32,523 nt of DNA from an uncultured Collinsella sp. (lineage in GTDB: Bacteria; Actinomycetota; Coriobacteriia; Coriobacteriales; Coriobacteriaceae). A program made the translations under genes and the position numbers. The notes under the pieces are model-generated. The model did no database searches. It was not told the DNA's origin and saw nothing but the letters and a program-made list of their open reading frames with translations. Below, in pieces: positions 1 through 32,523 of the stretch. The DNA lies in NCBI GenBank assembly GCA_902489295.1, contig CABTZM010000001.1, positions 1 to 32,523 on the forward strand, in the 5' to 3' direction. How positions within the stretch are numbered: the first letter of the stretch is position 1; every line of letters starts with the position of its first letter.

Positions 1-591
1 ACGAGCCCCGAGCCCCAAGGCGAGAACATCGGCATCATCGCCCAGACCAGCGAGGGCGTCACACCCGCAGTCATCTCGATCATCCGCAGCAAGGTAACGG
101 CCGAAGGAGATACAGCGGCAATCTTTGCCCGTGCCATGAGCGCTGACGGCAAGACAATCGGCACCATCAAGATTGAGAACGCCGCCATCCAGACGCCCGA
201 AGGCGGCAAGGTCATTGACTATCGCAAGCTCCGTGACGGCATCTACGAGGCAGGCCAAGCCATCGGCACGGGCGACGCTGTGATCGACTCCCCCTATAAC
301 GAAGCTGTCGCCAAGAGCATGGTCATCGCACCTCCCGAGGTAGCCAAGCCGGAAGACCCCAAGCCCGACGAGACCAAGCCCGCAGAAAGCAAGCCCGCGG
401 AGTCCAAGCAGAACCCCAAGCCTGAGGGCTCAAAGCCGACCAAGGCCGTTGCGGCTTCAATCACGAAAGCCAAGACTACCGGCGTGCTCGCGGCAACCGG
501 CGACACCTCGGGTGCGGCCATCGTGGCAACCGTCCTTGCGGGAACAGCCGCTATCGCCGCAGGCACCATGGCGAGCCGCAAGCGCTCTTAG
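1..591 (+). CDS. C-terminal part of a sortase-anchored cell-surface protein (5' end outside window)
   Basis: Frame 1 is open from base 1. Pro/Lys-rich spacer (KPEDPKPDETKPAESKPAES), LPxTG-like LAATG, hydrophobic helix and basic tail SRKRS. Confidence 0.8.
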   Translation, partial: TSPEPQGENIGIIAQTSEGVTPAVISIIRSKVTAEGDTAAIFARAMSADGKTIGTIKIENAAIQTPEGGKVIDYRKLRDGIYEAGQAIGTGDAVIDSPYNEAVAKSMVIAPPEVAKPEDPKPDETKPAESKPAESKQNPKPEGSKPTKAVAASITKAKTTGVLAATGDTSGAAIVATVLAGTAAIAAGTMASRKRS

Positions 592-648
592 ACGCCTCTG
601 CGCACATGGCAGCTCCCGCGAAGGCCCCGAGTCCCAGCACCGTTTAAC

Positions 649-686
649 AACGCCACCGCCGAGCTCCCCTCCGGCGGTGGCGTTTT
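649..686 (+). terminator. Intrinsic terminator
   Basis: AACGCCACCGCCG...CGGCGGTGGCGTT stem followed by a T run downstream of the surface protein gene. Confidence 0.75.
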
Positions 687-798
687 CCATATGCGTCCGC
701 AGGGTATGCACGAGATTGTCTTTGGTCTAGCCCAACCTGCATGAGCCGGCGTGCGACAATGGGGGCCGTCGATATCACAACGCCGAGAGAAGCCCGTC

Positions 799-1464
799 AT
801 GGAAGCGCATCAAAAGCAGATAACCGTTCATGCACAGCATGCCGAAAGCGCACCAGTCATCTATCTTCCCGTGGTCATGGGCGACGGCACGGAGGTTTAT
901 GAACGCTGCCGAGAGCTCAACTGCCCACCGTTCACCCTTGTCGCCATTGGCGGACTCGATTGGAATCGTGAGCTGAGCCCCTGGGTATGCGACGGTACCG
1001 TGCGCGATGCCGAGCCCTTTGGTGGACAGGCCGCTGGTTTTCTTGACGAGTTGTTGAAGCAGATAATCCCAGAGGCCGAATCATCGCTCCCGCAACCGCC
1101 CACCTGGCGCGGCGTTGCCGGCTACTCGTTGGCGGGCCTTTTTGCACTGTGGGCACTTTGGCAAACAGATGTCTTTGAGCGCGCGGCGAGTGCATCGGGG
1201 TCGCTGTGGTTCCCCGGCTTTATCGACTACGCGCGCGAGCGCACGATGACAGCTACGCCCGACGCCGTCTATCTGTCACTCGGCAAAAAGGAAACCAAGA
1301 CGCCCAACCGCATGATGCGGCACGTACTCGACGATACGCGCGCGATGGAAGAGCTGTTTATCGAGCGTGACATTCCAACAACGCTGGAGCTCAACCCCGG
1401 CAATCACTTTACCCAAACTGACCTGCGCATGGCACGCGGCATCCACTGGATACTGACGCATTAA
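799..1464 (+). CDS. Alpha/beta hydrolase, putative esterase
   Basis: Nucleophile elbow GYSLAG, SGSLWFPGF and C-terminal NPGNHF. ATG at 799 follows a purine-rich RBS. Confidence 0.85.
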   Translation: MEAHQKQITVHAQHAESAPVIYLPVVMGDGTEVYERCRELNCPPFTLVAIGGLDWNRELSPWVCDGTVRDAEPFGGQAAGFLDELLKQIIPEAESSLPQPPTWRGVAGYSLAGLFALWALWQTDVFERAASASGSLWFPGFIDYARERTMTATPDAVYLSLGKKETKTPNRMMRHVLDDTRAMEELFIERDIPTTLELNPGNHFTQTDLRMARGIHWILTH

Positions 1465-1506
1465 AAATGGCATCCACGCGTACATACGCATGGACGCCAT
1501 TTTTAA
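1461..1506. terminator. Bidirectional terminator between convergent genes
   Basis: TTAAAAATGGC...GCCATTTTTAA inverted repeat with A and T tracts on the two sides. Confidence 0.75.
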
Positions 1507-1524
1507 TTTGGCTGAACGCAGCTG

Positions 1525-2859
1525 CTATTCAGCAGTCTCCTCAAGCTCGGAAGTATCGAACTCAAAGTCGTTACCGGGCAGGATGGCGTTGAGCACAATG
1601 CCCACCAGCGAGCCCACGGCAAGGCCCGAAAGCGAAATCGTCACGCCGCCCAGCTCCAGCACAATGGCGCCGGTGGTACTGTAGGCAATGCCGAGCGAAA
1701 GCACGAGCACCAGAGCCGCCACCAGCACGTTGCGGTTGTTCTGGAAATCAACCTGGTTCTCGATGAGGTTACGTACACCAACGGCGCTGATCATGCCGTA
1801 GAGCACGAGCGACACACCGCCGATAACGCACGCCGGCATGGCGGCAATCACCGCAGCAAACTTGGGGCAGAACGAAAGCACAATGGCACAGCAGGCGGCA
1901 ATGCGAATCACGCGCGGGTCGAACACGCGCGTCAGGGCAAGCACACCGGTGTTCTCACCATACGTCGTATTGGCAGGGGCGCCAAAGAGCGATGCCAAGA
2001 TAGTCGCCAGGCCATCGCCGAGCAGGGTACGGTGCAGACCGGGATCGGCAATGTAATTGCGTTCGCAGGTAGAGCCAATGGCGGAAATATCTCCAATGTG
2101 CTCAATCATGGTCGCAAAGGCCAGTGGCATGATGGTGATAATGGCCGTCGTGGCAAGACTGCTATCGAACTGCGGTCCAAAGAGCGCAAACACGGTGTTG
2201 TCCCACACGACGGGCAAGCCAACCCAGGGGGCGGCTGCGACGCCAGAGAAGTCGACCTCGCCCAGCGCGGCCGCAACGGCATAGCTCACCACAACGCCCA
2301 GCAGAATCGGCACGATCTTGACCATGCCGCGGCCCCAAATGTTGCAGATGATGATCACGGCAACGGCAATAGCAGCAACAAACCAGTTGGTCTGGCAGTT
2401 AGCAATGGCAGAGCTTGCCAGGATCAAGCCGATGGAAATGACGATGGGGCCAGTCACCACCGGCGGGAAGAAACGCATGACACGCTTGGCGCCAAAGGCG
2501 CGGAACAGGGCCGCAAGCACCGGATAGAGCAGGCCGGCACAAGCTACGCCCAGGCAAGCGTAGGGCAAAAGCTCAGCCTCGTCGTTGGGCGCAATGGCGG
2601 CATAACCCGCGATAAAGGCAAACGAGGAGCCCAGGAACGCGGGCACCTTACCGCGCGATAGAAAATGAAACAGCAGCGTGCCGATGCCGGCGAACAGAAG
2701 CGTCGCCGAAACGGAAAGGCCGGTGAGCACGGGCACGAGCACCGTGGCTCCGAACATCGCAAACATGTGTTGCAAACCCAACACAAACATGCGCGGGCGG
2801 CCGAGCGACGATGCATCGTAGATGGCATCGGTGACGGCGGGCGTCGAAGACTGGGACAT
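1525..2859 (-). CDS. Uracil/xanthine permease (NCS2 family, UraA/PyrP-like)
   Basis: GLQHMFAMFGATVLVP, PAFLGSSFAF, EHIGD and NAT signature TTYGENTG. Start MSQSS follows an AAAGGA RBS. Confidence 0.9.
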   Translation of the reverse strand: MSQSSTPAVTDAIYDASSLGRPRMFVLGLQHMFAMFGATVLVPVLTGLSVSATLLFAGIGTLLFHFLSRGKVPAFLGSSFAFIAGYAAIAPNDEAELLPYACLGVACAGLLYPVLAALFRAFGAKRVMRFFPPVVTGPIVISIGLILASSAIANCQTNWFVAAIAVAVIIICNIWGRGMVKIVPILLGVVVSYAVAAALGEVDFSGVAAAPWVGLPVVWDNTVFALFGPQFDSSLATTAIITIMPLAFATMIEHIGDISAIGSTCERNYIADPGLHRTLLGDGLATILASLFGAPANTTYGENTGVLALTRVFDPRVIRIAACCAIVLSFCPKFAAVIAAMPACVIGGVSLVLYGMISAVGVRNLIENQVDFQNNRNVLVAALVLVLSLGIAYSTTGAIVLELGGVTISLSGLAVGSLVGIVLNAILPGNDFEFDTSELEETAE

Positions 2860-2981
2860 GGAAGTCCTTTCGAATGGAAGGGCGATCAGGCATATCGGAT
2901 AACCTGCCCGAACGATACGATCCGAACCATTGTACGCGATATGCAGTACCTCGCACGCGCCGCCACCTGCAAACGCTAGCG

Positions 2982-4115
2982 CTATTTCCAAACGCGCTCG
3001 GCAATACGCCTGACCAGCGCAATCTTTGCCCACTGCTCGTCCTCGGTCAGCTTATTGCCAATCTCGCAGCTGGCAAAGCCACACTGCGGAGACAGATACA
3101 GGTTCTCGAGCGGCACGTACTTTGCCGCCTCGCGGATGCGCTCGACGATAACATCCTCGTTCTCGAGCTCTGCCGCCTTGGTGGTCACCAAGCCCAGCAC
3201 GACCTTCTTGCCGGGAGCAACGTACCTGAGCGGCTCAAAACCACCGGCGCGGGGCGTGTCGAACTCCAGATAGAACGCGTCAACGTCCTCATGCGCAAAC
3301 AGGTACGGCGCGATGGGGTCGTAGCCGCCCTCAAAAGCGTAGGTGGAGTGGTAGTTGCCGCGGCATACATGCGTGTTGATAACCAGATCGTCGGGCTTGC
3401 CCTCGATGGCGGCATTGTTGAGCGCCACGCCCAGCTCGCTTACCTTTTGCAGGTCGACCGGGCTCATGCCGGTTTTGGCAACAAAATCGGTATCGCAGTA
3501 GATGCCCCAGGTGCAGTCATCAAACTGGATGTTGCGGCAGCCCGCGGCATACAGGTCAGCAATCACGGTGCGGTATGCTGCGGCAATGGCATCGACGAGC
3601 TCTTCGTCGGTCTTGTAGACGGCGTGCAGACTCTCCTGCTGGCCATCGCAGCGGTCGAGTGTGACTTCGGAGAACGTCTGGATCGGCGCCGGAATGGTCT
3701 GGCGCGCGGCCAGGCCCTCTCCCTCGAGCGACTTGATAAATTTGAAGTGCTCGACGAACGGATGATTCTCGCCGCTAATGGGACCGGTCACCACGGCGGT
3801 GTCGGCGGTAGTCTCCTCATCGTGGAACATGTAGCCCGTGCGCGAGGCGCGGCGCTCAATGCCGTTGAGTCCCCACATAAAATCGAGATGCCAGTAGCTG
3901 CGGCGGAACTCGCCATCGGTGATCACCTGCAAGCCAGCGGCCTTTTGCTTAGCCACCAAATCGCGAATGGCCTCGTCCTCGACGGCCTTAAGGCCGGCGG
4001 CGTCAAGTTTGCCCGCGGCATAGGCGACACGCGCATCCTTAACAGCTTGCGGACGAAGAAAGCTGCCGACGATATCGGCGCGAAACGGCGCTTTGAGCTG
4101 GGTGGATTTGCTCAT
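2982..4115 (-). CDS. Cobalamin-independent methionine synthase, single-barrel (MetE C-terminal/YxjH-like)
   Basis: ADIVGSFLRP, TDGEFRR, Zn ligands HVCRGN and SPQCGFAS. AAGGAG RBS. Confidence 0.9.
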   Translation of the reverse strand: MSKSTQLKAPFRADIVGSFLRPQAVKDARVAYAAGKLDAAGLKAVEDEAIRDLVAKQKAAGLQVITDGEFRRSYWHLDFMWGLNGIERRASRTGYMFHDEETTADTAVVTGPISGENHPFVEHFKFIKSLEGEGLAARQTIPAPIQTFSEVTLDRCDGQQESLHAVYKTDEELVDAIAAAYRTVIADLYAAGCRNIQFDDCTWGIYCDTDFVAKTGMSPVDLQKVSELGVALNNAAIEGKPDDLVINTHVCRGNYHSTYAFEGGYDPIAPYLFAHEDVDAFYLEFDTPRAGGFEPLRYVAPGKKVVLGLVTTKAAELENEDVIVERIREAAKYVPLENLYLSPQCGFASCEIGNKLTEDEQWAKIALVRRIAERVWK

Positions 4116-4154
4116 ACTGATCTCCTTTTTTGCGTGGATGCTTTAACGGGACAA

Positions 4155-4183
4155 AGTATGAGTGCTCAAGTAGCCATCGTAAA
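4155..4183 (-). promoter_or_regulatory. Putative sigma70 promoter of the metE-like gene
   Basis: Minus strand TTTACG-17 nt-CATACT. Confidence 0.55.
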
Positions 4184-4205
4184 ATACGTATTATTTTTGG
4201 TTTGG

Positions 4206-4222
4206 CATAGGGAATAGCTATA
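4206..4222. promoter_or_regulatory. MetR/MtaR-type LysR binding box
   Basis: Minus strand TATAGCTATTCCCTATG fits TATAG-N7-CTATA and is centred about 65 bp upstream of the predicted start site, next to a MetR-like gene. Confidence 0.65.
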
Positions 4223-4267
4223 TCAATACGCGCCGCTCGGCATCATGCGCACGGCAGACATAACAAA

Positions 4268-5164
4268 CTAGATATGCTGACGAATCGCGTCGATATAGGC
4301 CTGCCCATAGCGCGTGAGCGTCGTATTTTTGCGCGTGATAATGCCGATCTCCATGTATTCGTCCACATCGAGCGGAATCGAGATAATACCCGGCCCGTTG
4401 AGCTCGTGGCTGATCACGCCCGAACACACCGTGTAACCGTTAAGGCCCATAGCTAGGTTGAACAACGTCGCACGGTCACGCACGCGGATATTCTTGCGAC
4501 GCTCAAAGGTCGAGGTCAGTTCCTCGGAATAGTAAAACGAGTTATAGCTGCCCTGCTCGTAGGACAGGAACGGGTAGTCCTCGAGATCTTCGAGCGTCAC
4601 GCTGGCATGGTCCGCCAGTGGATGGTCGGCGCACACGAAGACATGCGGCGTAGCGCAGAAAAGCCCCTCGAATACGAGCTCGTTGGCGGCAAGCATGCGC
4701 TCGATAACCTCGCGGTTATGCTCAGATAAGTACAGGATGCCCAGTTCGCTTTTCATATGCGCGACATCCTCGATAATCTCGTGAGTCTGCTCCTCGCGCA
4801 GGGTGAAGTCGTAACGCGCGGCATCGAACTCGCGGATCACGTCAACAAACGCGTTAACGGCAAAGGAATAATGCTGGCAACTCACGCTAAAGTGCGGCAC
4901 CTGCTCGGACGTGCCTTTGTACTTGCCCTCGAGCAGGTCGGCCTGGTCGAGCACCTGGCGCGCGTAGCCCAAGAAGGTCTCGCCTTCCTCGGACACAATG
5001 ACGCCCTTGTTGGTGCGCTCAAAGATATGCACACCCATCTCGTTTTCGAGATCGCGGATCGACGCGGTGATCGAGGGCTGCGACACAAAGAGCCGGCGCG
5101 AGGCCTCGGTGATGCTGCCGCATTCGGCAACCTTAACAACATATCTGAGCTGCTGAAGCTTCAT
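4268..5164 (-). CDS. LysR family regulator, MetR/MtaR/CpsY-like
   Basis: HTH MKLQQLRY...SQPSIT. Motifs FSVSCQHYSFAVNAF, YEQGSYNSFYYSEE and DRATLFNL resemble streptococcal MetR/MtaR/CpsY. Confidence 0.9.
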   Translation of the reverse strand: MKLQQLRYVVKVAECGSITEASRRLFVSQPSITASIRDLENEMGVHIFERTNKGVIVSEEGETFLGYARQVLDQADLLEGKYKGTSEQVPHFSVSCQHYSFAVNAFVDVIREFDAARYDFTLREEQTHEIIEDVAHMKSELGILYLSEHNREVIERMLAANELVFEGLFCATPHVFVCADHPLADHASVTLEDLEDYPFLSYEQGSYNSFYYSEELTSTFERRKNIRVRDRATLFNLAMGLNGYTVCSGVISHELNGPGIISIPLDVDEYMEIGIITRKNTTLTRYGQAYIDAIRQHI

Positions 5165-5174
5165 AGCCTTCTCC

Positions 5175-6083
5175 CTAGACGTTCGTGACGTCGAAACCCG
5201 TCGCGTCCATCTGACGCATAAACGACGGCATCTCCCCCGTCGCGGCGCAGGCGGCAATCTGATGTAGAGCCCCGGCGACCGCATCGTCTGCCGCAGCGCC
5301 GATATGCCAGCGCGCGGCAGCCGTGACGGCCTCGTTGGCATTGGCGACTGCAACGGAATTGGGAACGGCATCGATCATGGGCAAATCGTTATCGGAATCG
5401 CCGAATACGGCCACCTCGTCGGGCGTCAGGCCCAAAGCGCGCGCCAGCTCCAGCGCAGCACAGCCCTTGTCCCAGCCGGTCGGAAGAACGTCGAACAGGC
5501 GCACGCGGTTGTTGGGAAACACGAGCGAGAGCTCCGGCACCTCGGCGGCAACACGCTTGCGCAGCTCGGCGAGCTCCTCGCGCGAACGGGCACTCCAGAT
5601 ATTCGCCTTGTATACCGGGGCATCGTCAACGACAGGACGACAGGGAGCCTCTTCGCCCTTGAGCCACGCGTTGCCGCCTGACTCCATGGCGCGACGCACA
5701 CGCTCGGGATCGCTTGTCACGCAATAGGCGTCGTTGTCCCAAAAGTCATCACCCAGACGGTAGACCTTCAGATAGGTATCGTCGGTCTCTTGCTCCAGGT
5801 AGTCGGCCAGGCGCATCAGGGCATCGTTATCAGTTGCGCGCGAGGCAACCGCCTCGCCATCGACAAACATCACCTGGCCGTTGCAAAACGCACCGGTCGA
5901 GAAGCACTCGGAGCGATTGCGGAACATCCAGCCCATCGCGGACGGCTGGCGACCCGAAACCGGGCCAAAATGCAGGCCCGCCGCTTGCATGGCATGAATG
6001 CCCTCGATGGCGTAGTCGCTGGCGCCATCGTATCCAGCAGGAATCAGCGTATCGTCCATATCGGTCAGCACAAGTTTGATCAT
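5175..6083 (-). CDS. Cof-type HAD-IIB hydrolase
   Basis: DMDDTL motif I, SGR motif II, DKG and FGDSDNDLPM motif IV. Confidence 0.9.
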   Translation of the reverse strand: MIKLVLTDMDDTLIPAGYDGASDYAIEGIHAMQAAGLHFGPVSGRQPSAMGWMFRNRSECFSTGAFCNGQVMFVDGEAVASRATDNDALMRLADYLEQETDDTYLKVYRLGDDFWDNDAYCVTSDPERVRRAMESGGNAWLKGEEAPCRPVVDDAPVYKANIWSARSREELAELRKRVAAEVPELSLVFPNNRVRLFDVLPTGWDKGCAALELARALGLTPDEVAVFGDSDNDLPMIDAVPNSVAVANANEAVTAAARWHIGAAADDAVAGALHQIAACAATGEMPSFMRQMDATGFDVTNV

Positions 6084-6123
6084 AAGGTCCCCTCGGTCAT
6101 TCTTAATCCCGTCTATTGTACCG

Positions 6124-6225
6124 ACCTGCCAAAAAGGGACAGGTTTATTTTGGCAGGTTTTATCTGGGAAAACGCAAAGCCCCAGTTGTTACCTGCCAAA
6201 ATAAACCTATCCCTATTTGGCAGGT
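6124..6225. repeat. Inverted doublet of 35-bp REP-like palindromes
   Basis: 6124-6158 ACCTGCCAAAAAGGGACAGGTTTATTTTGGCAGGT and 6191-6225, its near reverse complement, separated by 32 bp. Confidence 0.85.
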
Positions 6226-6252
6226 GCGCTAGTATAGGGAACAACAGATTCG

Positions 6253-6344
6253 ATGCGGGAGTGCCGGCGGTGCAAACCACAAGGCTGAGAGGGCATGGGG
6301 CCCAATCCTTTGAACCTGTCAGTTAATGCTGGCGTAGGGAGCAT
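6253..6344 (+). promoter_or_regulatory. TPP riboswitch
   Basis: GGGAGTGCC...GGCTGAGA...CCTTTGAACCTG...GTTAATGCTGGCGTAGGGA with an ATGC/GCAT closing stem, directly upstream of thiM. Confidence 0.95.
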
Positions 6345-6355
6345 GCCGCCTTTAC

Positions 6356-6386
6356 AGGGGCGCTGTCTATGCACAGCGCCCCTTTT
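6356..6386 (+). terminator. Terminator hairpin of the TPP riboswitch expression platform
   Basis: AGGGGCGCTGT...ACAGCGCCCCTTTT between the aptamer and the thiM RBS. Confidence 0.75.
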
Positions 6387-6408
6387 CTATGCCAAGGAGG
6401 CATGTGCA

Positions 6409-7248
6409 GTGATTGATTCGAAACAGCTTAAGCAAAACGTGATCAAGGCCGTGGGGGAGATTCGCGCCACCAATCCGATGGCCGGCTCCATCACCAACAC
6501 GGTGACGATCGACTTTGTCGCCAACGCGCAGCTCGCCGTGGGCGGTTCGGCCGCCATGGTCTATCTACCCGACGAGGGCGAGGCACTCGTTGCCGGCGGC
6601 GGCGCCATCTATCTCAACATGGGCACGCTCTTCCCCATCTACGAGCAGACGATTCCCCGCGCGGCCAAGGCGGCACACGACGCCGGCAAGCCCTGGGTGC
6701 TCGATCCGGTGGGCCTGGGCATTGGCAGCCTGCGCACCCAGCTGGTAAACGAACTCAAGCAGTACAAGCCCGCCATCGTGCGCGGCAACGCCTCCGAGAT
6801 CATCGCGCTCGCCGGCCTGTGGGGTCTTGAAGGCGAGGCGGCCAATCTGAGCCGCGTGCGCGGTGTCGATACCACCGACACGGTCGACGCCGCCCGCGAT
6901 GCCGCCGTGGCGCTCGCCCGCTACACTGGCGGCGCCGTGGTCGTCTCGGGCGAAGTCGACCTGATTACCGACGGCACGACCGTGGCCAAGTCCCACGGCG
7001 GCAGCCCGCTCATGTCCAAGATCACCGGCTGCGGTTGCTCGCAAGGCGGCGTACTGGCCGTGTACGCCTGTGCTGCCGATCCGTTTACGGCAGCCATCTG
7101 CGGCACCGCCGTCTACAACGTCGCCGGTACGCGTGCCGCCGCTGTCGCCGATGCCCCGGCAAGCTTTAAGGTCGCCTTTATCGACGAGCTCTACCGCGCG
7201 ACCGCCCAGGATATTGCCGACAACCAACTCGAACTCGAGGAGGCATAA
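6409..7248 (+). CDS. thiM: Hydroxyethylthiazole kinase
   Basis: ITNTVT..ANAQLAVG, WVLDPVG, RGNASEI, GVD and ITGCGC motifs. GTG start after AAGGAGG; TPP riboswitch upstream. Confidence 0.92.
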   Translation: MIDSKQLKQNVIKAVGEIRATNPMAGSITNTVTIDFVANAQLAVGGSAAMVYLPDEGEALVAGGGAIYLNMGTLFPIYEQTIPRAAKAAHDAGKPWVLDPVGLGIGSLRTQLVNELKQYKPAIVRGNASEIIALAGLWGLEGEAANLSRVRGVDTTDTVDAARDAAVALARYTGGAVVVSGEVDLITDGTTVAKSHGGSPLMSKITGCGCSQGGVLAVYACAADPFTAAICGTAVYNVAGTRAAAVADAPASFKVAFIDELYRATAQDIADNQLELEEA

Positions 7249-7251
7249 GCC

Positions 7252-7593
7252 ATGTCCGAGTCCACAACCAGCGCCGGCATGAACACACTCGTCGCCGTGG
7301 CCATCGCCCCGTGCGGCACCGGCGATGAGCTGTCCGCCGAGGTCGCCGAGGTCGTGCGCGTCATTCGCGAGAGTGGCCTTCCCAACCGCACCAGCTCGAT
7401 GTTCACCGAGATCGAGGGCGACTGGGACGAGGTCATGCAGGTCGTGCGCGACGCAACCTTTGTGCTGGCGAGCAAGGGCATCCGGACCGAAGTCGTGCTC
7501 AAGGCAGATATTCGACCCGGATTTACCGACACCATGACCGGCAAAATCGAGCGCATGGAAGCACAGATCAAGAAACAGGAGGAAGCACGATGA
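7252..7593 (+). CDS. Thiamine-binding protein (YkoF/MTH1187 family)
   Basis: SMFTEIEGDWDEVM and KADIRPG pattern; located in the thi operon. Confidence 0.85.
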   Translation: MSESTTSAGMNTLVAVAIAPCGTGDELSAEVAEVVRVIRESGLPNRTSSMFTEIEGDWDEVMQVVRDATFVLASKGIRTEVVLKADIRPGFTDTMTGKIERMEAQIKKQEEAR

Positions 7594-8285
7594 GCATCCG
7601 CGACAACCTTGATATCTCGGCCTATCTGGTACTCGGCCCCGAAAACACGCTCGGGCGCCCCGTGGGCGATGTGGTGGCCCAGGCACTCGACGCCGGCTTT
7701 ACCTGCATCCAGGTGCGCTCCAAGGTGGCAAGCGCCCGCGAGATCATCGCGCTGACGGGCGATGCCGCGCAGGCAATCGCACAGGCCGGCAAGACCGGTC
7801 AGGTCGCCCTGCTGATCGACGACCGTCTGGATTGTGTGCTTGCCGCGCGCGAGCAGGGTATTGCTGTCGACGGCGTGCACGTGGGTCAGAGCGATATTCC
7901 CGTCGAGGTCTGTCGCAAGCTGCTGGGCCCCGATGCCATTGTGGGCCTTTCGGCCCGCTGCGAGGAGATGCTCGAGTACGTCAAGACCGCCGACATGAGT
8001 CTGGTCGACTACCTGGGCATCGGCCCGCTCCACGAGACCGAGACCAAGCGCGACTGCGGACGCGCGGCCGATGGCTCCATCATCACCAAGAGCTTTGAGG
8101 ACCTGGCCGCACTCCACATGGCAAGCCCCGTGCCCATCGTGGTGGGCGGCGGCGTTAAGACGGCCGACTTGCCGCAGCTTAAGGCAACCGGCGTCGACGG
8201 CTTCTTTGTGGTGAGCGCCGTCTGCAGCGCCGATGATCCCCACGCCGCGGCCAAGGAGCTTGTCGACACCTGGCAGCAGGCATAG
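7590..8285 (+). CDS. thiE: Thiamine-phosphate synthase
   Basis: QVRSK, IDDRLD, GVHVGQSD, GPLHETETK and VVSAV motifs. ATGA overlap with the upstream gene. Confidence 0.92.
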   Translation: MSIRDNLDISAYLVLGPENTLGRPVGDVVAQALDAGFTCIQVRSKVASAREIIALTGDAAQAIAQAGKTGQVALLIDDRLDCVLAAREQGIAVDGVHVGQSDIPVEVCRKLLGPDAIVGLSARCEEMLEYVKTADMSLVDYLGIGPLHETETKRDCGRAADGSIITKSFEDLAALHMASPVPIVVGGGVKTADLPQLKATGVDGFFVVSAVCSADDPHAAAKELVDTWQQA

Positions 8286-8327
8286 ACATAGGCCGAGCAG
8301 CTGATTCGCAATCTCATATCTTCAATA

Positions 8328-8377
8328 GCGGAAACCGCATCCCGGTTCGAACGTCCATTCCGGGATGCGCTTTCCGC
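8328..8377. terminator. Hairpin, probable terminator between thiE and the convergent patatin gene
   Basis: GCGGAAA-C-CGCATCCCGG...CCGGGATGCG-C-TTTCCGC long stem. Confidence 0.6.
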
Positions 8378-8397
8378 CGAGTCCACGGCAGCTTGTC

Positions 8398-9267
8398 CTA
8401 CCCCGCCAGATACGCTTCCAACGCCGGCAAAGTCGCCTCCGCATCGTGGCGGCCGACCTGGTAGATGCGCTCGAGCTCATCCGGTTCGCGGCACAGCGAC
8501 GGCACCTTCACCGATTCGCTCGGCCGCACCACAAAGACCTCGCCGGCAGCCTCGCGACGTGCCAGGTCATCGAGCGTGGCATTGTAGACCTCATGCCGAT
8601 GCTCAAGCGCTGCGACAAACTCCGGATAGTGACGGAACACGCGCCGCAGCATGGACATCACACTGTTGGGCTGCTTCACAAAGCCCGCCGGCTGCGTGAG
8701 CACCACGATATTGCGGTCATACCCCTGCGCAAACAGCCATGCGCTGGGGATAGAATCAGCCACGCCACCATCCAGATACTTATGCCCGTCAATAGCAACG
8801 GGACGCGTCGCCACAGGAATAGCAGACGACGCCCGGATCCACTCGATATCGCGCTCGTCGCCATACGGCAAATCGTGATAGACAGCCTTGCCCGTCTCGA
8901 CATCGGTACACACGCACGTAAATCGCATGGGACAGGCGCGATACGCCTCCAAGTCGATGGGATCGCGCTCAATGGGCACCTCGTGATAGGCAAAATCGGC
9001 ATTGAACATGTCACCGGTTCGCAGCCAGCTTGTCACGCTCGCATAGCGCTTGTCGGCACAATAGGCCTTGTTGTAGCGAATGGCGCGCCCAATCTGCCGC
9101 GATTTAAAGTTGTAGCCAAACGCCGCGCCCGCCGAAACGCCCACCATATGGTCGCAGGTCAAACCGTGCTCCATCCAAACGTCGAGCACGCCCGCCGTAT
9201 ACATACCGCGGTAGCCGCCTCCCTCGAGCGCAAGCCCCACCGTGCGCGTCGTATCCGGCTGTGCCAT
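8398..9267 (-). CDS. Patatin-like phospholipase family protein
   Basis: EGGGYRG, GVSAG nucleophile, ASSAIP and DGG motifs. ATG at 9267 after GGAGA. Confidence 0.9.
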   Translation of the reverse strand: MAQPDTTRTVGLALEGGGYRGMYTAGVLDVWMEHGLTCDHMVGVSAGAAFGYNFKSRQIGRAIRYNKAYCADKRYASVTSWLRTGDMFNADFAYHEVPIERDPIDLEAYRACPMRFTCVCTDVETGKAVYHDLPYGDERDIEWIRASSAIPVATRPVAIDGHKYLDGGVADSIPSAWLFAQGYDRNIVVLTQPAGFVKQPNSVMSMLRRVFRHYPEFVAALEHRHEVYNATLDDLARREAAGEVFVVRPSESVKVPSLCREPDELERIYQVGRHDAEATLPALEAYLAG

Positions 9268-9591
9268 GTGACCATCTCCGTTCCTGCGTTTTAAACCGGG
9301 ACAAGTATACCCGTCAACATATATCGACTCAGTCGCATTTTCATCGAACATCGCATTGTCGCGCTACCGCTTGGCGAATAGTAGCCGCCAACAGCATGGA
9401 CACCCGTATATAATTGCGTACTGTTGTTTACACTACTCAGCAGTTATCAACAGCGAACATTAGCCGGCAAAGTAACTCAACAACGCAGCAAGGCGGGGGC
9501 CTGGATACACGCAAGGCGCGGAGCAACGACGCGCGTACACTACGAGCTCGCCCGACGCCATCCGCCCCGACCCCAGAAAGCCGCTTACAAC

Positions 9592-12309
9592 ATGGACACC
9601 GTCAGCAATTACACCGAAACGCTCGAAAAGACCGTCCGTGACCTTCTCGAGCGTCAGGATGATCTGATTAGGACGGCCTTTACCGACCAGCTCACCGGAC
9701 TTGGCAACCGCGGCGGCTTTGCCCGTTCCCTAGAGGAAATCTGGGAGCAGGAACTGCCCGTGACCATGGCGTTTATCGACATCGATAACCTTAAGCACTG
9801 CAACGACGTCTTTGGGCATGACGAGGGCAACCGCTATATCTTGCAGGTAAGTCTCTATCTCAAGCTGTATATGAAGGTGGACGAGGCGGCGTTTCGCATA
9901 GGCGGCGACGAGTTTGCCATCCTGTCTACGATTGCGACCGAGGACGACCTCGCCGAGCGCCTGGAACACTGCCGAACGGTCCTACTCAAAAACAACGATT
10001 CCGAGATGCCTCACTCGTTTAGCTACGGAGTGTCGCACGCCGACCCCGCCCTGGGTGAAGTCTCCAATCGCATGACACTCGATGCCGACCATCGCATGTA
10101 CGACTACAAGCTACGCCATGCCATGCATCTTGATCGACGCAATATCGCGCAAGTCCACACCGACGACTTCGAAATAAGCGATCGCGTTTTTGACGCCTTT
10201 TCGATGCTCAACGAAGGCCGTTATTGCTTTATCGAGAACTTGGACAAACATCGCACCCTTTGGTCACAAGGCGCCTCGCGCGATCTCGGTCTTCCTTCTG
10301 AGCATGTAGACAACTGCCACGATTACTGGAAAACGCGCGTCCACCCCGATGACCTTGAGGCCTACATCAACGACATCGACCAAATCTATAATGGCTCTAA
10401 ACACCGCCGCGTCATGCAGTACCGCATGCGCAATGCCGCGGGCGACTACGTCCTCTGCCGCGCTCGCGGGTTTCGCATCGACGGCGACGGAAATACCCCC
10501 TCGCTCTATGTCGGCGAACTTGTTAACCACTCACTCGCCGAGACCGTCGACGCCGCCACGGGCCTCGGAACGCAGCGTATGCTGATCAACGCTATCGATG
10601 CCTGCCGTCGCGACCGTTGCGAGACGGGGCTTATAGCGGTCCGCGTTTGTGGCACGGCAAAGTTCAACGAGCTCTACGGGGCCGAGGCTGTCGACAACAT
10701 GCTCGCCGAATACGCAGGCCGCATGTTATCGATCACCCGCGGCAGAAGTCGCGTCTTCCGCTCGCGAAACGCCCAGTTCGTCGTGCTCAGCAACGATCTG
10801 GACCACGAGGCATTCGAGCAACTGACCCATCATCTTAAAGAGGCCGTTTTCGCTCCTGTTCGAATCGCGAACGACACCATTACCCCCGTCTGTCTTGTCG
10901 TCCCGGCCTTTTACGAGCGCTTAATCAATCAAGCGACCGCTGTTTTAGGCGAACTCGACCGTCGTCTTCGCGCCGCCGGCGGGCTTGCCCCCAACGACAG
11001 CCTCCCCATACCCGAGATTGAGCGTAAAAGCGCCGTCGCCGAACGCATCGATACGCTCACGGGCCTCTATCGACCCAGCGAGTTTATGCGGCGTGCCAAC
11101 GCATTTCTGAGGACAGGGCGCGACGGCGCTTGGTGTATCGCCACCGTCGACATGGGTCATATGCGACTGTTTAACGAATGGCACGGACAGGCCGAGGGCG
11201 ACCGCGTGCTCGCCGATGTGGGTACGGTCCTCAAAGACATCGAGAATGCCGAGATGGGCGTCGCAGGATACTGGGGCCAAGACGACTTTTGCATTCTCAT
11301 CCCCTTTGAGCACGACACCGTCCATCAAATCTATAACCGCGTTCGCGCCGCCGTGGCCAAGCATGATGACGGTGTGGGTTTCTGGCCGTCCATGGGCGTT
11401 TGCCCCATCGACCCCAACGAGGAAATCACCATCGACGCGCAGGCCAAGGCCATGTTTACCAATCGGCGCGCAAAAAACGACTTTAAGGAGCGCGTCGCCA
11501 TTTTCCGCCCCGAGGAGTACGAGCGCGAAACCGCGTTCCACCGCACGCTGACCGAATTCCAGTATGCGTTCTCAAACGGCCGCATTACCTACTACCTGCA
11601 GCCCCAGGTCGACATGGAAACTGGCGAGATCGTTGGCGCCGAGGCGCTCACGCGCTGGATTGGCAAGGACGGTTCCCTCATTTCGCCTGTAACGTTTATC
11701 CCCGCACTCGAGGAAAGCGGCTTTGTAGTGACGCTCGACAAGTACATTTGGCAGGGCGTCGCCTCGTGGCTGCGCGAGCGCATCGACCGGGGGCTTCGCG
11801 TGGTTCCGATCTCGCTCAATGTGTCGCGCGTGGATATCCTTGCCTGCGACGTTGCCGAAGATATGGGAGCACTTGCCGCCCAATACAACCTACCGCCCGA
11901 ACTCATGCGCATCGAGATCACCGAGACAGCCTATACGGGAGAATCCGAGGCCGTGGACAAACTGACAGCCGACCTGCACACCCGTGGCTTCTCGACCTAT
12001 ATGGACGATTTTGGCACCGGCCAGTCCACGCTCGCGATGCTCAAGAACGTCAACGTCGACGTCATCAAGCTCGACCGCACGTTTGTGCCCGTCGACGGCG
12101 ATCATGGCCGCAGCACGCAAATCATTTCATCAATGCTCGAGATGGCGCAGTCGCTCCATCTGCCCGTCGTGGTCGAAGGCGTCGAGACAAATGAGCAGGC
12201 GAACATGCTGCGACAGATGGGCGCCCGCTACGCTCAGGGCTTCCTCTACTACCGCCCCATGCCGGCGAAGGATTTTGAGGCATTGCTCGATGGTGGCAAT
12301 AACAACTGA
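9592..12309 (+). CDS. GGDEF-PAS-degenerate GGDEF x2-EAL protein (c-di-GMP cyclase/phosphodiesterase)
   Basis: DQLTGLGNR..FRIGGDEF; PAS-like VHPDD..YRMRN; degenerate RNAQF and GQDDF sites; EAL motifs AEAL, DDFGTG, EGVE and QGF. Start chosen at ATG 9592. Confidence 0.9.
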   Translation: MDTVSNYTETLEKTVRDLLERQDDLIRTAFTDQLTGLGNRGGFARSLEEIWEQELPVTMAFIDIDNLKHCNDVFGHDEGNRYILQVSLYLKLYMKVDEAAFRIGGDEFAILSTIATEDDLAERLEHCRTVLLKNNDSEMPHSFSYGVSHADPALGEVSNRMTLDADHRMYDYKLRHAMHLDRRNIAQVHTDDFEISDRVFDAFSMLNEGRYCFIENLDKHRTLWSQGASRDLGLPSEHVDNCHDYWKTRVHPDDLEAYINDIDQIYNGSKHRRVMQYRMRNAAGDYVLCRARGFRIDGDGNTPSLYVGELVNHSLAETVDAATGLGTQRMLINAIDACRRDRCETGLIAVRVCGTAKFNELYGAEAVDNMLAEYAGRMLSITRGRSRVFRSRNAQFVVLSNDLDHEAFEQLTHHLKEAVFAPVRIANDTITPVCLVVPAFYERLINQATAVLGELDRRLRAAGGLAPNDSLPIPEIERKSAVAERIDTLTGLYRPSEFMRRANAFLRTGRDGAWCIATVDMGHMRLFNEWHGQAEGDRVLADVGTVLKDIENAEMGVAGYWGQDDFCILIPFEHDTVHQIYNRVRAAVAKHDDGVGFWPSMGVCPIDPNEEITIDAQAKAMFTNRRAKNDFKERVAIFRPEEYERETAFHRTLTEFQYAFSNGRITYYLQPQVDMETGEIVGAEALTRWIGKDGSLISPVTFIPALEESGFVVTLDKYIWQGVASWLRERIDRGLRVVPISLNVSRVDILACDVAEDMGALAAQYNLPPELMRIEITETAYTGESEAVDKLTADLHTRGFSTYMDDFGTGQSTLAMLKNVNVDVIKLDRTFVPVDGDHGRSTQIISSMLEMAQSLHLPVVVEGVETNEQANMLRQMGARYAQGFLYYRPMPAKDFEALLDGGNNN

Positions 12310-12436
12310 TACGCTCGCGCGCAAAACGCCACCGCCGAAGGGGACATTTGTCTCCATTAGCTAACTTATATCCCCAATTCAAACCGATTTGGGGATATGA
12401 TACAAACCATTGTTCTGCCCAAGGAGGTTATTCATC

Positions 12437-13966
12437 ATGAACGAGTCATATCGCTTGGGCGAGCAATCGATTATTGCCTATCTTCAGCGACTTGCGAATG
12501 GTGTCTCGACCGCCGAACTCGATGTTTCCGCGCTGCCTGCTGAGCTACGCGCCGTTGGTGAGCAACTGCAAAAGACGCATGCCATCCTGCAACAAGAGCG
12601 CCAGCTGCTTGAGTGCAACGCCTATATCGATCCGCTCACCAACTTGGGCAACCGCGGCGGACTCGACCGTCACGTCGAGCAGCTCTGGCGCAAAGGCGAC
12701 CCCTTCACCTGCGCCTATATTGACATCGACCACCTTAAGCACTGCAACGATAAGTTTGGCCACGCCGAAGGCAACCGCTATATTCTGGGCATCTGCCGCG
12801 CGCTCACCGAGGCAATGGAGCACGATGAAATGCTGTTCCGTATCGGTGGAGATGAATTTGTACTCGTGTCCCCCACGACAGGCGAAGCCGAGCTCGAGCA
12901 GCGCTTGGAGCGGACACGCACCGATCTTGTCGAGGCAACATCAGACGGCAAGGCGCCCATGATCGCTAGCTTTAGCTTTGGCTGCTCGCGCGTCGATCCA
13001 CTTGCCGGCGACACGCGTCGCCAGATGACGATGGATGCCGATCGCAAGATGTATCGCTATAAGCTTATGCATCGTGTGCAGCAACCGAAAGACCATGACG
13101 CGCCGCCACACCCAATTGCCGAGCAGCTTCCGTGCAACGACCGCGTATTCCAAGCGATCTCTATGAGCTCCGAGACGCGCTATCCGTTTATCCTCAATCT
13201 CGATACGGGCGAATCACAATGGTCGGTTAATGCCGTACGCGATTTTGACCTGCCCTCCCAGCATCCCTACAACTCACTCGACTTGTGGCTTGCCCGCGTT
13301 CACCCCGAGGACCGCGACAACGTACGCGCCGAGCTCGACATGGTGATAAACGGTACGTGGCACTTCCACTACATGCAGTATCGCGTGATGGATGCCACCG
13401 AAGCATACGTGCTTTGCGACTGCACGGGCTACCGCTTGGACGGCACCGATACCGAGCCCAACATGTACGTGGGCATGATTATCAACCGCAGCTTGGCAGA
13501 TACGACCGATTCCGTGACCGGCCTGGGCGACATCCACGCCCTGGTCAACGCCATTGGCGAAATGCGTCGCGTCGCGCGCAAGGCGGGCTTGGTCGCCATT
13601 AAAATCGACGATATCGCTCAGGTCAATGCCCGCTTTGGCTTTGATGCGGGCGACCGCGTTTTGGCGGAGAGCGCCGCCCGCCTCATGGATTGTTCGCGCG
13701 GTAAGGGTCGTCTGTTCCGCTCGACCGGACCGATGTTCGTGGCGCTTTTCGACGAATTCGATCCCGAAGAGACCGACGCGATCGCAAAGGAAATCGAGCG
13801 GTTCCTGGGCTCTCCCGTGCTCTTTGGCTCGTTTGAATATCAGCCGCCCCTTCGCGTGGCCACGCTTCATCTGGATACCGTCGACCGACAGCCCGTTTCC
13901 ATTTTGAACGAGCTCAAAGTGTTGCTCGGGAAAGCCGTGCAGGTGCCAGGTACCAAACTGGATTAG
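12437..13966 (+). CDS. GGDEF-PAS-degenerate GGDEF diguanylate cyclase
   Basis: DPLTNLGNR..FRIGGDEF, PAS-like VHPEDR and degenerate TGPMF site. AAGGAGG RBS. Confidence 0.88.
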   Translation: MNESYRLGEQSIIAYLQRLANGVSTAELDVSALPAELRAVGEQLQKTHAILQQERQLLECNAYIDPLTNLGNRGGLDRHVEQLWRKGDPFTCAYIDIDHLKHCNDKFGHAEGNRYILGICRALTEAMEHDEMLFRIGGDEFVLVSPTTGEAELEQRLERTRTDLVEATSDGKAPMIASFSFGCSRVDPLAGDTRRQMTMDADRKMYRYKLMHRVQQPKDHDAPPHPIAEQLPCNDRVFQAISMSSETRYPFILNLDTGESQWSVNAVRDFDLPSQHPYNSLDLWLARVHPEDRDNVRAELDMVINGTWHFHYMQYRVMDATEAYVLCDCTGYRLDGTDTEPNMYVGMIINRSLADTTDSVTGLGDIHALVNAIGEMRRVARKAGLVAIKIDDIAQVNARFGFDAGDRVLAESAARLMDCSRGKGRLFRSTGPMFVALFDEFDPEETDAIAKEIERFLGSPVLFGSFEYQPPLRVATLHLDTVDRQPVSILNELKVLLGKAVQVPGTKLD

Positions 13967-14040
13967 CACCACGCCCGCACCGCCTCCCCCATCGTGCGAT
14001 AATCCTCTGCAGAAGTCACCAACAGCAGAGGGAGTTTGTG

Positions 14041-14664
14041 ATGAAGGTTCTTTTGGTCAATGGCAGCCCCAAGGCAAACGGCAACACCGCTCGCGCGCTC
14101 GCCGAAGTCGCCGAGCAGCTTAAAGCCGAGGGCATCGACAGCGAGGTATTCCAACTGGGCGCCAAGCCCATCCGCGACTGCATCGGCTGCGGTCAGTGCG
14201 GCAAGCTTGGCGGTCGCTGCACCTTTGACGACGACGTGGTGAACGAGCTCATCGCTGCCGCCGAGCAGGCAGATGGCTTTGTCTTTGGCTCCCCCGTCTA
14301 CTATGCGCATCCCAGCGGACGCATCCTCTCGGCTCTCGACCGCGCATTCTATGCTGGCAGCAAGGCCTTTGTGCACAAGCCGGGTGCCGCGGTCGCCGTC
14401 GCCCGTCGCGGCGGCACGTCGACCACCTTCGATGTACTCAACAAATACTTCACTATCAACCAGATGCCCGTGGTGGCCTCCACATACTGGAACAACGTCT
14501 TTGGTGCCATGCCGGGCGAGGCCGCCCAGGACGCCGAGGGCCTGGCCACCATGCGCAACATCGGCAAGAACATGGCTTGGCTCCTGCATTGTATCGAGGC
14601 AGGACAGGCTGCCGGCATCGAAGCCCCCGAAGCCGATCGCGAGCGCACCAACTTCATTCGTTAG
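14041..14664 (+). CDS. Iron-sulfur flavoprotein / NADPH-dependent FMN reductase family (flavodoxin-like)
   Basis: NGSPK..GNT, CIGCGQC-x6-C cluster motif and GSPVYY. Confidence 0.88.
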   Translation: MKVLLVNGSPKANGNTARALAEVAEQLKAEGIDSEVFQLGAKPIRDCIGCGQCGKLGGRCTFDDDVVNELIAAAEQADGFVFGSPVYYAHPSGRILSALDRAFYAGSKAFVHKPGAAVAVARRGGTSTTFDVLNKYFTINQMPVVASTYWNNVFGAMPGEAAQDAEGLATMRNIGKNMAWLLHCIEAGQAAGIEAPEADRERTNFIR

Positions 14665-14675
14665 AACGGCGGAAA

Positions 14676-15017
14676 ATGAATATCCAGATTTTTGGCACCA
14701 AGAAGTCCTTCGATACCAAGAAGGCCCAGCGCTATTTTAAGGAGCGCCGCATCAAGGTGCAGTTTATCGACCTTAAGGAAAAGGAGATGAGCAAAGGCGA
14801 GCTCACGAGCGTGATGCAGGCGGTCGGCGGCATCGACAAGCTGCTCAACCCCAAGGCCAAGGACGAGGAGACGCTCGCGCTCATCCAGCACCTCACCCCT
14901 AGCCAGCGCTTCGACAAGTTGCTCGAGAACCAGCAGGTTCTAGCCGAGCCCATCGTGCGCAACGGCAAAAAGGCCACCGTCGGTTATTGCCCCGATGTAT
15001 GGGGAGCCTGGGAGTAG
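14676..15017 (+). CDS. ArsC/Spx-like thioredoxin-fold protein
   Basis: IQIFGTKK.FDTKKA.RYFKER and EPIVRNGK.ATVG pattern; 113 aa from ATG 14676. Confidence 0.75.
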   Translation: MNIQIFGTKKSFDTKKAQRYFKERRIKVQFIDLKEKEMSKGELTSVMQAVGGIDKLLNPKAKDEETLALIQHLTPSQRFDKLLENQQVLAEPIVRNGKKATVGYCPDVWGAWE

Positions 15018-15103
15018 CCTGTGTTATTTGCCGGCGCGTGGGTATAAGAGCAGGCGTTTGGCATAAGATTCAACTGTAAGCCATGTCTAACAAAGGAGGG
15101 CAC

Positions 15104-16234
15104 ATGCCCAACAAACCCGTGAAGATCATCATGCTTACCGGATACCTCGGCGCCGGCAAGACCACACTGCTCAACCACATCCTCGCTAACGACGGCGGCA
15201 TCCGCGCCGCCGTGATCGTCAACGATATCGGCGAGATCAACGTCGACGCCAGCCTCATCGCCGACGGCGGCCTTTCCGAGACCGACGACCTCATCCCGCT
15301 CACCAACGGCTGCATCTGCTGCACGCTTTCGGACGACCTTGCCAACCAGCTGCAGGGCATCGCCGATTCGGGCAAGTTCGACTACATCATCATCGAGGCC
15401 TCGGGTATCTGCGAGCCTATCCCCATCGCCTACACCATCTCGCGCTTCTGCGACGAGGCCAAGGTGGGCGGCCAGCCCAAGCTTGCACTCGACAACATCG
15501 TGGCTGTGGTCGATTGCGCCCGCATGTACGACGAGTTCAACGGCGGCCGCGACCTGTTGGCCGAGGATATCGACGAGGACGACATCGAGAGCCTGCTCAT
15601 CCAGCAGATCGAGTTCTGCTCCACGCTGATCCTCAACAAGACCGATACCGTGAGCCCTGAGCAGATCGCCGAGCTCAAGGCTATCGTGCGCAGCCTGCAG
15701 AAGGACGCCGTGATTGTCGAGGCCCAAAACGGCGAGGTCCCCATGGAGGAGCTGCTCGACACCGACCGCTTCGACTTTATGCGCGCCTACAACTCCGCCG
15801 CCTGGATCGAGGCCATGGAGCATCCCGAGGAGCACGACGACCCCGAGGTGCTCGAGTACGACATCGAGACCTTTGTGTACTCGCGCCGCAAGCCGTTTGA
15901 CCTGCAGAAGTTCACCGATTTTGTTGAGCAGGAGTGGCCCGACGAGGTCATCCGCGTCAAGGGTCCGCTGTGGCAGACCGGCGATCCGGACATGTGCTAC
16001 ATGTTCGAGCAGGCCGGCCACCAAATGCGCCTGATGGAGAACGGTCTGTTCGTTGACTCCGCGCCCGAGGGCGAGAAGCAGAAGATCATCGACGAGAACC
16101 CCGAGATCATGCAGATTTGGGACGACGAGACGGGCGACCGCATGACGAGCCTGTGCATCATCGGCCGTCACATGGACAAGGATGCGCTCATCGCCTCCCT
16201 CGATGCCTGCCTGACCGACTGGCACCGCGCCTAG
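15104..16234 (+). CDS. COG0523/CobW family G3E GTPase (metallochaperone)
   Basis: GYLGAGKTT, GCICC metal site, IEASG, NKTD and a CobW_C-like C-terminus. AAGGAGG RBS. Confidence 0.92.
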   Translation: MPNKPVKIIMLTGYLGAGKTTLLNHILANDGGIRAAVIVNDIGEINVDASLIADGGLSETDDLIPLTNGCICCTLSDDLANQLQGIADSGKFDYIIIEASGICEPIPIAYTISRFCDEAKVGGQPKLALDNIVAVVDCARMYDEFNGGRDLLAEDIDEDDIESLLIQQIEFCSTLILNKTDTVSPEQIAELKAIVRSLQKDAVIVEAQNGEVPMEELLDTDRFDFMRAYNSAAWIEAMEHPEEHDDPEVLEYDIETFVYSRRKPFDLQKFTDFVEQEWPDEVIRVKGPLWQTGDPDMCYMFEQAGHQMRLMENGLFVDSAPEGEKQKIIDENPEIMQIWDDETGDRMTSLCIIGRHMDKDALIASLDACLTDWHRA

Positions 16235-16273
16235 ATTTATCCAAGCGGGCATTTTTCCGCCTACGTAACCGCC

Positions 16274-16308
16274 AAACCACCACGAAGGTGCCCTTCGTGG
16301 TGGTTTTT
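16274..16308 (+). terminator. Intrinsic terminator
   Basis: AAACCACCACGAAGG...CCTTCGTGGTGGTTTTT perfect stem with T tract. Confidence 0.8.
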
Positions 16309-16329
16309 CGTTCTGAGCCAAGGAGATTC

Positions 16330-16929
16330 ATGTTCAACATTGTGCTGTATGCGCCCGAGATTCCGGCCAACACGGGCAATATCGGCCGCACCTGCGTGGT
16401 TACCGGCGCCCGCCTGCATCTGGTGGAGCCGCTGGGGTTTTCGCTCGACGACAAGACGGTGCGTCGCGCCGGCCTGGGCTACTGGCAAAATTTGGACGTG
16501 ACGACCTATGCCGGCTGGGAGGATTTCCTTGCGCGCAACGGCCTCTCCCCCGCCGACGAACGCCTGCATTTGCTGACCAAAAAGGCGCGCCGCACCTATG
16601 CGCAAAGTACCTACCGCGACGGTGACTTTTTGGTCTTTGGCAGCGAGAGCTCGGGGATTCCCGAGCCACTGCTTGCCGCGGCGCCCGAGCGCTGCGAGCG
16701 CATCCCCATGTTGCGCGATTGCGACTCGCTCGAAAACGCCGACGCCTGGGAGGCCCACGAGGAGTCGCTCGGGCATACCGAGGACAGCCACGAAGCCATC
16801 CTTCGACAGGATATCTGCGGCAACTTCGTCGACCCGGACGACTACCGCATCAGCGCTCTCAACCTCTCCAACAGCGCCGCCATCGTCCTCTACGAGGCCC
16901 TGCGCCAAACAGGCTTTCCGGGAATGTGA
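16330..16929 (+). CDS. trmL: tRNA (cytidine/uridine-34 2'-O)-methyltransferase with internal insertion
   Basis: PEIPANTGNIGRTC, PLGF, RRAGL, FGSESSG, IPM...LNLSNS..YEALRQ. AAGGAG RBS. Confidence 0.9.
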   Translation: MFNIVLYAPEIPANTGNIGRTCVVTGARLHLVEPLGFSLDDKTVRRAGLGYWQNLDVTTYAGWEDFLARNGLSPADERLHLLTKKARRTYAQSTYRDGDFLVFGSESSGIPEPLLAAAPERCERIPMLRDCDSLENADAWEAHEESLGHTEDSHEAILRQDICGNFVDPDDYRISALNLSNSAAIVLYEALRQTGFPGM

Positions 16930-16956
16930 CAAAGGAACTGTCCCTTTGTCACATTC
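16922..16956. repeat. 35-bp REP-like palindrome containing the trmL stop codon
   Basis: GAATGTGACAAAGGAACTGTCCCTTTGTCACATTC; its central 31 bp match the copy at 20652-20682 at 30 of 31 positions. Confidence 0.9.
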
Positions 16957-16958
16957 GG

Positions 16959-19472
16959 TTATAGGTAGCGGCCGGTGATGCTTGCGGGGCAGGCCACGAT
17001 GTCGCCCGGCGTGCCGGCGCAGACGATTTGCCCGCCCGCGTCACCGCCGCCCGGGCCCATGTCGATCACATAGTCGGCGTTGCGGATAAGGTCGAGGTCG
17101 TGTTCGATCACGACAACTGTGGCGCCCTTGGCGACGAGGCCGTCGAACACACTCAGCAGCACCTGAACATCGAGCGGGTGCAGGCCGATCGTGGGCTCGT
17201 CGAACACAAACACGGCATCATCCTGCACGCGGCCCATCTCGCTCGCGAGCTTAAGACGCTGCGCCTCGCCGCCCGAAAGTGCCGGCGTGGGCTCACCGAG
17301 CGTGAGATAACCCAATCCCAGGTCGTGCAAGGTCTGCAAGCGCGCCTGTACCTTTTTGAGTCCCAGCGTGGCGTCGAGGGCCTCGTCCACACTCATGTCC
17401 ATGAGCTGCGGCAACGTCAGTAAGCTCCCGTCCTTGCCCTCGCGATGGATATGCGAAGCCGCGTCTGCATAACGTGAGCCGCGACATGCCGGACAGACGA
17501 TCTCGACGTCGGGCAAAAACTGCACGTCGAGCGATATCGAGCCCGTGCCATCGCACGTAGGGCAGCGCAAAGCGCCAGTGTTGTAGCTAAAGGCGCCCGC
17601 CTTGTAGCCGGCTGCTTTGGCCTCGGGCGTGCGGGCGAAAGCGTGACGCAGCTCATCATGGATGTCGGCATAAGTCGCCACCGTCGAGCGCACGTTGGCG
17701 CCGATGGGCGTAGCGTCAATCAAATTTGCGCGGGCAATGCCCTCGGCATCGACCCAACGCACATGGCTTGGCAGGCGCTCGCCAGTTGCCTGAGCCTTGA
17801 GCGCCGGGATGAGCGTCTCGAGCACCAACGTCGTCTTACCCGAACCCGAAACGCCCGTCACCGCGACCAAGCGACCGCGCGGGATATCGACTTCGAGCGG
17901 TTTGACGGTATGGATGGCATCGGTCGCCATGCGGATATGGCCCCGGTCGAACATTTCGTCGTCAGCCACCTGCGGCCGCAAGCGCTTGGGCTCCGAGCGC
18001 AAAAACGGGGCGATGCGGCTGTCCTGCGATTGCTCGACCTCGTCCACCGTACCTGCAGCGACAACATTACCGCCGCCTGCTCCGGCAACGGGGCCCATCT
18101 CGACCAGATAATCGGCTTCCGCCAGTACGCGCGTGTCGTGGTCGACAACGACCACGGTGTTGCCGTCATCCACCAAATCGCGCATCACGCCTACCAGGCC
18201 GTCGACATTGGCAGGATGCAAGCCAATCGAGGGCTCGTCCAGCACATAGAGCACGCCCGTCGATCGGTTACGCACCACGCGGGCGAGCTGCACGCGCTGA
18301 CGCTCGCCCGTGGAGAGCGTGGCACCGGCGCGGTCGAGTGAAAGGTAATCGAGGCCCAGATCGACCAGTCGACGGGCCGTGCTCAAAAACGAATCGCAGA
18401 TATCCGTCGCCATGGGCTGCATCTCGGCCGGCAAGGATGCGGGCACCCCGCGCACCCACTCAATCGCCTCACCCAGCGTCATAGCCGCGGCCTGCGCCAG
18501 ATTGATACCGCGCACCTGGGGATGGCGTGCGGCCTCGGAGAGACGCGTGCCGCCACAGTCACGGCATGGCCCCTCGCGCAAAAAGCGCGCCACGCGCTTG
18601 AGGCCCTTGTCGTCCTTAACCTTGGCGAGCGCATTCTCGACGGTATAGGCAGCGTTGTAATAGGTAAAATCGAGCGGCGTGGCGCCCTCGCCGTTTTTGG
18701 GAACGTAGAGAATGTGCTTTTTAACCGCCGGACCGTGGAACACGATGTCGCGCTCTTGAGGCGTGAGCTGGTTAAACGGCACGTCGGTGCGCACGCCCAT
18801 CTCGCCAGCCACCTGCTTCATCAGATCCCACATGAGTGTGCCCCAAGGAAGCACCGCGCCCTCGTTGATAGTCTTGGACTCGTCGGGCACCAGGCTCGCC
18901 TCGTCCACCTCGCGCATGACGCCGGTACCGCCACAGGTGGGACATGCACCGCCGCTATTGAAAGCCAAATCCTCGGCACTCGGCGCGTAGAACTCGCGGC
19001 CGCATGTCGGACACGTGAGCGACAGGCCTGCAGCCACGTTAAGGCTCGGCTCCACGCGCGCCCCGCAATGTGGGCACACGTGATGGGCGCAACGGCTAAA
19101 GAGCAGACGCAGACTATTGTTGAGCTCGGTCATGGTACCAAAGGTCGAGCGCACGCCCGGCACGCTCGGACGCTGGTGCAGCGCGAGCGCCGCCGGCACG
19201 TGCAATACCTCATCCACCTGGGCGTGCTCGGCCTGTGTCAGACGACGTCGAGTATAGGTGCTGAGTGCTTCCAAGTAGCGACGCGAGCCCTCGGCATAAA
19301 GAACCCCCAGCGCCAGCGAGCTCTTGCCCGAGCCCGACACGCCGGCAATACCCACGAGCTTTCCCAGCGGAATATCAATATCGATGTCCTTAAGGTTATG
19401 GACGCGCGCACCACGCACCTCGATAGCCTGCGGGCTCATCTTCTGTTCCGTCACCTTTATCACCCTACTCAT
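16959..19472 (-). CDS. UvrA paralog, class II (UvrA2/DrrC-like) ABC ATPase
   Basis: GARVHNLK, two Walker A (GVSGSGKS/T), LSTGERQR and LSGGEAQRLKLA, CxxC zinc modules. Exact start uncertain (19472, 19454 or 19439). Confidence 0.9.
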   Translation of the reverse strand: MSRVIKVTEQKMSPQAIEVRGARVHNLKDIDIDIPLGKLVGIAGVSGSGKSSLALGVLYAEGSRRYLEALSTYTRRRLTQAEHAQVDEVLHVPAALALHQRPSVPGVRSTFGTMTELNNSLRLLFSRCAHHVCPHCGARVEPSLNVAAGLSLTCPTCGREFYAPSAEDLAFNSGGACPTCGGTGVMREVDEASLVPDESKTINEGAVLPWGTLMWDLMKQVAGEMGVRTDVPFNQLTPQERDIVFHGPAVKKHILYVPKNGEGATPLDFTYYNAAYTVENALAKVKDDKGLKRVARFLREGPCRDCGGTRLSEAARHPQVRGINLAQAAAMTLGEAIEWVRGVPASLPAEMQPMATDICDSFLSTARRLVDLGLDYLSLDRAGATLSTGERQRVQLARVVRNRSTGVLYVLDEPSIGLHPANVDGLVGVMRDLVDDGNTVVVVDHDTRVLAEADYLVEMGPVAGAGGGNVVAAGTVDEVEQSQDSRIAPFLRSEPKRLRPQVADDEMFDRGHIRMATDAIHTVKPLEVDIPRGRLVAVTGVSGSGKTTLVLETLIPALKAQATGERLPSHVRWVDAEGIARANLIDATPIGANVRSTVATYADIHDELRHAFARTPEAKAAGYKAGAFSYNTGALRCPTCDGTGSISLDVQFLPDVEIVCPACRGSRYADAASHIHREGKDGSLLTLPQLMDMSVDEALDATLGLKKVQARLQTLHDLGLGYLTLGEPTPALSGGEAQRLKLASEMGRVQDDAVFVFDEPTIGLHPLDVQVLLSVFDGLVAKGATVVVIEHDLDLIRNADYVIDMGPGGGDAGGQIVCAGTPGDIVACPASITGRYL

Positions 19473-20583
19473 GCCATAAAATGCGATCGCGAATGTACTC
19501 GCCCAGCATGGGCACGGTAAACCGGACAAGGCCGTATCCGGCAGCCTCGACGACGCGCTCGCGAATCAGACTTGCACGATATTTACTCGCCCAGCTCTGG
19601 GTACGGTCACAGCGTTCAATGATATCCGCCGTGCGCGTCGGCTTGTCCTCGTCAACCGCGATAGCCTCGATAAAGAGGCGCTGAGGGCTGCGCAGACCGT
19701 AATACAGAGGTGCGTCAACCGCTTCGTAGAACTCGGAGACGGCATCCGCATGGCCATTCTCGACATCGCGCCTTTCGATGACCTGCGAGCCACGCCGGAC
19801 AGCAGACCGCCACATGTAATAGCCCACCAGCTGAACCATATAGGGATGCCCCATGCTCTTGCGCGCCGCAAGGTCCGCCGTCTCCGCGTCAACGTAAAGA
19901 CCAGCGTCTTTGACCGTCTGGATATACGAATCGCGCACTTTGGGCAAAGATATTGCCCCCAACGTACGCTGCTGGGCACGCCGCAAAAACGTCACGCTCG
20001 GCTCTTCGAGCAGATCGTCAACCATACTGGGCAAGCCGGCGAACGCCAGCGCAAGACCGCGCTGGTCGCTATCGGGCAAGCCCGTGGCATCCTGGTCTCC
20101 GAGCACCTGCTGATAGAGGACGGCAAGAGCCGCCAGTTCCTCGATAGACGCCGATTGTGCCTCGTCAATCGCAAACAAGACGCCCTTGCCCGGACCGAGC
20201 TTCTTGAGACGCTCGTTGACCAGCCCTCGCAATGTCTCGCCTTTTGCCCGCGCCGCCTCGACCGACATCCGGCCAAACGACGGCCCAAACTCCATTGACG
20301 TCACAACGGGTTTATTCGAGCGAAGCGCGTCGGCCAAGCGGTCGCACAAACCAAGCGAAGCGGAATCGGAGACAACCGCCCATCCGCGCTCGCTGGCTAG
20401 ACGTTGCAGCTCCCGCAGGAGAACCGTTTTGCCATAGCCGCGGTTTCCCGTAATGAGCATGAGCCTGCCCGGCGCTCCGGCGCCGTTGTCGAGCCCTTCC
20501 TCAAAATCTTCGATGACCGACTCGCGACCGATGAGTATCGGAGGCCGCTTACCAGCTGTGGGCTTAAAGGGATTTGGATTCAT
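19465..20583 (-). CDS. AAA/P-loop ATPase with probable C-terminal winged helix
   Basis: NPFKP..G..P...GRE, Walker A GNRGYGKT, Walker B IDEAQ, GHPY.VQL and a C-terminal HTH-like segment. GAGGAGG RBS. Confidence 0.85.
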   Translation of the reverse strand: MNPNPFKPTAGKRPPILIGRESVIEDFEEGLDNGAGAPGRLMLITGNRGYGKTVLLRELQRLASERGWAVVSDSASLGLCDRLADALRSNKPVVTSMEFGPSFGRMSVEAARAKGETLRGLVNERLKKLGPGKGVLFAIDEAQSASIEELAALAVLYQQVLGDQDATGLPDSDQRGLALAFAGLPSMVDDLLEEPSVTFLRRAQQRTLGAISLPKVRDSYIQTVKDAGLYVDAETADLAARKSMGHPYMVQLVGYYMWRSAVRRGSQVIERRDVENGHADAVSEFYEAVDAPLYYGLRSPQRLFIEAIAVDEDKPTRTADIIERCDRTQSWASKYRASLIRERVVEAAGYGLVRFTVPMLGEYIRDRILWHE

Positions 20584-20617
20584 ATCGGCCTCCTCGGATT
20601 GGCAAACCCTGGTAACA

Positions 20618-20647
20618 GTTATACCAACTTATACCGAGTTATACCAA
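20618..20647. repeat. Three direct repeats with 10-bp period upstream of the AAA ATPase
   Basis: GTTATACCAA CTTATACCGA GTTATACCAA. Confidence 0.85.
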
Positions 20648-20650
20648 TAG

Positions 20651-20683
20651 CATGTGACAAAGGAACTGCCCCTTTGTCACATG
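20651..20683. repeat. 33-bp REP-like palindrome containing the GTPase stop codon
   Basis: CATGTGACAAAGGAACTGCCCCTTTGTCACATG, in the same orientation as the copy at 16922. Confidence 0.9.
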
Positions 20684-22680
20684 TGGCCGAAAAACTCGGC
20701 GTCTGCTGCTCGCCAGGGGCGGAAGGTGGCGGGATCGACCTTTACGTGCGCCGCAGCGGGTGCGTCGTACCATTTGACCGTGTAGCCGGCGCCGTGGGCG
20801 CAAAAGACCGAGTCGGGCGTGTTGGGCAGATCGGCCTCGGGCTCGTAGGCGGCAGCCTCGATTACGCGCTCGCCATCATGGCAAGCCGCATAACCGGCGA
20901 ACTCCAGGTACAGATGCCCGCGACCGCTCGTGTAGGCAGCCACCTCCAGCGCATAATCTTGCACCTCGGATGCCGGAACGCGACCCACAAGCTTCGCTCG
21001 GTCTCCCGCCATCGTCGGCGGCTCGTACTCGGCACCCATGCGTGTGGCATCTGACAACGCCCGGCCCACGCACTCCCCCGGCACCTCGAGCTCAAAGTGG
21101 TACCACGGCTCCAGCAACACGTCTGCGCCGACCTCGCGCGCCTGCATCAAACCCTGGCGAATCGCGCGATACGTGGCCTGGCGAAAATCGCCGCCCTCGG
21201 TGTGTTTGGCATGCGCGCGGCCGCCCGTGAGCGTAATGCGCACATCGGTGATGGGCGAGCCCGTCAGCACGCCCAGGTGGTCGCGCTCCATAGCGTTGGT
21301 GAGTGCCAAACGCTGCCAGTTAAGATCGAGCTCGTCGGTCGAGGTCACGGTGCCAAACTGCACACCCGAACCCGCCGGCAACGGCTCCAGGCGCAGATGC
21401 ACCTCGGCATAGTGGCGCAGCGGCTCAAAGTGGCCCACGCCCTCGACCGGCCGCGAAATAGTCTCCTTATAGAGAATGCCGCCGGGCTCAAACGCAACCG
21501 AAAGGCCAAAGCGATCGGCCAACACCCGCTGCACGACCTCGAGTTGCACGGCGCCCATCAACTGCAAATGGATCTGCTCAAGATGCGTATTCCAGCTTAC
21601 GCCGAGCATGGGATCTTCGTCCGCCAACTCACTCAGCGCTTTAAACACCGCATGAACGTCGTGTTCGCCCGGCAGCACCGTATAGGTGAGGACCGGAGCG
21701 ATGACGGGCGCATCGCCCGCGGGCTCCGTGCCCAGGGCGTCCCCTGGGCGAACGTGCGCAAGACCCGTCACGGCGCAAATACCGCCAGCAGCAACTTCTT
21801 GGGCAAGCTCATACTTCTCGCCGTTATAGATGCGTACCTGATCGACCTTCTGTTCCCACGCCTCGGCACTAGAATGCCCGCTGATCATCTGTTTTGCGCG
21901 CAGCGTGCCGCCGGTCACTTTAACCCAAGCCAAGCGCTCGCCACGATCCCCGCGGCTGATACGATAGACGCGCGCGGCAAACTCCGGGAGCCACGCCTGC
22001 TCACGCATCAGCGCGCATATACCATCCAGTAGCTCGTCAACGCCTTGGTCCTTGAGCGCCGAGCCGGCAAAGCAGGGAAAGAGCTTGCGCTCGGCAACCA
22101 TGCGCGACAGCGTTGCGACAGAAAGCTCACCCGCTTCAAGAAACTCCTCGAGCGCCGCTTCGTCCAACGCAGCAGCGTCCTCCTGAACGGCGCCGCCCGC
22201 CAGCAGCTCGTTGGCATCTAGGCAGCCCTCGGAAAGACGCTGCCCGAGTTGTGCCAGCAAAACATCGCGGCCGGGATTCTCCAAATCGATCTTGTTGATG
22301 AAGATGAACGTCGGGATGTCATAGCGTGCAAGCAGGCGCCACAGGGTTTCGGTGTGCCCCTGCACGCCATCGTTGGCGCCCACCACCAGAATCGCGTAGT
22401 CCAGGGCACGCAGTGTGCGCTCCGCCTCGGCAGAAAAATCGACATGGCCGGGAGCATCCACGAGCATGACGTGGGTATCGCCGTGGTCGAGCACGGCCTG
22501 CGACGAGAAAATCGTGATGCCGCGCTCGCGCTCGATCGTGTTAGTGTCCAGATGCGAATCGCCATCGTCCACGCGGCCACGCTTGCGAATGCGGCCCGCG
22601 TTGAACAGCATGGCCTCGGCCAACGTGGTCTTGCCGGCATCGACATGCGCCAAGATTCCAACGACCGCTTGCTTCGACAT
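20677..22680 (-). CDS. Tet-like / EF-G-related translational GTPase
   Basis: AHVDAGKTT, ERERGITI, DAPGHVDF, NKID, GHFEPLRHYAEV, HTEGGDFRQATYRA and LLEPWY. AGGAG RBS. Confidence 0.88.
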   Translation of the reverse strand: MSKQAVVGILAHVDAGKTTLAEAMLFNAGRIRKRGRVDDGDSHLDTNTIERERGITIFSSQAVLDHGDTHVMLVDAPGHVDFSAEAERTLRALDYAILVVGANDGVQGHTETLWRLLARYDIPTFIFINKIDLENPGRDVLLAQLGQRLSEGCLDANELLAGGAVQEDAAALDEAALEEFLEAGELSVATLSRMVAERKLFPCFAGSALKDQGVDELLDGICALMREQAWLPEFAARVYRISRGDRGERLAWVKVTGGTLRAKQMISGHSSAEAWEQKVDQVRIYNGEKYELAQEVAAGGICAVTGLAHVRPGDALGTEPAGDAPVIAPVLTYTVLPGEHDVHAVFKALSELADEDPMLGVSWNTHLEQIHLQLMGAVQLEVVQRVLADRFGLSVAFEPGGILYKETISRPVEGVGHFEPLRHYAEVHLRLEPLPAGSGVQFGTVTSTDELDLNWQRLALTNAMERDHLGVLTGSPITDVRITLTGGRAHAKHTEGGDFRQATYRAIRQGLMQAREVGADVLLEPWYHFELEVPGECVGRALSDATRMGAEYEPPTMAGDRAKLVGRVPASEVQDYALEVAAYTSGRGHLYLEFAGYAACHDGERVIEAAAYEPEADLPNTPDSVFCAHGAGYTVKWYDAPAAAHVKVDPATFRPWRAADAEFFGHM

Positions 22681-22755
22681 GGCTCTCCTCTTATTGCAAG
22701 CCCATCGCACGCGGCAACGGGCGTTCACGCTCCACACTGGATGATACAATTTACG

Positions 22756-22953
22756 GGCCGGTGGGCGAAGCGGGCCCTATCCCCCGACCGAGCTCATCGC
22801 CCCGCGTTGCCGCGCGGCGATTTTCGTAGGTTCGCGCCTTGCGAAAGCCGGCACCTCCCCTTTTTGTCTGCCCGGGTTCATCTGGGGCGGTAACAATGCG
22901 AGTCCCACAACGACGCGTTTTACCAAAAATGGCCCCACTCGGGGCCATTTTTT
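22756..22953 (+). ncRNA. Candidate 6S (SsrS)-like RNA
   Basis: Extended -10 TGaTACAAT at 22742-22750 and terminator at 22925-22953 define about 195 nt with no credible CDS. GTGGG/CCCAC end pairing. GACCGAGC, CGGCACC and CGGGTTCA motifs recall Firmicutes 6S RNAs. Confidence 0.5.
22925..22953. terminator. Bidirectional intrinsic terminator
   Basis: AAAAATGGCCCC-ACTC-GGGGCCATTTTTT. Confidence 0.85.
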
Positions 22954-22986
22954 ATTTGAGCTGGGTGATGATACGTGCCTTGGCTC

Positions 22987-23478
22987 CTACGCCTCGCGCA
23001 GCCAATCAAACGCGACACGCGCCGTGCCGTCGGACACATAGACGATACCGACACGCTCGAACCCCGCCTTGGCGATGGCGCCCTGCATGGGCAAGTTGTC
23101 CTCGTGCGTGTCAATACGCAGATGGTCGGCGCATTCCTTGGCAAAGGCAAACATCGCCGCCGCGATACCGTGCACGGTGCCGTCGGATGCCACGCGATGC
23201 AGCACGGCATACGGAGTGTCGCTGCGCCATTGACCGTCCTCAATCACGTCATAGCACTCGTCCGGACCCGGTAAAAAGGCAAACGTCGCCACCACGCGGC
23301 CATCGAGTTCGCACACGTAACTGCCACCAGCGGCAATATCGGCAGCCAGCTGCTCGGCCGAAGGCGTGCCCTCGGGCCACTGCGTGGCGTTGCCATGCGC
23401 GCGCATAAAGGCGCGGGCCGCGTCATAGATAGCCATGACGGCGGGAATGTCGGTATCGAGGGTTTTTCTGATCATCAC
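22987..23478 (-). CDS. GNAT family N-acetyltransferase
   Basis: IRK..D..IY..AR.FM..GN.TQW, LHRVAS and RIDTHEDNLPMQ...GF. Start GTG 23478 or ATG 23475. Confidence 0.85.
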   Translation of the reverse strand: MMIRKTLDTDIPAVMAIYDAARAFMRAHGNATQWPEGTPSAEQLAADIAAGGSYVCELDGRVVATFAFLPGPDECYDVIEDGQWRSDTPYAVLHRVASDGTVHGIAAAMFAFAKECADHLRIDTHEDNLPMQGAIAKAGFERVGIVYVSDGTARVAFDWLREA

Positions 23479-23552
23479 GCGGCGACCTCACGTTTATTGG
23501 TATCACTTTGATTGAGCAATGATACCAACGTTTGGAGAGGAGCGCGAAGCAG

Positions 23553-23849
23553 ATGGGGAGCAAAAAGCGAGCCGCCTGGTCAAAAGCCAAAAGCGAGTTT
23601 TTGGGCGCTGCCACCGGCGGCGATATGAGCGACCTGTTTGCACGCGAGGACGAGCGCCGCGACGCCCTGGACGCCGAGCGCGACGAGGCTTGGCGCTATA
23701 AGTCGTGCGAGCGCAAAAACCGTTACGACACACGCGCCGAAGCCGAGGCCGTTATGGCCGACTGCGAAAACCGCGGACGGCGTGGTTTGGCCTGCTACAA
23801 ATGCGAATACTGCGGCGGCTGGCACCTGACGTCGCACCCTTGGAAATAG
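23553..23849 (+). CDS. Small hypothetical protein with zinc-ribbon-like motif
   Basis: CERKNRY...YKCEYCGGWHLTS; GGAGAGGA RBS; host-like codon usage. Confidence 0.75.
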   Translation: MGSKKRAAWSKAKSEFLGAATGGDMSDLFAREDERRDALDAERDEAWRYKSCERKNRYDTRAEAEAVMADCENRGRRGLACYKCEYCGGWHLTSHPWK

Positions 23850-23897
23850 ACCCCGCATCGGCACGGCGCTGGCGAAGCGCCAGCCATCGTGCACAAG

Positions 23898-24602
23898 CTA
23901 CGGGCGCGGCGGCACCAAAACATCGTAACGAACGGCCTTGCCCGTAAGCTGATAGCTCGGCTTAACGCCGGCAAGCAGCGGCCCCTTCACCGGTCGCTTG
24001 ATAACGACCTTGCGCGGGTGCACCGCAAGCGCAGCTTCGACCAGCGTCTCCTCGTCGGCGCACGGCTGCTCCAGATGGTGCAAGAGCTGAAACTTCTTTT
24101 TCACCGCCGCGCTCTTGGTGCGCTCGGGAAACATGGGGTCCAGATACACCACGTCGGGGGCCGCGAGCTCGCCTTGCTTGATCAGCTCGGCCGTATGGCG
24201 AAGGCCGGCAATGCTGTCCTCGCCCGCATGTAAGCGCATGCGCGCCACAGCAGCCGCAAGCGCCGGATCATCTGCCGCGCGATCCAAGGCGTCCTTGAGG
24301 AGTGCCGCGATTACGCAATCCTGTTCATACAGATCGACGGTAAAGCCCGCCGCCGCCAGCAGCAGCGAATCCTCACCAAAGCCCGCCGTGGCATCAATCG
24401 CCCATGGGCGCTCGATGCCTTTTGTGCGCGCAACCTTTACCAGCAGCTCTTGCTGCAGGCGGCCCTGCTTGAGTCGTGGCAGCATGCGGCCAAAATCGGC
24501 GCGCAGTTCCATCGTGCCGTCGGTGAGCGTGAGTCCCTCGGACTTCCCGGTCAGCTCAAGCCCCGCGGCCCGAGCAACAGAAAAGGGATCGACGACGCCC
24601 AT
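23898..24602 (-). CDS. Class I SAM methyltransferase, RsmJ (YhiQ)-like
   Basis: DATAGFGEDS, VVYLDPMFP, KVVIKRP and GKAVRYDV. ATG 24602 after AAGGAG. Confidence 0.82.
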   Translation of the reverse strand: MGVVDPFSVARAAGLELTGKSEGLTLTDGTMELRADFGRMLPRLKQGRLQQELLVKVARTKGIERPWAIDATAGFGEDSLLLAAAGFTVDLYEQDCVIAALLKDALDRAADDPALAAAVARMRLHAGEDSIAGLRHTAELIKQGELAAPDVVYLDPMFPERTKSAAVKKKFQLLHHLEQPCADEETLVEAALAVHPRKVVIKRPVKGPLLAGVKPSYQLTGKAVRYDVLVPPRP

Positions 24603-24665
24603 GGACACTCCTTAGCAAACAAAACGAATACGTGAGCGCCACCTCAGTTGGCGCCCAACCGTCCG

Positions 24666-24809
24666 TTATTGTCCCACATGCGACATGGTCCACAGCATCC
24701 CAATGCAAAGCACCGCCATCAATCCCGTGCACACGGCAGCGATCACAGAATCACCCATGCGCCTTCCCAACGACCGCGGTTCACGCACTTGCTCTGGTCC
24801 GTACATCAT
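24666..24809 (-). CDS. 47-aa single-pass membrane small protein (below ORF-track cutoff)
   Basis: AAGGAGGAG RBS then MMYGPEQVREPRSLGRRMGDSVIAAVCTGLMAVLCIGMLWTMSHVGQ*. Confidence 0.65.
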   Translation of the reverse strand: MMYGPEQVREPRSLGRRMGDSVIAAVCTGLMAVLCIGMLWTMSHVGQ

Positions 24810-25037
24810 GGCTCCTCCTTAGACTCGCTTCTTATCACGGCCTCATCATCGCAGCGCCGCACATGAGCTGCCATCGATTTGACTTACAGCTGGCTTTCCT
24901 TTTTGAAAGATTGCCCTGCACAGGCGAGAAGCGCTTTCTAACACACACGCCGTCACGTTGAACTACAATGTGCTTCACGATATGTGCAGCATATGGGACG
25001 CGCCAGACTGGCAGCGCCCGAATCGAAAGGACTACCT

Positions 25038-25439
25038 ATGAGCGCCGCGCGCAAGACACTCAAAATCCTTGCCCTCATCTATTTTGTTTTGGGCATCGCC
25101 AGCCTCGTCATCGGTATCACCGGCATCGCAACCGGCAAATTTGAATCCGTCTACGGATCGAACGCCATGCTCGCCGCGGTCGTGCTTGTCGCCAAGGGCG
25201 TTATCGACCTTGCCGCAGGTGTTGCGGGCATCAAGGGCGCCAACAAGCCTTCGCAGGTGGATGGCGCGTTTAAGCTCGGCATCGTTGCCGCAATCGCCAC
25301 GATTGCGCAGGCTGTGCTCACCCTTCCCGCGCTCGGCGGCAGCGCCGTCAATATTGGAGCCTTTGTCATCGTGGTCTACGACCTGTTCTTTGTTCAGCAG
25401 GCACACGCCGTCAAGGCCGAGAACAAGGACCGCCTGTAA
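25038..25439 (+). CDS. Hypothetical membrane protein (about 4 TM)
   Basis: Four hydrophobic segments, GAAAGGA RBS and a downstream terminator. Confidence 0.8.
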   Translation: MSAARKTLKILALIYFVLGIASLVIGITGIATGKFESVYGSNAMLAAVVLVAKGVIDLAAGVAGIKGANKPSQVDGAFKLGIVAAIATIAQAVLTLPALGGSAVNIGAFVIVVYDLFFVQQAHAVKAENKDRL

Positions 25440-25476
25440 GCGCTCACTTCTCATAGCCTCTGCAGCCAAGTAACTA

Positions 25477-25512
25477 AAAGGGCCGATCGCGCATATCCGC
25501 GGTCGGCCCTTT
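25477..25512. terminator. Intrinsic terminator, probably bidirectional
   Basis: AAAGGGCCGATCGCG...CGCGGTCGGCCCTTT. Confidence 0.7.
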
Positions 25513-25564
25513 ACGTTTGCCCAGATAACACCTGCCAAAATAAACCTGTCCCTTTTTGGTAGGT
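25509..25564. repeat. Third copy of the ACCTGCC palindrome plus flanking spacer
   Basis: 52/56 identical to the reverse complement of 6124-6179; the palindrome proper is 25530-25564. Confidence 0.88.
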
Positions 25565-26376
25565 TAGTGGCGGTACTCGGCGATGATGAAGTCGATGTCG
25601 GTCTGAAGGGTGTCCAGATTTGCCAGGCGCTCTTTGTCGGCAGGGCGCGTGCGGTAGTAGTACGGCGTCATCTGGAACACCGCCTCGATGTCGGCCTGCG
25701 TCTGGAGCGTAATGTTCGCAGACACCCGCTGCGTCCCGACCAACTCGAGCTCGGTAGTCTTCGGCAGTTTCTCGTCGTTGAGATATGGCGTGTCGTAGAG
25801 CACCTCCTTGAGCCCAAACAGATGCCGAGCACCCGGCACCACGGTATAGAGCGAGCCCTCTGGCGCCAGCACGCGGGCAAACTCACGCTCGTTAAAGGGA
25901 GCGAAGAGCTCGGTCACCATATCGAAGGCGCCATCGGCCACGGGGATGTCCTTCATATTGGCCACAAAGTAGGTCGCATCGCCGCGCTTGGCGGCCAGGC
26001 GCACCATCTCTTTGCCCAAGTCGAACCCGTAAGCGTCCACGCCCGGCACCGCACCCATGGCGCTGGTGTAGTAGCCCTCGCCGCAGCAAATATCGAGCAA
26101 GGTCATGGGGGTGCCCGTAGACACCGCACGCCCAGACACCCGCTCGCGTACCAGCTCAACCATCGCATCGCGCAACGGCGCATAGTATCCGCGGTTCAGA
26201 AAGTCACGACGGCTGCGCGCCTGCGACTTGGGATCGCCCATGGAGTCGCCGCTCTTGGACGAGCGCAGCAGATACAGATAGCCCTCGCGCGCACGGTCAA
26301 ACCGGTGTCCGCCCGCACATGCAGCACCGCGCTCGTCGCCCACCAACGGCTCATGGCAAACGGGACACAACAACAT
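25564..26376 (-). CDS. 23S rRNA m1G methyltransferase, RlmA-like
   Basis: CPVC-x12-C-x3-H zinc site, FDRAREGY, RRDFL..GYY, LDICCGEGYY, HLFGLK and MTPY. Confidence 0.88.
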   Translation of the reverse strand: MLLCPVCHEPLVGDERGAACAGGHRFDRAREGYLYLLRSSKSGDSMGDPKSQARSRRDFLNRGYYAPLRDAMVELVRERVSGRAVSTGTPMTLLDICCGEGYYTSAMGAVPGVDAYGFDLGKEMVRLAAKRGDATYFVANMKDIPVADGAFDMVTELFAPFNEREFARVLAPEGSLYTVVPGARHLFGLKEVLYDTPYLNDEKLPKTTELELVGTQRVSANITLQTQADIEAVFQMTPYYYRTRPADKERLANLDTLQTDIDFIIAEYRH

Positions 26377-26432
26377 GGCAACTCCTTAGCGCGAACAACA
26401 CAACGCCCACCATTGTCGCACGCCTTCCCCAC

Positions 26433-26463
26433 CTAGTCATTGGGGACGTTCTTAAATGACTAG
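26433..26463. repeat. 31-bp palindrome with GGGGAC core
   Basis: CTAGTCATT-GGGGACGTTCTTA-AATGACTAG; same 13-nt loop geometry as the other palindromes. Confidence 0.65.
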
Positions 26464-26539
26464 TCGATTAGGAGTATCATCGTCTGCGCGAATAAGCACG
26501 AAAGAGCATACGAAAGAGCATATTAGAGATTGAGAGCGT

Positions 26540-27922
26540 ATGGCAGACACCGCATCTAAGCACATCGACATGACCACCGGCTCGCTGTGGCGCAATATTC
26601 CCCTGTTCGCCTTCCCCGTGGCCGCCACGAGCATCTTGGAGCAGCTGTCGAACCTCATCGCCACGGTCATCATCGGTAATTTCTCGGGCGACCAGGGAAC
26701 CCTCGCCATGGCGGCGGTCGGCTCCAATGTTCCGCTTACCAGTCTTATGCTCAACCTGTTTATTGGCATGTCGCTTGGCTCCAACGTGGTCATTGCCAAC
26801 GCTATCGGCCGCAACGATCAGAACATGGTCAAACGAGCCGTCCATACCTCGATTCTTATGGCACTCGTGGGCTTTGTCGTCATCGCGCTGGGCGAGATCT
26901 TTGCCGAGCCCATGCTCGCCGCGCTCAACGTTCCCGCCGAAACCATGCCGCTCGCATCGCTCTACCTGCGCGTCTTTTTGCTCAGCATGCCCTCGATCTT
27001 GCTCTACAACTTTGAGGCCGCAATCTTCCGTTCCGTCGGCATCACCCGTATGCCGCTACAGGCGCTTGCCGTGTCCACCGTCCTCAACATTGGCCTGGAC
27101 CTCATCTTTGTCCCCGTGCTCCACTGGGGCGTCGCGGGCGTCGCCATCGCCACCGCCATCGCCTACACCGTCAGTGCCGGGACGCTCTTTGTCCGCCTGC
27201 TCAAGACCGACTCCGCCGTCCGCGTCACCCCGCGCGACCTGGCTATCGACCCCGTCGCCCTCAAGCGCATCGTCAAGATCGGACTGCCCGCCGGCATCCA
27301 AAGCGCCGTCTTTGCCGTCGCCAACATCATCATCCAGTCCGCCATCAACAGCTTGGGTACCGAGGTCATGGCGGCATCCAGCGCCGCGATGAGCCTGGAG
27401 TATGTGTGCTACAACCTACTCAACAGCTTTAGCCAAGCTTGCACCACCTTTGTGGGGCAAAACCACGGCGCGCGCCAGATCGGGCGCTGCACTAAGACGC
27501 TCAAGGTCTGCCTGGTCGAAGGCGGCATCGTCGCGCTCACCACCATCGTCATCATCGTCGGTCTGGGGCGCGAGATCCTGGCGCTCTTTAACAGCGATCC
27601 CAACATCGTCTCGATCGGCTATATCCGCGTGTGCTCGATCTTTCCGGCATACGCCTTTAGCATGTTCTACGAAAACATGTCCGGTTACCTGCGCGGCTTT
27701 GGCATCTCGCTCATGCCCGCCCTTATCACCATGATCTGCGTCTGCGGCATCCGCTTCTATTGGGTATTCTGCGTGTTCCCGCACTTCCGCACCTTTGCGA
27801 ACATCATGATGGTCTACCCCATCAGCCTGGGCACCACAGCATTCTTTATGGTCGTGGCGGTGCTACTTTGCCACCCGGCACGCACCTACCGTCTAGCACA
27901 AGCCAAAGCGACAGCCCGCTAA
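26540..27922 (+). CDS. MATE family efflux transporter
   Basis: DMTTG, LAMAAVG, LNIGLD..F....GVAGVAIAT, GLPAGIQ and FVGQNHGA; about 12 TM. Confidence 0.92.
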   Translation: MADTASKHIDMTTGSLWRNIPLFAFPVAATSILEQLSNLIATVIIGNFSGDQGTLAMAAVGSNVPLTSLMLNLFIGMSLGSNVVIANAIGRNDQNMVKRAVHTSILMALVGFVVIALGEIFAEPMLAALNVPAETMPLASLYLRVFLLSMPSILLYNFEAAIFRSVGITRMPLQALAVSTVLNIGLDLIFVPVLHWGVAGVAIATAIAYTVSAGTLFVRLLKTDSAVRVTPRDLAIDPVALKRIVKIGLPAGIQSAVFAVANIIIQSAINSLGTEVMAASSAAMSLEYVCYNLLNSFSQACTTFVGQNHGARQIGRCTKTLKVCLVEGGIVALTTIVIIVGLGREILALFNSDPNIVSIGYIRVCSIFPAYAFSMFYENMSGYLRGFGISLMPALITMICVCGIRFYWVFCVFPHFRTFANIMMVYPISLGTTAFFMVVAVLLCHPARTYRLAQAKATAR

Positions 27923-27949
27923 TCACCACGCTCAACGTCACGCCAGTCA

Positions 27950-28816
27950 TTAATTGACAATATGCGAGCTCATATAGTCGATAAAGTGCCTCGTGGCGAC
28001 AGGCATGGTGTCCCAGCTGCGCCAGGCTGCCACCACGTCGCGCGAGGGGGCGTGCACGATGGGACGCACGCGAATATCGGCCTGCATGCCCTCGACGGTA
28101 CGGCGGTAGAGCATGCTCACGCCTAGGCCCTCCTCCACCATCGCCATAATGGTGTAGTCGTCGGTCACCTCGCTCGTCACGTGCGGCGACAGGCCGTGCG
28201 CCGCGAATGCATCGAGCACCAGGCTCTGTTCGCCCTCATCCAGCAGCACAAACGGCTCGGACGCCAGATCGGCGAGCGTTACCTTTTCCTTTGCCGCCAG
28301 CGGATGCGCGGCCGGCAGCAGTGCCACCAACTCGTCGTGATAGACCACGCGCTTCTCGAGCCCGGCGGTAAATCCGCGCGCCGTAAAGCAAAAGTCAACC
28401 ACGCCATCGTGCACCCACTGGGCGTTGCGCGTGTAATCGCCCTGCTTGAGGGTAAAGTGCACGCCCGGATGCAGAGCCCCAAAGTCGCGAATCACGCGCG
28501 GCAATACGGTGCGGCTCACGTTAGTAAACGTCGCGATTCGAATATCAGTCGAGGAGAGTCCCAGCAACTCCTGACGCTTGCCCTCAAGCTCGGCCTCGGC
28601 AGTTACAATCTGGCGCAGATACGGCAGGTACTGCTTGCCGTCGCGCGTAAGCGAAACGCCCTGCTTGCCGCGCTCGATAAGCGTGGTGCCCAGCTCGCGC
28701 TCGAGCGCCTTGACGGCCTGGCTCACCGCACTTTGCGTATAGCCTAGCTCGTCGGCCGCGCCCTTAAGACTGCCGCAATCGACCACCATACATACAATCT
28801 GATATCGCGATGCCAT
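27950..28816 (-). CDS. LysR family transcriptional regulator
   Basis: GSLKGAADELGYTQSAVSQAVKALERELG HTH plus substrate-binding domain; divergent from the EamA gene. Confidence 0.9.
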   Translation of the reverse strand: MASRYQIVCMVVDCGSLKGAADELGYTQSAVSQAVKALERELGTTLIERGKQGVSLTRDGKQYLPYLRQIVTAEAELEGKRQELLGLSSTDIRIATFTNVSRTVLPRVIRDFGALHPGVHFTLKQGDYTRNAQWVHDGVVDFCFTARGFTAGLEKRVVYHDELVALLPAAHPLAAKEKVTLADLASEPFVLLDEGEQSLVLDAFAAHGLSPHVTSEVTDDYTIMAMVEEGLGVSMLYRRTVEGMQADIRVRPIVHAPSRDVVAAWRSWDTMPVATRHFIDYMSSHIVN

Positions 28817-28974
28817 CGTGCCTCCACATCGATGTAGCCGTAAAACGTTTTGCCAGCGCTTTTTCTAGCAACATTAGTATTTCTTAATCATACTGAAGAT
28901 ACATTCGCTTTACTACATCCACATCTGGGAGCAGAATCCTTTTTGCGAAACCGTTCTGTAACAAAAGGAGTCCC

Positions 28975-29877
28975 ATGGATCGCAAAAAAGCAATCGCGCT
29001 CTCATTTTCCGTTCCCGTCGCATGGGGCTTTTCGTACCCCCTCATGAAGATCGGCATGGACAGCATGAACGCCACGAGCATCGTTGCGCTGCGCTGCATC
29101 ATCGCCTTTGTGGCCTGCCTGCTGCTCTTCCACAAGCGCGCTTTCCGCATCAATCGCGACCTTATGGTTCGCGCCGCCATCATCGGCGCCATCATGGCAA
29201 CCGAGCTCACCTGCATGTGCTTGGGCTCCAGCCTTACTTCCGCCTCCACCGCCGGCTTTTTGCAGAGCCTGACGGTCGTGATCGTGCCGTTTGCCAACGC
29301 CGCCCTGCTGCGTCGCGCCCCCGAGCGCAAGTTGCTCGTCGGCACCGCCATCGTCACCTGCGGTATGCTGCTGCTCTCGGGCGCCGACTTTACCAGCCTG
29401 AATCCCGGCGCGATCATCATGTTGCTCTCAGCCTTTATCTATGCCAGCCACATTATCGTAGCCAAGCGCTTTGTCGAAGAAGTCGACCCACTGGCCTTGG
29501 GTGTTTGGCAGCTGGGCTTTGGCGGCCTGTTCTCGGGCATCGCCGCATTTGCCTTTGGCGGCTTTACGCTTCCCAGCACGCCGAGCGAGGTCGCGGTCGT
29601 CGTCGCGCTCGCACTCATCTGCTCTGCCTACGGCTTTATCACCCAGACGCTCGTGCAGCCCCACGTGCCCGCCGAGACCACCGGCTTTGCCTTCTCGCTC
29701 GAGCCGGTCTGCTCCGCCGTCTTCTCGTTCTTCCTGGTCGGCGAGGTCCTGAGCCCCATCGCCTTCTTTGGCGCCGCCCTCATCCTCACCGGCGTGATGG
29801 TGGCAACCGTCGAGCTCCCGTGCCTTCGCTCGCAAGGACACGCTCACATGGCAGGAGCGCCCGAGCGCGTCTCGTAG
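28975..29877 (+). CDS. DMT/EamA family transporter
   Basis: WGFSY, ALRCIIA, TSASTAGFL and SLEPV..GE repeats; about 10 TM; AAGGAG RBS. Confidence 0.9.
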   Translation: MDRKKAIALSFSVPVAWGFSYPLMKIGMDSMNATSIVALRCIIAFVACLLLFHKRAFRINRDLMVRAAIIGAIMATELTCMCLGSSLTSASTAGFLQSLTVVIVPFANAALLRRAPERKLLVGTAIVTCGMLLLSGADFTSLNPGAIIMLLSAFIYASHIIVAKRFVEEVDPLALGVWQLGFGGLFSGIAAFAFGGFTLPSTPSEVAVVVALALICSAYGFITQTLVQPHVPAETTGFAFSLEPVCSAVFSFFLVGEVLSPIAFFGAALILTGVMVATVELPCLRSQGHAHMAGAPERVS

Positions 29878-29965
29878 ACCCCACTCTTCATGCAGCCGCG
29901 GCATAAAGGCAACCGGTGCGCCTTTACAATAGATGCCAACAGAGCATCTGCCATAAAGGAGCCCC

Positions 29966-30691
29966 ATGGACACCGCAACTCGCGACCGCAACATAACAAC
30001 TTGGTTGGGCGATGCGCCGCAGCCGGTACGTGACACGACGAACCAGCTGCTCGAGCGCATCGCCCTTTTGCGTGCCGAGCAGACTATCTACCCAGCACAA
30101 GACGACATCCTCAATGCCCTCGCCTATACGCCGGCCAACCAAGTCAAGGTTGTCATTTTGGGTCAAGATCCCTATCACGAACCCAACCAGGCCATGGGGT
30201 TATCGTTCTCGGTCCCCGCGACGCAAACCAAGTTGCCGCCGAGTCTGCGCAACATCTATAAGGAACTCAAAGCCGATCTGGACTGCCCCATTCCCGCCAC
30301 GGGAGACCTAACCCCATGGGCACAACAGGGCGTCCTGCTCCTTAACACCACGCTCACCGTGCGCGAGCATGCCGCGAATTCGCACGCCAAGCTGGGCTGG
30401 AGCACACTCACCGACTACGTTATCGAACGCTGCTGCCAGCTGCCCCAGCCGGTCGTCTTTTTGGCATGGGGACGCTTTGCCCAGCAAATGGTTGAGGGCA
30501 AGCTCGACGCGATCGGCGCGGGCAAGGCAACCGGCAAGTTCTGCCTGGCCTCTACGCACCCCTCGCCGCTTTCGGCCAACCGTGCCACGGCAGAACTCCC
30601 CGCCTTTATAGGGTCGCGCCCCTTCTCCGCTGCCAATCGGCTACTCGAACAGCACGGCTCGACCCCCGTCAACTGGACTTGCCTCGGCTAA
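29966..30691 (+). CDS. ung: Uracil-DNA glycosylase (family 1)
   Basis: KVVILGQDPYH, GLSFSV, PPSLRNIYKEL, GVLLLN and HPSPLSA. Confidence 0.95.
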   Translation: MDTATRDRNITTWLGDAPQPVRDTTNQLLERIALLRAEQTIYPAQDDILNALAYTPANQVKVVILGQDPYHEPNQAMGLSFSVPATQTKLPPSLRNIYKELKADLDCPIPATGDLTPWAQQGVLLLNTTLTVREHAANSHAKLGWSTLTDYVIERCCQLPQPVVFLAWGRFAQQMVEGKLDAIGAGKATGKFCLASTHPSPLSANRATAELPAFIGSRPFSAANRLLEQHGSTPVNWTCLG

Positions 30692-30704
30692 AAACCGATA
30701 CATC

Positions 30705-30740
30705 AAAAACGCGCCCGACGGCTTTCCATCGGGCGCGTTT
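30705..30740. terminator. Bidirectional terminator between ung and the SDR gene
   Basis: AAAAACGCGCCCGA...TCGGGCGCGTTT. Confidence 0.75.
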
Positions 30741-30741
30741 C

Positions 30742-31422
30742 CTATTCGGGCCAAATAAATTGTGTGCGGCCGGCCTCGCCGCCATCGATCAGCAGGCTCT
30801 GCCCGGTCATAAACCGGTTGGTCACGCCCACAAAGTAGATCCACTCGGCGATCTCTTGGGCGGTGGCCCAGCGTTTAAGCGGTGTGAGCTCCATAATCTG
30901 GTTCCACAGGCGTTCGTCTTCCATCACGCAACGGTTGAGCGGCGTGATAACGCCGCCCGGGTCCACACTATTGGCAATGGCCTGCGGTGCCAGGCGGTTT
31001 GCAAGGTTCTTGGTATAGGCGATAACGCCGCCCTTGCTGGCGGCATAGGCGGGAAACTCCGATCCCGTATGTCCGCTCGCGGACCCCACATTGACCACGG
31101 ATTTGATAGCCGGCGCCGGCTTGGCGGCAAGCCCCTCCCCCACAAAGGCGTAGCGCTCAGTCACGTTGATGGTGCCACGCAGGTTGGCGGCAATGTCGTC
31201 GGCCGAATCCTGCGTACCGGCAACGTTCACGATTACCTGGGGTTCAAGGTCAACTGGAAACGAGTCAGGCTCGCGGACATCAACGATCAAATGGCGGTAG
31301 CGCTCGTGCTCGACCGCCGCCGGTAGCAGATCAAAACCCACCACCTCGTGGCCCTCATCCAAAAATCGCTGCACGCACGCGGCTCCGATACCGCCCGAAG
31401 CGCCCGTGATCAAAACCCGCAT
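30742..31422 (-). CDS. Short-chain dehydrogenase/reductase (SDR)
   Basis: TGASGGIG Rossmann motif, NVAG, catalytic S and YAASK, TGQSLLIDGG. Confidence 0.92.
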   Translation of the reverse strand: MRVLITGASGGIGAACVQRFLDEGHEVVGFDLLPAAVEHERYRHLIVDVREPDSFPVDLEPQVIVNVAGTQDSADDIAANLRGTINVTERYAFVGEGLAAKPAPAIKSVVNVGSASGHTGSEFPAYAASKGGVIAYTKNLANRLAPQAIANSVDPGGVITPLNRCVMEDERLWNQIMELTPLKRWATAQEIAEWIYFVGVTNRFMTGQSLLIDGGEAGRTQFIWPE

Positions 31423-31431
31423 ACTTGCTCC

Positions 31432-32154
31432 TTAGGCGGTTGCGTGACGCTCAAGATACTCGGCGCCCACGTTCTCGCGCTCCCAGCTGCGCACGACCTT
31501 GTAGCCTACGGGGCTCAGGAAGACCTCGCACAGCAGCTCGGCGACAGCGCCGGTCAGCGAGCACATAAACACCTGCACCCAGGTCCAACCAAAGAACGTA
31601 TGGCTCACCACAATGGCGAAGACCAGGTTGTCGATAAACTGGCCAATGCCCGTGGATACATAGGAACGGAAGGCAAAGCTCGCAAAGTTATTCTTTTTGA
31701 GCATGCGGCCGAGCGACTGGTTGAGCGTGGAGTTGACCACGGCAGAGGTAAGCATGGCCAGCGACGAGCCAAACACCACGTACCAGGTGCCGCCGATCGT
31801 GGCGTTGAGGGCGGTGTTGACCTCGATCATGCCCGTGTCGTAGTAGGCGCCCCACATGCCGGGCGTGAGCGAGCACAGCCAAAAGCACAGGCTCACGGCC
31901 AGGTTGACCAGCAGCGCGAGGATAGAGATTTTGATGGATGCCTTGGCGCCAAAGCGCTTGCAGATCATGTCCTGGCACAAAAACGAGACCCAGCTCACCA
32001 CAAAGCCGCAATCGAGTGCCAGATACGGCAGGCTGATGAGCTCTTTGTTGGCCAGTAGGTTCATCATGATGACGCTCACGAAAAACAGCGAAACCGTTGC
32101 CGCGGGAATGCTCCGCAACAGGACTTTGTAGTCCTCCATGACCTTCTTGATCAT
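31432..32154 (-). CDS. VUT family transporter (YhhQ-like queuosine-precursor uptake family)
   Basis: NLLANKE, SFLCQDMICKRFG and RSYVSTGIGQFIDNLVF pattern; multi-TM; AAAGGAG RBS. Confidence 0.82.
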   Translation of the reverse strand: MIKKVMEDYKVLLRSIPAATVSLFFVSVIMMNLLANKELISLPYLALDCGFVVSWVSFLCQDMICKRFGAKASIKISILALLVNLAVSLCFWLCSLTPGMWGAYYDTGMIEVNTALNATIGGTWYVVFGSSLAMLTSAVVNSTLNQSLGRMLKKNNFASFAFRSYVSTGIGQFIDNLVFAIVVSHTFFGWTWVQVFMCSLTGAVAELLCEVFLSPVGYKVVRSWERENVGAEYLERHATA

Positions 32155-32160
32155 TATGTA

Positions 32161-32210
32161 CTCCTTTGGTTTTGGGTTTAACGAGCAGGATATCGGACCC
32201 GAACTGCTCG
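32161..32210 (-). promoter_or_regulatory. Candidate preQ1-I-like riboswitch (variant)
   Basis: CGAGCAG-UUCGGGUCCGAUAUC-CUGCUCG-UUAAACCCAAAACCAAAGGAG: hairpin, A-rich tail and possible loop-tail pseudoknot abutting the SD of a VUT gene. Confidence 0.55.
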
Positions 32211-32239
32211 GTCGCCCCGGTCTTGAGGCGACGGTGGGT

Positions 32240-32268
32240 ATGATAGCCGCTCCGCCGGCGGCAGGCAA
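32240..32268 (-). promoter_or_regulatory. Putative sigma70 promoter of the VUT-SDR operon
   Basis: Minus strand TTGCCT-17 nt-TATCAT. Confidence 0.7.
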
Positions 32269-32270
32269 GC

Positions 32271-32304
32271 AAAGGGCGCGGCAGCCCCGCAAGGCCGCCG
32301 CGCC
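32271..32304 (-). terminator. Intrinsic terminator of prfC
   Basis: Minus strand GGCGCGGCGGCC...GGCTGCCGCGCC-CTTT just after the stop codon. Confidence 0.7.
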
Positions 32305-32310
32305 GATGCG

Positions 32311-32523
32311 TTAAAACGTTACGTTGCCAAACTCCGACAGGATCAAGTCGGGGTTGTGGTCGGTTGCCCAATCCACGTTCCACGGGCTCGTGAACAGCAG
32401 CAGCTTGCCGCCGCGCATGTCCTCCACACGCAGAGTATCGCGCGTGAGCGAAAGGCCCGGGATGTCGATGGTATCGGGGTCGTTCTGGATCCAGCGGATG
32501 TCGGTGTAGGGCAGCGGCTGGCG
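32311..32523 (-). CDS. prfC: C-terminus of peptide chain release factor 3 (partial)
   Basis: Open frame LPYTDIRWIQND...VEDMRGGKLLLFTSPWNVDWATDHNPDLILSEF* resembles the RF3 C-terminal domain; only 70 aa visible. Confidence 0.7.
   Translation of the reverse strand, partial: RQPLPYTDIRWIQNDPDTIDIPGLSLTRDTLRVEDMRGGKLLLFTSPWNVDWATDHNPDLILSEFGNVTF

Follow-up and report, generated by a model that had tools for sequence, protein, structure and literature searches.

Two 31-bp palindromes flank a uvrA paralogue (uvrA2) and an adjacent AAA ATPase gene in a 32,523-nucleotide stretch of Collinsella DNA (the window). In the reading that we prefer, at a probability of roughly 70%, these palindromes are members of a gene-end hairpin repeat that serves as a two-way transcript-end element and also as a rearrangement breakpoint, and the uvrA2–AAA pair is resident. 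The palindrome family is best regarded as a TRIT/REP-like gene-end hairpin repeat. The features of the locus are as follows.

16117 to 16929, plus strand: trmL, SpoU-type tRNA 2'-O-methyltransferase, given as the maximal ORF (Pfam SpoU_methylase, 8.4e-27)
16924 to 16954, no strand assigned: palindrome copy 1, between convergent trmL (plus) and uvrA2 (minus); includes the last codon (ATG) and stop (TGA) of trmL
16959 to 19439, minus strand: uvrA2, UvrA paralogue (Pfam ABC_tran, UvrA_DNA-bind)
19440 to 19464, minus strand: AAA–uvrA2 intergenic spacer, with the decayed left half of a palindrome (GGTGATAAAGG...)
19465 to 20583, minus strand: AAA_16/AAA_22 P-loop ATPase, 372 aa (Pfam AAA_16, 9.8e-13)
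20584 to 20651, minus strand: region upstream of AAA, in which GGTATAA(C/G)T occurs three times with a 10–11 bp period on the minus strand
20652 to 20682, no strand assigned: palindrome copy 2, between the 3' end of the GTPase gene and the presumed AAA promoter region, all minus strand
20677 to 22749, minus strand: EF-G/Tet(M)-like translational GTPase (Pfam GTP_EFTU, EFG_III, EFG_IV, EFG_C)

First, the palindromes are nearly identical and form the ends of genes. A pattern search of the window found ATGTGACAAAGGAACTGTCCCTTTGTCACAT at copy 1 with no mismatches and at copy 2 with one (T to C at the 18th base; 30/31 identical), both on the plus strand and 3728 bp apart from start to start, and 100 shuffles of the sequence gave no match. 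The trmL frame terminates GGA ATG TGA, with its stop at 16927–16929 within copy 1, the minus-strand GTPase frame terminates CAC ATG TGA, with its stop at 20677–20679 (TCA on the plus strand) within copy 2, and the uvrA2 stop (16959–16961) lies 4 nt past copy 1. These results confirm the sequence-only reading, made before the present analysis, that two such palindromes bracket uvrA2 and AAA and supply the ATG-TGA ends of trmL and the GTPase gene. Each copy is near-perfectly self-complementary (26/29 for copy 1, 24/29 for copy 2), so that nothing but the central base and two mismatches in the arms defines their "same orientation". The copy 1 variant GGAAC-T-GTCCC also occurs at the trmL end in six relatives (G007, G009, G017, G056, G141, and G143), and a palindrome is found at the copy 2 position in the relatives examined as well.

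Second, both copies are members of a dispersed repeat, ATGTGACAAAGGGAC-N-GTCCCTTTGTCACAT, with a 14–17 bp stem and ~22 copies in the window's genome (G000, a Collinsella MAG), which bears out the earlier description of a REP-like site. A strict pattern allowing at most two mismatches found 12 copies in this genome, 8–16 copies in 9 of 17 sampled Collinsella genomes, and none in the other 8; among 104 other Coriobacteriia genomes, one (G264) had 42 copies and one had a single copy. G264 represents a distant genus that belongs to another family of the order, and the same 29-mer core recurs there. As matched by this pattern, the repeat is a dispersed, lineage-restricted element found in a subclade of Collinsella and in one further genus of the Coriobacteriales. 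Its core is strongly conserved (27/35 columns at 90% or more), and copies cluster in the complete genome G144 (8 of 20 gaps under 10 kb, versus 1.7 expected; P ~5e-5), in G089 (P ~0.01), and in G033 (P ~0.03). When ~22 copies were placed at random in 2.04 Mb, 58% of placements had two copies no more than 3728 bp apart, and the proximity of the window's pair alone is therefore not beyond chance. Among the papers listed for Collinsella palindromic repeats or Coriobacteria extragenic palindromes, we found no description of this Collinsella repeat.

Third, copies are tightly placed at the ends of genes. By our own tally, 16 of the 22 copies in G000 lie at most 15 nt from a stop codon and 5 of these contain the stop; the neighbours are ordinary genes (ABC transporters, NadA, PTS, LysR, Dus, Kup, ACC). 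In a wider survey, we grouped 128 perfect copies from public Collinsella genomes into 59 sites, and at 55 of these a GC3-rich ORF ended at most 40 nt away. At the 40 sites with a single such ORF, its stop codon overlapped the 31-mer in 16 cases and fell within 10 nt in 26, and the central base on the sense strand was A in 27, T in 8, C in 4, and G in 1 (A versus T, p = 0.002). Both window copies serve genes on the minus strand, and their shared orientation follows this family rule of a central A on the sense strand of the adjoining gene.

Fourth, the arms co-vary in a manner that preserves pairing. In an alignment of 65 distinct copies, pairing is kept in 90.5% of cells, and 9 of 16 pairs have changes in both partners, values reached by only 0–2 of 500 shuffles; slid controls pair at 40–60%. 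Compensatory arm changes include TGCGGCA/TGCCGCA, TGAGGCA/TGCCTCA, and CGTGACA/TGTCACG, and the variable flanks are complementary too. As RNA, copy 1 is predicted to fold at –21.8 kcal/mol (plus strand) and –23.2 kcal/mol (minus strand), with z scores of –4.5 and –5.8, and copy 2 at –21.8 and –23.5 kcal/mol. Thus, the stable GC-containing hairpin directly after a gene that characterizes intrinsic terminators is present, and the U-rich tract of ~7–9 nt directly 3' of the stem is absent (the tails read TTCGG, TGTGG, and TTA); a consensus terminator scan returned nothing at either copy. Mycobacterial RNA polymerase requires a U-tract, according to the available part of PMC3993855, which makes termination by the hairpin alone doubtful here. 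In the palindrome-free genome G014, the TrmL protein has the C-terminus ...GFPGMA*, and an ordinary GC hairpin with a T-rich tail comes next, an arrangement which suggests that the palindrome may substitute for a terminator. Mismatches of the G·U and A·C types showed no sense-strand bias (10 versus 8 and 6 versus 5) and thus lend no support to selection at the RNA level.

The palindrome most likely acts as a two-way transcript-end hairpin, either as a terminator or as a 3'-end stabiliser, a role that has been proposed for TRIT in mycobacteria and for REP in enterobacteria. Copy 1 would close the convergent trmL and AAA–uvrA2 units, and copy 2 would close the GTPase unit just ahead of the AAA promoter. 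TRIT (Tuberculosis Rho-independent terminator) is a palindromic hairpin motif of Mycobacterium with 147 copies and a conserved sequence (Gardner et al., 2011; PMC3152330); in the available part of that paper, it is described as tightly placed at gene ends, often running into the reading frame and its stop codon, and largely bidirectional, and its authors inferred that an additional sequence-reading factor may take part. The Collinsella palindrome resembles TRIT, as described there, in being a conserved, bidirectional motif with many copies placed narrowly at or inside stop codons, a likeness of kind and not of homology. It differs from TRIT as presented in that text in its unrelated sequence, its lower number (~20 copies per genome versus 147), its range, which covers a subclade of Collinsella and a second genus of Coriobacteriales instead of Mycobacterium, and the fact that its copies also mark indel junctions. 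We propose termination as a putative role for the Collinsella palindrome, as it is also putative for TRIT in this part of PMC3152330. A pure terminator function fails to explain why the 29-mer core recurs in G264, and a mechanism of spread or a sequence-reading factor is therefore needed; our searches found neither for this family.

Some gene assignments at the locus required revision. The true start of trmL is probably near 16330, as the TrmL model (NCBIfam, 3.7e-47, under the model's cut-off) begins at residue 72. A uvrA2 start at 19529 was replaced by the ATG at 19439, giving MSPQAIEVRGARVHNLK. UvrA2 scored 717 bits against TIGR00630 (equivalog cut-off 729.8), with alignment to profile positions 252–923 only, and a canonical uvrA-like paralogue lies elsewhere in the genome on contig C135. 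The coordinates of AAA, which forms an operon with uvrA2, were corrected to those given above; the source annotation calls it merely "ATP-binding protein", homologues with 53–75% identity occur in Atopobium, Slackia, Parolsenella, and Collinsella, and it had no NCBIfam match and no significant PADLOC match (marginal E values of 0.002–0.004). PADLOC reported no defence system, with uvrA2 matching mad3 and mad8 via ABC ATPase domains. The AAA upstream region is presumed to be a promoter/operator, and a strict sigma-70 scan of 16500–21000 returned no site, leaving this promoter presumptive. Assignment of the GTPase as a called resistance gene was rejected (NCBIfam tet_protect, 424 bits versus a cut-off of 775). 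Rfam had no family at the palindromes, and its sole match in the window was a TPP riboswitch.

The sequence-only reading had also taken uvrA2 and AAA for a cassette inserted at, or excisable through, the palindromes. This claim did not survive comparison of 109 syntenic Collinsella genomes, in which the trmL–GTPase gap ranged from 3146 to 9700 bp and was never below 3.1 kb, with no empty allele and no relocated uvrA2–AAA. The gap was 3146 bp in 1 genome, 3770–3863 bp in 27, ~4360 bp in 2, 4819 bp in 1, 4994–5119 bp in 53, 5617–5672 bp in 7, 7702–7835 bp in 10, and 8155–9700 bp in 8. Among the loci that we fetched, uvrA2 was present in 23/23 and AAA in 22/23. Orthologues of uvrA2 with 65–75% amino-acid identity occur across the order, and in more distant genomes uvrA2 stands without palindromes and without AAA, trmL, or the GTPase gene nearby; this distribution and the ~58% chance of a nearby pair also count against a cassette. 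Four metagenome runs gave a single joint, from 16956 to 20652, which had only 31 letters on one side and is explained by another palindrome copy; these runs gave no evidence of a circle or deletion. By sequence comparison, uvrA2–AAA is a fixed, resident part of the chromosome, and excision was not seen.

What does vary at the locus are other modules, with junctions exactly at palindromes: an AAA paralogue (AAA'), a gene of the GNAT family, an island of 4 kb with a serine recombinase, and AAA itself in a single genome. Junctions with one palindrome were found for AAA', GNAT (G141 versus G031 and G130), AAA (G083), and the island (G054 and G130), and a second locus (C139/C46 versus L121) also has a palindrome-to-palindrome junction. 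The sequence-only reading had held that recombination between two copies would leave one palindrome serving both neighbours, and these relatives carry exactly such junctions; of the two outcomes that it looked for, different cargo between palindromes was found at the trmL/uvrA2 junction and an empty site was not. Half palindromes are retained at the AAA/uvrA2 junction of the window and in G074, and in G133 the same GGTGATAAAGG is the left arm of a complete palindrome. This 87-bp junction recurs as in the window at 14 of 23 loci; elsewhere there is a full palindrome (G141) or a palindrome and GNAT, with or without a second palindrome. The palindrome boundaries of the island, which carries a small serine recombinase, are not consistent, as none separates the recombinase gene from AAA' in G010, G133, or G105. 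One candidate mosaic breakpoint at a palindrome was rejected, as the tract over which G141 nearly matches the window runs to ~17158, inside uvrA2, and so does not end at the palindrome. Module states are scattered over the uvrA2 tree, a pattern that recombination could also give, and each module difference could reflect either deletion or insertion.

We propose that near-identical 30-bp repeats one gene apart may serve as breakpoints. If two copies recombined, or if slippage occurred from one to the other, the intervening module would be lost and one palindrome would be left, and insertions may also land at palindromes. Breakpoint activity of this kind would explain why AAA', GNAT, the recombinase island, and, in one case, AAA vary among relatives. 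It is unlikely, in our estimation, that the palindromes are gene-end hairpins with no part in rearrangement, at which indels coincide simply because whole-gene changes survive selection. Copies do stand at nearly every gene end of the locus, so that whole-gene indels would end near one, several junctions are imprecise or have half palindromes, and another two-palindrome locus (C155) is collinear in 11/11 full-length relatives. However, four module types here and one at L121 leave exactly one intact palindrome, junction palindromes combine the left-hand flank of one copy with the right-hand flank of the other, which should be rare if breaks were unrelated to the repeat, and half palindromes elsewhere also indicate breaks within it.

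We regard as quite improbable a site-specific cassette system of the integron or pdif kind, in which the palindromes would be crossover sites and modules including uvrA2 and AAA would be moved by a recombinase, either the island's own small serine recombinase or a tyrosine recombinase of the host that acts on 12-bp arms around a 7-bp GAC-N-GTC centre. Such a system would account for an array of modules in G130, each bounded by palindromes, for the precise one-palindrome junctions of AAA', GNAT, AAA, and the island, for the short distance (~155 bp) between a serine recombinase gene and a palindrome in G054 and G130, for the occurrence of all module combinations against the uvrA2 tree, for the clustering of palindromes in complete genomes, and for the AAA'/uvrA2 palindrome of G004, a chimera whose left and right sides match two different arm variants. 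It is opposed by the lack of an empty site and of a relocated uvrA2–AAA in the 109 genomes, by the position of most copies beside invariant housekeeping genes, and by modules that have their own promoters and lie in both orientations. Serine recombinases cut with a 2-nt symmetric stagger, which an odd-length palindrome centre does not fit, and the island in G010, G133, and G105 has no palindrome on its recombinase side. In G000, moreover, the recombinase is only 63% identical and lies on contig C37, where a copy scan found no palindrome, and AAA' and GNAT are absent elsewhere in that genome.

Integron attC sites are 57–141 bp long, and integrons carry an intI integrase with a Pc promoter; in pdif modules of Acinetobacter plasmids, XerC/XerD sites flank discrete gene modules, and arrays differ between replicons. 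The Collinsella locus resembles integron cassettes in having gene-sized modules between imperfect palindromes, with content that varies among relatives, but its repeat is 31 bp, its modules have their own promoters and both orientations, most copies flank fixed housekeeping genes, and no integron integrase was found at the locus in 23 fetched arrangements. Discrete modules bounded by ~28-bp sites with inverted arms are shared with pdif, whereas the Collinsella repeat does not resemble dif (11-6-11 layout) and is chromosomal, occurring at gene ends genome-wide. The related possibility that the palindrome is the crossover site of an undescribed Coriobacteriales gene-shuffling system, doubling as a gene-end hairpin, is a long shot; if true, the modules of this system (AAA', GNAT, AAA, the recombinase island, and in principle uvrA2–AAA) would parallel pdif modules or integron cassettes, but on a chromosome. 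Very improbable is a duplex-DNA site bound by a protein dimer, for example of a regulator or nucleoid protein, in place of a hairpin, which would fit the strong core conservation and the same core in a distant genus but not the compensatory arm changes and complementary variable flanks, which keep pairing and not a fixed recognition sequence, or the location of copies at 3' ends and not promoters.

As a gene-end hairpin repeat that may also mark breakpoints, the family invites comparison with the REP/BIME and REPIN-RAYT elements of proteobacteria, which are dispersed extragenic palindromes at gene 3' ends, substrates for rearrangement, and hot spots of insertion. Like REPs, the Collinsella palindromes are dispersed, extragenic, and present in many copies, and G000 has Y1-transposase (RAYT-like) genes; REPs are cited as insertion targets in the available part of PMC7771070. 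Unlike REPIN-RAYT systems, they lack doublets (REPINs), are low in copy number, and do not flank the RAYT-like genes, and they overlap stop codons more tightly than is usual for REPs. A RAYT-driven REP family was rejected, as no palindrome and no inverted repeat of at least 11 bp was found near two Y1_Tnp ORFs in G000 or three orthologous loci in relatives, and the Y1 transposase of G000 scored 57 bits against the RAYT model (cut-off 80). The C124 ORF had orthologues (at least 69% identity) in 9/9 palindrome-bearing and 0/8 palindrome-free Collinsella of the sample, a distribution that tracks phylogeny; 3 of these 9 orthologues are pseudogenes, and only a 40% paralogue is present in G264, with its 42 copies. 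An insertion sequence with palindrome ends was also rejected, as half-sites in three complete or near-complete genomes occur as abutted pairs and not 1–2 kb apart.

Collinsella is a common genus of the human gut with many closely related species. If the hairpin supplies stop codons, brings transcripts to an end with no U-tract, and stands at the junctions where genes are gained or lost, it would explain part of the variation in gene content among Collinsella. If its proposed role is true, it would also provide a second actinobacterial case, beside TRIT, of sequence-specific transcript-end signals that lack U-tracts. For annotation, gene ends that fall inside the repeat are genuine, uvrA2–AAA should be treated as a resident operon, and the neighbouring AAA', GNAT, and recombinase-island genes form the variable part of the locus.

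Both 31-bp hairpin repeats described in the sequence-only reading were confirmed, 30/31 identical and spaced by 3728 bp, and shuffles of the window gave 0 matches to the 31-mer. The final ATG TGA of trmL does fall inside copy 1, as does that of the Tet-like GTPase gene inside copy 2, and the uvrA2 stop codon lies 4 nt past copy 1. Gene assignments rest on Pfam and NCBIfam models.

Features of the locus
16924-16954, + strand: palindrome, copy 1
20652-20682, + strand: palindrome, copy 2
trmL, + strand: SpoU/TrmL methyltransferase
uvrA2, - strand, start at 19439: UvrA paralogue; UvrA models align only from position ~252, score slightly below the equivalog cut-off
AAA, 19465-20583, - strand: AAA_16/AAA_22 ATPase
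GTPase, - strand: EF-G/Tet(M)-like, score far below the resistance-gene cut-off

The true start of uvrA2 is the ATG at 19439, 25 nt downstream of the AAA stop, and thus AAA and uvrA2 form a two-gene minus-strand operon. Three GGTATAA repeats occupy the 68-bp region upstream of this operon, and the AAA/uvrA2 spacer contains a left half-palindrome only.

The two palindromes are members of a family rather than an isolated pair. The sequence ATGTGACAAAGGGAC-N-GTCCCTTTGTCACAT occurs about 22 times in the window's own genome (G000), a 2.04-Mb Collinsella MAG of 60% GC in which the window is one entire contig. In a class-wide sample searched with a strict core pattern (≤2 mismatches), this genome had 12 copies, 9/17 Collinsella had 8-16, and 8/17 had none; among 104 other Coriobacteriia, one had a single copy and one (G264), from another family of the same order, had 42 copies of a variant with TTGACA...TGTCAA ends. 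This patchy distribution is not accounted for by vertical inheritance of a terminator.

Other repeats were also seen. At three G000 gene-end sites that hold the 31-bp palindrome in other Collinsella (C15:6572-6730, C83:5855-5958, and C29:4839-5030, all outside the window), a different hairpin-like repeat of ~100-160 bp with the common motif ...AGATTGCCCCGAAAGAGGAGCGC.GCGTAC...GTACGCAAGCGACG.TTGAGG.GCAAG... is present, and is a second dispersed family at sites used by the palindrome. Within the window, the palindromic repeat ACCTGCCAAAAAGGGACAGGTTTATTTTGGCAGGT (87-93% complementary, with a AAAGGGACAG core common to the main palindrome) forms an inverted doublet at 6124-6225, directly upstream of a TPP riboswitch (6247-6357), and has a third copy at 25509-25564. 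Segments 9676-9839 and 12620-12783 share 71-78% identity at a spacing of 2944 bp and suggest a tandem pair of paralogous genes.

Several observations characterize the palindrome family. First, copies sit at gene ends. By our own tally, 16/22 copies in G000 are ≤15 nt from a stop codon, which lies inside the copy in 5 cases; the abutting genes are ordinary ones (ABC transporters, NadA, PTS IID, LysR, Dus, Kup, ACC, CDF transporter). When 128 perfect copies, drawn from Collinsella genomes in public databases, were grouped into 59 sites, a GC3-rich ORF ended ≤40 nt away at 55/59; at the 40 single-ORF sites, the stop overlapped the 31-mer in 16 and was ≤10 nt away in 26. Second, the repeat is an oriented element: read along the sense strand of the gene it abuts, its central base is A at 27/40 sites vs T at 8/40 (p=0.002). 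The two copies in the window each adjoin a minus-strand gene and have a central T on the + strand, so their direct orientation follows the family rule and is not the mark of a duplicated target. Third, in palindrome-free G014, trmL ends ...GFPGMA* followed by a conventional hairpin and T-rich tail, and the GTPase ends ...FFARG*; the palindrome therefore occupies the place of an ordinary terminator elsewhere, supplying the last Met codon and stop. Finally, the hairpin is stable (predicted energy -21.8 to -23.5 kcal/mol) and is maintained: among 65 distinct copies, 9/16 stem pairs are altered on both sides (e.g., arms TGCGGCA/TGCCGCA, TGAGGCA/TGCCTCA, CGTGACA/TGTCACG) and the two variable flanking positions also remain complementary; only 0-2/500 shuffles attained the observed pairing values.

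The proposal that uvrA2 and AAA form a promoter-containing cassette, inserted at or excisable via the palindromes, is refuted on all three counts that the sequence-only reading had named. Both the trmL and GTPase 3' ends were found in 137 of 151 sampled Collinsella genomes; 25 had them on separate contigs, 3 divergent genomes (~76% identity) had them 15 kb apart in another arrangement, and 109 were syntenic.

Distance from trmL 3' end to GTPase 3' end in 109 syntenic genomes
3146 bp: 1 genome
3770-3863 bp (the window's state): 27 genomes
about 4360 bp: 2 genomes
4819 bp: 1 genome
4994-5119 bp: 53 genomes
5617-5672 bp: 7 genomes
7702-7835 bp: 10 genomes
8155-9700 bp: 8 genomes

None of the 109 has an empty trmL-GTPase site with one palindrome, and among 23 fetched loci uvrA2 was present in 23 and AAA in 22. 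A nearby pair is expected by chance, as ~22 copies placed at random gave some pair within 3.7 kb in 58% of placements. More distant genomes carry uvrA2 orthologues (65-75% aa identity) with no AAA, trmL, GTPase, or palindromes nearby. The operon is sometimes damaged in nature: uvrA2 lacks residues ~463-524 in G135 (L192), AAA is broken at ~residue 183 into two overlapping pieces in G092 (L201), and AAA is absent altogether from G083 (L190).

What did hold is the expectation of differing cargo, as the size classes are combinations of additional modules.

Variable modules
AAA', between trmL and uvrA2, + strand: 1.25-kb gene, AAA_16 plus winged-helix, 32% identical to AAA
GNAT acetyltransferase gene, between AAA and uvrA2: 0.6 kb
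Island, adjoining trmL: ~4 kb, low GC; EcsC-like protein, DUF4230, FxLYD-domain protein, small serine recombinase

G130 has them all (trmL/palindrome/island/palindrome/AAA'/palindrome/uvrA2/palindrome/GNAT/decayed palindrome/AAA/palindrome/GTPase). Several module differences are exact palindrome-to-palindrome junctions. In the window-type trmL-palindrome-uvrA2 arrangement, the sequence to the left is that beside the first of the two copies flanking AAA', and the sequence to the right is that beside the second; G141 has AAA-palindrome-uvrA2 vs AAA-palindrome-GNAT-palindrome-uvrA2 in G031 and G130; G083 has GNAT-palindrome-GTPase, with the AAA promoter also lost; and G054 has trmL-palindrome-island-palindrome-uvrA2. 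Other junctions are ragged, with only the left half-palindrome in the window's AAA/uvrA2 spacer, only a right half-palindrome in G074, and the recombinase gene joined to AAA' without a palindrome in G010, G133, and G105. Module states are scattered over the uvrA2 tree (G007, with neither AAA' nor GNAT, is sister to G143, with both; support 1.0), so changes were recurrent or were shuffled by recombination. AAA' and GNAT were not found anywhere in G000; elsewhere, that genome has only paralogues that are 47% identical to AAA' and 63% identical to the recombinase. Between 16909 and ~23300 (~6.4 kb), the window matches G016, which represents a different species, at 99-100% identity vs ~92% elsewhere on the contig. 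In G016 this tract starts directly after the ~4-kb recombinase island and a remnant 3' end of a resident uvrA2; it reflects either recent inter-lineage exchange or a MAG chimera.

Other loci vary as well. In other genomes (L121), the flank of one G000 palindrome (C139) is joined to that of another (C46) via one palindrome, and G000 and G144 diverge around three palindromes in the Dus-ABC-AhpC region. The two-palindrome C155 locus showed no variation, being collinear in all 11 fully covering relatives. Copies cluster in complete genomes: 8/20 inter-copy gaps in G144 are <10 kb vs 1.7 expected (P about 5e-5), with P about 0.01 in G089 and 0.03 in G033.

Of the readings considered, a TRIT/REP-like gene-end hairpin repeat has the best support. 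The nearest described system is TRIT of Mycobacterium, reported as 147 palindromic copies, largely bidirectional and narrowly placed around the stop codon (PMC3152330). REP/BIME elements have the same dispersed extragenic palindrome habit and are cited as rearrangement and insertion hot spots (PMC7771070). By the RAYT criterion the Collinsella repeat differs from REP/RAYT systems: the two RAYT-like Y1-transposase genes of G000 have no flanking palindromes. Co-occurrence of RAYT-like genes with the palindrome tracks phylogeny. Close orthologues of one such gene in G000 (C124:208-1242; 344 aa, 57 bits to NF047646) are confined to Collinsella genomes that carry the palindrome, and 3/9 have in-frame stops. 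No insertion sequence with palindrome-type ends was seen in three complete or near-complete genomes.

A site-specific cassette system using the palindromes is improbable: the array structure of the locus, the island with its recombinase gene, and the chimeric palindrome of G004 fit it, but housekeeping neighbours are fixed, modules lie in mixed orientations, and no relocated module was found. Integron attC sites and pdif modules resemble the array in layout only.

For the gene-end hairpin repeat, recombination or slippage between copies would yield the one-palindrome junctions, and the hairpin probably ends or stabilizes transcripts in both directions. This two-way role is weakened because the palindromes have no U-tract and their G·U and A·C mismatches favour neither strand; a reported U-tract requirement of mycobacterial RNA polymerase (PMC3993855) also counts against ending by the hairpin alone. 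Our literature search returned no description of this Collinsella repeat, which is a new, lineage-restricted gene-end palindromic repeat whose copies clearly mark gene-sized indels.
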